From Chloroflexota bacterium (GTDB lineage: Bacteria; Chloroflexota; Anaerolineae; Promineifilales; Promineifilaceae), in contig JAWKOY010000018.1 of assembly GCA_041390945.1 (NCBI GenBank), forward strand, positions 61,237 to 125,236: a DNA stretch of 64,000 nt. The letters are read 5' to 3'. The first letter of the stretch is position 1. Each line of letters starts with the position of its first letter. This document shows, one piece after another, positions 1 through 64,000 of this stretch. The notes below the pieces were generated by a model. The model was not told the DNA's origin. It did not search any database and saw nothing but the letters and a program-made list of their open reading frames with translations. Position numbers and translations under genes: made by a program.

Positions 1-73
1 TACCAGAAGTAGAAGGGGATGATGAGCACGGACGAAAGATGAGGGCACCGGTGCGGCGCTTGGAGATGAACAT
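1..73 (-). CDS. 5' end of a gene running off the window, divergent from rpsF (possibly a membrane protein)
   Basis: Minus-strand TTGACA (108-103), TATAAT (87-82), then ATG at 73. A hydrophobic stretch (LSSVLIIPFYFW) appears in a shifted frame. Confidence 0.35.
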   Translation of the reverse strand, partial: MFISKRRTGALIFRPCSSSPSTSG

Positions 74-126
74 CGCGGGCTATTATAACCACTGGATGAA
101 TGTGTCAACCTGACCCTCAGGGAGTC

Positions 127-154
127 TTGATTTTTCACAGATCGCTGCTAGAAT
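127..154 (+). promoter_or_regulatory. sigma70-type promoter of rpsF-ssb-rpsR
   Basis: TTGATT-N16-TAGAAT with TGn extension (TGCTAGAAT). Confidence 0.6.
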
Positions 155-194
155 AGCGAATTCGTTGTACGGCAATGAGAAAAGACTCGATAAG

Positions 195-270
195 CCGTTT
201 CCGCCCTTGGATGCGTTGCTGCGCGGGACCAAGGGCATACTCGCAAGAGATATTCCACGGAAAAGGAGAT
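195..270 (+). ncRNA. structured rpsF 5' leader, candidate S6:S18 autoregulatory element
   Basis: GCCCTTGG (203-210) pairs with CCAAGGGC (229-236); CTC-GCAA-GAG GNRA hairpin (240-249); TTTCC (198-202) pairs with GGAAA (259-263) next to the AAGGAG SD. Confidence 0.5.
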
Positions 271-277
271 TTGCAGC

Positions 278-568
278 GTGCGTGATTACGAAGTAACCGT
301 TGTTATTCAACCTCAATTAGAAGAGGCGGAGCGTAACCAACTGATCGAGCGTATTGCCGAGTTGCTGGTTCCTGGCCAAAAAGAAGAAGACATCACGATT
401 AACCAGTGGGGTCTTCGCCGCCTTGCATACCCCGTCAAGAAATTTGAAGAAGGCTATTACGTTTTCTACGAGGCCAATATTGATCCGACCAGTCTGGTAG
501 AGATTGAACGGACCATGCGGTACATCGAAGACGTACTGCGCTATCTGGTTATTCGCAAAGACGAGTAA
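278..568 (+). CDS. rpsF: 30S ribosomal protein S6
   Basis: MRDYE...WGLRRLAYPVKK...GYY...VLRYL; AAGGAG SD; GTG start. Confidence 0.97.
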   Translation: MRDYEVTVVIQPQLEEAERNQLIERIAELLVPGQKEEDITINQWGLRRLAYPVKKFEEGYYVFYEANIDPTSLVEIERTMRYIEDVLRYLVIRKDE

Positions 569-585
569 GGCTGGTTCGCAGGGTC

Positions 586-924
586 ATGTCCGGCATGAGA
601 GGCCTGAACAAAGTCATGGTGATTGGCTGGCTCCATGAGGAGCCGGAAGTTCGCCAGACGCCAAGCGGCCGTTCTGTGGCTTCATTCAGCGTGTCTACCT
701 CCCGGAGTTGGACGACTTCGGAAGGCGATCGTCATGAGGAAACGGAGTGGTTCAGCGTGATTGCCTGGGGCAATCTGGCCGACCTGTGCCGTGAACGCCT
801 GGCTGCCGGTCAACAGGTTTATATTGAAGGTCGTCTACATACCCGTAGTTGGGATGACGATCAGGGTCGTAAGAATTTTCGAACAGAAATTGTCGCACAG
901 GAAATCCTTGTGCTTGCAGATTGA
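586..924 (+). CDS. ssb: single-stranded DNA-binding protein (OB fold only, no acidic tail)
   Basis: LNKVMVIG, ETEWFSVIAWGNLA, VYIEGRLHTRSW; rpsF-ssb-rpsR synteny. Confidence 0.93.
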   Translation: MSGMRGLNKVMVIGWLHEEPEVRQTPSGRSVASFSVSTSRSWTTSEGDRHEETEWFSVIAWGNLADLCRERLAAGQQVYIEGRLHTRSWDDDQGRKNFRTEIVAQEILVLAD

Positions 925-938
925 CAGAGGTACTAAAC

Positions 939-1175
939 ATGCAGTCATCTAACCGTCAACGTCGTTACCGCAATTCGCGCCGCGTCTGCGCATTTTGCGT
1001 GGATAAGGTCACTATTGATTACAAGCAGCCTGATGCTTTGGGCCGATACGTCAATGACTTCGGTCGCATTCGGCCGCGCCGACAGACCGGAACATGTGCC
1101 AAGCACCAGCGTGTACTGGCCCGCGAGATCAAGCGTGCCCGCCACCTGGCCTTGTTGCCGTTCGTCTCCGACTAG
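939..1175 (+). CDS. rpsR: 30S ribosomal protein S18 (Zn-binding C+ form)
   Basis: CAFC...IDYK...GRIRPRRQTGTCAKHQR...RARHLALLPF; GAGG SD before ATG 939. Confidence 0.97.
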   Translation: MQSSNRQRRYRNSRRVCAFCVDKVTIDYKQPDALGRYVNDFGRIRPRRQTGTCAKHQRVLAREIKRARHLALLPFVSD

Positions 1176-1214
1176 TCTTCGTTCATCTTCCTGACTCGAT
1201 CATTTTGAATATCT

Positions 1215-2596
1215 ATGACGAAGAAAAGTCAAAAAACGACAAACAACGACGAAGATAAACGCCAATCCCGTAAGGACATCCTCGTTGCGCGCAAGCAGGA
1301 GCGAGACCTGCGGAACCTGCGTATCGCCATCGGTATAATCCTGGGGATGGTTGGCATTGTTATCGTTGTTGCTCTGGTAAATGAATTAATCGTTACTCCA
1401 AACCGGCCGGTTATTACGCTTGGCGATGCAACCGTGTCAATGAAAGATTGGCAGGACCGTGTCCAGTATGAACGCGCTCAGCGAGTCATCTACCTGGAAA
1501 ATCAGTATGATGCGTTTGGCGGTGATGTCGGACTTGTCCAGCAGTTTGGATCGCAGGCTATCACAGATCTTCTTGATCCGGAGGGTTTGGGGCAGACAAC
1601 GATTGATACCATGGCCGATGAGCTAGCCATTTGTGGCGCTCTGGAGGATCGTGGCATAACGATCACTGACGCTGACATTGATGCAGAGATTGGTGCAGCG
1701 TTCAATTACTTCGATGGGCAATCGCCGACTGAGACGCCGGATCCGACGGCGACCATCATGCCGACACCATCCCTGACGCCGATACCGGTCGAAGGGGCTG
1801 AAGCAACGCCTACTGTAGAGCCTTCACCAACGCCAACAGCCGGTCCGACTGCGACGGCATTACCTACACCGACACCGGTGTCCGAGGCATCGTTCCAGGA
1901 GCAGTTTGGTGAGATATTGACTTCTCTCCAGGAACAGGGTGTGGACGAGGCGACGTATCGTCAGGTTGTCCGTGCCCAGCTCTGCCGGGATCGGTTCGCT
2001 GATGTGTTGGCCGAGGAACAGGGCATGCCTACCATCGCTCCGCATGCCAGTATCTTCTTGATTGCCTTTGACAATGAGGACGAGGCAACGGCCGCTGCAG
2101 CCGGGATAACGGATAGTCAATCCTATCTGACTGAATGGAATACGGTTCGCAGTCAACCGGCGCCTACGACTGAAGATGATCCTGTGCCCACATCGGCTTC
2201 TTACGAGCTGCTGAGCGTACACAGGATAGTCTGGCGAACTCCATTGGTTCAGAGATTGCTGCGGCTGCCTTTGAGCTGGGCATAGATGAACCCAGCGGTG
2301 TCTTTACGGTGCCCAATGGGGATGGAACCTCATCATACTATGTCATCATGGTTAGCGGCCGCGAGGATCGTGAGCTCTCTGACACAGAACTGGAATCCCA
2401 ACAACAGGAATTGGTGCAATCATTCCTGGACGACGCAATTGTTGGTAATCTAGTAATTGATGAGTCCTGGCGAAACCGGGTGCCGAATACACCTTTGCTG
2501 GACCCGAAATTCCTCGTTTCACCTACGGCCGTACCGACACCAACCTTTGAGGTTGGCGTAACAGACGTTCCGTCTACGCCGGACAGCGGTGAGTAA
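1215..2596 (+). CDS. membrane-anchored SurA/PrsA-like foldase with Pro/Thr-rich insert (frameshift near 2215-2290)
   Basis: N-terminal TM; SurA-N-like GITITDADIDAEI; degenerate parvulin-like region; ORFs 1215-2285 and 2309-2596 join. Confidence 0.65.
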
Positions 2597-2629
2597 ACCA
2601 CGGGGAGTAGGACGGTAACTGATATTTAG

Positions 2630-2664
2630 AAGGGCCAGATACGTATGTCTGGCCCTTTTGTTTT
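2630..2664 (+). terminator. Rho-independent terminator
   Basis: AAGGGCCAGA...TCTGGCCCTT followed by TTGTTTT. Confidence 0.8.
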
Positions 2665-2670
2665 CGACGA

Positions 2671-3432
2671 ATGATGATAGGCGACTCGCTACTTAACTGG
2701 ATCTCCGGCATTGTATCCGTTCAGACTACGGTCAATGGGGGGAATCGGGAAGTTACTCGTATTCTCGTGCAACAGGATCGGCTGGACGGCCCCACCGCCC
2801 GATTACAACAGTCTGCCCGTGAGAAAGCGATACCTTTGGAACGAGTTGAGGAAGCGGTCCTCCGCGAACTGGCCGGCCAGGAGCACCATGGCGGTGTTCT
2901 GGCTGAGGTTGGGCCACGGCAATACCTGCCCCTGGATGAACTGATAGAAGGACCTGAAGTTCCGGCCATCATCATGCTGGATGGTGTGGAAGATCCTTAC
3001 AATCTGGGCCAGGCGATACGTTCACTGTATGCAGCTGGTGTTACCGGTTTGGTATTGCGCTCAAGGAAATGGCTGTCGTCCAGTGATACGATCATCCGGG
3101 CTTCGGCCGGAGCATCAGAGCTTATGCCTACCTCAATAGTTGACGGACCGGAATCGGCCATGACGTTCTTTCGGGCACAGGGTTTGATCATCATGGCTGC
3201 TACCCGTGATGACGCTGTGCCGATGTATGATGCAGGCTTGCAGCGGCCGTTCTTTCTGATGATTGGTGGAGAGCGCCGGGGCATCAGTCGTGGATTACAG
3301 CGCCAGGCTGACGTACGTGTCTCCATCCCTTACGGCCGATCCTATGGTGCTTCATTAGGCGCATCTGCCGCGTCGGCCGTTCTTGGGTTTGAGATACTTC
3401 GGCAGCGAACTGGCCTGGATCAGGAGGCTTGA
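2671..3432 (+). CDS. TrmH/RlmB-family SPOUT RNA methyltransferase
   Basis: HGGVLA, LDGVEDPYNLGQAIRS, IGGERRGI, VSIP...SLGASAA motifs. Confidence 0.88.
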   Translation: MMIGDSLLNWISGIVSVQTTVNGGNREVTRILVQQDRLDGPTARLQQSAREKAIPLERVEEAVLRELAGQEHHGGVLAEVGPRQYLPLDELIEGPEVPAIIMLDGVEDPYNLGQAIRSLYAAGVTGLVLRSRKWLSSSDTIIRASAGASELMPTSIVDGPESAMTFFRAQGLIIMAATRDDAVPMYDAGLQRPFFLMIGGERRGISRGLQRQADVRVSIPYGRSYGASLGASAASAVLGFEILRQRTGLDQEA

Positions 3433-3592
3433 TGTGAGTTTCGCCGGGGTGTCTGGGGCATGTTATAATTTGCTCCGGTTACGATTTTCAATTCAGGCAT
3501 ACGTGAGCCCGTTTGCCATTCGACGCGCCCGGTCAGCCGGGTCAGCCAGAATGACTTCCAGCCAATTACAATAAACGACGAAGGAGTGCTGA

Positions 3593-4750
3593 GTGAATCT
3601 ACACGAGTATCAGGCAAAACGCCTTTTCGCCGAGCACGGAGTGCCGATTCCCAATGGTGAAGTGGCAACAACCCCGGAGGAAGCTCGCGCCATAGCGAGT
3701 GAACTCGGCGGCAAGGTCGTGGTCAAGGCCCAGGTCCTGACCGGTGGCCGTGGTAAAGCCGGTGGTGTCAAACTGGCAAAGACCCCGGATGAAGCGGCAG
3801 CGGCAGCGGCTGATATCCTGGGTATGGATATTAAGGACTGACCGTTCACAAGGTTCTTGTGGACGAGCAGTCGACCGGGCGGGATTGACCAGGAGCTGTA
3901 TCTGGCCGTGCTGATCGATCGCGGCCGGCGTTTGCCCATGGTCATGGCCTCGGCCGCAGGCGGCATGGATATCGAAGAGGTGGCTGACAAGACACCGGAG
4001 AAAATCCACACTGTTCATATTGACCCCATGCTGGGCGTCCGCAGTTATCAGACAACTTACCTGGCGGCCCAGATGGGACTGCCGCGCGAGTTGTGGCGCG
4101 ATTTTTACGCTATCGTCTCTGAGCTATACGCTTGCTTCGAAGCAAATGATGCGTCACTGACCGAGATTAACCCACTGGTTATCACAGGCGACGGCAAGTT
4201 GATGGCCCTGGACGGCAAGATGTCGGTTGATGACAACGCGCTGCCCGGCCATCCGGAACTGGCTGCCATGCGTGATGTGGAAGTGGAACCGGAATCCGAA
4301 CGCGATGCGCGGGAAGCGGGCATCACCTTTATTCAGCTTGACGGTAACATTGGCTGTATGGTCAATGGGGCCGGTCTGGCGATGGCGACCATGGACATTA
4401 CCAAACTCTATGGTGGGCAGCCGGCTAACTTCCTCGATATCGGTGGCGGTGCCCGCGCAGATCAGGTAGCAACCGCCTTAAAGCTCATCCTTTCCGATCC
4501 CAATGTGGAGGCGGTTCTGTTCAATATCTTCGGCGGCATTACCCGTGGCGATGAAGTGGCCCGTGGTATCTTGCAGGCACTGGAACAGATTGATACGGAC
4601 GTACCGATGGTTGTTCGTCTGGCCGGAACCAATGCCGAAGAAGGGCTGGCCTTGCTGGCCGAAGCAGACATGACTACAGCCACAACATTGTCTGAGGCTG
4701 CACAAAAAGCGGTGGCGGCTGCCAATGCTGTCAGTGGGAGGGAAGCATGA
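3593..4750 (+). CDS. sucC: succinyl-CoA synthetase beta subunit (frameshifts near 3836-3875)
   Basis: [51 protein letters not shown]. Confidence 0.95.
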
Positions 4751-5616
4751 GCATCTTAATTGACAAGAATACACGCTTGCTGGTTCAGGGCATCACCGGT
4801 CGGGAAGGAACGTTCCATACCTTGCAGATGCTTGAGTATGGCACCAACGTCGTGGGCGGCGTCGTGCCCGGCAAGGGCGGCCAGACGTTTGAGCCGGGAA
4901 CATATGACATTCCTGTTTACCATACCGCCGCTGAAGCTGTAGCCGAGACCAACGCCAACGCCAGCGTCATTTTTGTGCCCGCCAAGTTCGCACCGGATGC
5001 GATGTACGAAGCAGCCGATGCGGGCATTCCCCTGATAATTTGCCTGACCGAGCACATTCCCGTTCTGGAGATGATCTCCGTCCGCAACTATCTGGACCGA
5101 AAGGGTGTAAAACTGCTGGGACCGAATTGCCCCGGATTGATCACACCGGGACAGGCCAAGGTCGGTATTATCCCCGGCTCCATCGTCGCCCCCGGCAATG
5201 TCGGGGTTGTGTCCCGGAGCGGTACGTTGACCTATGAAGTTGTCTTTGCCCTTACTCAACGTGGCATGGGCCAGTCAACCTGTGTGGGTATCGGTGGCGA
5301 TCCCATTCAGGGGATGAACTTCATTGATGTGTTGGAGCAGTTTGAGGCCGATCCGGAGACGGAGCAGGTCATCATGATCGGTGAAATTGGCGGAAATGCT
5401 GAAGAGAAAGCGGCCGCCTTTATTTCTGAGCATATGACCAAGCCTGTCACCTCATTCATTGCCGGGCGCACTGCGCCTCCGGGACGTCGCATGGGCCATG
5501 CCGGGGCTATTGTCGAGGGCAAGAGTGGTACGGCCGAAGGCAAGATTGAAGCATTACAGGCGGCCGGTGTGCAGGTTGCCGACAATCCGGATCAGATTGT
5601 GGAGATGATTGCCTGA
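4747..5616 (+). CDS. sucD: succinyl-CoA synthetase alpha subunit
   Basis: [34 protein letters not shown] (phospho-His). Confidence 0.97.
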
Positions 5617-5709
5617 CATCCTCTCATCTCGCCCTGAAAACGAGACCTTTCGCCGCAAGACACCGGGAAGTTGCTTCCGGTGTCTTGCGGTTTCCATTAT
5701 CCTAGAAGC

Positions 5710-8071
5710 ATGGTAAGTCGTATACAACGCGTTTTGCACCGGATTGATCCGGGCTATTTTGTGGTCCTGCTCATCGCGTTAATTGCCGTATGGCCGTTCA
5801 TCAGTCGCCCCAGTCTGCCGGAGGGAACCGATGCCGAGCTACATATTTTCCGGCTATATGAACTCAGCCAGTTGGTTCGCGGCGGTGAACTGTATCCCCG
5901 CTGGGCTCCGGACTTCTATCATGGTTACGGCTACCCCATCTTCAACTACTATGCACCGCTAACGTATTATCTTGGCTTGCCCCTGGAGCTTTTGCCCGGG
6001 GTAGACGCGGTGCTGGCGATTAAAACGCTGTTCGTGGCCGGTATTGTTCTGGCAGGTATCGGACTCTACGGATTTACTCGTGACAATTGGGGACGGCCAG
6101 CGGGCTTTGTGGCTGCGGCCATGATGATGTACGCGCCGTATGTGCAGTATATTGATCCCCATATGCGCGGTGCGCTCCCTGAATCCTTTAGCTTCGCTGT
6201 ATTTGCCCTGGCGTTATGGGCCTTGGACGGGTTGCGACGACGGCCGAGCCTGGGCTCGTGGTCGGCATCTATACTGCTGGTAGCGGCCGTTATCCTGAGC
6301 CACAATCTGATGGCGCTGCTTTTCTTTGGGCTTCTTTTCGCCTGGGTTGTTTGGCAAATTGGCCTGAACTGGCTGGCTCGCTCAGGTGATAGCCGGCCTC
6401 GGTCTACCCTTCAGGATGTACTGGCCGGTACGGGTGGGCGCCTGGTGATTGCGCTGGGGTTGGGCCTGGGGCTGGCCGCCTTTTTTTGGCTGCCGGTTGC
6501 CCTGGAACGCAATGCGGTGAACCTCTCAACCTTAATCGGTGCCGGTGACAACTACGATTTTCGCACCCACTTTCTGTCATTGCGGGAGATGCTGTCTTTC
6601 TCCCAACGGCCGGATTGGGGTGCGACTCAATCCCCATTTGTGTTTAATCTGGGTGTGGCGCAGTGGATTGGCGGGCTTCTGGGTATTGTACTGCTGCTAC
6701 TCGACCGTGTTCGGCAGAGAGGGCAACTAACCTTTTTTGCCCTTACCCTGCTGGGCCTCCTGTTTCTGATGCTCCCTATCTCGTCCCTTGTGTGGGAGTT
6801 TCTGCCGTTCATGGCCTACTTCCAGTTTCCCTGGCGACTGCTGGGTGGGGTGGCGGTGATGCTGGCGGTACTGGCCGGGGCCGGCTTTTCTGCTTTGGGA
6901 TCGCTGGCAAAGACGAGTCGGTTTCAATCGTGGTTCCCGGCAGCCGGTGTTGCTTTGCCCATGCTGTTGGCCTTGCCCTTGAGCCAGCCTGCACCGTGGG
7001 AGCCGTTCGGGGAAGTCAACATGCTGCGCATGACCCTCATTGAGAACAGCGGCCGTTGGCTAGGCACAACCTCAACGGCCGATTATGTTCCCGCCACAGT
7101 AGAAATGCTGCCCGGTCGCAAAGGGTCAGTCGTTGAGAATTTTGCTCTGGGGTTACCACCAGATCGCGTGAACCATGAGGCTATGCCTGATGGAGCTATA
7201 GTTGAGACGGAGAATGTCCGTCCGTTATTGACACGTTATTATGTGACAGCCCCCAAGCAATTTCGTCTGCGCCTGTTTCAGTTTGATTGTCCCGGCTGGC
7301 AGGTAACCGTTGACGGTCAACCGGCAGAGACTGAACTCGCCAGCCCGGAGGGGTTTATTGTGGTCATCGTACCCCAGGGTGAACATGTGGTGGAGGTCCG
7401 GTTTGGGAGCACCCCGGCCCGCACGCTGGCCTGGATAATTAGCCTGGCTTCGTTGTTGGCGGCCGTTGCTTATGGCTGGTGGATTTCAAGGATATCCCAT
7501 GATGTAGATGCCGCGAATGTACGGGGACAAGAGGCCTGGCGGCAGGAATCCGTCCTTCCTGCGACAGCCACGGCGGGTGTTATTACTCTGGTATTTCTCT
7601 TGCTTCAACCGCTTGGGCTATTTCACTATGAATCTTCCGGCATGACGCTGGACCGTCCGGCAACTGCGGTTGCCGCAAACTTCGGGGATCAGATTGCGTT
7701 GTTGGGATTTGACCCCCTGACGGAAAATGCCCAACCGGGTGACCGGATCACCCTGTCGCTTTTCTGGAAGGCCACACAATCTCTGGATATAGATTATCAG
7801 TCATTTGTCCACGTCTTTGATGAAACTGGAGCGTTGGTCACCCAATCCGACAAGCTGAATCCGGGTGAGTTCCCGACCCACGCTGGCCGTTAGACAAGTA
7901 CGTTCCTGACGAGCATACGCCTGTGCTGCTGTCAGATTTGCTTCCCGGCATTTACACGGTGGCCGCAGGGCTTTGGGTCCAGAACGAGGGTTGGCGTCTT
8001 CCGGTACTGGACAGTTCGGGCAGGAACAGACCGGCGATAACATGCCCCTGTTCACATTTGTGGTGGAATAA
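5710..8071 (+). CDS. polytopic GT-C/YfhO-like membrane glycosyltransferase with C-terminal extracellular domain (frameshift near 7880)
   Basis: LYPRWAPDFYHGYGYPIFNYYAPL, RGALPE, FQFPWRLL, PGWQVTVDG; many TM segments. Confidence 0.75.
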
Positions 8072-8635
8072 ATGTCAATGCGTGTGATTAGCGGTACGGC
8101 CAAAGGTCGTAAACTGAGACGGGTTCCCGGCGACAGCACACGGCCGATTATGGATCGTGTCAAGGAAAGCCTGTTTAATATCCTGGGAACAAGCGTGTCC
8201 GGCCAGACATGGTTGGACCTTTTTGCCGACCGGACAGGCGGTATCGAGGCGTTGAGCCGGGGTGCAGCGAACGTTGTGTTTACCGATAATGCAGGCCGTT
8301 ATTCAGACGATACGCGATAATCTGGCAACGACAGGCTTGGCGGCGAACGCAACAGTCATTCAAACCGATGCATTTGCGTATCTGCGGGATCGAATGGGTG
8401 CTCCCGTGGAGGATCTATATCGCCCCGCCACAATATCAGCAGTTATGGCAGGAGGCGTTGCACATAGTGGATAAGGCCCCGAACCGATACCTGAACGAGG
8501 ATGGCCTGGCGATTGTCCAAACGATCCGTTAGAGTTTGAAGATATGGAATTGGCGAATCTGGAGTTAACCGATCAGCGGAAGCATGGCAACACCTTACTG
8601 TGCTTCTCTATGAACCCATTCCAGAAGAAGATTAA
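8072..8635 (+). CDS. rsmD: 16S rRNA m2G966 methyltransferase (several frameshifts)
   Basis: MRVISGTAKGRKL, TRPIMDRVKESLFNIL, LDLFA, GIEALSRGA. Confidence 0.88.
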
Positions 8636-9410
8636 ATCGTTGTCCAGTGTGAACTGGTGACGCACTGCCCACCATTGCCCAGGCGATCTGTCGCGTGCAG
8701 CCGGGCCAGCAGGGACCATCGGCCCACTGGCTCAAATCCGCAGCCCCCACTCCTCAATGACCGGTTGGGCCACAGGACTGGTTGTCAGAGGGGCCCACTC
8801 ACCGGCCGTTTGTGGTCCGTTTAGTTCAATAACGTACTGGTGGGTTTCGCCGCAGTTTCTGCTGTGCCTCTGAAAGACGACACCGGCAAAAGCGACAGAC
8901 CCTTCAAGCGAGCCGAGAAGTTCAATTCCGGTGTGCACCCGGTAAAAAGAAGTTGCGCAGCCTCCGGCGTTTCTTCTGATTCCGGTGTGGTTGGCAAATT
9001 CTCTTCCGGGCCGGTGCGCCACCCAGTTCAGGTGGTAAGGTGGCGGTGGGAGCCAGAGCCGGGCTATTGTCGGCTCCGCCTGATTCCTCGCTACCTCCGA
9101 TAGGCGTTGGGGAAGATAGCGGCGTGGCAAAGATGTTGGGAGTTGGGCTGGGAGGGACCAGCAGTTCTGGGGAGGGATGGGGCAACGCGGGCATCAGTAC
9201 ACGATGCCGATGACTTGGCCAGGAAAAGAGCACGAAGCTCAGGGCATTATTTCGTAGCCGTGTAGCCGTTTCCCGCTCAATGTTGAACATTGCCTGGCGC
9301 AGTTGGCGTTGTGACCGGAAAAGCTCGACCAGATACCAGAGCAGGCCGGCGGCGCTGACAATATAGATCCAGACATCGTTGCGAATGAGAAAGAGATAGA
9401 TGCGATCCAT
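8632..9410 (-). CDS. hypothetical membrane protein with Pro/Thr-rich linker (frameshifted; 3' end approximate)
   Basis: ORF 8922-9410 has two TM-like segments and a P/T/S linker; the reading continues in other frames to about 8632. Confidence 0.55.
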
Positions 9411-9525
9411 GTGATTGGCAGACTTACTTGATCAGGCGGCAAGCAAAAGCCCTGACTGTGGCAAGATGAACTGACAGGTTACGATGACCATGATTGAAAC
9501 TTTGGCGGTGGTTGGCCGGTGGAGC

Positions 9526-10389
9526 CTATCCCAATTCCCGCACGACACCGCGAATGACTTCAATGAGTCGTGGTACGGCGCGTTGCCCGGCAGCCAGGAC
9601 ATCTTCATGTGACTGCTGGGTTCCGGGAACCGGGTCGGGCAAGGCCATATTACTGATGGTCGAAATGCCCAACACCCGCATGCCCATATGCCGGGCTGTC
9701 ACTGTTGAGGGGGCCGTAGACATGCCCACTGCGTCTCCCCCGGCAAATTGCAGGAACCGCAACTCAGCCGGTGTCTCAAAGCTCGGTCCGGCTACATAGG
9801 CGTAGACGCCCTCCTGCATTTCGAATCCTGCGTTACGCGCTGCCTGATGGGCCAGCGTTCGTAGTTCCGGATCGTAGGCATCGGTCATATCGGGGAAGCG
9901 TGGTCCCAGAGAATTATCATTGGGTCCGTACAGCGGATTGTGGCCGGCCATGCCGGGAAAGTTCAGGTGATCGCGAATGACCATCAGATCGCCTGCCTGG
10001 AAACTGGGATTCAGACCGCCGGCAGCGTTGGTCAGGATAAGCGTCTTTACACCCAGCGCGTGCATCACACGGGGCGGGAGCGCGAGCTGACTCATATCAT
10101 AACCCTCATAAAAGTGAGAGCGCCCTTGCAAGACAAGCACCTCCCGGCCTTCCAGGTATCCGAATACCAGTCGACCGGAGTGCCCGGCTACGGTTGATAC
10201 CGGCCAGTGCGGAATTTCGTTTGTCGGCAAGCTGACGGGTTGTTCCACGGTATCGGCGAGGCTGCTCAATCCTGAGCCCAGAACGATGCCGATTTTAGGA
10301 TGATAAGTGGTTTTACTGCGGATATCGGCCGTTGCGTCTGCTATTTCCGCGGCGGTGATGGTTGTTCCCATTTGGTATTCCGTATTCAC
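9526..10389 (-). CDS. punA: purine-nucleoside phosphorylase (trimeric type)
   Basis: GIVLGSGL, GRSHFYEG, LTNAAGG, GPSFETPAE, VGMST. Confidence 0.93.
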   Translation of the reverse strand: MNTEYQMGTTITAAEIADATADIRSKTTYHPKIGIVLGSGLSSLADTVEQPVSLPTNEIPHWPVSTVAGHSGRLVFGYLEGREVLVLQGRSHFYEGYDMSQLALPPRVMHALGVKTLILTNAAGGLNPSFQAGDLMVIRDHLNFPGMAGHNPLYGPNDNSLGPRFPDMTDAYDPELRTLAHQAARNAGFEMQEGVYAYVAGPSFETPAELRFLQFAGGDAVGMSTAPSTVTARHMGMRVLGISTISNMALPDPVPGTQQSHEDVLAAGQRAVPRLIEVIRGVVRELG

Positions 10390-10424
10390 TTTGGCGGTAG
10401 CACGGCCCTCTTGTCAGGTTAATT

Positions 10425-11306
10425 CTATGTGGTCGTTTCTTCCGCCGATTCCAATTGTGTGTAAATTTGCGTCGTTGAGATGTTCGCGTGCCCCAGAAGT
10501 CGCTGAATTTCTTCCAGGTCTGAGCCCTTGCTCAGCCGGTGGGCGGCGAAACTGTGGCGTAACGTATGGGGCGTCACTTCCGATTCCAAGTCAACCTGCT
10601 TGGCATAGCCCTTAATGATAAGCCAGAGGCCCTGGCGGGTCAGCTTTTCTCCCCGATGATTCAGAAAAAGCGACTGTTCCTGGTCATTCTTGACGAGTTG
10701 GGGACGTCCTTCGGCCAGGTACTTCTCCAAAAGCTCGGCCGTTTCCTTTTCCAGTGGGATTTCCCGCAAGTCGTCGGTTTTTCCTGGTGGGTGGAGAACC
10801 TTGTTTTTGAAGTCAACATCATCCAGTTTGAGGGATACGACCTCCGACACACGCATCCCTGTAGAGTACAGGACGCTGAGTAAGGCCTGATCGCGTAAAT
10901 TCTTGGGGGTGTTCCCGGTTGCAGGTGCTGCCAGTAGCTTGTCTACTTCTTCCAGCGTCAGCGTCTGAGGCAGCCGCTTCTTGACTTTGGGGCTGTCTAT
11001 ATCCAGCGCCGGATTTTCACTAATGATGTGTTCGCCGGTGAGATAATTGAAGAAAGATTTGATCGCCGCGACTTTGCGAGCAATAGTCGAGGAAGCGTAA
11101 GGCTTGGGCTTATTCTTCATGAAGTCGAGATAAGCCTGGATGTAATCGCTATTAACTTCTTCCCAACTGGATATTTTGCGACCCTGAGAATCCTCAACAA
11201 ACCCTAGAAACTGGCCCAGGTCGTTCCTGTAGGCAGCAATTGTATTTTCGGAGTAATGATGCTCCTGCTCCAGGTATTTCAGGAAGGCGAGCAATTGCTC
11301 TTCCAT
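10425..11306 (-). CDS. xerD: XerC/XerD-family tyrosine recombinase
   Basis: SENTIAAYRNDL, TGMRVSE, LFLNHRGEKLTRQG, TPHTLRHSFA, LLGHANISTTQIYT; catalytic R-H-R-H-Y residues present. Confidence 0.9.
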   Translation of the reverse strand: MEEQLLAFLKYLEQEHHYSENTIAAYRNDLGQFLGFVEDSQGRKISSWEEVNSDYIQAYLDFMKNKPKPYASSTIARKVAAIKSFFNYLTGEHIISENPALDIDSPKVKKRLPQTLTLEEVDKLLAAPATGNTPKNLRDQALLSVLYSTGMRVSEVVSLKLDDVDFKNKVLHPPGKTDDLREIPLEKETAELLEKYLAEGRPQLVKNDQEQSLFLNHRGEKLTRQGLWLIIKGYAKQVDLESEVTPHTLRHSFAAHRLSKGSDLEEIQRLLGHANISTTQIYTQLESAEETTT

Positions 11307-11505
11307 GGCCTGTTCTCCCTGCACGATCTTGGGCAGTCTAAATTACGAGCGCTTAATGCGGACCTGCGGCGAATACCGATACGAATTATGAAGTCGCCGT
11401 CGCCTGTACCATGCCAGGCTCATTGGTGATGCCCACCTGTGATTCTTGATAGCGGAACGACAATATATTGATAAACAAATATTATGTCACGCAATTCTTT
11501 ATGTC

Positions 11506-11533
11506 ATTATAGCATTGCTTTTCATAAGATCAA
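11506..11533 (-). promoter_or_regulatory. promoter of xer gene
   Basis: Minus strand TTGATC-N16-TATAAT with TGn extension (TGCTATAAT). Confidence 0.55.
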
Positions 11534-11666
11534 ATGACGCAGTGCAGGAATTCGGGTAAGATTCACGGGTAAGGTGACGCAGGCCGAATTCGTCAAAGTA
11601 TTGCCGGCTTGGTCATCCTTCAACCACAAACCCATATCTTTTCCAAACTGAATTGCAAAGGAGTGA

Positions 11667-13016
11667 ATGCAGATGAGTGAGCATACACCTCAGCGCGTGC
11701 TGATTGCCGGAGCCGCCGGCCGCGACTTCCATGACTTCAACACTTTCTTCCGGGAAAACGAGGATTATCAGGTTGTTGCGTTCACCGCGACCCAGATTCC
11801 CAATATCGAAGATCGTCGTTACCCACCTTCTTTATCGGGATCATTGTACCCGGACGGTATTCAAATTTACCCTGAATCCGAGCTGGAACAGTTGATTCGC
11901 GAGCACGACATTGACGATGTTGTATTTTCCTACTCGGATGTTTCGCATGAGTATGTCATGCACCTGGCTTCACGCGTATTGGCAGCCGGGGCGGGATTCC
12001 GCTTTCTAAGCCCGCAGAGCACCATGGTCAAGTCCACCAGACCGATCGTGTCCATCGGCGCTGTTCGCACGGGAAGCGGCAAGAGCCAGACATCGCGCCG
12101 CGTTCTGGATATCCTCAAGGATGATTTGGGCTACGAACGAGTTGTCGCCATTCGTCATCCCATGCCCTACGGGAATCTGGCAGAGCAGGCGGTGCAGCGG
12201 TTTGCCACTTACGAGGACATGGACCGTCACCACTGCACCATCGAGGAACGCGAGGAGTACGAACCGTATATTGACCGTGGTGCTGTCATTTATGCCGGGG
12301 TGGATTACGAGGCGATTCTTCGGCAGGCAGAGCAAGAAGCGGACATCATCATCTGGGACGGCGGGAACAACGACGTGCCCTTCTATGCCTCAGATTATCA
12401 TATCGTCGTCGTGGACCCCCACCGGCCGGGTCACGAACTACGCTACCATCCGGGAGAGACCAATCTGCGAATGGCCGATGTGGTGGTCATCAACAAGGTC
12501 GACACGGCCGAAAATGAGAACATCAATATCGTCCAAAACAACGTGCGTTTGGTGAACCGGGCGGCCATTATTGTGCGCGCTGCCTCGCCACTGTTTGTTG
12601 AGGATCCTGAAGCTATCCAGGGACAGCGGGTACTGGTTGTTGAGGACGGCCCAACCCTGACCCACGGCGAGATGGCCTACGGTGCCGGCGTCGTGGCTGC
12701 CTGGAAGGCAATTTAAAGCGCGGCCGAAATTATTGATCCTCGCCCCTATGCGGTGCGCAGCATTGCTGACACATACCGCAAGTATCCCTTCGACCGGCAC
12801 AGTTCTCCCCGCCATGGGCTGGTGAAGCCCAGATGGCCGACTGCAGAGACGATTAACAACACACCGGCCGATCTGTGCTCGTTGCCCTCCGGTGATCTGG
12901 CAAAGCTGATTGATATTCAGAAGCCCAGCCAGCGCGTCCGCGCTATGAGTTGCAAATTGGCCGTCCGTCTTTGTTTGGAATTGCTAACCAGCCAATTTGG
13001 TCGCAAGGCCGGGTAA
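11667..13016 (+). CDS. cyclic 2,3-diphosphoglycerate synthetase-family P-loop ligase, possible arginine synthetase ArcE (frameshifted at 3' end)
   Basis: GAAGRDFHDFN, RTGSGKS, RHPMPYG, CTIEEREEYE, WDGGNND, VEDGPTLTHG. Confidence 0.8.
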
Positions 13017-13030
13017 CCGGAGCGCGGACC

Positions 13031-13697
13031 TCAGCTTTCAGCGTCAATACGAAACGGCGCAAAACTGGGCGGTGCTCCAGAAACACAGGCCGTGGGTATG
13101 GATGGCCGCCACCATGTGGGCGGCCGTCCCTGCCCCTTGTGCCACCGCCGACCATATTCCGGGTAAGCTAACTCCATCTGCTGCATGTGGTGATCCCGGC
13201 TGACCTTGGCCAGGGATTGAGGCGGCGGCGATGCTTTGAGACTCTGGCTGTCGCCCGGATAATGCCAGGGGTTGGCGGTAGTCCCGCGGCGGATTTTGAC
13301 AATCTATCAGGGCTGCCTGTGCGGCGGGGACTAATCGGTCCAGGGCGCGCTCCATGCCAGAACGGTCGCTCCAATGATGCCCAATCGATCTATTTCCTGA
13401 GCACTGCTATAACCGATCCCGGACGTGACGGCGTGTTGGCTGATGAGGGGGAACGAAGTTTCCCGGCGTGAGCATTGAGGAGCTTGGGCATTTACTGATC
13501 AGTGTTTGGGTGATTGTCACATCATCCAGCAGCAGGATCACCGCCGCAGCGTAAACCGGCCCGGCTAGCGCGCCGCGACCGGCTTCATCCAGACCGGCCA
13601 CCGCCGTGACGGCCGTTGTCCGGGCAAACGCCTGTTCCGGTTGGATCGTGGGGGACGGGCGCTGGCGCACAGTGAGGTTACTGGGTTTTTCCGGCAA
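13031..13697 (-). CDS. rnhB: ribonuclease HII (several frameshifts)
   Basis: AGLDEAGRGALAGPVYAAAVIL, SIAAASI, and a C-terminal ...SFAP element recovered across frames. Confidence 0.85.
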
Positions 13698-14442
13698 TCG
13701 GGGTTGGCTCAGGTTGGGTTGTGTAGCGGCCGTTCCAGCCGTTCATACGGATGCGCAGCACTTCGCGGATCATGTTGATGGTGTCGCGTACGGGGCTGAT
13801 GCGACTGTTAGCCCCGTAGTACCGATACCTGGGAATTTCCCACGACGCGGTAACCGCGTTGCAGGGCAATGAACAGTAGCTCCACATCAGATGCCCAGCC
13901 GTCAATTGTCTGGTAGGGCACAGGATGTCCAGCGCCGCTTCCCGCCGGAAGCGCCGCCCGCACTGCGTATCCTCAAATCCGGGAATTGCCAGGACTGACG
14001 TAGAAGTTGAACACCCGGCCCTTGAAATGCCGGTATTCCGGAGTTCGTTATAACGGACGGCCCCTTCCGCCTCGCGGCTGCCGTTGCGACGTCATTGCCG
14101 CACTTAGTTGTGGCGGCAGGACGAGCGACTTCTTCCACCGGCATGGAGAAATCGGCATCAGCCATGAACAGGTATTCGCCCTGCGCGGCCAGCATACCGG
14201 TGCGAACGGCCGCCCCTTACCACGGGTTTCTTCGTCAACGTGACGCGAATGAATGGGTATTGGGCAGCAGTCGAGCAATTTCCGGGTAGCGTCCTGGCTG
14301 TTGTTGTTGACGATGATCCTCCCGGATGCGGAAATCCTGGCTTTCGACAAATGCAATCACACCGACGGCATCGTGCGAGGCAATCGTTCCCGCTTCGTTA
14401 TAGGCGGGATGATGAGGCTTGGAGCGGTGTACTCGTGGTCAT
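13678..14442 (-). CDS. polyprenol-phosphate glycosyltransferase (GT2, DPG synthase-like), heavily frameshifted
   Basis: Fragments IIVNNNSQDAT, RGKG, MLAAQGEYLFMADADFSMPVEE, SRISPVRDTINM. Confidence 0.75.
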
Positions 14443-15503
14443 GTTGATCTTTTCGGTTCTTGCCGGTATCAGGCAACACCCACCAGATGCTCCCCAAGCG
14501 TGCAAACCTCGAGTATCTTACCTACCGCCGGAACCAGGGGTCAACCTGCGTTAGGCGTGCCGTTCCAAGGTACAGAATGTTAACCGTCCGGTTTTGTTGA
14601 ATCGTGTGACGCTGTGGGAGCATCCGGGCCAGACCCAAAATTCCGGCCAGTTGTCCCCACCTTGGCGTGCCCCACGTGCGGCCTCGCCGCGCGGGCCGGA
14701 CAGCGATCCCGGCTGAGGCGCAACTGGGCGCTGAGAATCTGGGGCCAGTGCTGCTTCAGGGTTCAGAGGGTAATTCTTCCAGATCAGGTAGGCAGGAAAT
14801 TTCGGCCATCGTAGTAGCTGCTTGGTGGCACTGCCGCCGGAGGCTTCAGGCTTACAATGGTAGACAACTGCTTCCAGTACGTACAGGACCTGCCAGTCAG
14901 CGGTTAAGGCGCGGGGCTAAGATCCACGTCCTCATAGGAGAAGTAAACGGTCATCAAGGAAGCCAATCTTATCCAGCATGTCCCGATAAGCGGCCGCTGC
15001 CCACGAGCGCGAAGACATACTCCGTTTGTCGTATTGACCAGTCAACTACTCTGCCATATGCCCCGGTTGCCCGGGTATTCCGTCCACCATTCAATCGCCA
15101 GCGCGGTGAAAGCGCCGTGCGGTGTCAAGAGCAGTAGTTTGCTGGCGACAACGCCAGCGCCTCGGGTGGTCGAAACGCTGTGATAATGGCTTCAACCACC
15201 CTGGATCCGTTTCTGTATCGTTGTTGAGAACGAGGATGATGGTGTCGCCCTGAGCAACTGCATATCCGGCGTTACCGGGCCCCGGTAAACCCGGTTTTCG
15301 CCCAGCGCGACAACCCGCACATCGGGGTAATTCTCCTGCAGGAAGGCGAGCGACCCATCAGTTGAGCCGTTGTCGGCGACGATCTGCCTCAAAGTCCGGA
15401 CTGTCTGGGCCTGAAGGGAATCCAGATGAACGCCAGGTGATGACAACCGTTCCAGTTCGGGATGATGATGGGCCGCAAGGGGGTGGCCGGCAAGGTCCTG
15501 CAT
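14439..15503 (-). CDS. GT2 glycosyltransferase (rhamnosyltransferase-like), heavily frameshifted; 3' end approximate
   Basis: IIIPNWNG, IVADNGSTDGS, VRVVALGEN, LNNDT fragments; lies downstream of rfbD. Confidence 0.7.
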
Positions 15504-15506
15504 TGC

Positions 15507-16344
15507 TTACCCGGTCGTTTCGGTCGCCAGGTATTCAGCCACTGCATCTTGCCAGGGACGCAAGGTGATACCGATAGCCGCGCCGTTCATGTGAAGTGCC
15601 CCAAAGGGAGGCGGCGAAGACGGCAATCCGAAAGCTGCTGCTGAGGATGGGTATTTGCGCACCGAATCCACCAGCTCGGCGCAGCGCAGAATCTCATTCG
15701 CGAAAGGCCGGGAGCACGCTCCGGCGTTGGTGAAATGGTAAGTGCCGAACTGCCCTGTTTCGATCAGTTGGCCGATGGCCGCCGCCAGATCGTTGACATA
15801 CGTCGGATTTCCCACCTCATCCGTAACCACGCGCACTTCGCCGGTTTCCGCGCCCGGCGCAGAATGGCATGAATGAAGTTGCGGCCGCCGTGGGCGGTGA
15901 CGGTGCCGATGTAGTGGGTGGGCAGCGTTGACCGGACGTGGGTTTCGGCCGCTGCCTTGGAACGGCCGTAAAGAGTTGCGCGGACAGAGAGGCATCCATT
16001 CCTCATAGCCGGTAGTGAGTTCGCCACTGAATACTTCGTTGGTGCTGACATGGACCATCTTCGCACCAACGACAGCAGGCGGGGGCCACGTTGTGGGTTC
16101 CCTGGGCATTGACCCGATGGGCCAGTTCCGGATCGCGCGCGCAGCCCATTACGGTATAGGCGGCGCAGTGGATCACCACATCCGGAGCGGTATGGAATTC
16201 AACGGCCGATACCACCGTCTGGGCGAAGTCCGTAATATCCGCCCGAACGGAAGTCAAAGAAAACAGTCACAGTTCGTGCTGGGTCAGGGACTGTGAAAGT
16301 GCGGTCCCCAACTGCCCGCGACTTCCGGTAATCAGAATTTTCAT
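15507..16344 (-). CDS. rfbD: dTDP-4-dehydrorhamnose reductase (frameshifted)
   Basis: MKILITGSRGQLG, PDVVIHCAAYT, VHVSTNEVFSG, YGRSKAAAE, DEVGNPTYVNDLA. Confidence 0.88.
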
Positions 16345-16546
16345 CGTTGCTAATTATTGAGTGCGCTGCGCGTCTGTCAATGGTGGGTAGAGGTTTAGCG
16401 GGATGCCGTTGAACGGCCCGGCGTATGACCGATTAACAAGGTATCCACCAAGCTCACGATTGTTTTCTGCAACAGCTTTATCTTCACAATTCAATGGCGA
16501 TGCCTCGTCGTTCGTGCTAGCACATCACTGAAACCATTATGGTCAA

Positions 16547-17648
16547 TTGGCAAGAGCACGTCCCATGGTTGAAATCGCCGGTAACATGCACATTCACACC
16601 CGGTACTCCGACGGCGAGCAGTGGCATGACACCGCGGGAAGCCATCGCTGCCGGGTTGGATTTCATCATCGTCACCGACCACAACGTCTGGGTGCGCGGC
16701 GTCGAAGGTTTACTACCAGACCGACAACGGCCGTGTGCTGCTGCTGACTGGCGAAGAAGTCCACAACGTGCGCCGCCAGCCGCAAGCCTCCCATCTGCTG
16801 GCCTATGGGGCAAGGGAAGAGTTGTCCCCTATGCGGCCGATCCCCAGCAACTGATCAGCGAAACGCTAACCGGCGGGCTACTGCTTTCTGGCGCATCCCC
16901 ACGAACGCGATCTGGACTGATTAATTCGCCCGACCTCGGCTGGCATGACTGGGAGATCGAGGGTACCGGTCTGGAGATCTTGGAACTATATGTCCAGTGT
17001 CAAGAACGCGGTCGCCAACCATCTGGAGCAATCGTCTATCAGAACAAACTGATCGCCAGCATTGTCAGCCTGCGCATGGCCCTACGCCCGGAAACGGCCG
17101 TACTGGGGCCGGAGCCGGAAACGCTGAAGCTGTGGGACGGTTTCTGGCGACCGGCATGCGTGGCGGCCGTGGGTAACGCGGATGCCCATGCAACGCCGAT
17201 GCGGCTTGGTCCGATTGAACGGATTATCTACCCGTATGAATTTCTCTTTCGCGCAGTAAATACCCACCTGTTGATCCCGCGCGAGTTAAACGGTGACATT
17301 GAGCATGACCGGGCCTTAATCCTGCGCGCGATCGGCCGTGGGCATAGCTGGGTGGGTTACGATATGCCTCATCCGACCAGGGGCTTTCGCTATACGGTGC
17401 AGGGGGAACGACGGGGCCACATGGGGGATGAGATGGTGCTAGGCACAGGCGCGACCATCCAAATCAGCACGCCGGCCCGCTGCCATATCCGGCTCATTCG
17501 GCATGGGGAAGTCGTCGCCGAAGCAGAACGGGCCACCAATCTGGCCTACATTCCCACGGAACCCGGCGCGTATCGGGTCGAGTGTTTGATCGAGTATGAA
17601 GGCCGTGAGCGAGGCTGGATTTACAGCAATCCCATTTACCTCCGTTAA
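16547..17648 (+). CDS. PHP-domain (CehA/McbA-like) metallohydrolase (frameshifted)
   Basis: GNMHIHTRYSDG, GLDFIIVTDHN, GNADAH, YRVE...WIYSNPIY. Confidence 0.8.
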
Positions 17649-17669
17649 TATCCGCATATTTTAGCCTGA

Positions 17670-19064
17670 CTACGGTTGCAAACTGGCCTGGGTCAGAATT
17701 CCCCGGCCAATCGTTTCAGCCGTGCCAACTTCTTCCGGTTGCTCCAAAACCACCACCGCCACGTAGCGCGGACTCACGGAGGGCGTAACCCCCACATACC
17801 ATTCATTCACCTGCCCGTTGGGGGCAGAGACAACCGGAACGGAAAAGCCGCTAATCGTGTCCTCCTGCGGGAGGACCTGCCGTACCCGGTATGCCGTTTC
17901 GCCGGAAAAGACAGCGCCTGTCGTTGATTGAGTTGGATCCACTATACCCCATTGCCCTGCCGGCTGTTGGACCGCATCCACCAATCTTGGCTGTGGCAAG
18001 GTCCCGGAACCGGCCAGGGCTCCATAGGCCAAGGCCGCCTGCAACGGTGAAATCGTCAACGTCCCCTGGCCTAGCCCGGCTTCGGCCGCATCTGTAATAA
18101 CTACCTCGTCCGTTTCGGCCGTAGGAATAGGGATCTCCGGTGCAGTCGTCAAGCCCAGTGCCCGGAATGCGTCCGCGAGATTGTCAGCGCCCATGAGTTC
18201 CCCCAGATCGGCCGCTGCGCCGGGGCATAGACCCCGGACGGCATCAAACCAATCGGCCGTCTCACCTTCCGGTGGGTTCAGGCAACGCTCTGTCAGGCCG
18301 TCCACCTCGACAAGCCGGTTGACCTCGGCCACAGTATCTAGAGGATCGATGATACCGTCGGTAACGGCCGACGCTGTTAGCAGGGGAAAGAGAATCAGGC
18401 CCGGTTGGTAGCTCCCCTGCGTTGCCCGGTTGAAGAATGAAATATCCTCACCCGCTGCCAGGGCTTCGAACAGGGCGTCGAGTTCGGCCGGATCGTACCA
18501 GGGCTGGCTGACCATGGCCCGAATGTCGGCCGTGGGCTGCTCGTCGGCACCCCCCAGTTCAATCAGGACCAGGGCTCCCTGTTGATCGCGCATAAGTTGA
18601 GTGGCCGCCTGCTGGAGTGTGGCGTCAAGGGTCATGCGCACGTTCCGGCCGGAGGGTGGGATATGCAGCAGTTCATTCAGTGTGCTTTCGGCCGAACTGA
18701 TATCGGCGCCGCGCAGGATCGTGTCGTAAGACTCTTCAATGCCGGAGGCGCCATACCGCAAACTGTAATAGCCTACGGCCGGTCCGGATTCGGTCAGCGG
18801 ATAGAGGCGTTCCTGTTGATTGGCCGGCCCTCCGTTTTCGGCCAGGACGACATTGTTGCGGTCAAGGATGCTGCCGCGCTGGACACGGTATTCGGCTTCC
18901 AGACCACGAGGATTGTCCGGACGCTCGGCCAGGACTTCAGTACGTACAACGGACCAGTACGCCAGCGCCAGAGCGACTGCGCCAAACAGGATCAGGATCG
19001 CCAGCAGTAGATAGGTGAGGCGTTGGGCAATGGCCGCCTCGCTGTATTTCTCGCGTCCAATCAT
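17670..19064 (-). CDS. PbpA-like class B penicillin-binding protein lacking SxxK/SxN/KTG motifs
   Basis: TM, DNPR...RGSILDRN, RLYP, GIEESYD, MTLDATLQ, NRATQGSYQPG, GQGTLTISPLQ, WYVG; catalytic motifs replaced. Confidence 0.85.
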   Translation of the reverse strand: MIGREKYSEAAIAQRLTYLLLAILILFGAVALALAYWSVVRTEVLAERPDNPRGLEAEYRVQRGSILDRNNVVLAENGGPANQQERLYPLTESGPAVGYYSLRYGASGIEESYDTILRGADISSAESTLNELLHIPPSGRNVRMTLDATLQQAATQLMRDQQGALVLIELGGADEQPTADIRAMVSQPWYDPAELDALFEALAAGEDISFFNRATQGSYQPGLILFPLLTASAVTDGIIDPLDTVAEVNRLVEVDGLTERCLNPPEGETADWFDAVRGLCPGAAADLGELMGADNLADAFRALGLTTAPEIPIPTAETDEVVITDAAEAGLGQGTLTISPLQAALAYGALAGSGTLPQPRLVDAVQQPAGQWGIVDPTQSTTGAVFSGETAYRVRQVLPQEDTISGFSVPVVSAPNGQVNEWYVGVTPSVSPRYVAVVVLEQPEEVGTAETIGRGILTQASLQP

Positions 19065-20453
19065 GAACCGGATTCGGATTCGGCCGACAGGTAGAGAAGC
19101 AGCCCGATGAGGATGAAGCTAATTAGAAGCGAGCTGCCGCCATAGCTGACAAACGGCAGGGTGACGCCTGTCAGGGGCAACAACTTGGTGACGCCCCCCA
19201 TGATCAACAGGCTCTGGGCCGTCATCAGCACGGTCACTCCGGTCGCCAGATAGGCATAGAAGTGGCGTGGCGGACGGCCGCTGATGGCTCCCAGTGCGCT
19301 GCGAATACCGCGCTGGGCGAGAATGGCGAAACACCCAACCACTGCAATTGCCCCGATAAGCCCCCACTCTTCGCCAATAGCGGCAAAGGCAAAGTCGGAA
19401 TGAACGACAGGGATATAGTCGGGGAAGCCCTGTCCGATTCCCTGTCCCAGTAGCTTGCCCGCGCCGAGCGCATAAAGCGACTGAACAACCTGGTACGCCT
19501 GGTCATTGGCCTGGGGCCAGGGATTCAACCAGGTGGTTACCCGTGGACCGACCACATCGCCAAAGGCGATATAGGCAAAGACGCTGGCTACTCCCAGCAG
19601 GAGCAAGCCGCCGATCACATAACTTTTTCTGACCTGTCGCTACATAGAGCAAGGCCAGAAACAGGATGAAGAACAACGACGCCGCGCCAAGGTCTTCCTG
19701 CCAGACGAGCAGTACCATGCAGAAACCCCACACCAGCAGGAGTGGCCCCAGGAACGGCGCATTCGCCGCGATTCGCTCTAACAGGGTTCGGTTGGATCGT
19801 TTTGCCGCCGGATTCCTGTAGCGTAGTTGAGGCTCACGTTCGGTGAAGTAACTGGCGAAGAAGATGACCATGATCACTTTCAGCAGTTCCGACGGCTGGA
19901 AGTAAATGCGTGTTTCGATAAAGGGAATTGGGATCGGCAACCAGAGACGTGCACCGCCCCCGGACGGGTTGACCCCGAACAATAAGGTCATTGCCAGGAG
20001 GGCAAGGCTAATGGTGAGCAGGGTATAGCGGTATCGGATGAGGGGCATCAGGGAACGGGGCCAGACCGCAATAACAATGGACACTGCATAGGCCAAGACT
20101 ACCCACAACACCTGCCGCCCCAGGAAGTTGGGTGCCAGCCGGTCAATTAACAGAAGCCCCCAGCCGCTGAGCAGTGCCGCAATCGGTAATAGAAACGGGT
20201 CACGCGCGGGTTTGAGATAGCGGAGACAAAGGTGAAATCCAAGGGTAGCGAGCAGCCAGACAAGAAGCGGCCAGAGGTGCGGCCAAGTCAGTTCACCGGC
20301 TTCAACCAGACTGAAGGCCAGCCCATTTACAAAGATAAAGACGGCCGCAAATGCCAGCAGCATTAACTCGGTCCGGTCGCGCTTCCCTTCGCGCTCCCGC
20401 CGCAGGACCAACCCTCTATCTTCCCACAGGGCAACTGCACGACTCAACCCCAT
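19061..20453 (-). CDS. rodA: FtsW/RodA/SpoVE (SEDS) protein (frameshift near 19622)
   Basis: ARLWL, FQPSELLK, QEDLG, WLNPW, YQVVQS, HSDFAFAAIGEEWG, PLTGVTLPFVSYGGSS. Confidence 0.9.
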
Positions 20454-20479
20454 AAACAATACCCTATTAACCGGGCCGG

Positions 20480-21349
20480 TCAGTCGAGGTAGCGACCGGA
20501 AATGGCTTCCCTGTCGACCTTTGCCTGCTCCGGTATATATGCCGGATCGGTAATGAGTGCATTTTCCAAAGCATGATGGGCCGGGAAGTCTCCCTCCCAT
20601 TGGTCCATGGATTGGACCAGCGCGCTTATCGTCTGATGGGCCACATCACGATTATGGGACAGTGTGCGAATGACCATCTCCACGGTGACTGGTTCTTCAC
20701 TTTCGTGCCAGACGTCATAGTCGGTTACGTGGGCCAGACAGGCATAGGCCATCTCAGCTTCGGCCGCAAGGAATGCCTCCGGGCTGGTCGTCATACCGAT
20801 AATGTCCATATCCCAGGTGCGGAACAGTTCTGATTCTCCTCTGGTGCTGAAGCGTGGCCCCTCGACGGTGATGAAGCTGCCGCCTTCATGTGGCGTGGCA
20901 CCGGCGGCACTTACGGCGTCAGCCAGTGCACGACTCAGTTCCGGTGAGAAGGGTTGGGCAACGCTGACATGAGCCACCAGACCATCGCCAAAGAACGACC
21001 GGTCACGCAGCCCCTTGGTGAAGTCAATGAGTTGATCGGGAATAACAATATCGCCCGGAGCAATAGATTCGCGCAGCGATCCGCAGGCGCTGATGGAGAT
21101 GACATAGCGAACACCGAGCAACTTGAGCGCATACATATTGGCCCGGTAAGGTACTTCCGTTGGCGTTAGCACATGTCCGCGGCCATGTCGTGGCAGGAAC
21201 GCTACACGTCGGCCGTGTAGGGTGCCAATCACGATGTCGTCAGACGGCATCCCAAATGGCGTGGTTACCGATACGGATTCCACGTCGGTCAGTTCTGACA
21301 TTCCGTATACGCCGCTTCCTCCAATAAACGCAAGCTCAATTTCACTCAT
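20480..21349 (-). CDS. mtnP: S-methyl-5'-thioadenosine phosphorylase
   Basis: FIGGSG, TPFGMPSD, RHGRGH, YRAN, EGPRFSTRGES, GMT, TDYDVW. Confidence 0.93.
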   Translation of the reverse strand: MSEIELAFIGGSGVYGMSELTDVESVSVTTPFGMPSDDIVIGTLHGRRVAFLPRHGRGHVLTPTEVPYRANMYALKLLGVRYVISISACGSLRESIAPGDIVIPDQLIDFTKGLRDRSFFGDGLVAHVSVAQPFSPELSRALADAVSAAGATPHEGGSFITVEGPRFSTRGESELFRTWDMDIIGMTTSPEAFLAAEAEMAYACLAHVTDYDVWHESEEPVTVEMVIRTLSHNRDVAHQTISALVQSMDQWEGDFPAHHALENALITDPAYIPEQAKVDREAISGRYLD

Positions 21350-21679
21350 AAGACTCGTCCCTGTTTCAAATTGCTGGTGTTCCGAAGCACGGCAAAATTC
21401 TATTGTCTACCGGGCTCGTTCATAAATAGTGCTTGAGCTTTATATCACATTTACCGACCGGCGTCGTCTGTGAAAAGAGTAAGATCAGCCTGCGTTTAGC
21501 CTATGAGAATTGTGCCTTATGGTATGGGTACGGATTCTCAGTCGGATTATCATTAGTCTTACTGGTGATCTGCCCCCGTTTCTTGTCGCACCCCCATATC
21601 TGGACTATCATAATATGAGGGATTGATAAGCTCCATAGACTATAATTACGGTATCGAATTCCTTGGAGGAGACATCAAG

Positions 21680-22774
21680 ATGAGAAAGTTAACCGGTTTG
21701 CAGTGGATTATCGTTTTGCTGACCCTGGCGACAGCGATCATTCACTTATTCCTGGGTGCATCGAGTTGGGGCTCCAACACGATGATGGGTGCGATGTTTG
21801 CCCTGGATGGTATTGGCTACATCGTCATTCTGGCATTGCTTTATTTTTCAGGGCGAACCGGCAGTGGCCGCTCCACCATGCGCTGGATCCTGATCTTCTA
21901 CACGCTGCTGACAATCATCCTGTATTTCGTCGTCAACGGTAGCTCTGCTTTCAGCAACACACTGGGGCTAATCACCAAGGCCATTGAAGCCGTGCTGGTT
22001 ATCCTGCTGTTCCTGGATCGCGGCAGCGACACCGTGGAAGTTGCAGCGCCTGCGGCCGTATCGACCGCTTCGGTAAGCCGTGCTGCGACCGAGATTGACA
22101 CGACTGCAACCGCGGCTGCCGCCGGAGCAGCGGCTGCTGTTGCCGGAGCCGTAGCCGCCGCTGATGACAAGGTTAATGATGCGGCCGATGCAGTTGGTGA
22201 TATGGCGACGCGTTCGATGGATGCGATCGACGATGCGGTGGATTCTACCACCAGGATGTCCAGAGAAGCGCTCCTGAGTTTCTTCGGGGATATCGACAGC
22301 ATGACCGAAGACGAGTGGCGCGCCAAGCTACTAGAGCATCTGAACATCCTGGGCGATACAACCCAATTTGATCAGCCGATTGAATATATTGAAGGGATTG
22401 GCGAAGTGTTCGGCCGCAAATGGCGCGCCGTAGACGTGACCAAGGCCATTGATTTGCTGGTGCTGGGTGCTACCCGCAAGGGACGGGCTGCCCTGTCCAA
22501 GAAGTCGGGCTTTACCGAAAGCCAGATTTTGACCTGGACCAACCAGGTGGACCTGTATCGCATCAAGGGCGTTGCCCAGGAATATGCGGATCTCCTGGAG
22601 CAATCCGGCGTGGATACAGTTGTTGAGTTGGCTGCACGTAATCCGGAAAACCTGCAGAAGCGCATGGTTGAGGTGAATGACCAGAAGAAACTGGTTCGGC
22701 GTAACCCCAACCTGTCTGAGGTTGAAAAATGGGTTGACCAGGCACGCCAGTTACCGCGTGTGATGCATTACTAA
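21680..22774 (+). CDS. 4-TM N-terminal domain, Ala-rich linker and DUF4332 (HhH-like) domain protein
   Basis: IEYIEGIG, DLYRIKGV, LLEQSGVDTVVELAARNPENL, VEKWVDQA; GGAGG SD. Confidence 0.8.
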   Translation: MRKLTGLQWIIVLLTLATAIIHLFLGASSWGSNTMMGAMFALDGIGYIVILALLYFSGRTGSGRSTMRWILIFYTLLTIILYFVVNGSSAFSNTLGLITKAIEAVLVILLFLDRGSDTVEVAAPAAVSTASVSRAATEIDTTATAAAAGAAAAVAGAVAAADDKVNDAADAVGDMATRSMDAIDDAVDSTTRMSREALLSFFGDIDSMTEDEWRAKLLEHLNILGDTTQFDQPIEYIEGIGEVFGRKWRAVDVTKAIDLLVLGATRKGRAALSKKSGFTESQILTWTNQVDLYRIKGVAQEYADLLEQSGVDTVVELAARNPENLQKRMVEVNDQKKLVRRNPNLSEVEKWVDQARQLPRVMHY

Positions 22775-22830
22775 TTCTGAGTCATAAAGGTCAGAGTCTT
22801 TAGCTGTCTCTGACTTTCATTTAAGTACAG

Positions 22831-22868
22831 AACGCACCTCCTGAGTTTATGGGAGGTGCGTTTTTTAT
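22831..22868 (+). terminator. Rho-independent terminator
   Basis: AACGCACCTCC...GGAGGTGCGTT followed by a T tract. Confidence 0.85.
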
Positions 22869-22948
22869 TCCGATCCCATTACAGTTCACCCCTGATAATT
22901 GTTGCTGAAGTTGTTTGTACCGGTGCACTTTGTTACACTGCGGGTACC

Positions 22949-24704
22949 ATGAGGGCCAAGGTGCGTTTTCTGGTTGCCGGTGGGTTGACCTTACTTGTTG
23001 CGGCTGTTGTCCTGTTTCAACATCAGCCGTCTTCGGCCGTTACCTATTCCGGCTATGGTGTCACGACCAATGGTCCTCTGACTCTCGAAGTTTCTGTGGT
23101 TCCACCGGTTGCCCAACCCGGCGATCAAATGAACCTCACAGCCCGACTGACCACGAGCGGCGTCACCAGTCAGACCCCGACCGTCACCCTTCGATTACCG
23201 CAGGGGGTAGAAGCTGATGTTTATGATCTGCCCGCCGGGGCAACGGTCAACCTGCAGGAAGGTACGCTTACCTGGGCACCGACTGTCGGCCCCAATACCC
23301 CCAGCCGTGAACTCTCTTAATCTGACAGTACAAAACCGTTGGATGTCACTGCACCGGAGCAGCCGGTTGCCTTCACACTGAGTGACAACGTTGAGAAACG
23401 CGAAGGGGAAACTCTTGTCTGGATTGGAATCCCGCCCATTGTGGACACAGCTCCCGCCAGACAAACAGTCGCTGTCGGCCAGCCGGTCAGGCTTGCCGCA
23501 GGTAGGGCCTCCGGTCCCGGCCCAATCAGCGAATTATGGGATTTGGGAGACGGCCGTCGGTTGACTGTGAATCCCCGGAGTCGCCTTTGGTTTCCCCGGC
23601 GAGTACACCTTGGGCCAGCGTCAAATCCGGCCGGACGGGTACGCCGTCAGTTGAGTGTTAACGTTGTTGCCAGCCCGGTTGCCGGGTTCCTGCCCGATGA
23701 CGATACACCCGGCGTGGGCCAATCTGTCGCATTTCGCAATTTGAGTGGCGGTCAACCGCCGTTGCGGGTTTCCTGGGAGTTTGGGGATGGCACCTCTGGC
23801 TACTGATTACGCCGAGGTGACGCATACTTACCAGTCTTCAGGCACCTATCAGGTTCGCCAAATTGTAGAAAATGATCCGGTCGCCTGAAGCCTCTTGGAC
23901 CATCAATGTCGGACTGCTTCCGGTTGCGGATATGATCTTGATGGACAGCACCAGTGTTGGTCAACCGTTGCAGGGTGAGGCGCTTTGGCGATGACAGCAT
24001 TACCGATTATGTCTGGGATAGTGGGGACGGTCGTGAGAAGATCGGTCCGGTTGTATCCCATTTGTATCGTTTGCCCGGCGACTACTATGTACGACTGGTG
24101 GCAATCAATGACTTCAGCAGTACGGAAGTCGGCCGTTGGGTGCACGTAGACCCGGTTCAACGACGCTGTACTTGCCGTCCTTGTTCTTTGGGTCGGCCAC
24201 GGCTGATACCGGCACTCCCTTGAGTGCTGACTATCCGGTGGATGTCGTGGTAGATAGTCCGGATATCGAATTGGCGGGGACGTATACGGTTCCTGTAATG
24301 TCGTTCCCGGAAGGACTACCTCCTGGCTGAGAAGTTATTCAGTTACATCAACGCAGTACGCAGCGAGTTTAACCTGCCTCCATTGGCCTACACGTATGAG
24401 TTGAGCCTTCGGCCCAGACTCATTAACAGACAAGGCGTCTGCCAGCCGGATAATCCGCATACCGGTACTGACGGTACAACCGCCGCCGAATTGCTGCTGC
24501 GCAGCGGATATCGTGGCGGCTACGCCGGCGAGGCTACTGCCTGGGGATTTGCTGACCCCGCGAGGCGTGCAGAATTCTGATGAACAGCGAGCCGCACTGC
24601 GTGTATTGCTCCTTAACCGCAATACCAACGAAGTCGGTGTCGGCTATTATGAGGATTACAGTACAGCCATTATCTGGCACTGGACGGCCGATTTGGTTTG
24701 CTAA
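22949..24704 (+). CDS. exported PKD-repeat protein with C-terminal CAP/SCP domain (several frameshifts)
   Basis: Signal peptide; WDLGDG, WEFGDG, WDSGDG PKD motifs; INAVRSEFNLPPL, HTGTDG, GEATAWG, EVGVG, WTAD CAP motifs. Confidence 0.7.
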
Positions 24705-24794
24705 GCTATGGTGGGCCAATCTGCCCCCGCCATTCGTGTTCAGTCACTCGGCTTCCGGCACGATGGTGGCTGACGGAGATGTGGTTAATTTCTC

Positions 24795-25233
24795 ATGATC
24801 CGTCGCTTCCGCTGGCCTCCGATCAGTATTTCTGTCTACGTGCTCAAAACGATTTGGCTGTCCTTGTTGGTACGGTAAACCAATCCGTTTCCCGGTAGTT
24901 ACTATGTGATGTCGGCTGATGTTTCACAGCGTCTGACGCCCAGACGAGACCGAGACTCTGGCGAATACAGAATGGTTTGTGCGGTTGGAAGACGGCCGTG
25001 GTGCCCAGGTATCCGAAGCAGCCGGACGCCCGATATTCGTCCAGCGTACAATAGACTTGACCCAACCGGATGTGGCGACTGGTGTCCCGGCGGCGACAGT
25101 TCCCGCAATTGTGAATCCAACCTCTACACCGTCGCCAACCCCGGAGATACCGCCGACGGAGGTCCCGCCAACATTGCCTCCACCACCGGTTGATTCCCCG
25201 CCGGTAATTGTGCCTGCCACACCACAACCATAG
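24795..25233 (+). CDS. hypothetical protein with Pro-rich C-terminus (frameshifted; 5' end uncertain)
   Basis: ORF 24979-25233 ends in PTSTPSPTPEIPPTEVPP; upstream frames are broken. Confidence 0.35.
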
Positions 25234-25307
25234 AATGCTGGTAGTTGATCACCCTCTTTAACCTTAATGCGCTTGCCGCATCGTTCCCGCCGTTTTACAA
25301 TGCAATT

Positions 25308-26477
25308 ATGGCAGAGCAGAATCTTGTTCTGAACAATCGTTACAAACTACTGGAGCGCATCGGCAGTGGGGGGATGTCGGTTGTCTACCGTGCGCAGGAC
25401 CTGTTATTGGGCCGTATTGTGGCCGTGAAGGTCCTGCATGATAACCTGACCGACGATCTGAACTTTTCGCGGCGCTTTCAGCGAGAAGCCTATTCGGCCG
25501 CAAACCTGTCCCATCCCAATATTGTGACTGTCCATGACATCGGCCAACAGGATGACCGTTACTACATGGTCATGGAGTATGTAGACGGCCGCACGCTCAA
25601 GCAGTTGGTCCGCTTGCAAAATCAGCAAGGCCAGCCCATGCCGATCAGTCGCGCGCTCGATCTGATTATTCAGGTCTGCGCCGGGATCGGCTACGCGCAC
25701 CGTGCCAACCTTGTTCATTGCGATGTCAAGTCGCAGAACATCCTGGTTACGCGTGATGATCAGGTCAAGGTTGCTGATTTCGGCATTGCCCGCGCCATGA
25801 GCGAGGCTACCCAGCATACGGTTGACGATCAGATTTGGGGAACGCCCCATTATTTCTCCCCGGAACAGGCGGCCGGACAACCGGCTACCCCGGCTTCTGA
25901 TGTGTACTCAATTGGCGTTGTCCTGTTTGAGCTTCTCACCGGTCGGTTGCCGTTTACGGCTGATACCCATACGGCCCTGGCGCTCAAGCATATGCACGAA
26001 CCGCCGCCGCATGTATCGCAATTTAACCCGGCTGTTCCACAGGCCCTTGACGATATTCTCCAGAAGGTCATGTCCAAAGAACCGGCGGCACGGTATCGGA
26101 CGGCCGATCAACTGGGGCGTATCCTCATGGCGTATCGGGAGAGCAGTCTCATGCAGACAGGCGCTATCCCGATGCTGGACGTTGCTTCGTCAATGCCGGT
26201 TTATGAACAACCGACCGCTATCTTTACCAATGTGAATAGCCCAGTCGGCCAGCCACAACCATCGACAATGGACACCATCGGCCGTACTTCCCCGCAGGGT
26301 AAGGTGTATGGCTCGACGACACCACCTTTTGAAGATGGTTCTGAGATGGTTTATCCGGTAAATGCTTCTGATGGCGAGCGAGATTGGGTTGCTGTCAGTC
26401 TGGGTGTATTGGCTGTTGTCGCACTATTGGGGCTTATTCCCCTATGGTACTTTGTCTACCAGGCGTACAGTGGCTAG
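25308..26477 (+). CDS. Hanks-type Ser/Thr protein kinase, C-terminal TM, no PASTA
   Basis: IGSGGMSVVY, VAVK, HCDVKSQN, DFGIA, GTPHYFSPE, DVYSIG. Confidence 0.95.
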   Translation: MAEQNLVLNNRYKLLERIGSGGMSVVYRAQDLLLGRIVAVKVLHDNLTDDLNFSRRFQREAYSAANLSHPNIVTVHDIGQQDDRYYMVMEYVDGRTLKQLVRLQNQQGQPMPISRALDLIIQVCAGIGYAHRANLVHCDVKSQNILVTRDDQVKVADFGIARAMSEATQHTVDDQIWGTPHYFSPEQAAGQPATPASDVYSIGVVLFELLTGRLPFTADTHTALALKHMHEPPPHVSQFNPAVPQALDDILQKVMSKEPAARYRTADQLGRILMAYRESSLMQTGAIPMLDVASSMPVYEQPTAIFTNVNSPVGQPQPSTMDTIGRTSPQGKVYGSTTPPFEDGSEMVYPVNASDGERDWVAVSLGVLAVVALLGLIPLWYFVYQAYSG

Positions 26478-26508
26478 AATAGGCGTGCTTATTCGGGATG
26501 TTTATTAA

Positions 26509-28466
26509 ATGACAAACCCCTCCAAAATTACCCGTTGGTTGGTTCTGGTACTCATTGGGGTAGCTGCCCTGGCCCTCATCTATTCGTTCGGCTCCTCGCC
26601 GACGGAAACTGATGAAATACCGGTCAGCCAATTGGCCCAGGAAGTGAGTGCTAACGAAGTCGCCCAGATCGACGTAGCCAGCGACGGGCAGCAAGTTGAT
26701 ATTACCTATCTGGACACAACCAAACCAGCAGCCCGCACCACGATTAGCGGCGTCAGCTCCATTGAGGAAGTGCTGGCCGCGTATGGGATCAACAGTTCCG
26801 CCTATGCCGATGGGACACCCAAAGTTGTTTATGCTGAGGTGAGCCGCTGGTCGGGCATACTCAGTATGCTGGGCATTTTCCTGCCGGCGTTACTGATGCT
26901 GGGCTTTTTCTATTTCATCTTCAGGCAGGCGCAAGGCTCCAATAGTCAGGCCATGTCATTTGGCAAGAGCCGCGCCCGCATGTTTACCGGCGATCATCCC
27001 ACGGTTGGATTTGATGATGTTGCCGGTTGTGATGAGGCCAAAGAGGAACTGCAAGAAATTGTCGAGTTTCTAAAGGAACCGGAAAAGTTCGTTTCCTTTG
27101 GGGCGCGGATTCCCAAAGGTGTGTTGCTGGTTGGCAGCCCCGGCACCGGGAAGACGCTGCTGGCTAAAGCCGTTTCCGGTGAGGCCGGTGTGCCGTTCTT
27201 TTCGATAGCCGGTTCAGAGTTTGTCGAGATGTTCGTCGGTGTCGGTGCCAGCCGTGTACGCGATCTGTTTGAGCAAGCCAAGCGCAACAGCCCCTGCATC
27301 ATCTTCATTGATGAGATTGATGCAGTCGGCCGTCAGCGTGGTGCCGGCCTCGGTGGATCCCATGACGAGCGTGAGCAGACGCTGAACCAGATTCTGGTAG
27401 AGATGGACGGCTTTGACACCGATACCCATGTGATTATCCTGGCCGCCACAAACCGACCGGACATTCTGGATCCGGCATTGATGCGCCCCGGCCGTTTCGA
27501 TCGGCGCGTGATCATTGACCGGCCTGACATGCGTGGCCGCGAAGCTATTTTCCGTGTGCATGTTCGCGGCAAGCCCATTTCCAGCAAAGTTGATGTCTTG
27601 ACCCTGGCAAAGGCTACCCCCGGTTTTGTCGGCGCTGATATTGAAAACACCGTAAACGAAGCTGCCCTTCTGGCGGCGCGCCGGGACAAAAGAGCATCGG
27701 CATGTCGGAATTCCAGGAAGCGATTGAACGGGTGCAACTTGGGCCGGAGCGTAAGAGCCGGATTATGAGCGCCGAGGAAAAGAGCTCACCGCCTATCATG
27801 AGGCCGGTCATGCCGTTGTCAGCCATATGCTGCCTCATGCCCAGACGGTTCGCAAGATTACCATAATCCCGCGCGGTATGGCGGGAGGCGTAACCTGGTA
27901 TCTGGACGAGGATGCTTACTTCCACACCCGATCTCGCTTTGAGGCGCTTATTGCCACAGCCTTAGGCGGCGTGTGGCCGAAGAGATTATCTTCGGTGAGG
28001 TAACTACCGGTGCATCCAACGACCTCTTTCAGCACGTCACACGTATGGCGCGTGACATGGTTACGCAGTACGGTATGAGCAACGGTTTGGGATTGCGGGT
28101 TTATGGTGAGAAGCAGAGATGGTCTTCCTCGGCCGAGATTAGCGAACAGCGTGACTATTCGGATGCCGTAGCCGAGCAGATTGACGCCGAGGTTCGGCAG
28201 ATCATTGATGAGGCTCATAAAAGCGCCTACGATATTCTGACCCAAAACCGGGACAAGCTGGAGCTGATAGCCTCCCGGTTGCTGGAAATTGAATCGCTGG
28301 AAGCCGAGGAGTTCGTTGCTTTGATGGAGGGCAGGAGCTACCCCCAAAGCCCCAGAAATCGAAGACGGGCGGTACAGGTACAAAAGCCCCGGCAACATCC
28401 CCGGCTGATGCCCATGATCGATCCCGTCCGTCAATTGACTTACCGCCTTCACCGTCGCCTGCCTGA
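26509..28466 (+). CDS. ftsH: ATP-dependent zinc metalloprotease FtsH (frameshifts 27690-28330)
   Basis: 2 [51 protein letters not shown]. Confidence 0.95.
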
Positions 28467-28509
28467 GCGACCTTATTAGCGGGTACCGACAACTGGATCG
28501 TCTGCGCTT

Positions 28510-30504
28510 ATGTTAGAAAGCAGCGACATTACCGCCTTGTTGGCATACGTAAATGATGTCCTTCAATCCATCATTGTTATCTTTGGCGTTGCTGTTGTCC
28601 TCTACAACATCCCCCGGTTGCCGCGTGGCGCAGTAATTCGCTCATTCTCAGCCCTAATCTCATTCGTTGTCATTGTCTACTTTGCGGAGCTTCTGGTCAG
28701 CCGTGTCGTAACACCGTCGTCGGCCGAGTTTTTCCTGCGAGTGGGGTGGATTGGCGTGGCGATGGTACCCGCGGCGCTGTTTCATTTATCGGATGCGTTG
28801 CTGGCAACGACCGGGAAAATATCCAGACGACGGCAGCGACTGGTGATTGCGGGGTATGTATCCGCACTTGTCTTTGTCATACTGGGTGTTTTTACTGATC
28901 TGGTTGTTGGGCCGCCGCTGCCGGATATGCCTACCCCACGCCTTACAGAAGGACCTTATCTCCTCATCTTTACCATTTGGTTCTGGGGCGTGACGGTCAG
29001 CAGTGTCTACAACGTATGGCGGGCACGCGGTCGGTGCTTGACGCGCACAACCCGCAACCGTATGAGCATCACCTTGTTGGCAATCCTGGCTGCGCCGTTA
29101 GGCGTCTTCCCTTACACTCTGCTCATGCACAACCCGGACCAACTGGTGCCAATCTGGCTTTGGATTGTGCTCATTCTGGGAAACCTGGTTGTTAGTTTGC
29201 TGTTTGCGGTTTTGACCTCGCAGTTGGTCTATTTTGGGGCGATGTCACCGGATCGTGTGGTGCGTGTTCGACTGTACAAGTTCATGGCCCGCGTACCACT
29301 GGCGGCTACGATAGTTTTACTGGTGTTTGTCCTGGTCAGCCGGGCACCGTCTGTAATGGGCCTGCCAAAAGATGTAGCCCTCAGCGTCGCTGTCGTTGCC
29401 ACAGTCATGATTGTGGAATGGATTATCCACGCCTACAAGAAACCCCTGGAGCGAGTATTTCAGCTAAATGATGATCCGGATGTTCGCCGCATCCAGACGT
29501 TGAGCGAGCGATTGTTAACAACCAGCGATTTGCAACAGTTCCTGGAGAGTGTTCTGGCTGCTATGTGCGAAGCCCTACGGACCCCGTCTGCATTTGTGGC
29601 GGCGTTAACCCCTGATGGGGCTGAACTCCTGGCATCTGTCGGTCCGATTGGTCCGGCGGCTCACCTGCCGCCACCGGCCGATCTGCACCGTTTGGACCGT
29701 ATTGAAGCCGGAAACAACGGCCATGATGTTCTTTCGGATGAACTCGGTGAGTTCTATGCCTGGGGCGACTATTGGATTCAGCCTTTGCACAGCACAATTA
29801 ACGGCAAGGCAACTTTGGGTATTTTGGGAATTCGCGCGCGTCCTGACGGGCTGAATTTTACGCCCGACGAAGCGGCCGCATTGGAACGCCTGACCGTTCA
29901 GGCTTCCTCCGCCCTGGAAGATCGCTTGCTTCAGCAGGATGTTTTTGCGGCTGTCGAAGGCTTGTTGCCCGAACTGGCTTCGTTGCAGGAGCGACGCCGT
30001 GTTGCCACATTTGGCGGCCTGCCTGCACTGACTGCCCATGCGGAAAACATTGACGAAGAAATCCTTCAGGACCCGGAGTTCAATAACATGGTTCGGGATG
30101 CCCTGACCCATTACTTGGGGTGGGCCGAAGCTGACAGAAAGCCCTTTGTTGCAACTTCAGGTGGTTCAACGCGAGCTGGAAGAACATGACAATAATCCGG
30201 TCAATGCACTGCGAGCTATCCTTGTCACGGCCATTGAGCAGCAACGGCCGGATGACGGTCAGCGCAGTTTGAGCACGACTGAATGGATTCTCTATAACAT
30301 TCTGGAATTGAAGTTCATACAGGGTCGCCGCGTGATGTTGCCCGCCGTCTGGCGATGAGTGAATCAGACCTCTACCGCAAGCAGCGGGTCGCCATAGAAA
30401 ACGTTGCCAAGACCATCGTCAACATGGAACGCGTGGTCTTGGAAGAAAATGGAAGCGAATTGGATGAATCTTTCCCCGAAGCCGAGCCCAGTACAGTTAC
30501 CTGA
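28510..30504 (+). CDS. HisKA_7TM-like membrane domain, GAF-like domain and C-terminal HTH (frameshifts near 30117 and 30332)
   Basis: Many TM helices; LQQFLESVLAAMCEAL...GILGIRARPDG...FTPDE; C-terminus LELKFIQGRRV..VARRLAMSESDLYRKQRVAI; no H-box or HATPase. Confidence 0.7.
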
Positions 30505-31751
30505 ACAATACATTGCGTATAGTGACAACAAGTTAACCGTTGAAGGTATGCCGGTATCGGCCATCGCTGCGGCAGTTGACACGCCTGCCTATGTGTATAG
30601 TTCAGCCGTTTTACGCGAGCGTGCGAGTGCCTACGTTGACTTCACCGACGGCGAACCGGCCGGTCAGCATCTGGTCTGTTACGCTGTCAAGGCCAACGGC
30701 AACCCCGCAATTGTGAGCATTTTGCAGGGGATGGGAATGGGGGCTGATGTGACCAGTGGTGGCGAGCTTTATCTGGCACAGACTACCGGTGTTGCCGCTG
30801 ACCGCATTATTTACTCCGGCGTCGGCAAGCGTCAGGCGAGATGCGTGAAGCCTTGCTGGCCGGAATTCGGGCCGTGCATGTGGAATCGGAACCGGAGTTG
30901 TTAGCTCTGGCGGAGGTGGCCGAGGGCCTACGGCGTGTGGCGCCTGTTGGCGTGCGTGTCAATCCCAATATTAATGCTGAAACACACCCTTATATCAGTA
31001 CCGGACTGCATGGTCACAAATTTGGCGTACCGCGCGAACGGGCTAGAGCTATCCTGAAACGGCTGCTCATCATCCGTGGCTTCGCCCTGTCGGCCTGGCT
31101 GCTCATATCGGGTCGCAGATTACGGATCTGGAGCCGTATGCCCAGTCTGTTCATTTCCTGGTTGATCTGGCTAATGAATTGCGGAAGCAGGGGGTTGACC
31201 TTGATTATCTTGATGTCGGTGGGGGATTGGGAATCAGTTATGAGTCCAGTGCCCCGTCAATCCGTGAGTGGGCCGGTGTTGTAGCGCCAACAGTGTGGGA
31301 TGCTGGGTATGAGTTGGTAATGGAACCGGGACGATCCATTGTTGGTCCTGGCGGGCTTATTGTTGACTCGCGTTGTCTACACCAAGGAGCAGGGTGAGAA
31401 GCAATTCGTCATTGTGGATGCGGGCATGACGGACCTTATTCGACCGACGTTGTATCAGGCGTATCATCCGATTGTTCCGCTGTTGCCCCCAACACGGCCG
31501 AGCTGGAACGAGTCGATGTTGTCGGTCCTATCTGCGAAACCGGGGACTGGCTGGCCCGTGACCGTGATCTGCCTCCTCTCGTTGCAGGCGATCTGGTAGC
31601 GATTTTGTATGCCGGTGCCTATGGGTATGCCATGAGTTCCAACTACAACGGCCACCTGCGTCCGGCGGAGGTGCTGGTAGACGGCCAGGAGTTTCAGGTC
31701 ATCCGCCGCCGCCAAACCTACGCCGATCTGACGGCGGGGACCTCTTTCTAA
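30464..31751 (+). CDS. lysA: diaminopimelate decarboxylase (several frameshifts)
   Basis: [26 protein letters not shown]...[44 protein letters not shown]. Confidence 0.93.
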
Positions 31752-31763
31752 ACTGTAATCCTG

Positions 31764-32084
31764 TTAGTGACAGGCTTCGTATAGGTACTCCCAGGTATAT
31801 ATGCCTGTATCGTGACCGTCACCCCATTTAAACTGAATAGCATAACTACCAATCGTGGCGACCTGTTCCAGGGTGAGATCGTCATTTTTGGTACGTTGTA
31901 GGACCAGCTTGTCGGCCGGCACGCCCATATGTTCATGCCCGCCACGACAGGTAACACAGGGGCAAATCGCCCTTAACCCTGCAAAAGGGTAGTCGCAACT
32001 ACTGCCGTCATTCCACTCAATTGTGACAATGCGCTTTGTCCGGTCGGCCGTTACACCGGTTGGTCGTATCTTATTTTCCATCAT
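31764..32084 (-). CDS. DUF971 / gamma-butyrobetaine hydroxylase N-terminal-like protein
   Basis: WNDG...LRAICPCVTCRG...GSYAIQFKWGDGHDTGIYTWEYL. Confidence 0.88.
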   Translation of the reverse strand: MMENKIRPTGVTADRTKRIVTIEWNDGSSCDYPFAGLRAICPCVTCRGGHEHMGVPADKLVLQRTKNDDLTLEQVATIGSYAIQFKWGDGHDTGIYTWEYLYEACH

Positions 32085-32109
32085 TCAAGTCCGTCGTATT
32101 TCTCTCCGG

Positions 32110-34773
32110 TTAGGCCAGTGACTTCAATCGCCCGGTCACTTCGGCATAACTCGCTTCCAGCTTACTGAGTTTGTCGCGTTCTTTCTGGACCACAGCCTCA
32201 GGCGCTTTTTCGGCAAAGGGGCTGTTCAACAAACCCGTCAACCGATTGATTTCCTGTTTGAGATTATCTGCATCTGTCTCTAACCGGCCGCGTTCTGCTC
32301 CCAGATCCACCATGCCCGCCAGTGGCAGGTAACAGGTGATCGGCCCCAGGGCGAGCGTAATCGCCTGTGGTGCCGGTTCGGCCGTTTCCGCAATTGTGAG
32401 CTGATCGCTGTCCAACCGAGCCAGAAAGGCCAGGGCATCTGCCTGCTCTTGCAAGAACGGCGTCTGCTCACCTGCGGCAAGGATGGCCGGGATTCGCTTG
32501 GCCGGTTCCACACCTTGCTCGGCGCGGATATTCCGGATTCGCCGGACCAGTTCTCGCAATTGCTCGAATTCGGCCGCAGCGGCCAGATCGATTTCTGTTG
32601 GCTTGGGCCAATCGGCAATAATCAGAGCTTCCGCCCAACCTTCGGCTGGGCCAATGCCCAGGTCAGCCTCCATAAAAGCCTTGCGAAGCTCCTGCCAGGT
32701 CGCCTCGGTGACGTACGGGATGTACGGATGGAGCAGCCGGAGTGTCTTGTCGAGCACTTCAAGCAGAACGGATAGTGTAGTCCATGCCGTTGCGCCACCC
32801 TTGTTCATCTGGACCTTGGACAGCTCCAGATACCAATCCGCATAGTCACCCCACAGGAAGTCGTACGCCTGACGGCCGGCCTCGCCATATTGGTACCCAT
32901 CCATCAGCCGGTCCACCGTAGCAATGGTTTCGCTGAGCCGGCCAAGTATCCAACGGTCCGCCGCCGTGTAAGCCGGTTCGGCCGGGGCGTCCTCAGCCTT
33001 CACCTTGCTGATGTTGCGTGTGATGAAGCGGGCAGTGTTCCAGATTTTGTTACCGAAGTTGCGGTTACTGGCAACCCGGTCGAGCGATAGATTCAGATCA
33101 TTGCCCGGTGTGCCGCCGGTAAGCAAAGTAAATCGCAAGGCATCGGTGCCGAACTCATCAATGACTTCAGGGATCCTTCACATTCCCCTTGGTCTTGCTC
33201 ATTTTCTGACCGTGCTCGTCACGCACCAGCCCATGTAGATACACGGTTTGGAAGGGAATGTCATTGGTAAACAGCGTCGCCGACATCACCATACGCGCCA
33301 CCCAGAAGAACAGGATATCGTACCCGGTTTCCATGATAGTAGTGGGATAGAAGCGTCGCAGGTCCGGCGTGTCTTCCGGCCAGCCCAATGTTGAGAACGG
33401 CCATAATGCGCTGCTGAACCACGTATCAAGCACATCGGGGTCTTGGTGGATGGCGGTCGAACCACAGGCTTCGCAGCAGTCCGGATCTTCTGTGGTCACT
33501 GTACGATGGCTGCACTCGTTGCAGTACCACACGGGAATTCGATGTCCCCACCAGAGCTGGCGGCTGATGCACCATGGCCGAATATTGACAAGCCAGTTGT
33601 CCCAGACCTTCACGAATTGATCGGGAATAATCTGGATTCGGCCGCTATGAACGGCGGCCAGAGCCATCTCCGCCATCGGTTTGGCATTCACAAACCATTG
33701 CCGACTCACCATTGGCTCAATCACTTCACCACCGCGTTGGCTGCGGGGCACGTTCAACGTGTGCGGCACCGTCTTGATCGTTAATCCGGCGGCTTCCATG
33801 TCCGCCCATAACCGTGCGCGGCACTCAAAGCGATCCAGCCCGGCGTACGGCCCGGCCGCTTCGCTCATGGTGGCGTCCCGGTTCATAATGTTGATGACCG
33901 GCAGATTGTGGCGACGGCCGATCTCAAAGTCGTTGGGGTCGTGCCCCGGCGTCACCTTGAGTGCCCCGGTGCCGAACGCCATGTCCACGTATTCGTCAGC
34001 AATGATCGGAATCTCGCGGTTAAGCATCGGTACCAATGCCATCTGACCAACCAGATGCTGGTAGCGCTCGTCATCAGGATGCACGGCTACGGCCGTATCC
34101 CCAGAATCGTCTCCGGTCGGGTGGTAGCCACAGCCAGAGAGCCACCGCCGACGATGGGATAGTTGAAGTGATACAGTAGTCCTTCTTCTTCGCTGTACTC
34201 CACCTCAAGATCGGAAACGGCCGTTTGCAGCCCCGGTGACCAGTTCACCAGATACTCGTCCTGATAGATGAGTCCGAGGCGGTAATACCGCACAAAAGCC
34301 TCGCGCACGGCGGCCGACAGCCCATCATCCATTGTAAAGCGCTCGCGATCCCAGTCGCAGGACGCGCCAAGCCGTCGCAGTTGCTGTGTGATGTAGCTGC
34401 CGTATTTTTCCTTCCACTCCCATGTGCGGTTCAGGAACTCCTCACGGCCGACTTCGCGGCGGCTGGTTCCTTCGGCGACGAGCATCTTTTCCACCTGCAA
34501 CTGGGTGGCGATGCCGGCATGATCTGTTCCCGGCACCCAGAGGGCGGCATAGCCCTGCATACGCGCGCGCCGGATCATCAGGTCCTCCAGCGAGACAAAG
34601 ATCGCATGTCCCATGTGGAGTTCGCCAGTAATGTTTGGCGGGGGGATGGAGATGACGAACGGTTCCGCATCCAGAGGCCGGGCCTCCGGCTTGAACCAAC
34701 CATTCTCCTCCCACCATGTGTAAAGCCTTTGTTCGGTACTACCGAAGTCATATGCTTTGGGCATCTCGCTCAT
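32110..34773 (-). CDS. valS: valine--tRNA ligase (frameshifts near 34097 and 33180)
   Basis: [50 protein letters not shown]-terminal coiled coil. Confidence 0.97.
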
Positions 34774-34810
34774 AAGACACTTTCCTCTTGCCGATAAATT
34801 CGACCCAACA

Positions 34811-35065
34811 AATAAAAACGCTCTCGCCTTACAAGGACGAGAGCGTCAAGCTCACGCGGTACCACCTTGATTCCGGCTGCATTTTGATTGCAAGCCGACT
34901 CTCAATGCCGCTGTAACGGGCTTACCCGTCCCCGCTTACTTGTATACCCTCAGCGGAGAAACTCATGGGCGACTTCAACCAATCCTACTGCGCAATGGCT
35001 CTCAGCCTCTGACCATTGCTCTCTTGTGGCCGGATTGCAGCTTACTACTCCCAATCAACGTCAAT
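34811..35065 (-). ncRNA. T-box riboswitch with Val (GUC) specifier and terminator
   Basis: Minus strand: AGTA, AGAGAG, GCTGAGA, specifier GAA-GTC (34973-34971), CCGTTA, T-box AAGGTGGTACCGCG (34868-34855), terminator ACGCTCTCG/CGAGAGCGT plus T tract. Confidence 0.93.
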
Positions 35066-35083
35066 GCGTATGTAATTAGGGCA

Positions 35084-35112
35084 AGTATAACAAGCGCCGG
35101 ATCGGCCGTCAA
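35084..35112 (-). promoter_or_regulatory. promoter of T-box-valS
   Basis: TTGACG-N17-TATACT on the minus strand. Confidence 0.8.
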
Positions 35113-35181
35113 CAGTCGGGCGCGGGAGCATGAGCCGGTGACGTAAGACGTTGTATAATCCGCGTCCTGAGGTGAGTTATT

Positions 35182-36774
35182 CTGGATACGAATCAAAATA
35201 GATGGTACCTGTATGTAACGGTCGTCGTCGCGGGGATGAGTACGCTGGCAGTGGAGTTTACGGCCAGTCGAATGCTCCAGACGGTCTATGGCACGTCCAA
35301 TCTGGTCTGGGCCAATGTCATCGGACTGGTTCTGATTGCCCTGTCGGCCGGATATTTCATCGGCGGACGGCTGGCTGACCGGAATCCCCGACCGCAAACG
35401 TTTTACCTGCTGGTCGTGCTGGCCGGTTTCAGCAGCGTCCTTTTTCTTCTGTTAACCAGTGTTGTTTTGCGCCATGCAGCCTCGGCGCTTGCAGCCATTG
35501 AGGTCGGGGCGCTGGCGGCTTCGCTATTACTTGTCATCGGCGCGCTGGTGGTGCCGGTGACGTTGTTAGGGTGCCTCTCGCCGTATGCAGTGCGATTAGC
35601 CATAACCGATGTTTCCCATGCCGGCCGAGTCAGCGGTCAGCTTTACGCTCTCTCGACGCTTGGCAGCCTGCTGGGAACGTACCTCCCGGTGCTGGTGACC
35701 ATTCCCCTGGCCGGGTCTCGCGCCACAGCCATTCTGTTTGGTGTGTTGTTATTACTTGTCGGGCTGATTGGCCTCTGGCTTTCACGAGATAGCGCCGATC
35801 CTCTGTCTACCCGAACACCTCTTGCTGCGCTGATCACCATTCCCCTGCTGATACCTGTTGCTGTCGCGGGATTGCGCGGCGGCCTCAAGGTACAGGAAGG
35901 TCAGATTTTCGAAACGGAGTCTGCCTACAACTACATCCAGGTGATTCATGAGGGCCCGTGTAACTTCCTGTTGTTGAACGAAGGCCAGGCCTATCATTCA
36001 TATTACTGTGGCGGAGAACCCTTGCAGGGTCCAACAGTTTGGAGCATGATGCTGGCTGCGCCATATTTCGAGAGTGATCCCGTGGAGGTTGATCGGGTGG
36101 CTGTGGTGGGGCTGGCGGCGGGGACCATTGCCCAGCATTATATGGATGTGTTCGGGCCGATTCCGATTGACGGCATTGAGCTCGATCCGGAGATTGTTGC
36201 GACGGCTCAGGAATACTTCGGCCTCCGGGGCGACAATATCGATGTGATCGTCGGCGACGGCCGTTACGAACTGGAACAGTTGAGCGGCCCTTACGATGTC
36301 ATTACCCTGGATGCCTACAAGGTTCCCTACATTCCCTGGCATATGACGACCCGCGAGTTCTTCTCCACGGCGGCCGACAAACTTACAGATGACGGGGTAC
36401 TGGCTGTGAATGCGGGACGTGCTCCCGACGACCGGCGGCTGGTTGAAGCGTTGGCCGCAACCATGCAAACTGTCTTCCCGTCCGTTCACGCAATAGACGT
36501 TCCCGGCTCGTTGAATACGATCTTGATTGGCACCAAACGGCCGACCTCATTCGACAATATCGGTCAACATTTGCAGAATCTACCTGCGGATGCGCCGTCC
36601 ATTTTGGTGGAAGCTCTACTGGCTGCCGCCGGTAATCATGCGGCAATTGAAGGCACCGGACCTATCCTGACGGATGATCGCGCACCGGTAGAAACAATCA
36701 GTGATCTCGATTGTTTTACGTTACTTGCTGGATGGGGGCCGAGTGGCCTGCCGACATTGGAGAGCGCACCCTGA
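35182..36774 (+). CDS. fused MFS-like membrane domain / spermidine synthase-like SAM-binding protein
   Basis: GGRLADR, GQLYALSTLGSLLGT, ESAYNYIQV, GLAAG, IELDP, GDGR, DAY; frame open upstream of ATG 35236 to CTG 35182. Confidence 0.85.
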   Translation: MDTNQNRWYLYVTVVVAGMSTLAVEFTASRMLQTVYGTSNLVWANVIGLVLIALSAGYFIGGRLADRNPRPQTFYLLVVLAGFSSVLFLLLTSVVLRHAASALAAIEVGALAASLLLVIGALVVPVTLLGCLSPYAVRLAITDVSHAGRVSGQLYALSTLGSLLGTYLPVLVTIPLAGSRATAILFGVLLLLVGLIGLWLSRDSADPLSTRTPLAALITIPLLIPVAVAGLRGGLKVQEGQIFETESAYNYIQVIHEGPCNFLLLNEGQAYHSYYCGGEPLQGPTVWSMMLAAPYFESDPVEVDRVAVVGLAAGTIAQHYMDVFGPIPIDGIELDPEIVATAQEYFGLRGDNIDVIVGDGRYELEQLSGPYDVITLDAYKVPYIPWHMTTREFFSTAADKLTDDGVLAVNAGRAPDDRRLVEALAATMQTVFPSVHAIDVPGSLNTILIGTKRPTSFDNIGQHLQNLPADAPSILVEALLAAAGNHAAIEGTGPILTDDRAPVETISDLDCFTLLAGWGPSGLPTLESAP

Positions 36775-36798
36775 TTTGACCGGGATTTGAGGAGTATC

Positions 36799-37515
36799 AT
36801 GTCTGATAACAAAGCACTCATTAGCATTATTCGTTGGGCTGTGGTCATTGCCATGCCGTTTCTGCTGGGATTGGGCGTCATTCGATTGGTCATTGCCTGG
36901 GATTACCCGGCGTTCTCCTATGGTCATATTGCGCCTGACCTCTTCGGGTTTACGCCGGAAGAACGCCTCGATCTGGCTCAAAGCACATTGGATTACATGC
37001 GACGACTGGAATCGCCCGAAGATGTGATCTACATTCTGGAAGACCTGCGCCTTCCCGGCACCGATCAACCACTTTACAACGAAAGCGAGATTGATCACAT
37101 GCTTGACGTCAAAAATCTGACGGACAAAATATTGATCATTGTGATCATTACCGGGTTCATTGTGGTTATCGGACTAACGGCCCTAATCGCTAATCCCAAA
37201 ACCCGGGCCATCGGCTGGCAGACAATGATGCAAGCCGGTCTGTTTACGCTTCTGTTGATAGGGCTGATCGCGTTGTTTATTGTGGTAGCCTGGCCGATTT
37301 TCTTTGAAACGTTTCACGAGCTGTTGTTCCCCCCGGGCACGTGGACCTTTTACTATACGGACTCCCTTATCCGCCTTTTCCCGGAGCAGTTCTGGTTTGA
37401 ATTTGGCATGATTACCGTCGGAACGACGTTGTTCCTGGCGGTAATCCTCGCTGCGCTGGGGTACGTGATGTGGAAACGTACAACGTCCGTGAGCATTCCC
37501 ACCCCGGCCACATGA
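36799..37515 (+). CDS. TIGR01906/DUF1461-like integral membrane protein
   Basis: EIDHMLDVK, FFETFHELLFPPGTW.F...DSLIRLFPEQFW; GAGGAG SD. Confidence 0.85.
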   Translation: MSDNKALISIIRWAVVIAMPFLLGLGVIRLVIAWDYPAFSYGHIAPDLFGFTPEERLDLAQSTLDYMRRLESPEDVIYILEDLRLPGTDQPLYNESEIDHMLDVKNLTDKILIIVIITGFIVVIGLTALIANPKTRAIGWQTMMQAGLFTLLLIGLIALFIVVAWPIFFETFHELLFPPGTWTFYYTDSLIRLFPEQFWFEFGMITVGTTLFLAVILAALGYVMWKRTTSVSIPTPAT

Positions 37516-37524
37516 TTGCAGGGA

Positions 37525-38657
37525 TTAGGGTAGGGTAAGAGTGATGAAATTAACCCGGCCGGGGAAGACCCACATTTCCTCGGTTACGGCATCCCGGCCT
37601 GTGCCCACGCTGACCTCATAATAGCCGGCCACCACATCGTCCACAGTGAAATTCTCCCCAAGCTGTAGATCACTATTGACGTCTGATTGAGCGTAGCTGG
37701 CGGAGGCAGTATACGGGGCAGCACCGTCTACACGTCGCAGTATGACCGGAGCCTCATGAGCCGGCTGCCCGTTGGCGAATGTGATCTGGGCGGCAACGAC
37801 CCCCGTGCCCGAAAACGGACGTAACCACAACAGCGGATTTCGTGTAGACAAATAGGCGTTGGCCCCTTCCCTCACCTCAAAATGTAAGTGAGGCCCGTAG
37901 GCTACACCCGAATCCCCTGATAGTCCGATCTGTTCCCCGGCCCTAACCTGCTGGCCGACATCTACCTGCACGTCTGATAAAGGTGGCCGTATACGGTGAA
38001 TAGGGGGAGATTATTGAGGGATGGACTGTGCTCAATGATGACCACATTGCCGTAAAAGTTGGTTTGTGGCCCATAGGCGATAGCGTCATCCGGCCCGGCC
38101 ACTCGCACGATGCCGTCAGCCACAGCCAAAATCGGCGTACCGGTCGGCACAATGAATTCGACGCCATGATGGGGTTGCAATGTGCCGCTCCCGGTGCTGG
38201 CGTACGGATAGGCTTTGTCTGTCCACTGCGGGTAATCGGCCGATACCGGACGGCCGAGAATCAAATGCTCCCCCGGTTCCCGTGGCGGCGGTGCCGGTGG
38301 TGTAAAGGTCGGTGGGGGGATCGTCGGTGTTGAAGTGGTTGTCGGCGTAACTGATGTTGCTGTTGGCGAAGGCACGTCAGTCGGTATTTTCGTCACTGTG
38401 GCAACGGCCGTGGGTATCTGCGGTGGGGGGGCTGGTGTAGGCAAATCATCTACCGAAGTAACAATTGCCGGTGTTGTCGTTGCCACAGGAAGGGCGGAGG
38501 CTGTTATGGCAGGCTGGCTAGTGGCTGTTCCCGCGCTGCTCTCCGACGCAGCCCGGCTCTGCGGCGCGCTGCAACCGGCAAGTGCAATAGCTGACACAGC
38601 CAATCCGATGGTGATCGCCAAAACCCCCGGTCCCGCTGGAAACTGCTTCCCGTTCAA
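37525..38657 (-). CDS. M23-family peptidase lipoprotein with Pro/Thr linker (frameshift near 37972)
   Basis: Lipobox ALAGC, HHGVEF, YGNVVIIEH, YGHL, GPHLHFEVR, NPLLW. Confidence 0.85.
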
Positions 38658-40207
38658 TCAGAACCCGCTTCGCTCTGCCGCAATTAAAGTCGCTTCGGCC
38701 GATAGAGCCGCAGCTTCTTTTTCGAGTTCGCCTAGTTCTGAATACCATGCTTCAACCGGTGACTGGTCAGTTAACGTTGCGGTATTGATTTTGACGTTGA
38801 GCGCGGCGATCTCCACGGCGGCGCGAGCCATAACGGCCGCTGCGGCGGCATCAGAGGTCGCATTGATATTGCCGAACCGGGTAATGTCCCGACCCAGCCG
38901 CCCGGCATCGCGGCTCAGGCGAGCGATGTGTAGGGGGACTTCACAGGCTCCCATGGTAGCTGCATCCAGGGCAATTGCCTTTTCTTCCTTGTCCAGCGAT
39001 TTATCCCGGATGACGGCCATGACCTCGGCAAATGCCACCGCGTCTTCATCAATAGCGGACAGCAAGGCTGATTGAAGCCTGGCCCCTTCTTCCAGTATGC
39101 GTTGAGCATCCTCTTCAACATCGGCATACCGTTTGCGGCCGACTGTTAACCCGGCCACCATTTGGGCCAGGGCTGCCGCCAGTGCCCCGGCGCACGCCCC
39201 AACGGATCCTCCGCCCGGGGCTGGTGTTGGTGGCTACCGCCGCAATGAAGGCTGCCGGGGATACTGTATCGGGAGTTGTTCGATGTGGGTAATCCGGTCT
39301 CGCCAGCCTGTTCTGCAGCGATTTAACCAGCTCTCTGTTCCAGGATTTGCTCATCCCTCCAGGTTCGTAAGCGTAAATACCAGCGGGCACTGTCTGTCAA
39401 TGCCTTATGGGGGACTAACCCAACCAACTCAGCCCTGGTAACGGCCGCGCCTCGCTGCTCCGCTTCACGCTTGACCATTTCCTGGACAACATGAATTGGC
39501 GTCTTTTCGAAGTTTGTCAGGTTCATACTGACCTGCGCCTGCCCCTCAACCAGGAACCCACGAGCCTGTACAAATCGCAAGGCCATTGCTGTATCGAATA
39601 GTCTCGAGCTATTTGCTCAGCAATCTCAACCTGATCGGTGTTTCAGATAGAGATTGTACGCAATAAGAAACGGCCGAGCGCCAATCACCGTGGCTCCCCA
39701 CCGCTTTGCTTCGGCCGGGCCGAAATCAGGAAAACGGTCGGGATTGGTAGCAACTTCAGCCTTCCACTGCTCATATTCGCCCTTGCGGATGGCTGACAGG
39801 GTTACCCGCTCCGGACGCGTGGCGGCTGCGCCATATAGGTAGACGGCAATCCCCAGTCTAGTGCCGACACGTTGGCCCAGGCGGTGAGCCATATCAGCGC
39901 AGTCGATGGTGACGCCTCGAATGGGGTCGAACGGGCAAACGTCCGTTGCCCCAATTCGCGGATGCTCACCCTGATGGGTATCCAGATTAATCAAGCGGGC
40001 TGCTTCGGCAATCGCCTGGAATGCGGCTTCCTCAACTTCGGCCGGGCTGCCCACGAACGTGATCACTGTACGGTTGTGATCATAATCGGCGCTAACGTCG
40101 AGCACCTGAACGCCGTTCACGCTACGAATGGCGTCGGCGATCGCGTTATAGACGTCCGGGTCTCGGCCGTTACTGAAGTTGGGTACACATTCAACAAGTG
40201 GTTGCAT
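38658..40207 (-). CDS. ftcD: glutamate formimidoyltransferase / formimidoyltetrahydrofolate cyclodeaminase (frameshifted)
   Basis: LVECVPNFS, DHNRTVIT, HPRIGATDVCPF, GARPFLIAYN, QVSMNLTN, then cyclodeaminase GNINATSD...ALNVKIN. Confidence 0.9.
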
Positions 40208-40253
40208 GGAAAATCTCCTTCAACGAATGGGAAAGTGGAAAACGATGGTTTTA

Positions 40254-42036
40254 TCACGATTGACAGCTATGGGCTACCGGTCTCATCTGTTGCTGGTTCA
40301 TGTGGCGAAGACGATCCCGCAGTCGTTTCCAGTATGTTTCGGTGGAGTTGGCAGTATCAGAATCTACTTCGGTAGGACTGTATCGCGCCTCAATAAAAGC
40401 ATCCGTCAAGTCATCAACATCCGATTCTGGTCTCAGGCCAATGTTGCTTGAGATCGTCGGCATATTCAGAGGGCGTTTCGCCGGAGGCGCGGGTACCCCT
40501 TGCTCTCCGGCACGCTTTACGGTCGAGATAGAAATAGAGAATCTGCTCGCGTGGCGAGAGACCGTTTATGCGTATATAGTGCCACCGTCCGGTGTCCGGT
40601 AGTTGGAACTTATCCAGGTCAGGTTGATGGTGCGTAACCGATCCGGCACGGCCTGGGCGGCACGACGCAGGCGGCCGCGCAATTGTGCCCACCAAAGCAG
40701 GATCCAGGCTTTGGATTTGCTTAACGTGTCGCGGACAGCGTCCAACTCACCGAATAACCGCGCTCGCGGGCGACAAATACTACCGCGCCACGATAACGGC
40801 CGCCAGGATAGCCCAAAAGGCTGAGCTTAAGACGAGGCTCAAGATCGGGCTTGGTGCGCCCGTTTGTGGAGGGAGAGCTATGGTGGCGGTTGGAACGGCT
40901 GGATAGGCTCTACCGGTTGTTCCTCAACCACGCTTCACAGCCACCAGCATGCTGGCAAACAGATAGGTGATGGCGATGATGAGGTTTATCAGGTAGAGAA
41001 ACCCCGGAGTATCAGACTTAATATGCGGCTGATAGGTACGTGTTGCTGATGGGCAGGAAAGCAGCGACGGCCGCCGCCACCAGCAATATCCACACCAGAC
41101 TGGTCCGGGTTGCCAGCTACGCTCCAGACCGTCATCCATAGCAACACCGTCCATCAGCCAGCGTATTGAGCTGTAGTAACCGAGCGTGGCTTAATAGCCA
41201 GACGCCGTGAGGAAGTAGAGAAGCAGAACGACCAGCATCACCGGTTCCAGTCCCAACCGCGTTATGGCTAGCGGATTGAGACACTCGCAAATTCTCCTCA
41301 CTTCAAATGTGCTGAATGCTGCCAGGACGGCGAGGACCATGCCCCCGCCAAGAAAATAGTGGAGGCATGTATCCCGTGGCGGGCTTGTCGGAGACTCGGA
41401 TGGGCTGATCATCAGCCATGATTTTGAGCTGCCACCGGCAGGGGTGTAAAATGCAACTCTTCCGGGCTGACATCCAGGGAGTGAAATAGTTGACTGGTAC
41501 TGCTGGCAATCCACCAAGCGACGAGGGCGATCACGGCCGTTGACAGAAAGCCGCCGGACAGGAAAAACTCCAGAGGCTGCTGGAGAAAGAGGCGTAGTTC
41601 TGCGATAGATGGGATTACATCGGTAAACAGGAACCAGCTAACGACACGCGACAGGGCGATGATGATAATGATTTCCGAGACGCGGTAAATGGTCTGGTCA
41701 ACTGAGCGGCTTTGGGGATCGCCTAAATATGTGGATGAACATGCACCCATTAGTGCAATCAGGAAGAGAAAGGAATCAACCAGTACCATGACACTCTGGC
41801 GTGACGATTTTGATAACGACCAGCAGGGATGTGGCGAAGGCGCTCGCCATGATGGCGATCAACGCCGGCTGGATATAGCGCCGGACAACCGGATCAAGCG
41901 CGAATGTGAGACGTGCATCCTCATCCGACTGCCTGTGAAGGTGCTCGGCTTTGATATAGGCTTCGCGCAATTTTCCGGATCGCCTCGAAAACGTTGCATA
42001 CTCTACTGGCTGGGCACCGACTGGATTGCCCGCCAT
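40254..42036 (-). CDS. DUF4129-domain membrane protein (heavily frameshifted)
   Basis: Many TM fragments; C-terminal LSPREQI..Y, ETPSEY, LTDAFIEARYS. Confidence 0.7.
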
Positions 42037-43272
42037 TGATCAAGGCCGGATCTACGCTTACGTTGGAAAGCCGGGAACCCCAATCGCCGGTGCCTGCTCG
42101 CGCAATCGCCCAAAAATTACGATCCGGTTCGACAACGAGCAGAACCGGATTGTAGCCGGCCCGTGCCAGACGATGCATGGTGTTACAGGTTTCTGTGTCA
42201 CCCCTGGCTGAAATAGCCAGTATGGTTACACCCCAGCTCAGGTCCAGTATACACCGGCGCCCATTGAGCGAACGGCACCGTGTTAGTCGATTCGATGCGA
42301 GCCAGTTGCTCCAGCACTTTCATGAGTTGAGGGCGACCGGAATGGGGGTGAATGGACGAGGCCATATACTTCAGCGATTCCTCATCACTGCTTTGCAGGA
42401 AAAGAAGCCGGCCGGTCACCTCATCGTATTCGCGTTGATCTTCCTGCATACGCAGCGGATCAACGCCGTTGCTGATTAATCCAACAGGCTGGCGCTGCTG
42501 AACCAGGTACGACGCCAGCGAAGCGGCAACGACAATGGCCCACCTCGGTAGAGAATCGGCGATCGCGGTGCTCGTAATCCCCCTGGTGCAAATTGAGCAG
42601 CACGATTGTTTCCAGTGAAGATGGCTGAAAAGTACGAACCAGAAGCTGGCGGTGGTGGGCAGGCTTCCAGCTGATCTGGCGCAAGGGATCGCCTGAACGA
42701 AAGGCACGGGCACCCATCGGTCGGGCGGGATCCTCGAATAACCGCTGGCGACTGGCAATTGTGCCGAAGGGTAGCCGACGGCAGACCCAAATGAGAGAGG
42801 GTTACGATGCGCGGGTAGACAGTCAGGTGATCAGGTGGCAGGTAGCCCAATTGTTGCTTGGCTAACCCGAAAACGTCACCGCTGATCATTCTTAACGGCC
42901 CCAGCTGGTAATAGCCACGTTGCTGGGCGCGAACACGGTAGCTGAATGTTTCTGTGGATTTTCCACCAACGACACGACCCGTTGTGTTTGTTCCTCCATG
43001 CGCAGTTCCGGGGGCACACTTCGCTCAGTTGAACCCAGGGATTGGAGAAATCTGCCGTTGTTTTGCACGGTTAGTGTGTGACCGGGACCGTCTTCCGAGA
43101 AAGGCGCGGGGCGTAACTTCGCCGACAACCAGCCCCTTGACAACCTGATGCGTACAGTCTGCTCCAGAGGTAAATGCCGATGGTAACGTACAGAACATAG
43201 ACAACGAAGTCAACGCGCAGGAGCAGGGCCACTGCCGTTAATAACAGGAGGGAGCCACAGATACTGCGACAT
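42003..43272 (-). CDS. DUF58-domain protein (heavily frameshifted)
   Basis: [44 protein letters not shown]; follows MoxR. Confidence 0.8.
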
Positions 43273-44212
43273 TAATCAAGCTCTCCGATATCGAGTTTTG
43301 CCTCGCGCAGGATTGTCGCCAGAATGTCATTAACGGTGACGCCACGTAACGCACTTTCAGGGTGAAGCAGACATCTGTGTGCCAGAACGAAGGAGCCAGA
43401 TGCTTGACGTCATCCGGCACCACATAGTCCCGGCCGTGAATGGCGGCGTATGCCTGTGAGGAACGATAAAGCGCCAGACTGCCGCGCGGGCTGGCCCCCA
43501 GAATCAAATCCGGGTGAGTGCGCGTGGCAAAAACCAGCCCTACAATGTAATCTCGCAGCGTCTCATCTAAGCATGGATGTCCCAGATACGAGGTAGCAGG
43601 TCGAGTAATTCCGCGCTATTCGCAACGGCTTGAAGTTGTTCAACCGGATGATTTGCCGCCCAGGTTGAGTAACATCTGGCTCTCGGATTTCTCGTCCAGA
43701 TATCCCAGCGACAGCTTCATGAAGAAGCGGTCCAGCTGCGCTTCCGGCAAGGGGAAAGTTTCATACTCCACCGGTTTTGAGTCGCTAGGACAAAACGGCC
43801 GTTCCAGCGGTCTGGTGATCCCGTCAGATGACCTGTCGTTCGCCCATCGCTTCCAGCAGGGCCGATTGGGTTCGGGGCGTGGCCCGGCGTTGATCTCGTC
43901 GGCCAGAGGATATTGGTGAATGCTGGGCCAAATTAAAGGTAAACGACTGGGCTGCTTGATCAAAATGGATACCCCCTGCTGCATCGCTAGGGCAGCAAAT
44001 CGGGTACACTCAGCCGCTTGAAATCCAGCCCCAGACTGACTGCCAGTGAGCGGGCCAGTATCGTCTTGCCGGTGCCCGGTAACGTCCTCCATCAACACAT
44101 GACCTTCACACAAAACTGCGACAAGTAGTAGCTCCAATACATCCCGTTTGCCGATAATAACGTGTTCCACGTTATCCATAATTTGCCCGGCAAATTGCTG
44201 TACATTGGTCAT
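43272..44212 (-). CDS. MoxR-family AAA+ ATPase (frameshifted)
   Basis: [60 protein letters not shown]. Confidence 0.9.
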
Positions 44213-44308
44213 AGCGTCATCCTCTTTGCGGCCGTATTATCGTTATCTTACCATACCCGTGGGTCCGGTTGAAATGCCGGTCACGACTATCTGTGTACAA
44301 TTACCGGC

Positions 44309-46290
44309 ATGAGTTCCCCGACCCGCCACCGGCCGATTGATGACCAGTTCGATATCGAATTTGCCAATCAATTGCTTACGAAACGTACAACAAGCATCAT
44401 TACCGGCCGAATACCTACCTGCACAAATGGTGGGGTCGCCGGGTGCGGCAGTACATTCCGACTCATCCTCAAGGGATTGGTTACCTCGCCGACTGAGGAC
44501 ACGTATTACCAGCCGGAGGGCTGGAAGGCAAGGTGATCCTTGACCCCATGATGGGCGGTAGGACCACGATCCATGAGGCGCTGCGCATGGGAGCCACAAT
44601 GGTTGGCATTGACGTCGATCCCATCCCGGTTTTACAGGCGCGTGCTTCGTTGACACAAACTGATCGTGTCCGATTGAACAAGGTTTCTTGTCGTTCTTTG
44701 ATCAGGTGCGGGATGAAGTGGCGCCGTATTTTCAAACAACCTGCCCTCATTGTGGGGATACTGTACCTGTGCGACATGTCCTTACGGTTTGCGACGACGA
44801 TGTGCCTGCCGTGAGGTACTCGGTCGTGGATTCACTGGTCATTCGCCGCGAAACGGATGGAACCATCCTGCAATTGTGTCCTAATTGTGGCGCTGTGTTC
44901 AGTAACGGCGATCATGAATGCCTGCAGCACAGCGAAAGTCGGCCGTTGGTGGAGCGACGTACCCGGACCTGTGACCAGTGTGGCGAGCGATTCCGGGAGA
45001 TTACGGATGAGCCATAATTATCGGCGCTTACGTGATGCTGGCTGTGGCCGGGCATTGTCCGGAGCATGGGATGTTCTATAAATCACCGGATGATGAAGAC
45101 CGGTTGAAATGGCAAGCGGCCGAGAAGCAGCGGCCTGGCTTTACCGATCAGCGTCACTGCTTTGATGTGCATCCCGGACAGAAGTCAGTGCAATTGCCGC
45201 GACGGGGAGTAAACAACTATCTTGATATCTATTCCAGCCGTCAGCTTCTCTCTGCAATCGGTTATCAACCATTTACCTACGGATGATCCGGACGCTTCGT
45301 CTCGATCTGGCGTTGCTGGTATCCATGTCTCTGGAATTTAATTCGATGCTGGCCGGGTATAAGGAGCGAAACGCGCCGGGCGGGGCAGTAAGGCACACCT
45401 TTTCCCACCAATGCCTACGTGCATTCCCTATACTGCTTTGGAAAATAACCCTGTTTCCCGACGGTCGTCGTAAGCACATTGCTCAAGTTGTTTTACGGTC
45501 GGATTGCGCGGCCGCGAATGGGCAGAACTTCCGCGTGAGCGTCTGGTCCACAAGAACAATGGAGAATCTCGACATACGTGGTGAGGAGGATTTCTGGATA
45601 GGAGGTGCAAAGCGCCGGGGGATAAGTACACGGGGGAGTCGGTTCCTTCTCCGGACAGGGGTTTCGGCCGCTTTACTACCTCTACCGGATGCTTCTGTGG
45701 ATGCCGTGGTCACTGATCCGCCCATTACAACAGTATCCAGTACGACGATCTGGCTGCCTATTTCCGGGTCTGGCTCCAGCAGATGATCCCAGACGCGGCC
45801 GACTGGTCCACAGTGGAGTCCGGCTCGGTGGTGTAGATACCAGTGGGGATGAAGATTTCGTCGTATTTACGCCGGACAGATGCAGGCAATCTGAGCGAGG
45901 TACGGCGGACCTTGCGACCTGATGACGGCCGTCTCATCTTCACCTTCCACCACCGGCAGCCGGAGGCGTGGGCGGCGTTGACCACCGCTTTACTTGCTGC
46001 CCCGGTTCCGTCTGGTCAATCGTTATGTGGTTCATGCCGAGCACCCAATCTCGGCATATCGCCAATATGAAGGCGCTAACCCATGATGTGATTCTGTTCT
46101 GGCGGTGGCGGATGGTGTCTCCTCCGAACATTGGCCGGCGATCCCGTCAATTCACTACGATGACAGCCGGAGCTTTATGAAGCCTGTGGAGGATTTCTGG
46201 GAGCATTTGCTGGAAAGAGAAACGCTCAGCTTTGAGCAAAGCCTGGCTTTGTGGCGTGAAGCTCTGGCGAATGACCACGCGGCCGTCTAG
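44309..46290 (+). CDS. DUF1156-like amino-DNA methyltransferase with Zn ribbons (heavily frameshifted)
   Basis: RPNTYLHKWWGRR, LDPMMGG.TTIHEALRMG, CPHC/CPNC/CDQC/CPEH, DAVVTDPP, GRLIFTFHH. Confidence 0.75.
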
Positions 46291-47092
46291 AACAGTCCAA
46301 GCCCAAGGTCAATTGCCGGGCCAGCGTCGGTAGTGCTTTATCCCCGCGTATGCAGATCAGTAGCCCTTCATCGCCGTTCGATGCACATCGAACCCGCATT
46401 TGGTGAGCAGCTTTTCCCAGTAGGAGGCCGGAAGCGCATCATAGGCTCTGGGAGCCATAGCAGGAGGCTGGACTGCGTTCGTATTGGTTCGGCAAGCAAG
46501 ACGCATCCATCGGGTACCAGCACACGATGGATTTCCCTGTAGTGTAACCGTTCTCTCTCCGAATCTTCCCAAAATTCTGACAACACTCTGTCCAGATACA
46601 CACACTTGACGCTACGATCAGCGAGAGGAGCAGCCGTGTATTCCTGTCATCCAGGCAACCGGGGGTCACTGGCGATGTTCGGCGTTCAGGCGAGCGCGAC
46701 GAAGAGGCGCACTGTATTGAGTTCCGCGTTGTAGATATCTATGGCCTTCGAACTGTCCCGGTGGTCAGGTGACGCGCCAGCCAAGATGCTTGTTTCCCGG
46801 CTGCCCAATTCGATGTTGGCAATATCATCTTCTGCTCTGGCTTGCTGATTTGATAGAGGATTTCCAGAGGTTGGTGTACATCATAGGCCAGATGGGCTGC
46901 CCAGACGGTGCTGACGAGGAAGAAAGTGGCGGACGATAAAGGCGGCTAGTGACAACGGCACCAGGGCATACCAGCCCGTTACCAGCCGGCTCCTAAGCCA
47001 AGTAGCGCCAGAATATCTATGCCATACAAACCGGCATATGTCGGCCAACGATTACGGATGTAGGTACGTGTTCCTTTGAAACTGCGAGACAT
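46287..47092 (-). CDS. membrane-anchored class I SAM methyltransferase-like protein (heavily frameshifted)
   Basis: N-terminal TM fragments; IDIYN, VLSEFW, REIHRVLVPDGCVLLAE. Confidence 0.55.
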
Positions 47093-47179
47093 GGGCTACA
47101 CTCTTACAACGGCAATTGTAATGCAAGCGACCATATATCACCCACTTGGCCTGCACCAAAACATAAAGTAGAAACCTGT

Positions 47180-47780
47180 ATGAGCAACGAACAAGAACGA
47201 CTGGAACGATTTAGAGAGCGGTATTTAGAGAATCGCGTGCCCTGGGCTGATGTTGAACCACCGCCGGAGGTTAAGGAACTGGTAGGCGAACTGACACCGG
47301 GCCGAGCACTGACCTGGGCTGCGGTACGGTCGGGCGGTCATTTATCTGGCTTTGCATGGCTGGATGGCCGATGGTGTGGATTTTGTACCTGAAGCAATAT
47401 CCGTTGCCAGGGATCGTGCAGCCGAAGCGGGGGTTTCCGATGAAACCTGTCGTGGCGGTGTCTTCGGTCTCCGAACTGGATTTTCTTTCTCCACCATATG
47501 ATCTGGCGATTGATGTTAGCTGCACGCATTCCTTTGATGAAGCGTCCCTGCTAAGACGACGGCTTGCTCAGACTCTTGCCCAGTGGCAGCCAATATATCT
47601 TGTTTGCCTACCTGCGGACGACGGAGAGAAACGACGGGGAAGGGCCAAGCAGTATTTCTCGAGGAAACACTGCGCGCCTTATTTGCGGATGGTTTTGAAT
47701 TGGAGCGCTGAGGCCGCGGAATTACTCAGGCGGAGGACAGGCCGCCCTGGGAATCGGCCTGGTTCTGGTATCGGCGTTAG
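47180..47780 (+). CDS. TPMT/TehB-like class I SAM methyltransferase (frameshifted)
   Basis: RY...PW...PPPEV, GRAL(D)LGCGT, GVDFVPEAI, YDLAIDVSCTH. Confidence 0.75.
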
Positions 47781-48919
47781 AGCAACGGCATACGCGGCGC
47801 GGAAACTAGCGTCTCAAATTCGCGATCATACCAGGGCCATGATCGCACAGCCGGAATGAGCCACGGCGGCCGCCAGTTCGGCTGCTACGGCTTGCGCTTC
47901 GTTCGATGTGTTATTGCCCACCTCAGTCGCGGCAGCAATTCCTTGCCTTTTACCAGACACCTATCATGAAATTGCTCCGGATAATCGATAGTCAATTTAC
48001 GGGGTAGGATCGGGAATGTTCGGCAGTGGATGGCTTCGAGAATACTGATCCCGAAGTATTCGTGCTTTGCCGTTGAGAAGGTGGCCGTTGCCGACCATAG
48101 CAGTTGACGATACAGAGAGTCATTCGCATAGCCATTGTGAATGACTCGATCCCCCAAACCAACAATGCCCTCATCAACCTCCACTGTTCCCAGCCCGAAT
48201 CGTTCACCACAAAAGGCCGCTTCAAAATCAAGTCCTTCTACTGCCAGTTGGTTAAGTGTGGCAACGAAACGGTCCGGATTCTTGTCATACTCCCAGCGTT
48301 GATTCCAGAGCACAAGCGGCGGCCGATCCTGTGATCGGGGAAGGGGCGGGTCCAGGCGGGCGAAATTTATCCCTACAGCCAGAACCGAACTCTTTCTCTG
48401 GATAGCCTCAATTACCTGTTCTTCGTTGTATTCGGGATAGTGGCGCAAAAACGACGGGATCGCATTGAGCATGGTTTGGCGGTGGTAGTCCGAATTGAAG
48501 TAAATTCGATCGGCAGCCAGCATGGATGTGAGGTTGATCATCACATAGTGTCGGTCGCGCGCGCCATGTATTCGCCGCATGGGGCCGGTGGTCGGATCAT
48601 CGGGCAAAGGGTAGGTGAGCTGGTTTTCATGCATGTACAGGGCCGCAGGTAGTTGGGCTGTGTAGGGGCGGGTGAGGGCCAGGAACTTGGCGAGGTCCAG
48701 CATATCCGTCGCCACGATCATATCCGGGGCGGTATGTGGGTCGGCCAGAATCGGCAATGCCATCCGGGCCAGTGTGATCGCGCCACCCTCCATTCGCCAT
48801 TTCCAGAAGCGGGCCGGCAGCGACAGGATTTGAACCTCATGTGTGCTGTTCCCGGCATAGCCTTCAGCCCAGGCCTGGTGGCTGCCACCGTGGTAAGGGG
48901 ATATCAGAAGAATTCGCAT
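47777..48919 (-). CDS. DUF3524/GTDC1-family GT-B glycosyltransferase
   Basis: PYHGGSH, LPARFWKWRM, HENQLTYP, FNSDYH, WNQRWEYDKNP, HEYFGISILEA. Confidence 0.88.
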
Positions 48920-49052
48920 ACCATTGGATACGGCCGAATTGGGCGAACAGATATGCTATAATTCGACCGTATTCACACCATTGATTATACTCTGGTTCAT
49001 TATTGTTTATACTGAGGTTCATTCTGTTTGTCAGGGCGTAGCTAAGGATTAC

Positions 49053-49271
49053 ATGGATAGTCCACGCGAATTGTATTGGGATTCAACCTATGCCATCGTT
49101 GTTTCGTTGATGGAAAATTACCCAACCCTGACGCTGGAAACCATAGGGCAAAATCAGTTGGCAAGCATGGTTGTTGCGCTCCCCGGTTTTCAGGATGACC
49201 CGGATTTAGTCACTGAGCAGTTTCTGCTTGATATTCTAACTGTATGGTATGAGGAGGCGACACCGCTATGA
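49053..49271 (+). CDS. iscX: Fe-S cluster assembly protein IscX
   Basis: LYWDSTYAI...L...YP...LPGFQDDP...[11 protein letters not shown] resembles IscX/YfhJ; AAGGA SD; ATGA overlap with nuoB. Confidence 0.8.
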
Positions 49272-49983
49272 CTGTAGCTGACACGGGCGCCACCGGTGAC
49301 GTTGTAGTCCCGGATGAAGTGGCGAACAACGTGTTTATCACCAATATCGCCAAGTTGTTGGATCCTGTCTATAACTGGTCGCGCAAGAACTCGGTCTGGC
49401 CGATGGCTTTCGGTCTGGCTTGTTGCGCGATCGAGATGATCTGCACTGCCAGTAGCCGGTATGATCTTGCCCGATTCGGGATGGAGGTCTTCCGGGCTAC
49501 GCCGCGCCAATCCGATCTGATGGTTGTTTCGGGAACCGTTACCAAGAAGATGATCCCGACCATTATCCGGCTATACAACCAGATGCCGGAACCTCGGTAT
49601 GTGTTGAGCATGGGCGCGTGCGCATCCGGCGGTGGCCCTTTCAAGGAGGGTTACAACGTTGTTGACGGCGTGGATAAATTCCTGCCGGTTGATGTTATGT
49701 GCCGGGCTGCCCGCCAACTCCCCAGGCGCTTATCAACGGTTTGATCGCCTTGCAGGAAAAGATTTCCCAGCAGTCTCTGGCAACGGTGCCGTATTACCGC
49801 AAAGATGATCCTACCGCCGGTCTCTACCCGGTGCCGCTGCTTGGCCCGGACCTTGTGGACGTAAGACAGCTTGACGTTATTCGGCGCGAAGCGGTCAAGA
49901 CGGCCGAGGCGGCCGAAGCGGAGCAGGTTGAAGTTGCTGAGGCTGTCGCCGAGGTGCCCGTAGGAGAGAATGGCGATGAGTGA
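49268..49983 (+). CDS. nuoB: NADH-quinone oxidoreductase subunit B (frameshift near 49698)
   Basis: [38 protein letters not shown]. Confidence 0.95.
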
Positions 49984-51792
49984 TGTTGGATTGAACCAAC
50001 AGAAGCCGGTGGCGAAGAACTGCTGTGTTGACCCCGGCTGAGGAAGCTGCGGCCGAACTTAAAAACGCTTTCCGATTTTGTCCAGGATGATGATCGTGAA
50101 GGGTACGAAGGTCTGATTGTTGAGGCCGATCAGATTGTAGATGTCCTGACTGCCTTACGGGATGATATTGGCTTCAACTATCTCTCCAGCGTAACCGGTG
50201 TTGACCTTATAGACGATAACAAGCTGGAGACAGTTTACCATGCCTACAGTATTGCCAAAGGTGGCAGTGCCCTGGTTCTGAAAGCCCAGGTAGACCGCGA
50301 TAATCCAATCATGCCCTCGGCAGTTTCCGTCTACCCCGGTGCGGAGTTCCAGGAGCGCGAGATCTATGACCTCTACGGTATTCATTACCAGGGACACCCG
50401 GATCTTCGCCGCATTTTGACCTGGGATGGGTTTGCGGGCCACCCGATGCGCAAAGATTGGAAAGAAGCTTTCTACGAAGATGAAGCCAAGCCGTTTGGCA
50501 GCCGCTGGCCGGCTGGAGAAGTATTCCGGGCGGAAGAGCAGAACCCCTACGGTAAGAATGTGCAATACCCGGCAGGCTGGGTGCCGACCGGGGATGAGTA
50601 TGATGTAGAAACCGATGTCTATCTCGGTTTGTCATATACGCGTGAGAAAGGCGCCGATCTGAAGACTGATCTGGTGACGGTCAATATGGGACCTCAACAC
50701 CCGTCTACTCATGGTGTTTTTCGTATGGTCGCCACGCTTGATGGAGAAACCATTACCGACTTGAAACCGGTCATGGGGTATTTGCACCGTAACCATGAGA
50801 AGATCGGCGAGCGCAATACGTTCAACATGAACATGCCCTATACGGATCGGCTGGATTATCTGTCCTCCATGTCGAACAATCTGGGCTACGCCATCACCAT
50901 TGAGAAGCTGTTCGGAATGACCGTTACTGAACGGGCCGAGTGGATTCGCATTCTCATGGCCGAGCTGACCCGTATTTGCAATCACCTTTGGGCGATTGGG
51001 TTCCTGCTCAATGATTTGGGGGCATTCCAGACCCCAATGCTCTATTACTATATTGAGCGCGAGTTGATTCTTGACTTCTTCGAGGCGGCTGCCGGTTCGC
51101 GGATGATGTGCAATTACATGCGCTTCGGTGGTGTGGCCTACGATCTGCCTGACGATGTGCGCGACCAGCCGACAATGGCCTTCCTGGAGGAACTCATTTA
51201 CGAGCGTCTGCCGCGTGCCCTGGATCAGGGTGACGATCTGATGACCGGTAATGAGATTGTGAAGGGGCGTGGTATTGGGGTTGGCTATCTTTCAGCGGAA
51301 GATGCGATTGCTTATAGCACCGCCGGTCCCGTCCTGCGGGCCAGTGGCGTGCCGTACGATATTCGCCGCGCGGAACCCTATTCGTACTACGAGCACCTGG
51401 ATTTTGATATCGCTGTCCGGTATAACGGCGACATCTACGACCGCTTTATGATACGCATGGACGAAATGCGCCAGAGCTTGCGGATTCTGGAGCAGGTTTT
51501 GCCGCATCTCAAGCGAACCGAGGGTGGCCCGATCATTAGTGAAAAACCACAATACGCCCTGCGCGCGCCACGTGGTGGCGAGTCATACGGACGTGTGGAA
51601 AACCCGAAGGGTGAACTTGGTTACTACGTTACAGCCAAGCGCCGTGACGGCAACCCCCAGCGTTATCATGTTCGCTCCCCATCTTTTATCAACCTGACTG
51701 CTTTGGGACCAATGAGTCGCGGGTACAAGGTTGCCGATGTGGTCGCTGTGCTGGGTAGTATTGATATTGTCCTTGGCGAGGTTGATCGCTAA
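49976..51792 (+). CDS. nuoCD: fused NADH-quinone oxidoreductase subunit C/D (frameshifts in first ~100 bp)
   Basis: Nuo[20 protein letters not shown]...HPMRKD in frame with Nuo[39 protein letters not shown]. Confidence 0.93.
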
Positions 51793-51819
51793 CCAACGTC
51801 TAGACGATTTGGAGTTTGC

Positions 51820-52506
51820 ATGTACGGAACAGGAATCATCAAGGGATTGGCGACAACCATGCGCCACTTCGTTGAAAGCTATGTAGATGATCTGCGTTGG
51901 CTGGGTAAAGGCGGCCGTTATTACAATGATGAGGCGCTGAAGGTACGCCAGAGTCTGAAGGGCGAAGGCGTTATCACTGTTTTTTACCCGGAAGAAAAAC
52001 TTCCGGTCCCGGAACGGTTCCGGTTTGTACCGTTTCTCGTAACGGATGAACCGGCGCCGGGTCAGCGATGGGGTCACGATTGGTGCACTTCTTGTGGTAT
52101 CTGCGCCAAGGTTTGCCCGCCACAGTGTATCTGGATTGAGCGTGGGAAACAGCCCAACGGCCGTCCCAAGCCGGAGCCGGTGAATTTCTACATCGATATT
52201 GAGATTTGTATGAACTGCGGTTACTGCGCCGAGTTTTGTCCGTTTGATGCTATCAAAATGGATCACGACTACGAGCTAGCCAGCTACGATCGCTCAACGG
52301 CTCATATCCACGACAAGGCCCGCCTGAGCAAGCCGATTAGCTACTGGCGCGAAATTGCCCCGAAGAAGGCTGCTGCTGAGGCCGCCGCACGGGAATTTGT
52401 TGAAAGCAACAAGGGAAAGAAACGCGATAAGGACGCCGAGGATCGGGAAGAACGGATTGCCGAGGCTATGGCCCGGCAGTTGGTTTATCGCGGTGCATTG
52501 TATTAA
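51820..52506 (+). CDS. nuoI: NADH-quinone oxidoreductase subunit I
   Basis: YPEE...ERFR, CTSCGICAKVCP, CMNCGYCAEFCP. Confidence 0.92.
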   Translation: MYGTGIIKGLATTMRHFVESYVDDLRWLGKGGRYYNDEALKVRQSLKGEGVITVFYPEEKLPVPERFRFVPFLVTDEPAPGQRWGHDWCTSCGICAKVCPPQCIWIERGKQPNGRPKPEPVNFYIDIEICMNCGYCAEFCPFDAIKMDHDYELASYDRSTAHIHDKARLSKPISYWREIAPKKAAAEAAAREFVESNKGKKRDKDAEDREERIAEAMARQLVYRGALY

Positions 52507-52596
52507 TATCCAGCACACTCAGTGCCCTACCCCGGTGCTGGGGCTGATTACAATGCCTGGGTCGGGAGCGTTCCATTACCTATAGATACAAGATGT

Positions 52597-52628
52597 CGAA
52601 ATCGCTCCATACGGGGCGATTTCGTTTT
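52597..52628 (+). terminator. terminator-like hairpin between nuoI and mrp
   Basis: CGAAATCGCTCC-ATAC-GGGGCGATTTCG-TTTT. Confidence 0.7.
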
Positions 52629-52654
52629 ACTCAACTTAATCTGGAGAAAAACAG

Positions 52655-53728
52655 ATGACTGATAACAAGCAGCTTAATACCCTGGACGAAGCGGCCGTGA
52701 TGGCTGCTCTTTCCACAGTGATAGAGCCGGAGCTTCATCGAGATCTGGTCTCGCTTAACATGATTCGGGATTTGAAGGTCAGTGGAAATGATGTCAACTT
52801 TACGATTATGTTGACGACACCAGCCTGCCCATTGCGAAACAAGATGGAAGGTGATGCGCGTGCCGCCTTATCACAGGTGCCCGGCGTCGGAAACGTTGAA
52901 ATCAAGTGGGATTCCAATGTGCCATCGGATAGCCGGATTGGAACCCAGATCGGCCAGCAGTTCCGCAATACAATTGCCGTCTCCAGTGGTAAAGGGGGGG
53001 TGGGCAAGACAACTATCTCGGTCAATCTGGCGATCTCGCTTGCCAAGGAAGGAGCCAGAGTCGGTCTGCTGGATGCGGATATCCTGGGACCGAACGTGCC
53101 CATGATGATGGGCGTTGACCAAATGCCACCGGTACGCGACCACAAGATGGTTCCGGCCGAAAATTACGGGGTCAAGTTTATCTCAATGGCCTTCCTGGTG
53201 AAGCCGGATCAACCGTTGATCTGGCGCGGCCCCATGCTTCACAGCGCCATCCAGCAATTGCTCACCGATGTAGATTGGGGCGAACTGGATTACCTCATTG
53301 TAGATCTGCCGCCGGGAACGGGTGACGCTCAATTGACCCTGGCCCAGGTGCTTCCGCTCAGCGGGGCATTGGTCATCACGCAGCCGATGCAGGTTGCTGC
53401 TTCTGATGCCATTCGTGGGCTTAAGACCTTCGAGAAACTTGATGTGCCCATCATCGGCGTAATTGAAAACATGAGTGGCGAGTTCTTCGGTACCGGTGCA
53501 GGCGAACAGCTTGCCCGGCAGTACGAAACCGTCTACCTGGGTTCGGTTCCGATGGAGGCGAATGTGCGGGTTGGCGGCGATGCCGGTCAACCGATTGTGG
53601 TTGCGCACCCGGACTCAGAAGCAGCCCAGGCGCTGCGGGCAATTGCGCGTGATGTGGCTGCGCGTGTAAGCGTTATTACGTTGCAAAACCAGTCAGATAA
53701 CTTCATCCCGATTACGATGGTTGGCTAA
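52655..53728 (+). CDS. mrp: Mrp/ApbC/NBP35 Fe-S carrier ATPase with N-terminal DUF59
   Basis: LTTPACP, SGKGGVGKT, DADILGP, WRGPM, DLPPGTGD, ENMS. Confidence 0.95.
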   Translation: MTDNKQLNTLDEAAVMAALSTVIEPELHRDLVSLNMIRDLKVSGNDVNFTIMLTTPACPLRNKMEGDARAALSQVPGVGNVEIKWDSNVPSDSRIGTQIGQQFRNTIAVSSGKGGVGKTTISVNLAISLAKEGARVGLLDADILGPNVPMMMGVDQMPPVRDHKMVPAENYGVKFISMAFLVKPDQPLIWRGPMLHSAIQQLLTDVDWGELDYLIVDLPPGTGDAQLTLAQVLPLSGALVITQPMQVAASDAIRGLKTFEKLDVPIIGVIENMSGEFFGTGAGEQLARQYETVYLGSVPMEANVRVGGDAGQPIVVAHPDSEAAQALRAIARDVAARVSVITLQNQSDNFIPITMVG

Positions 53729-53875
53729 CAGCAAGCTGCAAATCAACCTGAGTTTGTTAGAGGAAGCGAGCGCGTTCTCCTTTCCATGAACGCTGCTCTG
53801 GTAACTGCCGCCTTTTTTCGTTATAACTATGAGCGAAATCACGACAATCTTGCCTTCTTCCAAGGATACAACAAT

Positions 53876-54808
53876 ATGCCTACTGTGATGGCGCCTGGCG
53901 AAACTTCGGAGTTTATCGGGGTTCGCTTTCAAAAACTGGGAAAACTCTACCACTTTAAAGTGGGTCGGTACACGGACGTGGCTCCCGGCGATCATGTCAT
54001 TGTTGAAACGCGCCGGGGCAAACAACTCGGCCAGGTGATTGCCTATATTGACCCTAACGAAATCCATCGTCGCAAGGGGATGCGTTCCGTTAAGCGGAAA
54101 GCCACGCCAGGCGATCTGGTTATGAACCAGGAATGGGAATCAAAGGCGCTTGACGCACTCATTACCTGCCGTGAAGAAGCCAGCAAGGCAGGGATTGAAG
54201 ACGCTACCTTTGTTAAGGCGGAGTATAACTTTGACGGTAGCTGGCTAACGATTGCCTATACCTCGGACAACAAGAAGCTTGAGCTACGTCAATTGCAAGG
54301 TATGCTTGGTCGTAATCTGAGCACCCGTGTTGAGATGCAGATGATCGGCCCGCGCGATGTCGCCAAGATTATGGGCGGGTATGGTGCATGTGGCATTCCC
54401 CGCTGTTGCTCAACCTTTCTGACAGAATTCAGCCCCATCTCGATTCGCATGGCGAAGGAACAGGGGATTTCCCTCAGCCCGCAGGAGATTACCGGTATGT
54501 GCGGCCGTTTGCGGTGCTGCCTGGTTTATGAATACCAGCAATACGTGGATGCCAAGAAGGAATTGCCACGGTACGGTAAAACCATCGGCACGCCTTACGG
54601 CGAAGGTCGCGTCAAAGAAGTACGTGTCCTTCGAGAGTCAGTTGTTGTCGCAGTTGGCGAAGAAGAATACGAAGTATTTCGCGATGAGATCGTGCCCTTG
54701 GAGGAACTGGAAGCCTTGAAGAAAAAGGCTGAGGCGGGTTGCTCCAAACATGAAAATGGCGGCTGCGACTGTGGCGCTGACAAGAGCAAGGGCGCTGACA
54801 ACGGCTGA
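53876..54808 (+). CDS. ricT: PSP1-domain protein RicT/YaaT
   Basis: GVRFQKLGKLY, IGPRDVAK, GGYGACG..RCC, SIRMAKEQ, GMCGRLRCCLVYE. Confidence 0.88.
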   Translation: MPTVMAPGETSEFIGVRFQKLGKLYHFKVGRYTDVAPGDHVIVETRRGKQLGQVIAYIDPNEIHRRKGMRSVKRKATPGDLVMNQEWESKALDALITCREEASKAGIEDATFVKAEYNFDGSWLTIAYTSDNKKLELRQLQGMLGRNLSTRVEMQMIGPRDVAKIMGGYGACGIPRCCSTFLTEFSPISIRMAKEQGISLSPQEITGMCGRLRCCLVYEYQQYVDAKKELPRYGKTIGTPYGEGRVKEVRVLRESVVVAVGEEEYEVFRDEIVPLEELEALKKKAEAGCSKHENGGCDCGADKSKGADNG

Positions 54809-54815
54809 GGCAAAA

Positions 54816-55430
54816 ATGGCTGAAGAAAAGACCCGGACCGATGCCTGGGAGATTGTCACCCGCTATGTGCAGGATCGTGGCTTGCAGCGCCATATGGAGG
54901 CTGTAGGCGTGTCAATGCGCGCTTACGCCGACATGCTTGGGGAAGACCCTGGTGCATGGGAGACGATTGGTGTCCTGCATGATTTTGATTGGGAGATACA
55001 TCCCGATCTGGAGCGGCATCCCCTCAAGGGGGCTGACATTCTACGTGCTGAGGGTTGGTCTGAAGAAATCATCCATCCTATCCTGGCCCATAACACGGAA
55101 GGCACCGGTGTGGAACGCGAACAGCCCGTCGACTTTGCACTGATGGCCTGCGACGAAATCACCGGATTGATTATCGCCACGACACTCGTCCGGCCTTCCA
55201 TGGATATCAACGATGTCTCGGTAAAGTCCGTCAGGAAGAAATGGAAGAACCGGAACTTCGCTGCCGGTGTTGATCGGGATGAAGTGACTACTGTCACGGC
55301 CGAATTCAGCGACGCGTGCTTTGGCGGGCAACTGGATCTGTGGGACCATGTCGCCAACGTCCTGACGGCCATGCAAGCGGCGGCACCGGAGCTTGATCTG
55401 GACGGCCGTCTGGTTGCTTCTGCTGACTGA
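54816..55430 (+). CDS. HD-domain hydrolase
   Basis: RHMEAV, LHDFD, ILAH, ACDEITG, VRPS, FAAGVDR. Confidence 0.85.
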   Translation: MAEEKTRTDAWEIVTRYVQDRGLQRHMEAVGVSMRAYADMLGEDPGAWETIGVLHDFDWEIHPDLERHPLKGADILRAEGWSEEIIHPILAHNTEGTGVEREQPVDFALMACDEITGLIIATTLVRPSMDINDVSVKSVRKKWKNRNFAAGVDRDEVTTVTAEFSDACFGGQLDLWDHVANVLTAMQAAAPELDLDGRLVASAD

Positions 55431-55445
55431 TAGCTCCTCACCATC

Positions 55446-56709
55446 ATGACTGAACTCGAATATTTGACCGTAGCCGAGGCGCTGGCTCTGGTGCTGGCTG
55501 GTGTTCCGATACTGGATGCTGAAGAGATCCCCTTGTCCTCCGCACTGGGCCTTGTCCTGGCCGAGCCTGTTATTTCCCGCGATACATTGCCCCCATTTGC
55601 TAACTCAGCAATGGATGGTTTTGCTGTCCGTGCGGAAGATGTAAAAACAGCGTCAACTAACGATCCTGTAACTCTTCAGGTAATTGCCGACATTGCTGCC
55701 GGAACGGTGGCTGACAGACCGATTGGGGATAGCGAAGCGGCCCGCATTATGACTGGCGCTCCGATGCCGGAAGGCGCTGATGCGGTTGTGCCGGTGGAGG
55801 ACACCTCGATTCCCTGGCGTGATCAAACGGCCGATTTGCCGGAAACTGTGGATATCCGTCGCAGCGTGCAGGTCGGCAACTCAGTTCGTTTCCCCGGTGA
55901 AGACATCCGCGAAGGCGACAAAGTACTGGAAGCCGGAAAGATTCTTCGGCCGCAGGAAATTGGTGTGTTGGCGGCCCTGGGCGTGACGGTGGTTGCCGTG
56001 TACAGACGGCCGCGTGTCGGTGTGCTGGCAACTGGTGATGAGCTTGTGGGCATCGAAGATGCGCTCTCGCCGGGCAAGATTCGCAATAGCAATAGCTATG
56101 CCCTTTCCGCTCAAATTTCGGCGGCTGGTGCTGAGCCTGTGATGCTGGGTGTGGCTGGTGATACAGAGGATGCCGTCCGGGAACGGCTCCAATTGGGCCT
56201 GGATGAGGATGTAGATCTATTTATCAGCTCTGCCGGTGTGTCGGTCGGTGCTTATGATGTGGTCAGATCTGTCCTCGAAAGTTCCGGTAGTATGAACTTC
56301 TGGCGGGTTCGCATGCGTCCGGGCAAGCCGTTGGCTTTCGGCCAATATGGCGGTGTGCCTTACCCTGGGCTTGCCGGGTAATCCTGTTTCCGCGCTGGTG
56401 TCTTTCGAGCGATTTGCACGTCCGGCCATTCTCAAGATGGCGGGGCATACGGAGCTGGATCGGCCGCAAGTGCTGGTTCGTGTGCTGGATGACATTCATT
56501 CGGACGGCCGCGAGAGCTACATTCGCGGAATTGTATCCCGAACAACAAACGGTTATGAGGCTACGGTTACCGGAGGGCAAGGCTCGCACATGATTACCTC
56601 TTTGGTGAAAGCCAACGCCTTGCTCATTGTCCCGGAGGGCGTACGCCACGTACCGGCCGGAGAGCGGTTGCAGGCCATGATGATCGACTGGCCTAACGTT
56701 GTTTTCTAA
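55446..56709 (+). CDS. moeA: molybdopterin molybdotransferase (frameshift near 56365)
   Basis: PPFANSAMDGFA, RIMTGAPMP.GAD, TGDEL, SAGVSVG, MRPGKP, GLPGNPVS. Confidence 0.95.
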
Positions 56710-56732
56710 ACCGCCGGTCTTATGAAAGCTTA

Positions 56733-56778
56733 AAGAAAAAACGCCCCGCTCAATTGTTGAGCGGGGCGTTTGATTTTC
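56733..56778. terminator. bidirectional terminator between convergent moeA and S1 gene
   Basis: AAACGCCCCGCTCAA...TTGAGCGGGGCGTTT with A tract upstream and T-rich run downstream. Confidence 0.88.
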
Positions 56779-56793
56779 TCGTAGAGAATCAGC

Positions 56794-57615
56794 TTAGTTG
56801 TCACTCTGCATAGAGAGTATACGGTCGATAACTTCCTGCTGTTTCTGTTTCTTGCTGCTGCTTTGTTTCTTGCGTTTCTTGGATCCACGCTGTTCCGCTT
56901 GCAGAGAGTCCATGGCCTCGCTGCCTAACGCGCGGCGCATCGCAATTTCCATAGCTGTCGGAAGATCTTCCAGATCCTCTTCGATGTCGTCATAGCTGCC
57001 GCTTTCGTCAGGCGTGTACTGGGATGTGTTTCCGCTCCCATTCCGTGCAGGTGCTTCAGGACGTTCAATTAAGGCTTTCATGCTCAGGTCAATCCGACGC
57101 TTGCGCCGGTTGAATCCCAGTACCTTAACTGTGACCTCATCGCCGACGGAGACAACCTCGCCAGGGCTTTTCACGTAGTCATGGCTCAACTCGCTGATGT
57201 GAACCAGACCTTCGCGCTCAGCGCCGATGCTCACGAACGCGCCAAAGTTCTCCAGACGGGTCACAGTACCGGTGTAGACCTGACCTTCTTTCAGATCGCT
57301 CCAGTCTACTGCCAGCGGCTCGACCATAGTCAGCATGATCTGTTGGCGCTCCGGGTCTGTTTTCTCTACCCAAGCCTGGATTGATTCGCCTTCTGACAGC
57401 ACGTCAGAGACGCGGTTGACTTGCTCGGAACCCAATTTGGAAATGTGAATCAAGGCGGTAGCGTCTATTCCAAGATCGATGATTGCGCCATACAAATCAA
57501 CGCGCTTGACCGTACCATTGACCTTCATTTTGGGCTTGAGGTCGGAAATGTCGGTGGGGGTGACGACCTGGATTTCGGCTTCTTCGGTCGCCGTTTCTGC
57601 GGTTTCAGCACTCAT
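56794..57615 (-). CDS. two-S1-domain RNA-binding protein
   Basis: GTVKRVDLYGAIIDLG...IHISKL and GTVTRLENFGAFVSIG..EGLVHISEL...RIDLSMK. Confidence 0.88.
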   Translation of the reverse strand: MSAETAETATEEAEIQVVTPTDISDLKPKMKVNGTVKRVDLYGAIIDLGIDATALIHISKLGSEQVNRVSDVLSEGESIQAWVEKTDPERQQIMLTMVEPLAVDWSDLKEGQVYTGTVTRLENFGAFVSIGAEREGLVHISELSHDYVKSPGEVVSVGDEVTVKVLGFNRRKRRIDLSMKALIERPEAPARNGSGNTSQYTPDESGSYDDIEEDLEDLPTAMEIAMRRALGSEAMDSLQAEQRGSKKRKKQSSSKKQKQQEVIDRILSMQSDN

Positions 57616-57727
57616 GACAGAGTTCTCCTACAAAGACATGAACGGGCACGGAGGCCGTGCCCGGAATTTGTGCGGTGAATTGTTCAATCGAGGAATTTGT
57701 GAAAAGATTCCCAACACACCAACGGCG

Positions 57728-57755
57728 ATTATAACAGCCGCCTAGTTCATGTCAA
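57728..57755 (-). promoter_or_regulatory. consensus promoter of S1-domain gene
   Basis: TTGACA-N16-TATAAT with TGn extension. Confidence 0.8.
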
Positions 57756-57803
57756 CCTTTTTCTCATCGAGAAACAAACCACTTTTCAGATTGCTTAATC
57801 CGC

Positions 57804-58874
57804 CTAGAATTCTTCGACTTCTGCCTCCGGCTCGGATTCATTTTCATATTCGGCCGGTACCATAGCCGCAGGCAATTGCGACTCACTGCGGATGATTTGC
57901 TCCAATTCGAAAAGCATCGTCGGGTTCTCGGCCAGATAGACCTTCGCATTTTCACGACCCTGACCGAGAAGAATGTCGTTGTAGCGGAAATAAGCACCAC
58001 GTTTGTCCACAATCTCGTAAGCAGTCGCGAGGTCCAACACATCCCCGGTGCGGGAGATGCCTTCGTTGTACATGATGTCGAACTCACACTCGGTGAAGGG
58101 TGGGGCGACCTTGTTCTTCTTGACCTTGACCCGCGTCCGGTTGCCGATGACATCGTTGCCCGACTTGATAGACTGGATGCGACGAATGTCTAACCGGACC
58201 GACGCATAGAACTTCAGGGCATTGCCGCCGGAGGTTGTCTCCGGGCTGCCGAACATGACACCGATCTTCTCCCGTAACTGGTTGGTGAAGATAACGGCCG
58301 TGTTGGTCTGCTTGATGACGCCGGAGAGCTTGCGCAATGCCTGGGACATGAGACGCGCCTGGAGGCCGACATGGGTATCACCCATCTCACCTTCAATCTC
58401 GGCTCGCGGGACAAGGGCAGCAACGGAGTCAATGACGACCACATCCATCGTACCGGAGCGAATGAGGGCATCGGCAATCTCCAGCGCCTGTTCACCGGTA
58501 TCGGGCTGGGAGACATAGAGATTATCGACATCCACACCGCAGCGGGCAGCATAGACGGGGTCAAGGGCATGCTCCATGTCAATGAAGGCACAGAGGCCGC
58601 CCTGCTGCTGGGCTTCGGCGATGATGTGTTGGCAGAGGGTGGTCTTACCGGAGGATTCGGGGCCGTAGATTTCGACGACCCGGCCACGGGGAATCCCCCC
58701 GACACCGAGGGCAATGTCGAGCGAGATGGACCCGGTGGGGATGACGTCTATCTTCATGCTATGGGCATCGCCTAACCGCATAATCGTTCCTTCACCAAAT
58801 CGCTTGGTCAATGAATCAATAGTTTTTTCCAGGGTCGCCTGGCGGCCGTCAGAATTGCCGTTCTTGCTGCTCAT
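57804..58874 (-). CDS. recA: recombinase A
   Basis: [41 protein letters not shown]; ATG at 58874. Confidence 0.98.
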
Positions 58875-58950
58875 TTTATACACTTCTGTGTGCTGGTTAC
58901 TGATTGTGGGAACGGCGTTTCTTTCTTGCCGTCCGGTGCTGACAGGAAGA

Positions 58951-59010
58951 ATAGTAGCACAGATGTTCGTGCCTGTCAAGATTGAATTTGATGTAATGAA
59001 CGCATGTTCA
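58951..59010 (-). promoter_or_regulatory. recA promoter with two LexA (SOS) boxes
   Basis: TTGACA (58979-58974)-N17-TACTAT (58956-58951); CGAAC-ATCT-GTGC in the spacer; TGAAC-GCAT-GTTCA at 58997-59010. Confidence 0.85.
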
Positions 59011-59021
59011 CAATATGCAAG

Positions 59022-60559
59022 CTAAGGGGAGGTGACACCTTCCTTACGAATGATTTGCCACAACGCGCGGAGCTCGGAGCCGCCCAGAAGCCAGAGGACT
59101 ACCAGATAAACGAGGCCGCCGGCCGCGAGTCCCAACCCCAGGTCGAGGAAGGCGTTGTCTGTCAGGCGGGTGGTGAGGGCAATCGTTGCAGCCAGGGCGA
59201 CCGATGCCAGGAGAATACGCCAGGCGGATTGAGCCAGGTGCCGCACACCCAGCCCTCCCAATGCACGCCGGTTCAGCTCAAAGAGAACGGCCGCCAGGAG
59301 TGTGAAGCCAATCGTGGTTGCCAACGCCAATCCGGCGATGCCCATGCTGTTGACCAGAAAAACAGCCAGGATAGCCGTGACCACAAGCCATCCCAGATAG
59401 GCCAGCATTGGGGTTCGCGTGTTGTGCTGGGCATAAAACAGCCGGGCGACGATCTCCAGTGTGGATTCGCTGACGATGCGGATGGAGAAAAACACTAAAA
59501 TCGTGTAGACGAGCTGGGTAGCCTCAGCGTCGAATGCGCCTCCCTGAAACAGAAAACCGATGATCTCCTGGCCCAGCATGGCGGTCACCACTGCGGAAGG
59601 AACCGTGAGCGCCCAGATGATACCGAGGGTATTGCTGGCTGTTTTTCGCAGTCCGGCAATGTCATTGGCGTTGTACAGTTCTGCCAGCGTCGGAAAGATA
59701 ACCAGAGCGATGGACGTACCGAATAAGGTCTGTGGTAGCTGCATTAACGCATAGGCGTAAAAGTAGGCTGAGGTGGAGCCACTGGGAAGACCTGACGCGA
59801 GACGAATGGTGACCAGGTCCGCAAACTGAACCGTCCCCAGCGTGACAATTCTCGGCCCCATCAGGCGGATAACTTCACGGACGCCTTCCATACGCAGATC
59901 CAGTGCCGGCCGGTAGGTGATATGGTATTTAATTAGTGCCGGAACCTGAATGGCGATATGGAGAAATGCTCCAATGACTGTGCCCCAGGCCAATCCGATA
60001 ATACCCATGGTGGGCACGAAGAAATAGAGCCCGATCACATAGCCAATGTCCAGAGCTACAGGAGCAAGGGCTGGCAACGCGAAATGTTGATGTGCGTTGA
60101 GAATACTGCTGAGCACGCCACTCACGCCGAAGATCGTGGTTTGTATCAGGATGACGCGCATAATTTCGGCCGTTAGCAGTTGTTGTTCCGGCGAGAAATC
60201 CGGGACCAGGACAACCCTCGTCAACCAGGGCGCCAGGATTGCTCCGACAAGCGACACAGCCCCCAGAACAAACAGTACCAGCGTCAAAATGGTATTGGCG
60301 AGGCGGGCGCTGTCGCGTGACGATCGTTGGCTGAGGTACTCGGTGTAGACAGGGATAAACGCCGCGGCTAAGGATCCCCGGCGATGACCACAAAGAAGAC
60401 TTCAGGAAGCTGGTTGGCAGCGGTGAAAGCGTCGTACTGCGGGCTGGTACCGAAAGCCTGGGCTACCAACCGGGCACGAATGAGGCCGGTTAGTTTGCCC
60501 AACGCAAAGAGGAAAATGACGATAACGGACGAGCGCAGCAGGTGGCGTGTACGCACCAT
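59022..60559 (-). CDS. murJ: MurJ/MviN-family flippase (frameshift near 60375)
   Basis: GLIR..LVAQAFG...DAFTAANQLP, LMQLPQTLFG, FPTLA, FQGGAF, RLFYAQHNTRTP, GIAGLALA. Confidence 0.92.
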
Positions 60560-60645
60560 GGGGGCGAATTGTACCTCCGGGCCGGATTGGGGCAATGATT
60601 CAGCCGGTTGGCGAGGCGATCGGGCAGGATATAATCACGCCAACT

Positions 60646-61197
60646 ATGAGCGACAAACCACCCTTACTGACAGATGTGCACTTTGAGCAAACGCCGGAAC
60701 GGTTGAAGGTTGTACTGCCTGTCAAGCGCAACATCCCCTTGCTGATTCTGTACACGGTGCTGGTTCTCATTTGGTTAGCCATGATGGTCGGTGGCATTAT
60801 CTACACAATCCGAATTGCCTTCTCCGGCCAACCCTACGCATTTGTATTCACGGTAATGCTTTTGGTCCTGCTATCTATCCTGTACCGGTTTGGCCGCTAC
60901 CTGCTTCGTCAATGGGCAAATCTGGCAACAAATCGCGAGATTCTTTTTATCAACAAGGATGTCCTTATTGTCCGGCGGCCGATTTCGATATTCGGCAACA
61001 CCGATGCCTATGACATGCAGCACGTCACGCCGTTTTACATAAGCGAAAAGCCGGCCGGCCCGGCGTTTGATTATGGCTATCGCCACTACTATTTTGGGGA
61101 AGCATTAAGTCCACAGACGGCCGATGAGTTGATTCGGTTTCTTAACGAGACTTACTTTCCCAATGCGATGGATTATGATGAGGATGACGACGAGTAG
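60646..61197 (+). CDS. hypothetical membrane protein (2 TM, acidic tail)
   Basis: Clean ORF with two hydrophobic helices; TATAAT 10 nt upstream of ATG. Confidence 0.7.
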   Translation: MSDKPPLLTDVHFEQTPERLKVVLPVKRNIPLLILYTVLVLIWLAMMVGGIIYTIRIAFSGQPYAFVFTVMLLVLLSILYRFGRYLLRQWANLATNREILFINKDVLIVRRPISIFGNTDAYDMQHVTPFYISEKPAGPAFDYGYRHYYFGEALSPQTADELIRFLNETYFPNAMDYDEDDDE

Positions 61198-61204
61198 GGA
61201 GGAC

Positions 61205-62032
61205 TTACTCCACAAACTCAAGGTCTTTGGTGGCGAACAGATTGGCGGCAATAAGGAACAGGATCGTCCCGTAAAGGAGTAATACGGCCGGAGCCAATGC
61301 CTGGGATGTGGTGAGTGAGCCGTTGAAGATCGCGTCAGTGATAGATCGAAACGGCCAGAAAACAGTTCCGGCGGCCGACGACAACGCCCCCAGACTTTCC
61401 CCACGCAAGGAGCCGGCCAGCGAGTTCAGGAGGTCGGCAAAGAAAACCAGATTCATGTTGGCAAACACTGTAGCCACATCATTCAGGCGGTCGGCAAACC
61501 ATGATTCTGAGCTTTGGCCCATGCTGTTCAGAATAAGCAAGATAGCCAGCAAGCCAAAGATAATGACCCGTGACCAGCCGGAAGAGACAAGATCGGTCGC
61601 GTGCAGCGCCAGCACAGCGACAAGGATGTCCAGACCCAACCAGATGGGTGCCAGTGATAACAAACCGGCTGTGGTCAGCTCAGGGCCGCGAATTAGGGCC
61701 AGACCGGCAACGAGTAATTGCATCAGCCCACCGGCAATAAGCGACGCCAGCAGTACGGCTACCAGATATTCAACCCGGCTTTGCAAGCGGGTAACAAACG
61801 GATAATTCTCCAGCCGGTTTGCACGGGTGGCAATTGTTATGGTAGCGAGGAATGTGGCTGGCGCCGAACGCCGCGATGAGCAGCACGTAATTTTCGAAAT
61901 CAGGCGTGGCTTGTCCCGGCGGGAAAAATACCGCCCAGAAGACGAGCGCCGCCAACAGGAAGAGCAACCCCACGAGGGAAAAGAAAAAGTGCGCAGGAAG
62001 TACACGGTCAAAATCGCAATGCGCTGGATCAT
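61205..62032 (-). CDS. ABC transporter permease-like membrane protein (compensating frameshifts near 5' end)
   Basis: Multiple TM segments, SRVEYL, ends FATKDL; follows the ABC ATPase. Confidence 0.75.
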   Translation of the reverse strand: MIQRIAILTVYFLRTFSFPSWGCSSCWRRSSSGRYFSRRDKPRLISKITCCSSRRSAPATFLATITIATRANRLENYPFVTRLQSRVEYLVAVLLASLIAGGLMQLLVAGLALIRGPELTTAGLLSLAPIWLGLDILVAVLALHATDLVSSGWSRVIIFGLLAILLILNSMGQSSESWFADRLNDVATVFANMNLVFFADLLNSLAGSLRGESLGALSSAAGTVFWPFRSITDAIFNGSLTTSQALAPAVLLLYGTILFLIAANLFATKDLEFVE

Positions 62033-62902
62033 TGAACCGCCTCCGCATATATCTCGGCCAGGGTGATCCGCTTTTGATCCACCTTGAGCACGTCATAGCC
62101 GTTGTTGATGAGAATCGCCAGGATTTGCCGCCGCATCGTAATTCGCCCCATTGCGCAGAATGACCGAGTTGTCCTCCACGCTAATATCAGGGTGAACAGC
62201 AACCAGCAGCTCTTGCGCGGCTTGCAACGGCCGATCAGTTTGGATAACAACATGAGGCTGAAGCTTCAGCGCGTCCGACATCCGGTTTTGATAGTGGATA
62301 CGGCCGTTATTGAGAATGACCAGAAATGTGCAGACCTGGGTCACTTCATGAAGGAGATGCGAACTGAGCAACACGGTTTTCCCGGCCGAACGCAATTCCT
62401 CAATGTAGGATAACATCTCTTCCTGGCCTTCCGGGTCCAGACCGCTGGACGGTTCATCCAGGAGCAGGAGGGCGGGATCGCCAATCAGGGCTTGAGCCAG
62501 ACCAAGCCGCTGGCGCATACCTTTGGAGAGCGTCTTGATTTGCTTGTGGGATGCACTCAACAGGTTGACCCGCGCCAGGCTCTCCAATACAGCATTATCC
62601 GCAAGGCTTCTGCTGACACCGCATAAGCCGGCGACCATCTCCAGGTATTGACTGACCTGCATATTCCCCGGAAACACAAGTCGCTCCGGCTTGTACCCAA
62701 TTTCCGGCCATTCTGTCCCAGAGGGTATCAGTTCCCCTTCGGTCGGATAAATCAGACCGGCAATGAGTTTAATCAGCGTAGATTTGCCTGCACCGTTAGG
62801 ACCCAACAAGCCGATAATTTCCCCCTGGGGGAAGGCTGTGGTTATATCGTTGAGTGCGGTTAGTGAATAGTAACGCTTGGTGACGTGGCGAAAGTCAATC
62901 AC
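62029..62902 (-). CDS. ABC transporter ATP-binding protein (frameshift near 62140)
   Basis: GPNGAGKST, LSKGMRQR, LLLDEP, SSH. Confidence 0.92.
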
Positions 62903-63108
62903 GGATGGTACTTCCTGAGAGATATCGAATCTATCCATGCGAAGTGTATCACATCGGCAATGCCCGGCAATTGGCCTCACGGTTCGTGATGTGCAGATGA
63001 GTCGATTGGGGGTAGGTAGACGTTGCCAGCGCAGTCAGTTATACTAATGGGCGCATTTTTACTAGAATTCAACTCGCAAGAGATTCGCAGTGCAAGAGGT
63101 AACTTCTG

Positions 63109-63366
63109 ATGACTCTTCAGCCTTGGGCTCCTTACTTAAGCATTATTGAGATCATTTTGGGTCTGACATTGACCGTCCTGGTCGTTGTCCAGGCCAAGGG
63201 TTCTGATCTGGGCGGTTTTATGGGCGGTGGTGGCGCAGACCTGAGCGCGGGTTTCCGCACGCGTCGTGGGGTCGAAGCCACACTTCACAATGTGACAATT
63301 GTCATAGCGGTCCTGTTTTTCCTCAATACCTTCTTCTCCTTTCTGGCATGGGGACAGATCGTTTAA
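63109..63366 (+). CDS. secG: preprotein translocase subunit SecG
   Basis: Two TM helices, VQAKGSDLGG, RTRRGVEATL; GAGG SD. Confidence 0.88.
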   Translation: MTLQPWAPYLSIIEIILGLTLTVLVVVQAKGSDLGGFMGGGGADLSAGFRTRRGVEATLHNVTIVIAVLFFLNTFFSFLAWGQIV

Positions 63367-63399
63367 TCAAGGCCACACTTATTCCGTAACATTTGAATC

Positions 63400-64000
63400 A
63401 TGAAGCCTGACATTCGCTGGCAGCTATTGCTGGCGGCCACGGGTTTCATTCTGGTGCTGGGATTATTCTCGTACCAGGTGCAATCGGCTGCTCTCTGTAC
63501 GGTCACTGTACCCGCGAGTGGCGGGTTCCTGTCGGCCGGTATTGTGGGGCGTCCGGTAACCCTGAACCCACTACTGGATGATACCTATCCCGTTGATCGG
63601 CAACTGGTTGATCTGATTTATGACGGGCTGGTTCGATTTGATGAGAGCGGTCAGCCGCAGCCTGCACTGGCAGAGTCATGGTCTTTCAGCGAGGATGGAT
63701 TGACCATCCGCTTTACCCTGCGCGATGATATTCAATGGCAGGATGGCGAACCGGTAACGGCCGATGATGTCGCCTTTACGTACGGATTAATGCAGCAGGA
63801 TGCGTTTCCCGGGTTGCAATCACTAAAGCAACTGTGGCAGTCAGTGACGATCACGGTCATTGATGATCAGACAATCGAGTTCACGCTGCAACAGCCATAT
63901 AGTCCGTTTTTGGAAGCCACCTCACGCGGTATTCTGCCCGCCCATTTGTGGGCAGATGTGCCAGTTGCCCAACTTGCTACTTCTTCCCTGAATCGAACCC
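63400..64000 (+). CDS. peptide/nickel ABC transporter substrate-binding protein (family 5), partial
   Basis: Translated by hand: LNPL...LIYDGLV...PALAESW..SEDG..I.FTLR...WQDGEPVTADDV.FT; runs off the window. Confidence 0.9.
   Translation, partial: MKPDIRWQLLLAATGFILVLGLFSYQVQSAALCTVTVPASGGFLSAGIVGRPVTLNPLLDDTYPVDRQLVDLIYDGLVRFDESGQPQPALAESWSFSEDGLTIRFTLRDDIQWQDGEPVTADDVAFTYGLMQQDAFPGLQSLKQLWQSVTITVIDDQTIEFTLQQPYSPFLEATSRGILPAHLWADVPVAQLATSSLNRT

What the first reader, a model, noticed from the sequence alone, without database searches (positions are those of the whole stretch)
17670..20453. SEDS glycosyltransferase paired with a catalytically dead class B PBP
Seen: the PbpA-like ORF is uninterrupted (464 aa) and keeps its fold landmarks, but all three transpeptidase motifs are replaced. 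Canonical YxPGSTFK reads YQPGLILF (Ser to Leu, Lys to Phe), SCN reads LCP, and AGKTG reads SGFSV. The overlapping RodA keeps QPSE, the HSDF catalytic Asp and PFVSYGGSS. Established: SEDS proteins need a cognate bPBP for activation, and the bPBP cross-links the glycan. Inference: this is a SEDS/pseudo-PBP pair in which the PBP is only an activator, scaffold or ligand binder. It might make un-crosslinked glycan or a non-peptidoglycan polymer, in a lineage whose wall chemistry is unclear. A MurJ flippase and an M23 peptidase are also in the window.
Basis: partly seen in the sequence, partly recalled or inferred. Interest (0 to 1): 0.8.

Follow-up and report, generated by a model that had tools for sequence, protein, structure and literature searches.

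The report
Cell-wall polymerase with enzymatically dead partner
This filamentous-type Chloroflexota bacterium and hundreds of relatives keep, under selection and next to or fused with an intact-looking cell-wall polymerase, a penicillin-binding-protein relative that has lost all its cross-linking residues, so it likely serves as a natural non-enzymatic switch for the polymerase while other enzymes would do the cross-linking.

Summary
Confirmed. The 464-aa PbpA-type protein lacks SxxK (L223/F226), SxN (LCP) and KTG (FSV) but keeps the fold (AF2 pLDDT 92; PbpA-family top hits). One correction: rodA is split here by an extra T at 19624-19628, most likely an assembly error. The loss is clade-wide: 307 of 323 non-redundant homologues lack the Ser/Lys pair, 297 of them in one clade; dN/dS median is 0.14. 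In 101 of 110 loci a SEDS gene is adjacent (73) or fused (28), and it keeps its catalytic motifs. The pair descends from the fhaA-fhaB-rodA-pbpA cluster. The genome has a full peptidoglycan pathway (FtsW-FtsI, RodA-PBP2, two aPBPs, YkuD proteins), so wall chemistry is not obscure; the window's MurJ-like and M23 genes are unlinked. Best reading: a third, accessory SEDS whose dead partner likely activates it through its TM helix and pedestal, with cross-linking likely supplied in trans; an orphan MecA_N-type bPBP is a candidate (35 of 37 dead-PbpA genomes; not found here). I found no paper on it; the scan noted this family four times before on other DNA. New variant of a known kind; interest 0.6.

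The parts
17670..19064 (-). pseudo-PbpA, 464 aa: N-terminal TM helix (about 5-40), PBP_dimer_2 pedestal (63-142), transpeptidase-fold domain without catalytic residues
18945..19052 (-). N-terminal helix 5-40 (TM anchor); forms most of the predicted SEDS interface in the relative's pair
18387..18398 (-). motif 1 position: L223-I-L-F226 in place of SxxK
18222..18230 (-). motif 2 position: L279-C280-P281 in place of SxN; C280 and C261 are kept in 92% of the dead clade
17838..17852 (-). motif 3 position: S405-G-F-S-V409 in place of AGKTG
19061..20453 (-). SEDS glycosyltransferase of the actinobacterial RodA type (about 463 aa), split in the assembly; stop overlaps the pbp start (ATGA)
19624..19628 (+). 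T5 run where the rodA frame breaks; likely assembly indel
19394..19396 (-). SEDS catalytic Asp codon (HSDF; counterpart of E. coli RodA Asp262)
19887..19898 (-). SEDS QPSE motif
20480..21349 (-). 5'-methylthioadenosine phosphorylase (MTAP), conserved upstream neighbour in the same orientation (56 of 81 loci)

Best explanation
The locus encodes a third, accessory SEDS-PbpA pair in which the PBP has lost all three transpeptidase motifs but is kept by selection, likely as the non-catalytic subunit that binds and switches on the SEDS lipid II polymerase, whose glycan would then be cross-linked by other enzymes. Shown: motif loss, retained fold, purifying selection, linkage and fusion to a SEDS with intact motifs, descent from the fhaA-fhaB-rodA-pbpA cluster, and a complete peptidoglycan pathway elsewhere in the genome. 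Predicted: binding through the TM helix and pedestal. From the literature: a TP-dead bPBP still activates its SEDS. Inferred: activation here, lipid II as substrate, and cross-linking in trans by aPBPs, L,D-transpeptidases or an orphan MecA_N-type bPBP; an accessory (repair or localised synthesis) role rather than bulk growth.
For: Dead site: 307 of 323 non-redundant homologues lack the Ser/Lys pair, and none of the 307 has both; with motif columns removed, 297 form one clade (FastTree support 0.968). Selection: 19 independent dead-clade pairs give dN/dS median 0.14 (0.06-0.28), TP domain alone 0.14; a related strain shows 20 synonymous and 3 non-synonymous codons among the listed differences. 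Coupling: SEDS adjacent in 73 and fused in 28 of 110 loci, with at least seven multi-genome fused groups on the tree. SEDS: QPxExxK, QxDxG and PFxSxGGSS in 92 of 92 and PxxH[ST]DF in 91 of 92 near-full-length partners; Arg48- and Arg210-like residues in 107 and 111 of 114; dN/dS median 0.08 in 14 pairs. Conservation sits in the pedestal (24 of 102 columns at >=85% in dead vs 22 in active) and halves in the TP domain (32 vs 67 of 317). Complex model of the closest relative's pair: ipSAE 0.86 vs best control 0.00 (mark reached by 116 of 157 solved and 2 of 215 mismatched pairs; runs agree in >=94% of contacts; partner pLDDT >=81); contacts only at PBP residues 7-56, 82 and 131-134; it may pass by likeness to solved RodA-PBP2. 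FtsW polymerase needs the bPBP TM helix but not its TP activity (10.1101/358663). Five near-complete relatives each have exactly 3 SEDS, while 28 dead-PbpA genomes have 2-4 other bPBP matches, including a stand-alone MecA_N-type bPBP with intact motifs.
Against: No activity was measured. The TP domain is under as strong selection as the N-half, more than a bare activator needs. The basic residue before the PL2 Trp (Arg101-like; mutation lowers E. coli RodA activity, PMC10449877) is kept in this genome but is Ala in many Promineifilaceae partners (AALW 48 of 114). The orphan MecA_N bPBP is not found in this 86%-complete genome and is not specific to dead-PbpA genomes (6 of 10 intact-PbpA genomes, 42 of 102 others). 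In C. difficile the helper bPBP's own catalysis was dispensable (PMC11463367 Discussion). Three 15-kb loci (L062, L099, L112) have the dead PBP without an adjacent SEDS. Uncoupled glycan synthesis can be toxic (PMC10257715).
Confidence: 0.62

Rival explanations
1. The dead TP domain has become a sensor or docking domain: it binds stem peptides, wall fragments or a partner protein non-covalently, and its movement gates the SEDS, so the pair makes glycan on demand.
For: TP-domain dN/dS equals the whole protein's; new residues are fixed near the old site (Q220 92%, P281 91%, Gln at the Lys position 65%, Cys261 and Cys280 92%); TP-domain opening is an allosteric switch for RodA (PMC10257715 passages); the ancestral cluster carries FhaA/FhaB phosphosignalling genes.
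Against: The old Ser position takes 15 residue types and the KTG position is highly variable. Several fused forms have a PBP part of only 347-385 aa against about 440-470, so no single pocket is conserved. No ligand was tested.
Confidence: 0.2
2. The pair makes deliberately un-crosslinked glycan or a non-peptidoglycan polymer (for example sheath or capsule material).
For: No cross-linker is encoded in the operon; the Arg101-like residue is often lost; a bactofilin/coiled-coil gene has replaced the FHA genes upstream in 41 of 80 loci, hinting at a specialised, localised structure.
Against: All other lipid II-handling SEDS residues are kept; no glycosyltransferase, flippase or sugar-pathway gene is in the conserved neighbourhood; the genome has many cross-linkers.
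Confidence: 0.1
3. The pair is a decaying relic, or the SEDS is inactive too (rodA truly frameshifted in this strain).
For: rodA is split in the assembly; one contig shows an indel in pbp; PbpA-type genes were not found in about two thirds of 150 class genomes searched.
Against: dN/dS far below 1 for both genes; intact ORFs across many families; one contig lacks the extra base at the rodA break; the assembly splits many genes.
Confidence: 0.04

Closest known systems
Actinobacterial RodA-PbpA pair of the fhaA-fhaB-pstP-rodA-pbpA-pknA-pknB cluster (M. tuberculosis PbpA, PDB 3UN7/3LO7; cluster order recalled)
   Same: PBP_dimer_2 + TP architecture and fold (TM 0.73-0.75 by query); rodA-pbpA order; fhaA and fhaB upstream in intact and dead Anaerolineae loci; an accessory third SEDS. 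Mycobacterial RodA is non-essential and protects against wall damage (10.1101/2021.10.26.465981 passages).
   Different: All three catalytic motifs are lost; MTAP is inserted upstream; FHA genes are replaced by a bactofilin/coiled-coil gene in many Promineifilaceae and are not adjacent here; coexists with a full Rod system.
Natural SEDS-PbpA fusions of Coriobacteriia (Eggerthella lenta 4MNR, Atopobium parvulum 4JBF; Senegalimassilia in PMC12516126)
   Same: Best sequence and structure hits; fusion of SEDS and PbpA also occurs in 28 of 110 loci here.
   Different: Those TP domains keep PGS-K and KTG and were solved with beta-lactams (entry titles).
Engineered TP-dead bPBPs: S. thermophilus PBP2x* and S. 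aureus PBP1* with FtsW; B. subtilis PBP2B with PBP3; C. difficile SpoVD with PBP3/PBP1
   Same: A dead bPBP still supports its SEDS, and another PBP supplies cross-linking (the B. subtilis work seen only as cited there).
   Different: Those are laboratory point mutants; this is a natural, ancient, clade-wide loss of every motif under selection.
Canonical RodA-PBP2 and FtsW-FtsI
   Same: SEDS active-site residues (PMC10449877 passages) and predicted TM/pedestal interface.
   Different: Both canonical pairs are encoded separately in this genome with intact motifs; the window proteins score far below the MrdA, RodA and FtsW equivalog cut-offs.

Membership tests
Class B PBP, PbpA type (D,D-transpeptidase) | N-terminal TM helix, PBP_dimer_2 pedestal and TP fold | tested here: met
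   Pfam; AF2 pLDDT 92.4; Foldseek top hits 4MNR and 3UN7
Class B PBP, PbpA type (D,D-transpeptidase) | SxxK nucleophile and general base | tested here: not met
   L223/F226 here; no Ser+Lys pair in 307 of 323 homologues
Class B PBP, PbpA type (D,D-transpeptidase) | SxN and K(T/S)G motifs | tested here: not met
   LCP and FSV
Class B PBP, PbpA type (D,D-transpeptidase) | Acylation by beta-lactams and cross-linking activity | not testable with these tools
   needs Bocillin-FL and muropeptide assays
SEDS peptidoglycan glycosyltransferase | FTSW_RODA_SPOVE fold with catalytic Asp, Pro257-, Trp102-, Gln111-, Glu114-, Lys117-, Asp159-, Arg48- and Arg210-like residues | tested here: met
SEDS peptidoglycan glycosyltransferase | Intact reading frame in this genome | tested here: inconclusive
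   split in the assembly; one low-depth contig lacks the extra base; relatives intact
SEDS peptidoglycan glycosyltransferase | Lipid II polymerisation | not testable with these tools
   in vitro assay needed
Cognate SEDS-bPBP pair | Genetic linkage or fusion | tested here: met
   101 of 110 loci; ATGA overlap
Cognate SEDS-bPBP pair | Physical complex through the bPBP TM helix | tested here: inconclusive
   model supports but does not show it: 0.86 vs 0.00, textbook-like pair
fhaA-fhaB-pstP-rodA-pbpA-pkn cluster | FHA genes upstream of rodA-pbpA | tested here: inconclusive
   met in L156, L157, L159, L162, L163, L167-L169, L171; not adjacent in this window; pstP not seen in the loci scanned
Canonical Rod complex (MrdA/MrdB) | MrdA/RodA equivalog score and mreBCD linkage | tested here: not met
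   147 of 455 bits and 186 of 337 bits; the true mreB-C-D-pbp2 is on C16

The most novel reading that the evidence does not exclude
A large Anaerolineae clade has split the two-enzyme SEDS-bPBP synthase: PbpA was repurposed once as a dedicated, beta-lactam-blind regulatory subunit (sensor or activator), repeatedly fused to its polymerase and, in Promineifilaceae, co-encoded with a bactofilin/coiled-coil scaffold, with cross-linking handed to an orphan MecA_N-type bPBP. This would be a natural, evolved version of the dead-bPBP-plus-helper arrangement known only from laboratory mutants.
Probability: 0.3. Interest if true: 0.8.

Novelty: new variant of a known kind. Interest (0 to 1): 0.6.

Why it matters
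SEDS-bPBP pairs are thought to couple glycan polymerisation to cross-linking, and uncoupling is regarded as harmful. A natural, ancient, clade-wide pseudo-bPBP kept beside an intact SEDS shows that the non-catalytic role of a bPBP can be the selected one. The family supplies a graded series (intact, partly degenerate, dead, dead and truncated, free or fused) for asking which parts of a bPBP activate a SEDS and who cross-links the product. Single-chain natural fusions are convenient for biochemistry and cryo-EM. It also warns that domain-based annotation miscounts transpeptidases in abundant wastewater and sediment Chloroflexota.

Tried and rejected
Single-protein scan of genome contigs found no relative; the alignment scan did. 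No RNA holder was listed, so expression is untested. A first regex for SxN gave false positives and a first regex for the RW motif missed most rows; both were redone by alignment or position. The dN/dS script stopped after 24 pairs; from these I dropped one duplicate pair, three intact-PbpA pairs (0.16, 0.39, 0.05) and one partly degenerate pair (0.25). MurJ-like and M23 genes of the window were rejected as partners (distant, not conserved). The Ser/Thr kinase at 25245-26477 is on the other strand and near the pair in only 6 of 81 loci. The bactofilin/coiled-coil gene was not found in this genome. The orphan MecA_N bPBP was not found in this genome. Ser at motif 1 in 25 dead homologues was rejected as activity because Lys, Asn and KTG are absent. 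No formal clade test or rooted order of losses was run, so 'one main loss plus up to three smaller ones or early stages' is a reading of a FastTree tree. Nine literature searches found no description of this family; subscription papers are not covered, and the supplementary tables of PMC12516126 (10,390 PBPA_dimer proteins, listed by domain) were not read.

Full report
Observation. The ORF at 17670-19064 (-) is a clean 464-aa frame with a PBP_dimer_2 pedestal and a transpeptidase-fold domain. Its best solved relatives are the PbpA-type domains of Eggerthella (4MNR), Atopobium (4JBF) and M. tuberculosis (3UN7), by sequence and by structure (AF2 model pLDDT 92.4, pTM 0.89; Foldseek TM 0.70-0.75 by query). 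The stretch 340-425 is 86 residues against 97-104 in intact forms.

A correction. rodA (19061-20453) is not one frame in this assembly: QPSE and HSDF lie in different frames, with the break in the T5 run at 19624-19628. A contig of public run X1 lacks one base at 19624 (depth 3.3), the closest relative is intact (72% and 86% identity over the two halves), and ftsI, murA and several window genes are split too. I read it as an assembly error. The same run also has one contig with an extra base at 18689 in pbp (depth 3.9) that run X2 lacks; single low-depth contigs are weak either way.

The loss is old and clade-wide. Relatives came from a protein search (107 hits), 41 related genomes, 80 of 191 loci in GTDB-type genomes, titled mostly Promineifilaceae, Ardenticatenaceae and Anaerolineae, 151 class genomes and the best 150 representatives. 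After dropping sequences under 330 aa and merging at 80% identity, 323 remained: 13 intact PbpAs, 3 canonical bPBPs used as outgroup, and 307 without the Ser/Lys pair; 25 of these keep Ser alone and 2 Lys alone. Because the profile was built from dead members, this ratio is not prevalence. In the evenly drawn class sample I count 37 genomes with a dead or degenerate PbpA, 10 with an intact one and 1 fragment among 150 (124 weaker matches were unlisted). With motif columns removed, 297 dead sequences form one clade (support 0.968); 10 partly degenerate ones (e.g. ATFN/GCN/KTG) lie near the intact ones at low support. This suggests one main loss and possibly a few more or early stages; it was not formally tested.

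It is not decay. Nineteen independent dead-clade pairs give dN/dS 0.06-0.28 (median 0.14), the TP domain alone 0.06-0.30 (median 0.14), and the partner SEDS 0.04-0.10 (14 pairs); three intact pairs give 0.05, 0.16 and 0.39. The 23 listed differences of a related strain within pbp give 20 synonymous and 3 non-synonymous codons (56 further differences over the whole stretch were not shown). Highly conserved columns are as many in the pedestal of dead as of intact forms (24 vs 22 of 102) but half as many in the TP domain (32 vs 67 of 317; 297 vs 13 sequences, so only the ratio is meaningful). Some new residues are nearly fixed: Q220, P281, Gln at the Lys position, and the C261/C280 pair; a disulfide at this place in M. 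tuberculosis PbpA is recalled, not checked.

The SEDS partner. Of 110 loci (L016-L125, which include the window itself, a few duplicate genomes and one canonical PBP2), 73 have a SEDS gene adjacent, 28 fused and 9 none in view. Fused forms fall into at least seven multi-genome groups, and one intact PbpA is fused as well. All 92 near-full-length partners keep QPxExxK, QxDxG and PFxSxGGSS, and 91 keep PxxH[ST]DF; Arg48- and Arg210-like residues are kept in 107 and 111 of 114. These match residues that E. coli RodA needs; Glu258, replaced here, is dispensable there (PMC10449877, passages). The Arg101-like residue is kept in this genome but lost in many relatives. A model of the closest relative's pair scores 0.86 against 0.00 for the best control (116 of 157 solved and 2 of 215 mismatched pairs reach the mark; runs agree in at least 94% of contacts; partner pLDDT at least 81), with contacts only in the TM helix and pedestal; as a textbook-like pair it may pass from memory.

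Context. Upstream of rodA lie fhaA and fhaB in intact (L156, L157, L159) and dead (L162, L163, L167-L169, L171) loci (66 of 126 candidate neighbour ORFs were scanned), which ties the pair to the actinobacterial rodA-pbpA cluster. MTAP sits directly upstream in 56 of 81 loci. In 41 of the 80 loci a bactofilin domain with a long coiled coil precedes it (Pfam Bactofilin in 11 of 11 tested); it is not found in this genome. The genome (86% complete) has a dcw cluster with ftsI, murF, mraY, murD, ftsW, murG, murC, murB, ddl, ftsQ, ftsA and ftsZ (named by my reading of the translations and Pfam hits) and murJ nearby, mreB-mreC-mreD-pbp2, rodA-minD, murE, a split murA, two aPBPs and three YkuD proteins; FtsI, PBP2 and both aPBPs keep their motifs. 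The wall chemistry is therefore ordinary peptidoglycan and this pair is an extra.

Who cross-links? Five near-complete relatives each have exactly three SEDS genes, and 28 dead-PbpA genomes have two to four other bPBP matches. One is a stand-alone bPBP with intact motifs and, in 6 of 7 examined, a MecA_N domain. MecA_N is found in 35 of 37 dead-PbpA genomes, 6 of 10 intact-PbpA genomes and 42 of 102 others (my cross-count; kin are not independent), and not in this genome. It is a candidate only; aPBPs and L,D-transpeptidases are equally available.

Mechanism. FtsW polymerase needs its bPBP's TM helix but not its TP activity (10.1101/358663, first part of the main text read). In C. difficile a TP-dead SpoVD still works through SpoVE with help from PBP3, whose catalysis was dispensable, and probably PBP1; B. 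subtilis PBP3 needs the dead PBP2B (PMC11463367, abstract and Discussion). TP-domain opening switches RodA on, and uncoupling is described as toxic (PMC10257715, passages). Mycobacterial RodA is non-essential and helps under wall damage (10.1101/2021.10.26.465981, passages). The best reading is a non-catalytic activator of an accessory polymerase with cross-linking in trans (0.62). A sensing role for the TP domain (0.2) is compatible with it and explains the strong selection there, but shortened TP domains in fused forms argue against one conserved pocket. A non-peptidoglycan polymer (0.1) and decay (0.04) are unlikely.

Novelty. A 2025 survey of SEDS and bPBPs mentions PBPA_dimer proteins, SEDS fusions and Dictyobacter paralogues, but in the passages read only engineered inactive bPBPs (PMC12516126; supplements not read). 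Nine searches found no description of this family. Four earlier AI notes of this scan describe the same family in other genomes, and one an apparently convergent case in Competibacter; they came after my reading was formed and are not independent evidence. Verdict: a real, conserved pseudo-enzyme subunit; it fails membership of the active bPBPs but likely works like their activating half. New variant of a known kind; interest 0.6.

Noticed in passing
L102:2780-4606 and 40 other loci: A bactofilin domain fused to a 400-500 aa coiled coil is encoded upstream of MTAP-rodA-pseudo-pbpA in 41 of 80 loci, where other Anaerolineae have fhaA-fhaB; absent from this genome as assembled.
   Followed up: partly
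L180:4513-6729, L182-L187: Stand-alone, catalytically intact bPBP with a MecA_N (NTF2-like) domain and lipoprotein-like N-terminus, with no SEDS neighbour; MecA_N found in 84 of 151 class genomes, two copies in family f29.
   Followed up: partly
L166-L173: Fused SEDS-pseudo-PBP proteins of 755-900 aa whose PBP part is only 347-385 aa, an internal shortening of the TP domain.
   Followed up: partly
L144:346-2907, L148:1495-4098: Intact-site PbpA of about 860 aa with a long N-terminal extension that has no Pfam match.
   Followed up: no
window 20480-21349: MTAP is kept directly upstream of rodA across distant Anaerolineae families; no functional link is evident.
   Followed up: no
window 16539-17648: Convergent PHP-like metallohydrolase (weak CehA/McbA match, 1.4e-5), 64% identical in the closest relative.
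   Followed up: no
window 59196-60377: Divergent MurJ-like protein, 26% identical to the genome's dcw-linked MurJ.
   Followed up: no
window about 37900-38650: M23-type peptidase, apparently split over two frames; weak MepM/ShyA matches.
   Followed up: no
window 13000-16400, 22850-25150, 26509-28479; G000 C45, C16, C20, C29: Many genes (ftsH, a PKD/CAP protein, ftsI, pbp2, murA, an aPBP) are split by frameshifts, consistent with an indel-rich assembly.
   Followed up: partly
G000 C22:81339-82316 and C16:103667-104653: Two full-scoring mreB genes; the canonical rodA (C36) lies with minD, away from mreBCD-pbp2.
   Followed up: no
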